IMG/VR virus record: IMGVR_UViG_2737471842_000002
Coordinates: 1-4,180 of that record
DNA: 4,180 bases
DNA from: a virus
Taxonomy: Duplodnaviria; Heunggongvirae; Uroviricota; Caudoviricetes
Reading direction: 5' to 3' (one strand)
Shown: in pieces, positions 1-4,180 of the stretch
Position numbering within the stretch: the first letter of the stretch is position 1
Layout of the letters: every line of letters starts with the position of its first letter
Notes under the pieces: model-generated
Databases searched by the model: none
The model's input: only the letters and a program-made list of their open reading frames with translations
What the model was told of the DNA's origin: nothing
Position numbers and translations under genes: made by a program

Positions 1-1578
1 ACGGCTAACACATGGAGTGCGCGCCAGACTTTCAACGGCGGGATCACCGGGGCGCTGACAGGGAACGCCGACACCGCGACGAAATTAAAAACAGCCATAA
101 ACATTAATGGCGTCAGGTTCGATGGTTCGGCTGACATTAATATCAATACTCTGGTATCACGCGGTCGAGTAACTGCTCTGGCGTCGAATGCGCAGGGGAC
201 ATCCGGGATTCAGCTGTATGAGGCATACAACAATGGCTACCCTTCCCCCTATGGCAATGTGCTTCACCTTAAAGGTGCCACCGCTGCTGGCGAAGGTGAG
301 TTATTCATTGGCTGGAGTGGCACGAGCGGTGACCATGCGCCCGTACATATCCGTTCGCGGCGGGATACTGATTCTGCCAACTGGTCTGAATGGGCGCAGG
401 TCTATACGTCAAAAGATTCCGTTCCCGGCGTTAATGCCAAAGGGAATCAGGACACCTCTGGTAATGCGGCTACAGCGACCAAATTGCAGACAGCACGTAC
501 TATTAACGGTGTCTCGTTTGATGGTTCTAAAAACATTGAGCTAACAGCGGAAGATTTAAATCTACAGGAATTCATTAATAAAGCAAATAATGCCGTTCAG
601 CGTTCAGGCGATATCTTGTCCGGCGGACTTACTTTTGAAAACGACTCAATCCTTGCCTGGATTCGGAATACTGACTGGGCAAAGATTGGATTTAAAAATG
701 ATGCCGACAGCGATACTGATTCATACATGTGGTTTGAAACAGGCGACAACGGAAATGAATATTTCAAATGGAGAAGCCGCCAGAGCACCACAACAAAAGA
801 CCTGATGAATCTTAAATGGGATGCTTTGTCTGTCCTTGTTAAAGCCCTTTTCAGCAGTGAAGTAAAAATATCGACAGTCAATGCACTGAGGATATTTAAT
901 TCATCTTTTGGTGCTATTTTTCGTCGTTCTGAAGAATGCCTGCATATCATCCCTACACGAGAGAATGAGGGAGAAAATGGTGATATAGGGCCACTACGCC
1001 CCTTTACGCTTAATCTCAGAACTGGTCGGATAAGCATGGGGCATGGTCTGGATGTTACAGGAGATATATTTGCAAACCGTTTTTTAATTAACAGCAGTAC
1101 AGGCATGTGGATTCATATGCGTGACCAGAACGTTATTATGGGACGTAATGCGGTATCCACTGATGGTGCTCAGGCTTTGCTCCGTCAGGACCATGCCGAC
1201 CGCAAATTTATGATTGGCGGTCTGGGAAATAAGCAATTTGGCATCTACATGATTAATAATTCAAGGACAGCCAATGGCACCGATGGTCAGGCGTACATGG
1301 ATAATAACGGGAACTGGCTTTGCGGCTCGCAAGTTATTCCCGGCAACTATGGCAATTTTGATTCCAGATATGTGAAAGATGTTCGACTTGGTTCACAGCA
1401 ATATTATGGAGTGAACAACTGGCAAACATGGAATTTCCAGTGCCCGTCAGGTCATGTATTGTCTGGTATTAATGTTCAGGATACAGGGTCCAACTCTGCC
1501 GATAATATAGCTGGCGTTTATTACAGACCCGTTCAAAAGTATATAAATGGCACCTGGTATAATGTAGCGAGCGTTTAA
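1..1578 (+). CDS. Phage tail fibre protein, C-terminal region (5'-partial; frame open to window start), variant A receptor-binding domain
   Basis: Frame 1 is open from nt 1 with no stop until TAA at 1576-1578; the ORF-track start at 259 is a GTG inside the open frame and not a credible start. Contains two copies of a tail-fibre repeat motif (TATKL.TA..INGV.FDGS..I). First ~188 aa are near-identical to the - strand fibre encoded in the inverted repeat. Followed 1 nt later by a chaperone gene. Gly/Asn/Ser/Thr/Trp-rich distal domain is typical of fibre tips. Confidence 0.8.
64..144 (+). repeat. Tail-fibre repeat motif, copy 1 (coding-level direct repeat within the fibre)
   Basis: Encodes [27 protein letters not shown], which matches the second copy [27 protein letters not shown] at 463..540. 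Resembles the phage tail fibre repeat family found in coliphage side tail fibres (recalled, not searched). Confidence 0.6.
463..540 (+). repeat. Tail-fibre repeat motif, copy 2
   Basis: See copy 1; nucleotide similarity between copies is moderate, protein motif is conserved. Confidence 0.6.
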
Positions 1579-1579
1579 T

Positions 1580-2107
1580 ATGATGCACTTAAAGAACATA
1601 AAAGCGGGCAACGCTAAAACACTGGAACAGTATGAGTTAACAAAGAAACACGGAGTTATCTGGCTTTACTCTGAGGACGGAAAAAACTGGTATGAGGAAG
1701 TGAAAAACTTTCAGCCAGACACAATAAAGATTGTTTACGATGCAAATAATATTATTGTCGCCATCACTAAAGATGCCTCCACGCTTAACCCTGAAGGTTT
1801 TAGCGTCGTTGAGATTCCAGATATTACAGCCAACCGCCGCGCTGATGATTCAGGAAAGTGGATGTTTAAGGATGGAGCTGTAGTTAAACGGATTTATACG
1901 GCAGACGAACAGCAACAACAAGCCGAATCACAAAAGGCCGCATTGCTTTCCGAAGCTGAATCAGTCATCCAGCCGCTGGAACGCGCTGTCAGGCTGAATA
2001 TGGCAACAGACGAGGAACGCACACGACTGGAAGCATGGGAACGCTACAGTGTTCTGGTCAGCCGTGTGGATACGGCAAATCCTGAATGGCCACAAAAGCC
2101 TGAATAA
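1580..2107 (+). CDS. Tail fibre assembly protein (Tfa chaperone, Mu U-like), 175 aa
   Basis: ATG at 1580 lies 1 nt after the fibre stop, the coupled arrangement typical of fibre-chaperone pairs. The 175-aa product is a clear paralogue of the - strand 177-aa ORF (shared MMHLKNI..AGN.KT.EQY.LTK...[38 protein letters not shown], terminal ..PE). Size and position match Mu/P1 U proteins as I recall them. Confidence 0.85.
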
Positions 2108-2112
2108 AAATT

Positions 2113-2132
2113 AAGGCCCGCTATCGGGCCTT
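2113..2132. terminator. Putative bidirectional intrinsic terminator shared by the convergent chaperone genes
   Basis: AAGGCCCG-ctat-CGGGCCTT forms a perfect 8-bp GC-rich stem with a 4-nt loop in the 28-nt gap between the two stops. Read on the - strand it is followed by AATTTTTAT (good T-tract); on the + strand the downstream tract (GTCTCATT) is weaker. Confidence 0.6.
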
Positions 2133-2135
2133 GTC

Positions 2136-2669
2136 TCATTCAGGTTGTTCGGGAAATGTTACTGGCAGGCTGGAGGTGTCTGTAGATTCGACTTTCTGCG
2201 CATAGAGCATCCACTCGGTTAATTTTTGTTTATTCTCGTCGGAAATGATGCCCAGCCGTAGCTGTGAGTCCCATAGCTGGGTTTTATCCCTGACAAGTTG
2301 CAACAGGCTTTGCTTTTCATTCTCTGCCTGCTGCCTCTGTTCCTCCTCGGTATAAGTTCGCTTTATCACTACGCCATCTTTGAACATCCATTTACCCGAA
2401 ATATCAGCCCGGCGATTTGCTGTAATATCAGGAACCTCAACGACGCTTGCGCCTTCTGGATTAATTGCTGAAACATCCTTTTCAATACAAATAATAACGT
2501 CGTTGTGGTCATAGACCATTTTCAACGTATCAGGCTGAAAGTTCTTTTGTTCCTCATACCAGTTTTTTCCATCCTCTGTATAAAGCCATTTGATGTTAAA
2601 TTGTTTCGTTAGCTGGTATTGCTCTTTTGTTTTAGGGTTGCCAGCTGTAATATTTTTTAAGTGCATCAT
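2136..2669 (-). CDS. Tail fibre assembly protein paralogue (Tfa chaperone, U'-like), 177 aa
   Basis: ATG at 2669 (reverse strand) lies 2 nt after the stop of the - strand fibre ORF. Paralogous to the + strand chaperone, about 60-70% identical over the N-terminal ~115 aa by eye and divergent in the C-terminal third. Converges on the + strand chaperone gene. Confidence 0.85.
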   Translation of the reverse strand: MMHLKNITAGNPKTKEQYQLTKQFNIKWLYTEDGKNWYEEQKNFQPDTLKMVYDHNDVIICIEKDVSAINPEGASVVEVPDITANRRADISGKWMFKDGVVIKRTYTEEEQRQQAENEKQSLLQLVRDKTQLWDSQLRLGIISDENKQKLTEWMLYAQKVESTDTSSLPVTFPEQPE

Positions 2670-2671
2670 AA

Positions 2672-4180
2672 TTAAATACTCCCCGCGTTATACCACGTTC
2701 CATTAATGCAATACTGAATTGGCCTTGCTTGTGTTGTATCAATTAATTCATCACGGTTTCCGTTAACTGAACCCGTAACGACATAACCTGACCTGTCAGA
2801 CCAGCCGGGACCATTCCATGTCTGAACAGATGACAGACCGCCAAGGCGAATACCTGTAATAAACCTTGAGTTACATTCTGCCTGCGTATATGCACCAACA
2901 TCTCCCGCAGAGGGTTTGCGGGTTGTGGTGTAAAACTCTGACCAGTCAGCTTCAAAGCCATAACCATCACGCGCTGAACGATAAAAGATTCCGCCATTTC
3001 TGTAATTCACTCGGAACTGTACAGCAGGGCAGCTCCCCGTATTCATATTGAAGTGGAGGATTAATGTCGATGCGCCACCAATATTTGCGTTATAGACCCC
3101 GCTATTCCAGTTCCAGCCAACAGCTTTATCATTTCCGACAGTGCTTCCTGTTTGCCCTAAAGCAAATGCAGGCTGCTGGTTTTTCGTGTTGTAGTCTCGT
3201 CGCCAGCCAGGAGCATAAGCATCACCATGATTAATATAGGTGAATTGAGCGTTAGTGGTGCCGCCTCCGGTGGAAGTGCTTGGTGTTGTTACACGGATGG
3301 TCATGGCACCTTTATTACCCATAACCTCAATAACGCAACCTGCAAGATGAATAGTTCCACAGCCAGTATCGGTAATAATTTTATTATTGCCGTATGACCA
3401 TGAACATTTGCACATCCAGTATGGGTGATTGAATGCTCCTTGAGAATCCAGCCATTCAATCAATTGTGCCGTCGTCCAGTTTCCTGCACCTGTGCTAATA
3501 GCACCATGAAAAGCGCGACATGCACCAATATTTTTAGTGAAGGTATCTTTTCCTGGAATATCTGCGCCGTTCTGGTTTTTCTGTAATGCTCCTGAGGCTA
3601 ATTCTACGGTTTGCTCAAGATTTAAATCTTCCGCCGTTAACTCAATATTTTTAGAGCCATCAAACGAGACACCGTTAATAGTACATGCTGTCTGCAATTT
3701 GGTCGCTGTAGCCGCATTACCAGAGGTATCCTGATCCCCTTTAGCATTGACGCCGGGAACTGAATCTTTTGACGTATAGACCTGCGCCCATTCTGACCAG
3801 TTGGCAGAATCAGTATCCCGCCGCGAACGGATATGTACGGGCGCATGGGCACCGCTCGTGCCACTCCAGCCAATGAATAACTCACCTTCGCCAGCAGCGG
3901 TGGCACCTTTAAGGTGAAGCACATTGCCATAGGGGGAAGGGTAGCCATTGTTGTATGCCTCATACAGCTGAATCCCGGATGTTCCCTGTGCATTCGCCTC
4001 CAAGGCTGTTACGCGACCGCGCGATACCAGAGTATTGATATTAATGTCACCAGAACCATCGAACCTGACGCCATTAATGTTTCTGGCTGTTTTCAATTTC
4101 GTTGCGGTATCGGCGTTCCCTGTCAGCGCTCCGGTGATCCCGCCGTTGAAAGTCTGGCGTGCACTCCATGTGTTAGCCGT
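2672..4180 (-). CDS. Phage tail fibre protein, C-terminal region (5'-partial; frame open to window end), variant B receptor-binding domain
   Basis: Reverse-strand frame is open from nt 4180 down to the stop at 2674-2672; the ORF-track start at 4096 is a TTG inside the open frame. The region encoded by 3618..4180 is near-identical to the + strand fibre, then diverges completely into a different Gly/Asn/Thr/Trp-rich distal domain. The extreme C-terminus (INGTWYNAGSI) resembles the + strand fibre C-terminus ([11 protein letters not shown]). Confidence 0.8.
   Translation of the reverse strand, partial: TANTWSARQTFNGGITGALTGNADTATKLKTARNINGVRFDGSGDININTLVSRGRVTALEANAQGTSGIQLYEAYNNGYPSPYGNVLHLKGATAAGEGELFIGWSGTSGAHAPVHIRSRRDTDSANWSEWAQVYTSKDSVPGVNAKGDQDTSGNAATATKLQTACTINGVSFDGSKNIELTAEDLNLEQTVELASGALQKNQNGADIPGKDTFTKNIGACRAFHGAISTGAGNWTTAQLIEWLDSQGAFNHPYWMCKCSWSYGNNKIITDTGCGTIHLAGCVIEVMGNKGAMTIRVTTPSTSTGGGTTNAQFTYINHGDAYAPGWRRDYNTKNQQPAFALGQTGSTVGNDKAVGWNWNSGVYNANIGGASTLILHFNMNTGSCPAVQFRVNYRNGGIFYRSARDGYGFEADWSEFYTTTRKPSAGDVGAYTQAECNSRFITGIRLGGLSSVQTWNGPGWSDRSGYVVTGSVNGNRDELIDTTQARPIQYCINGTWYNAGSI
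2679..2684 (-). promoter_or_regulatory. Possible Shine-Dalgarno for the - strand chaperone gene
   Basis: Reverse-strand GGGGAG lies 9 nt upstream of the ATG at 2669, inside the last codons of the fibre gene. The + strand chaperone has no comparably clear SD (only GAGCG), consistent with translational coupling. Confidence 0.4.
3641..3718 (-). repeat. Tail-fibre repeat motif, copy 2 mirror in the right inverted-repeat arm
   Basis: Mirror of 463..540; the - strand encodes [27 protein letters not shown]. Confidence 0.6.
4037..4117 (-). repeat. Tail-fibre repeat motif, copy 1 mirror in the right inverted-repeat arm
   Basis: Mirror of 64..144; the - strand encodes [27 protein letters not shown]. 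Confidence 0.6.

Follow-up and report, generated by a model that had tools for sequence, protein, structure and literature searches.

The serine DNA invertase family to which Cin of phage P1 belongs also includes Pin of e14, Hin of Salmonella and Min of p15B, and in the e14 P, Salmonella H and p15B Min systems it is a promoter or the 5' part of a gene that stays constant outside the invertible segment. The same switching logic is found in the G segments of Mu and SfMu, which work with Gin and gix and where the inverted repeats of Mu are 34 bp in length. For P1, the cassette of Sc, Sv/U, Sv'/U' and cin has been described together with its role in host range, and invertase-driven inversion with a change in host range is established for the phage itself (PMC6906374, PMC13172314); the Min system of p15B shares both the family and the principle (PMC6906374). 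The C segment with its Cin is already known as a textbook inversion switch, and the locus considered here adds little to that biology. What, then, does this stretch of DNA share with the P1 cassette, and where does it depart from it?

The window, by which is meant the whole stretch that was analysed, is the entire 4180-bp draft-assembly contig JUDK01000050.1 (assembly GCA_000798275.1) and so comes without flanks, these being placed on other contigs of that assembly. Judged from its sequence, it most probably represents, at a probability of about 0.93, the invertible C segment of a P1-like phage-plasmid minus the outermost 49 bp on each side. In support of this reading, P1 positions 32274-36431 align to the window by BLAST, with 92.4% identity across 92% of the window length, and these positions lie inside the annotated 'invertible segment of P1 DNA', which according to the annotation is inverted by the site-specific recombinase Cin. 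P1-like IncY plasmids match 100% of the window length at 96% identity, and 83 plasmids cover at least 80% of it. The class to which the first-pass annotation had assigned the window, that of the Mu G and P1 C inversion switches, is thereby borne out, as is its remark on dimensions: the P1 C segment measures 4256 bp between crossovers and the present variant 4278 bp, the inner 4180 of which make up the window. Neither a cix crossover site nor an invertase gene lies within the window. The absence of the crossover sites and of Sc had gone unremarked in the first-pass annotation, as had the likelihood that the symmetric window ends are assembly breakpoints rather than biological boundaries.

Table 1. 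Features of the 4180-bp window.
Feature	Position	Strand	Description
Left inverted-repeat arm	1..570	+	inner 570 nt of the ~619-nt repeat; codes for the first 190 aa of the Sv frame
Sv, 3' part of tail-fibre gene S	1..1578	+	525 codons plus stop; 5' end open; 0 internal stops
U, tail-fibre assembly chaperone paired with Sv	1580..2107	+	175 aa; Caudo_TAP
GC-rich central hairpin	2113..2132		between the stop codons of U and U'
U', tail-fibre assembly chaperone paired with Sv'	2136..2669	-	177 aa; Caudo_TAP
Sv', alternative tail-fibre 3' part	2672..4180 (read 4180-2672)	-	502 codons plus stop; 5' end open; 0 internal stops
Right inverted-repeat arm	3611..4180	-	codes for the first 190 aa of the Sv' frame

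The likeness to the P1 C segment (AF234172 / NC_005856) extends to the order Sv-U, hairpin, U'-Sv', to inverted repeats of ~0.62 kb with cix at their outer ends, and to the setting of the near-identical copies described below, which likewise have cin on one side and Sc on the other. DNA identity to P1 is 92-94% across most of the window. The differences are that window positions 1391-1534 are left unaligned by blastn, that Sv is just 76% identical as protein to P1 S (residues 471-987), and that the arms of the repeat mismatch at 32 of 570 positions in the window against 8 of 570 in P1. The closest complete records are P1-like IncY phage-plasmids such as pTK3896_3 of E. coli and p18B233LT1 of E. 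fergusonii, which at 96% identity have the same flanks and occur in both orientations; their ~4% DNA divergence from the window is concentrated in the repeat arms and Sv'.

All four genes are homologous to counterparts in P1 and Mu, Sv/U being encoded by the plus strand and Sv'/U' by the minus strand. The Sv product, which gives a Pfam match to Gp34_trimer (E 1.5e-10), is 94.7% identical to SfMu gp52 and 98.5% identical to its pTK3896_3 counterpart, and the Sv' product, with a weak gp37_C match (E 3e-4) that falls under the curated cutoff, is 95.8% identical to P1 Sv'. Both chaperones match Caudo_TAP strongly (E 1.3e-37 for U and 2e-36 for U'), U being 93% identical to P1 U and 92% to Mu U, and U' 95.5% to P1 U' and 98.9% to Mu U'. 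The mirror symmetry of the window reaches into this chaperone pair, with 71-76% DNA identity and 58% protein identity between U and U'. The two fibre-chaperone pairs had been described as lying head-to-head around a central hairpin; the pairs and the hairpin stand, but the 3' ends meet at the centre and the genes are therefore convergent, tail-to-tail.

The hairpin at which they meet is strong and conserved, its stem showing no variation among P1, Mu, SfMu and two plasmids, and the outer stem (2097-2146) is built from the final codons of U and U', which mirror each other. Folding energies are -25.7 and -27.9 kcal/mol on the two strands, with z of -5.9 and -7.3. On the minus strand the structure is terminator-like, with the T-run tail AATTTTTATT; the plus strand has no T-run after the hairpin, such that a terminator role in the U direction is only inferred. 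The hairpin would probably serve to stop transcription from entering the silent pair in antisense. An Rfam scan of the window at the gathering threshold returned no structured RNAs, and a promoter scan gave 3 weak sites against 7.1 expected, leaving internal promoters unsupported, which fits expression from outside the segment.

The arms of the inverted repeat, 94% complementary with 32 mismatches, the first of them at position 21, cannot be a product of chance within 4.2 kb. The first-pass annotation had put the repeat at ~563 bp, a figure that corresponds to the BLAST-aligned length of what are real 570-nt arms. In P1, pTK3896_3 and L003 (one of the copies considered below) the repeat runs 49 nt beyond the window to the cix crossover, for a total of 619 nt. 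Across the repeat the Sv and Sv' proteins are 95% identical, with 9 differences in 190 aa, and inside of it only the last ~75 aa can be aligned, at 36% identity. The repeat had also been credited with encoding the shared upstream part of the fibre, which needs correcting: what it codes for is the beginning of the invertible region, and Sc, the constant N-terminal part of the fibre, is absent from the window.

As the window is a whole contig, the flanks in which an invertase gene and crossover sites had been anticipated were sought in near-identical copies on longer contigs, and were found there. These copies, L003, L004 and L005, are 99.93% identical to the window (3 mismatches) and have a P1-like context: one flank holds R, gp16 and baseplate genes, and the opposite flank cin, holins, LydB and DarA. 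In all three, the cix sites TTATCCAATACCTTGGTTTAAGAGAA and CAATCCTAAACCTTGGTTTAAGAGAA lie exactly 49 nt outside the window ends and are identical to P1 cixR and cixL, where the P1 annotation places the crossover. L003 and L004 encode a 186-aa serine recombinase with Resolvase and HTH_7 domains, identical to P1 Cin at 185 of 186 residues, within the gene for which the recombinational enhancer matches at 68 of 72 positions; the late promoter LPs matches at 18 of 19. The constant and variable fibre parts are joined in frame: Sc+Sv makes up an S of 995 aa in L003 and also in L013, and Sc+Sv' an S' of 972 aa in L005 and also in L014, with 1410 nt, or 470 codons, between the start codon of S or S' and the window end.

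Both orientations, a further expectation of the first-pass annotation, are present among these copies, L003 on the one hand and L004 and L005 on the other, so that the refuting case which that annotation had named does not hold for them. Sc adjoins the Sv arm in L003 and the Sv' arm in L005, and in L004 the Sv arm has cin as its neighbour. At position 21, the base specific to each arm moves with the segment, which places the point of exchange in the outermost 69 bp. Both orientations are also seen in sibling complete plasmids of E. fergusonii, for which the orientation of this segment is the sole difference: AP028823 and AP028829 share the coordinates of the flanking genes and carry the segment in opposite orientation; six such plasmids in one coordinate frame comprise two in the plus and four in the minus orientation.

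The mechanism proposed on this basis is that of P1. The complete 4278-bp segment has on one side Sc, the constant 5' part of gene S, whose transcription would start at a late promoter that precedes gene R, and on the other side cin, which encodes the serine invertase. Each ~619-bp repeat carries a cix site at its outer end, the two sites being inverted relative to one another, and recombination between them by Cin would flip the whole segment; by analogy with P1, host Fis and the enhancer within cin would assist. In the C(+) orientation Sc is in frame with Sv, followed by U, and in the C(-) orientation it is joined to Sv', followed by U'; expression would be limited to the pair that is co-oriented with the late promoter. 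Since either tip would be expressed according to orientation, a lysogen population is predicted to make two types of particle, with two receptor-binding tips and hence two host ranges. The catalysis by Cin, the requirement for Fis, the exclusive use of the late promoter and the effect on host range are carried over from what is established for P1 and Mu, and would apply here by analogy.

The relationship to Mu is close at the centre of the segment. The G segments of Mu, D108 and SfMu are 89-91% identical to window positions ~605-3615, the central ~3 kb, hairpin included. This homology ends at the inner edge of the window repeats, near 605 and 3615, and the boundary of the Mu G segment lies only ~50 nt outside the matched DNA, so that the 0.6-kb arms are without an equivalent in Mu. 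The flanks are also unrelated, Mu being a transposable Muvirus and P1 a plasmid prophage. A Mu-type G segment was accordingly rejected as an identification, on the grounds that the 570-nt repeats are unmatched in Mu and SfMu and that the context of the copies is P1-like. The C segments of P7, D6 and RCS47 have the same architecture as the window at 88-89% identity over 88-92% of its length, and have thus diverged further than P1 itself. The remaining systems, compared through BLAST lists at most, also differ: the e14 P segment is far shorter than the segment of the window, Hin flips a promoter and not gene ends, and Min uses six sites, whereas the window has no internal ones.

It is conceivable that the switch is frozen in the source strain, through inactivation of cin or of a cix site, so that a fixed inverted duplication expresses one fibre only. 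The window itself contains neither cin nor cix, and decay of this kind does occur, as in CP027309, which has a recombinase cut short by IS1203 and a frameshift in Sv, and in P1-like plasmids with a truncated cin (PMC6906374). A frozen state is nevertheless unlikely for the source strain, given that (i) the window retains the two fibre frames and the two chaperones undamaged, and (ii) the copies that match it at 99.93%, which are found in both orientations, encode an intact Cin and keep the pair of cix sites.

The length of the arms raises the separate matter of how inversion comes about, as ~0.6 kb of 94% identical sequence is a possible substrate for general homologous (RecA-type) recombination, which might then be the main route in place of a site-specific invertase. 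The arms are mosaic, and the only differences of L003, L004 and L005 from the window, at positions 72, 87 and 98, are all the bases of the other arm, indicating that some arm-to-arm exchange or gene conversion occurs. As the principal means of inversion, however, RecA-type recombination is very improbable: crossovers along 619 bp would mostly yield chimeric arms, yet in the same three copies all arm differences from position 21 inward stay with their own variable part, the exchange is confined to the outermost stretch that includes cix, and near-identical Cin, enhancer and both cix sites have been kept beside the segment. More improbable still is a multiple-inversion, shufflon-like arrangement as in p15B Min, in which internal crossover sites would allow more than two fibre ends to be shuffled. 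Min-type invertases do occur on P1-like plasmids (PMC6906374), but the window has just two fibre ends and two chaperones. A search of it with the cix 26-mer, allowing up to 3 mismatches, gave no matches, and one with the 12-nt cix core, allowing up to 2, gave a single match, which had 2 mismatches, where chance would give 0.54; a multi-site system was rejected because no internal cix-like site was found.

The departures from P1 are limited to an SfMu-like Sv tip and to repeat arms that are more diverged and mosaic. At somewhat less than even odds, the allele may be a functional mosaic, in which P1-type repeats and Sv' are combined with the SfMu-like Sv tip to give a host range unlike that of P1. 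The arms, which are patchy and unusually diverged, may bear the trace of ongoing gene conversion or exchange involving a second lineage of plasmids and, if this were true, the 'shared' shaft would also differ between the two fibre forms. A swap of the Sv and Sv' arms by homologous recombination in CP027309, suggested by the best match of window positions 1-330 lying on its Sv' side, was rejected, as the variant patch is present in both arms of CP027309 and of CP077485, which makes this a case of lineage mosaicism or gene conversion and not of a swap.

Hundreds of near-identical copies of the C segment already lie in public plasmid records, and the practical value of the present case is for annotation and assembly. 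A lone contig of ~4 kb with mirror-symmetric ends and two truncated tail-fibre genes flags a P1-like phage-plasmid in a draft genome, and such contigs should be joined to the contigs that carry Sc and cin and not annotated as a pair of partial genes or pseudogenes. As host range is set by Sv and Sv', the Sv allele could also interest those who engineer P1 particles to deliver DNA. With regard to gene calling, the two 118-aa open reading frames at 188-544 and 3637-3993 are one alternative frame mirrored by the repeat and antisense, and were treated as spurious.

The window is an already-described inversion switch of the type found in the C segment, the invertible tail-fibre segment of phage P1, and it is present in many public records. 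In a Megablast search 92% of it aligns, with 92.4% identity, to P1 positions 32274-36431, a match that falls inside a feature annotated at 32225-36480 as 'invertible segment of P1 DNA', with inversion by the site-specific recombinase Cin. Among complete records the best matches are to P1-like IncY plasmids from E. coli and E. fergusonii, with 96% identity across 100% of the window, and the G segments of Mu, D108 and SfMu match its central ~3 kb at 89-91%. The comparison with P1 and Mu had been recommended by the first-pass annotation, which proposed a switch of the P1 C/Mu G type, and that reading is supported both by the match to the annotated P1 segment and by the cin gene, cix sites and constant fibre part found beside near-identical copies. 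The window differs from P1 in that the tip of its plus-strand fibre part is SfMu-like and not P1-like, blastn leaves positions 1391-1534 unaligned to P1, and its repeat arms differ from one another at 32/570 positions, against 8/570 in P1.

As had been anticipated, an inverted repeat lies at the window ends and encloses two fibre parts, each with its own chaperone, around a central hairpin. The chaperones are ORFs matching Caudo_TAP, which is a tail-fibre assembly protein family. However, the gene pairs Sv-U on the plus strand and U'-Sv' on the minus strand, described at first as head-to-head, instead converge tail-to-tail.

Features of the window and identities to their counterparts in P1 and other relatives
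Feature	Position	Strand	Description	Identity to P1	Identity to others
Inverted repeat, 570 nt	1-570 and 3611-4180		Arms 94% complementary, 32 mismatches		
Sv fibre part	1 to stop 1576-1578	+	Frame 1 open from base 1, 525 codons	76% (S)	94.7% SfMu gp52; 98.5% pTK3896_3
U chaperone	1580-2107	+	175 aa, Pfam Caudo_TAP, E 1e-37	93%	92% Mu U
GC-rich hairpin AAGGCCCG-CTAT-CGGGCCTT	2113-2132		Between stop codons of U and U'		
U' chaperone	2669-2136	-	177 aa, Pfam Caudo_TAP, E 2e-36	95.5%	98.9% Mu U'
Sv' fibre part	4180 to stop 2672-2674	-	Mirrored frame open from base 4180, 502 codons	95.8%	

Pfam searches give a Gp34_trimer fibre-domain match for the plus-strand part and, for the minus-strand part, a weak gp37_C match under the curated cutoff. 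The repeat had been taken to encode the shared upstream part of the fibre, which holds insofar as it codes for a near-alike stretch in Sv and Sv' (9/190 residues differ), but the true constant 5' part of the gene, Sc, lies outside the window. Past the repeat the two fibre proteins align only over their last ~75 residues, with 36% identity. U and U', with 58% protein identity, are paralogues. Each arm also contains two copies of a ~78-nt motif (61-138 and 460-537, mirrored at 4043-4120 and 3644-3721), which surfaces in addition as an inverted pair in the inverted-repeat search and codes for the repeated fibre motif N-A-(D/A)-T-A-T-K-L-x-T-A-x-x-I-N-G-V-x-F-D-G-S. Another reading frame of the repeat holds mirrored 118-aa ORFs, at 188-544 (+) and 3637-3993 (-), which are probably spurious and are present twice only because the repeat DNA is itself duplicated.

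The central hairpin is extended to 2097-2146 by an outer stem built from the final codons of U and U', which mirror each other. Its folding energies on the two strands are -25.7 and -27.9 kcal/mol (z -5.9 and -7.3), its stem is unchanged across P1, Mu, SfMu and two plasmids, and it is followed by a T-run on the minus strand only. The loop (2121-2124) reads CTAT in the window as in P1 and the plasmids, ATAT in SfMu and ATAG in Mu, the last being the exact reverse complement of CTAT.

The window itself holds neither cix sites nor an invertase. Three longer contigs (L003, L004 and L005) carry the segment with 3 mismatches, at 99.93% identity, and the suggested search of the flanks for an invertase and crossover sites, when run on these copies, recovered both. 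The recombinase, as found in L003, is a Cin-like protein of 186 aa with Resolvase and HTH_7 domains, identical to P1 Cin at 185/186 residues. Exactly 49 nt beyond each window end is a crossover site, TTATCCAATACCTTGGTTTAAGAGAA towards Sc and CAATCCTAAACCTTGGTTTAAGAGAA towards cin, and the two have the same sequences as P1 cixR and cixL. The segment in full therefore measures 4278 bp, with a repeat of 619 bp; the P1 annotation puts the crossover at the same point, 49 nt outside the window-equivalent ends. L003 follows the P1 gene order, with baseplate genes, gp16, R, S, U, U', Sv', the recombinase, two holins, LydB and DarA, and its S is a 995-aa product in which Sc is fused in frame to Sv. A near-identical copy matches the P1 enhancer inside cin at 68/72 positions and, upstream of R, late promoter LPs at 18/19.

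The segment occurs naturally in both orientations. L003 has an Sc-Sv arm junction with cin beside the Sv' arm, L004 has cin beside the Sv arm, and L005 has an Sc-Sv' arm junction that generates, again by in-frame fusion, a 972-aa S'. At position 21 the Sv arm has G and the Sv' arm A, and this arm-specific base moves with the segment, which places the exchange point in the outermost 69 bp, where cix is contained. This fits site-specific recombination and speaks against crossovers along the repeat, such that inversion driven by RecA is unlikely given the junctions of these three contigs. Independently of them, in two complete plasmids of E. fergusonii, AP028823 and AP028829, the recombinase gene and R occupy the same record coordinates with the segment in opposite orientations, and among six E. 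fergusonii plasmids in one coordinate frame the segment is plus in two and minus in four. A search of the window for internal cix-like sites found none, which excludes a multi-site inversion system. That the switch might be frozen in the source strain draws on the location of cin and cix on contigs other than the window, and on a decayed example in NZ_CP027309.1 (1501-6266), where the recombinase gene is truncated beside an IS1203 insertion and Sv is broken into two CDS by a frameshift of 1 nt; we consider it improbable.

With the anatomy, the sites, invertase and enhancer beside near-identical copies, the in-frame fusions to either part and both orientations established, the working of a Cin-type switch can be outlined by analogy with P1 and Mu. 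Cin, together with the enhancer and host Fis, would invert the segment at cix, and late transcription from upstream of R would then cover Sc together with the variable part and chaperone that are co-oriented with it. Read-through into the silent pair would probably be reduced by the hairpin, and the two fibre tips would be expected to bind different LPS structures, thereby conferring two host ranges (PMC6906374, PMC13172314).

The window is identical to the complete 4180-bp contig JUDK01000050.1 of assembly GCA_000798275.1, a record without flanks. The two ends mirror each other exactly, each lying 20 nt further out than the first mismatch between the arms (21/4160), and are probably assembly breakpoints; they would fit a de Bruijn break at k = 21 caused by collapse of the outer 69 bp, over which the arms are perfectly identical. 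Such a collapse is supported by the 24 contigs encoding an identical U protein: 12 of them are 2-5 kb long and stand alone, and several of these end within the repeat. L003, L004 and L005 depart from the window at just three positions, 72, 87 and 98, where these contigs have the base of the opposite arm, a pattern reflecting either a short gene-conversion tract or the mixing of reads between arms in short-read assembly.

Within the window, 17 of the 32 arm differences fall between positions 21 and 198, in the Sv arm. Plasmids CP027309 and CP077485 have this variant patch in each of their arms, which makes the arms mosaic, as a result of gene conversion or of exchange between lineages; in the arm comparison it was not found in P1, pTK3896_3 or the E. 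fergusonii plasmids. A full-length copy of the segment, with 93.5% identity, is also present at 1911081-1915281 of NZ_CP015229.1, a 5.5-Mb E. coli chromosome record of strain 06-00048, which has a second copy on a plasmid; the chromosomal copy suggests an integrated P1-like element or an assembly join.

Follow-up and report, generated by a model that had tools for sequence, protein, structure and literature searches.

A mosaic P1-type tail-fibre segment with non-identical repeat arms in a P1-like plasmid prophage

The DNA analysed here, a stretch of 4,180 nucleotides that we refer to as the window and that comprises the entire 4180-bp draft contig JUDK01000050.1 (GCA_000798275.1), begins and ends in inverted-repeat arms that encode the same part of a tail-fibre shaft and differ from each other at about 5% of their positions. 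This raises the question of whether both arms are translated, as would be the case if inversion took place at sites outside of the repeats, or whether the crossover lies at their inner ends and one arm is a silent copy. It further raises the question of where the divergence between the two arms came from. The window is the C segment, i.e. the invertible tail-fibre segment, of a P1-like plasmid prophage, and the observations as a whole are best explained, with a probability of roughly 0.88, by a P1-type Cin/cix switch with mosaic, expressed arms.

Two cassettes, each consisting of a fibre tip and a chaperone, lie in opposite orientation within the window, and their open reading frames (1-1578 and 1580-2107 on the plus strand, 2136-2669 and 2672-4180 on the minus strand) are collinear with the annotated segment of P1. 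The left inverted-repeat arm (1..563, plus strand), open in frame 1, codes for a 188-aa piece of the shaft of the tail fibre S that lies shortly beyond the junction, at cix, with the constant part Sc; the outermost 49 nt of the arm are missing. The open reading frame continues from this arm to a stop at 1578, and its section from 564..1578 (plus strand), the distal portion of Sv that is specific to this arm, forms the receptor-binding end of variant S of the fibre; it matches Gp34_trimer (PF21446, E = 1.5e-10) and is homologous to the G segment of Mu, SfMu, and D108 from about position 605 onward. It is followed by U (1580..2107, plus strand), the tail-fibre assembly chaperone for S (PF02413, Caudo_TAP, E = 1e-37), with P1 gpU in the equivalent position. 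On the minus strand, U' (2136..2669; PF02413, E = 2e-36) is the assembly chaperone for S' and shows 71% inverted similarity to U. The distal, arm-specific part of Sv' (2672..3617, minus strand), which corresponds to "Sv prime" of P1 and forms the receptor-binding end of variant S', belongs to an open reading frame ending at 2672 and gave a weak gp37_C match that is below the Pfam cut-off (E = 3e-4). The right inverted-repeat arm (3618..4180, minus strand) codes for these 188 aa of the shaft in S', with seven substitutions and with alleles of the P1-like lineage. Between the convergent genes U and U' there is a GC-rich hairpin (2113..2132; -24 kcal/mol, z = -6.1), a terminator-like site on the minus strand that is likely to act as a bidirectional terminator. 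The C segment of P1 has the same order, namely arm, Sv, and U, then U', Sv', and arm on the opposite strand, and is 92-93% identical to the window at the nucleotide level; the C segments of D6, P7, and RCS47 are homologous as well. Coding inverted-repeat arms of ~0.6 kb characterize a C segment, and 563 nt of each arm, both in frame, are found in the window.

According to the P1 annotation the C segment extends over positions 2452-6707 of the P1 genome (L001), and is bounded by the crossover points cixR and cixL, with cin located next to the latter. In the alignment the window corresponds to positions 2501-6658, hence the outer 49 nt are absent on each side. Near-identical relatives extend the arms by these 49 nt outward to the cix crossover, which results in complete arms of ~612 nt each (about 612-630 nt in the relative L085). 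The complete invertible cassette would accordingly be ~4.28 kb long, with this contig cut 49 nt inside each cix. Since the outermost ~70 nt are the same in both arms, and this is where an assembler breaks at an invertible segment, the contig ends inside the repeat. Two relatives, L085 and L086, each of which shows 3 mismatches to the window, carry cix sites at the outer ends of the arms, and these are identical to P1 cix. Both also harbor, beside the segment and beyond the reach of the window, a cin gene encoding a 186-aa protein with Resolvase and HTH_7 domains; in L085, Cin is identical to P1 Cin at 185/186 residues and the enhancer at 68/72 positions. The window itself contains neither cix nor cin, and we infer its function as a switch from these relatives with 3 mismatches.

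An exact ungapped comparison of positions 1-563 with the reverse complement of 3618-4180 gave 29 mismatches, corresponding to 94.85% identity, and the match stops beyond position 563. An independent repeat search delimited the arms as 1-570 and 3611-4180 with 94% identity. A first-pass annotation, made from the sequence without database searches, had put the identity of the arms at about 95% and the amino-acid differences at about seven in ~188 aa. Both estimates hold, as the fibre reading frame is open through both arms and exactly seven differences were counted (I33R, A44G, A61E, S62A, D111A, N149D, and R166C), and all five peptide pairs that it gave as examples are correct. However, its impression that most of the differences were non-synonymous was mistaken: 22 of the 29 are synonymous (76%) and 7 are non-synonymous, or 23 and 7 of 30 when the junction codon 562-564 is added. 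Calculated according to Nei and Gojobori, dN is 0.017 and dS 0.186, and the resulting dN/dS of 0.089 goes along with too few non-synonymous changes relative to neutrality (P = 3e-9). The annotation had also stated that overwhelmingly synonymous differences would take away the interest of the divergence, and with this result most of that interest is gone. The low dN/dS is due to purifying selection that acted on the expressed fibre sequence of the donor lineages. Since it reflects selection there, it does not, taken alone, prove the expression of both arms in the present host. On the same value, positive selection for arm differences was rejected.

The differences are clustered, as had been noticed in the first pass. 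Seventeen are located within arm positions 1-198 and none within 199-331, and a gap of 134 nt without any difference has a P of 0.009 in a permutation test. The conserved core of 133 nt that is identical between the two arms (199..331, mirrored at 3850-3982) is at the same time the section of the arm that varies least within the P1 family, with 4-6 variable sites per 66 nt vs. 8-15 elsewhere, so that a recent conversion tract need not be assumed for its identity. The arm also holds an internally repeated stretch, detected by the repeat search only. The Arg in two copies of it is hit by substitutions, R33I in the left arm and R166C in the right arm. No fibre-repeat domain was found inside the arm by Pfam at E <= 0.01.

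The position of the crossover can be read from relatives in which the segment is present in both orientations. When the segment is drawn in the same internal orientation, L085 has the order Sc - segment - cin, and L086 the order cin - segment - Sc. The two share an identical block of 4286 nt. In L085 this block starts 53 nt ahead of the position that corresponds to the start of the window, and in both loci the adjoining 300 nt on either side agree fully after swapping and reverse complementation. The junctions of the block lie in ...CCAATACC/TTGGTTTAAGAG and ...CCTAAACC/TTGGTTTAAGAG, which is P1 cix; its edges, also given as ...TTATCCAATACC/TTGGTTTAAGAGAA and ...AATCCTAAACC/TTGGTTTAAGAGAA, are the sequences of P1 cixR and cixL. 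The first position at which the arms differ is reached only after 73 nt of the block, so that the exchange is restricted to these terminal 73 nt, which include cix; the 26 arm differences of L085 and L086 all move with the inverted block. The complete Escherichia fergusonii plasmids p18B233LT1 and p18B269LT2 (AP028823, AP028829), which belong to a sister lineage, are identical except for the segment from cix to cix, which is exactly reverse-complemented, and here the arm differences flip along with the segment, too. Across the two orientations, gene calls yield S and S' at full length (995 aa and 972 aa, respectively). Both orientations with breakpoints at cix are therefore seen in near-identical relatives and in the E. 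fergusonii isomers; the window, L085, and L086 are draft short-read assemblies, and the inversion was observed in these relatives rather than in reads of the window's own strain. Because inversion affects everything between the two cix cores, every arm difference included, the two arms are translated alternately, within S or S'. This agrees with the first-pass proposal that inversion occurs at sites outside the repeats and that the two fibres also differ in their proximal region. As the crossover lies beyond the arms, the shafts of the two fibres truly differ at the seven residues.

The alternative put forward in the first pass was a crossover at the inner junction between arm and unique sequence, as in Mu, in which case one arm would never be translated and would decay as a silent, drifting copy. 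In Mu-type segments, gix is contained in inverted repeats of 34 bp where constant and variable sequence meet, a position that is equivalent to the inner ends of the arms. Furthermore, the inner 3 kb of the window (~605-3615) is about 89-91% identical to the G segment (Gin/gix) of Mu, D108, and SfMu, with the same S/U and S'/U' cassettes. However, this homology ends at the arm boundaries, at ~605 and ~3615, and the 0.56-kb arms have no counterpart in it. A Mu-type G segment has its sites at the boundary of shared and variable sequence and no long arms, but no gix- or cix-like core is present at 555-575 or 3605-3630 of the window, nor was the core AACCNNGGTTT found anywhere in it with one mismatch allowed, the contig ending 49 nt inside the segment. 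Both arms are intact open reading frames with a dN/dS of 0.09, and the inverted blocks of L085/L086 and of the E. fergusonii plasmids take in the whole arms, which refutes an inner crossover and leaves it with practically no probability. In the P1-type switch, the serine invertase Cin, encoded beside the segment, would recombine the two 26-bp cix sites at the outer arm ends, and each inversion would link the constant 5' part Sc of the fibre gene S either to arm-L with Sv and U or to arm-R with Sv' and U'. With the crossover outside the arms, both arms are coding and are expressed alternately.

Regarding the origin of the 5% divergence, the two arms have different nearest relatives. The best matches of the left arm (99.1-99.3%) are Escherichia coli plasmids (O111:H8 99.1145, WP8-S17-ESBL-05, and others) and the Salmonella plasmid pMFDS1011657, whereas those of the right arm (98.2%) belong to a different, P1-like plasmid group. 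When 22 distinct arms of relatives were tabulated, both alleles were found to segregate at 24 of the 29 sites, in lineage-specific blocks. In a chunk-wise comparison, positions 1-2300 of the window are ~99-100% identical to pMFDS1011657, except for a foreign patch at 1046-1254, and positions 3136-3760 and 3972-4180 match other lineages; for 3972-4180 the identity is 98.6% to P1, TK3896, and E. fergusonii vs. 93.3% to the Salmonella plasmid. The plasmid pMFDS1011657 itself has two left-type arms, which show 8 differences to each other. The sites shared with other P1-family arms, the different nearest relatives of each arm, and the mosaic blocks indicate that the arm divergence was mainly imported by recombination among elements of the P1 family and was not built up in place. 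The left arm and the adjoining Sv-U half would then be derived from one P1-family lineage, and the right arm from P1-like as well as other lineages, in patches that cover 1-209 and 419-563 of the arm. The arms together with their conserved 133-nt core may provide the homology for the exchange of fibre cassettes between co-resident P1-like elements, and purifying selection in the donor lineages would have kept the differences mostly synonymous.

Drift in place, by which arms that were once an identical duplication in this lineage would have accumulated independent point mutations without gene conversion, could be argued from five right-arm alleles that are private among the arms sampled, all of them synonymous (51, 174, 387, 438, and 525), and from the retention of 26-29 arm differences over six independent assemblies of the lineage. 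Nevertheless it is very unlikely, as the alleles at the other 24 sites segregate in P1-family arms in lineage-specific blocks, the nearest relatives differ for the left and the right arm, the sister Salmonella plasmid has two left-type arms, and the differences occur in patches that coincide with mosaic blocks reaching into Sv'. The five private alleles show that some mutation, in place or in an unsampled lineage, contributes to the divergence. To polarize the exchanges a phylogeny would be required, as import of a foreign arm and arm-to-arm conversion are both possible, and we infer their direction and mechanism. The seven substitutions probably have little functional effect.

The first-pass annotation had further concluded that the arms are not homogenized by gene conversion. 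This is correct insofar as they have not been homogenized since they came together. It does not apply to the way in which the divergence arose, which is apparently imported mosaicism for the main part and not drift in place, and it is to be weighed against the 99.3% homogeneous arms of P1 and against three relatives with a left-type outer right arm. In these, the draft contigs L089, L092, and L094 of the clade to which the window belongs (99.6% identical to the window), positions 1-198 of the right arm are of the left-arm type, and the change to the right type takes place between 198 and 332, inside the identical core. In L092, where both arms are visible, both are of the left type at 129-198. 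This pattern, which is seen in draft assemblies, could be the result of arm-to-arm conversion, of homologous exchange, or of an intermediate of stepwise import.

For a comparison of arm-to-arm identity across relatives, in which the window has 94.85%, the highest value is 100% in the IMG/VR contig L016, followed by P1 with 99.3% (4 differences in 612 positions, all near the inner end), L038 with 98.9%, the Salmonella plasmid pMFDS1011657 with 98.6%, the E. fergusonii plasmids with 98.0%, and pTK3896_3 with 97.3%. Lower values were obtained for D6 and L010 (both about 85%), L014 (83.7%), and L012/L013 (82.5%). Taken by stretch, the arms of D6 are 93% identical over 198 nt and 86% over 366 nt, and those of P7 are 87% identical over only 198 nt, with a further, displaced 129 nt. 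A comparison with the arms of P1 and P7 had been recommended in the first pass, and it places the window, with 29/563 differing positions, between the two. The C segments of P7 and D6 are Cin/cix switches of the same architecture with arms that are clearly non-identical, like those of the window, but they are far more diverged and contain indels. Thus, an arm identity of 95% is ordinary and mid-range for the family, which extends from 100% to about 82%. The invertases Gin, Hin, Cin, and Pin require only 26-bp sites, the enhancer, and Fis, and Mu works with 34-bp repeats. Since Cin needs only cix and the enhancer, nothing mechanistic forces the arms to be identical. A full-text search of the literature found no report on the arm-to-arm identity of C segments. 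The C segment or tail-fibre inversion region is described as a variable hot-spot among P1/D6-like plasmids (PMC6906374, PMC6799933).

It could be asked whether the divergence is selected for, either because the arm differences are kept for distinct shafts of S and S', or because a mismatch of 5% curbs RecA-mediated inversion and leaves switching to Cin. R33I and R166C do affect Arg in two copies of the internal repeat, and the arm chimeras of the relatives break in the identical core, so that homologous exchange between the arms may occur. However, there is no excess of replacements at a dN/dS of 0.09, members of the family function with arms from 100% (P1: 99.3%) to about 85% identical, and both alleles of the substitutions are found in either arm position across the family, all of which makes such selection extremely improbable. 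The chances are also very slim, with no observation pointing that way, that the divergence is maintained instead of being neutral mosaicism, be it that the 5% mismatch suppresses RecA-dependent inversion and the formation of chimeras and thereby leaves switching under the control of Cin, or that shaft substitutions, e.g. R33I and R166C, are matched to their own tips and chaperones. If this were true, the chimeras in L089, L092, and L094, which break in the only long identical stretch, would be footprints of the homologous exchange that the divergence limits.

Coming back to the P1-type switch with imported arm differences, the closest complete records are pTK3896_3 of E. coli, p18B233LT1 and p18B269LT2 of E. 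fergusonii, which show both segment orientations, and pMFDS1011657 of Salmonella, with 95.7-96.3% identity over the whole window. Their arms are 97.3-98.6% identical to each other, and none of these plasmids combines a left arm of the Salmonella-plasmid type with a right arm of the P1 type. P1 shares with the relatives of the window the identical cix, a Cin with 185/186 identical residues, and the crossover at the outer ends of ~0.6-kb arms, but its arms differ at only 4/612 positions. Unlike in P1, part of Sv (1046-1254) and part of Sv' (3136-3550) in the window come from other lineages. By its architecture and sequence, and by the recombination sites, the recombinase, and the inversion seen in its near-identical relatives, the segment is a mosaic allele, not previously known, of the known P1-type Cin/cix switch and not a Mu-type segment with inner sites. 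The significance of this is modest. In P1-type switches the 0.6-kb arms consist of ordinary coding sequence for which identity is not required, they are sites of fibre-cassette exchange between P1-like phage-plasmids, and the near-perfect arms of P1 represent one extreme of a range rather than the rule. In practical terms, assembly breaks in drafts of P1-like plasmids fall at cix or within the arms, and which fibre gene is annotated, S or S', depends on the captured orientation. For host-range engineering of P1 vectors it is of relevance that the differences between the two natural fibres can extend beyond the tip to the shaft.

Finally, some or all of the arm differences could stem from mixed reads of two co-resident P1-like elements or of other fibre genes. 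The window is a whole draft contig of 4180 bp that ends within the repeat, and the differences at 72, 87, and 98, near its end, are unique to it, which fits such an artefact. Yet 26 of the 29 differences recur exactly in five other independent assemblies, among which two contigs (45 kb and 26 kb) extend through the two arms into the flank on each side, and complete plasmids of sister lineages have non-identical arms as well, so that an origin of the divergence in the assembly is highly unlikely. The three sites in question form a patch (72..98, plus strand) with C, A, and T, respectively, which is found in this contig only and includes R33I. All near-identical relatives with a contig covering any of these sites (8/8) carry the right-arm alleles there, and the three sites are the sole differences between the window and L085-L088 and L091. 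The patch may be either a micro-import or a contig-end effect; the C-A-T haplotype is present in other arms of the family, e.g. in L012/L013 and L011.

Three loci that are 99.6% identical to the window, L089, L092 and L094, all of them draft contigs (3/3), carry the left-arm type in approximately the outer third of the right arm (window-equivalent positions 3983-4160), and in each of these right arms the switch between the types falls within the 133-nt core that is identical in both arms. Moreover, L092 has the left type in both arms at arm positions 129-198, which suggests a non-reciprocal homogenisation or an import intermediate. The left arm of the window itself contains a patch of three substitutions seen in this contig alone, C, A and T at positions 72, 87 and 98, respectively, the last of which leads to the exchange R33I. 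All eight near-identical relatives whose contigs reach any of these sites (8/8) have the right-arm alleles there, and the C-A-T haplotype is also present in other P1-family arms, namely those of L011 and L012/L013. The patch at 72-98 is either a 27-nt import or an assembly effect at the contig end. The window, which is a complete draft contig, ends on both sides (positions 1 and 4180) 49 nt inside the cix crossover, and the sister contigs L091-L094 are likewise separate contigs. Evidently, short-read assemblies drop the invertible segments of P1-like elements as separate contigs of ~4.2 kb. In PLSDB, the C segment of eight nearly identical plasmids from E. fergusonii is recorded in either orientation with unchanged coordinates, and the two plasmids compared, AP028823 and AP028829 (L003/L008 against L007), are exact inversion isomers.

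Each arm also contains a stretch of ~78 nt (26 aa) twice, the copies of which are 71% alike at the DNA level (window 460-537 compared with 4043-4120, the latter corresponding to arm positions 61-138). No Pfam domain was called at this repeated stretch of the arms, and its Arg is the site of both the R33I and the R166C differences. Two mirrored, out-of-frame ORFs of 118 aa at 188-544 on the plus strand and 3637-3993 on the minus strand are almost certainly not genes; they represent one arm sequence read twice.

Between the arms, positions 1046-1254 within the fibre-tip gene Sv share just 77% identity with the Salmonella plasmid pMFDS1011657, compared with ~100% for the rest of the left half. 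The same region is 99% identical to the IMG/VR locus L047 and constitutes a short mosaic insert within the fibre tip. Furthermore, a GC-rich hairpin at 2113-2132 is located between the convergent genes U and U' and is likely to be a bidirectional terminator, the surrounding region 2098-2145 having a folding energy of -24 kcal/mol (z = -6.1).
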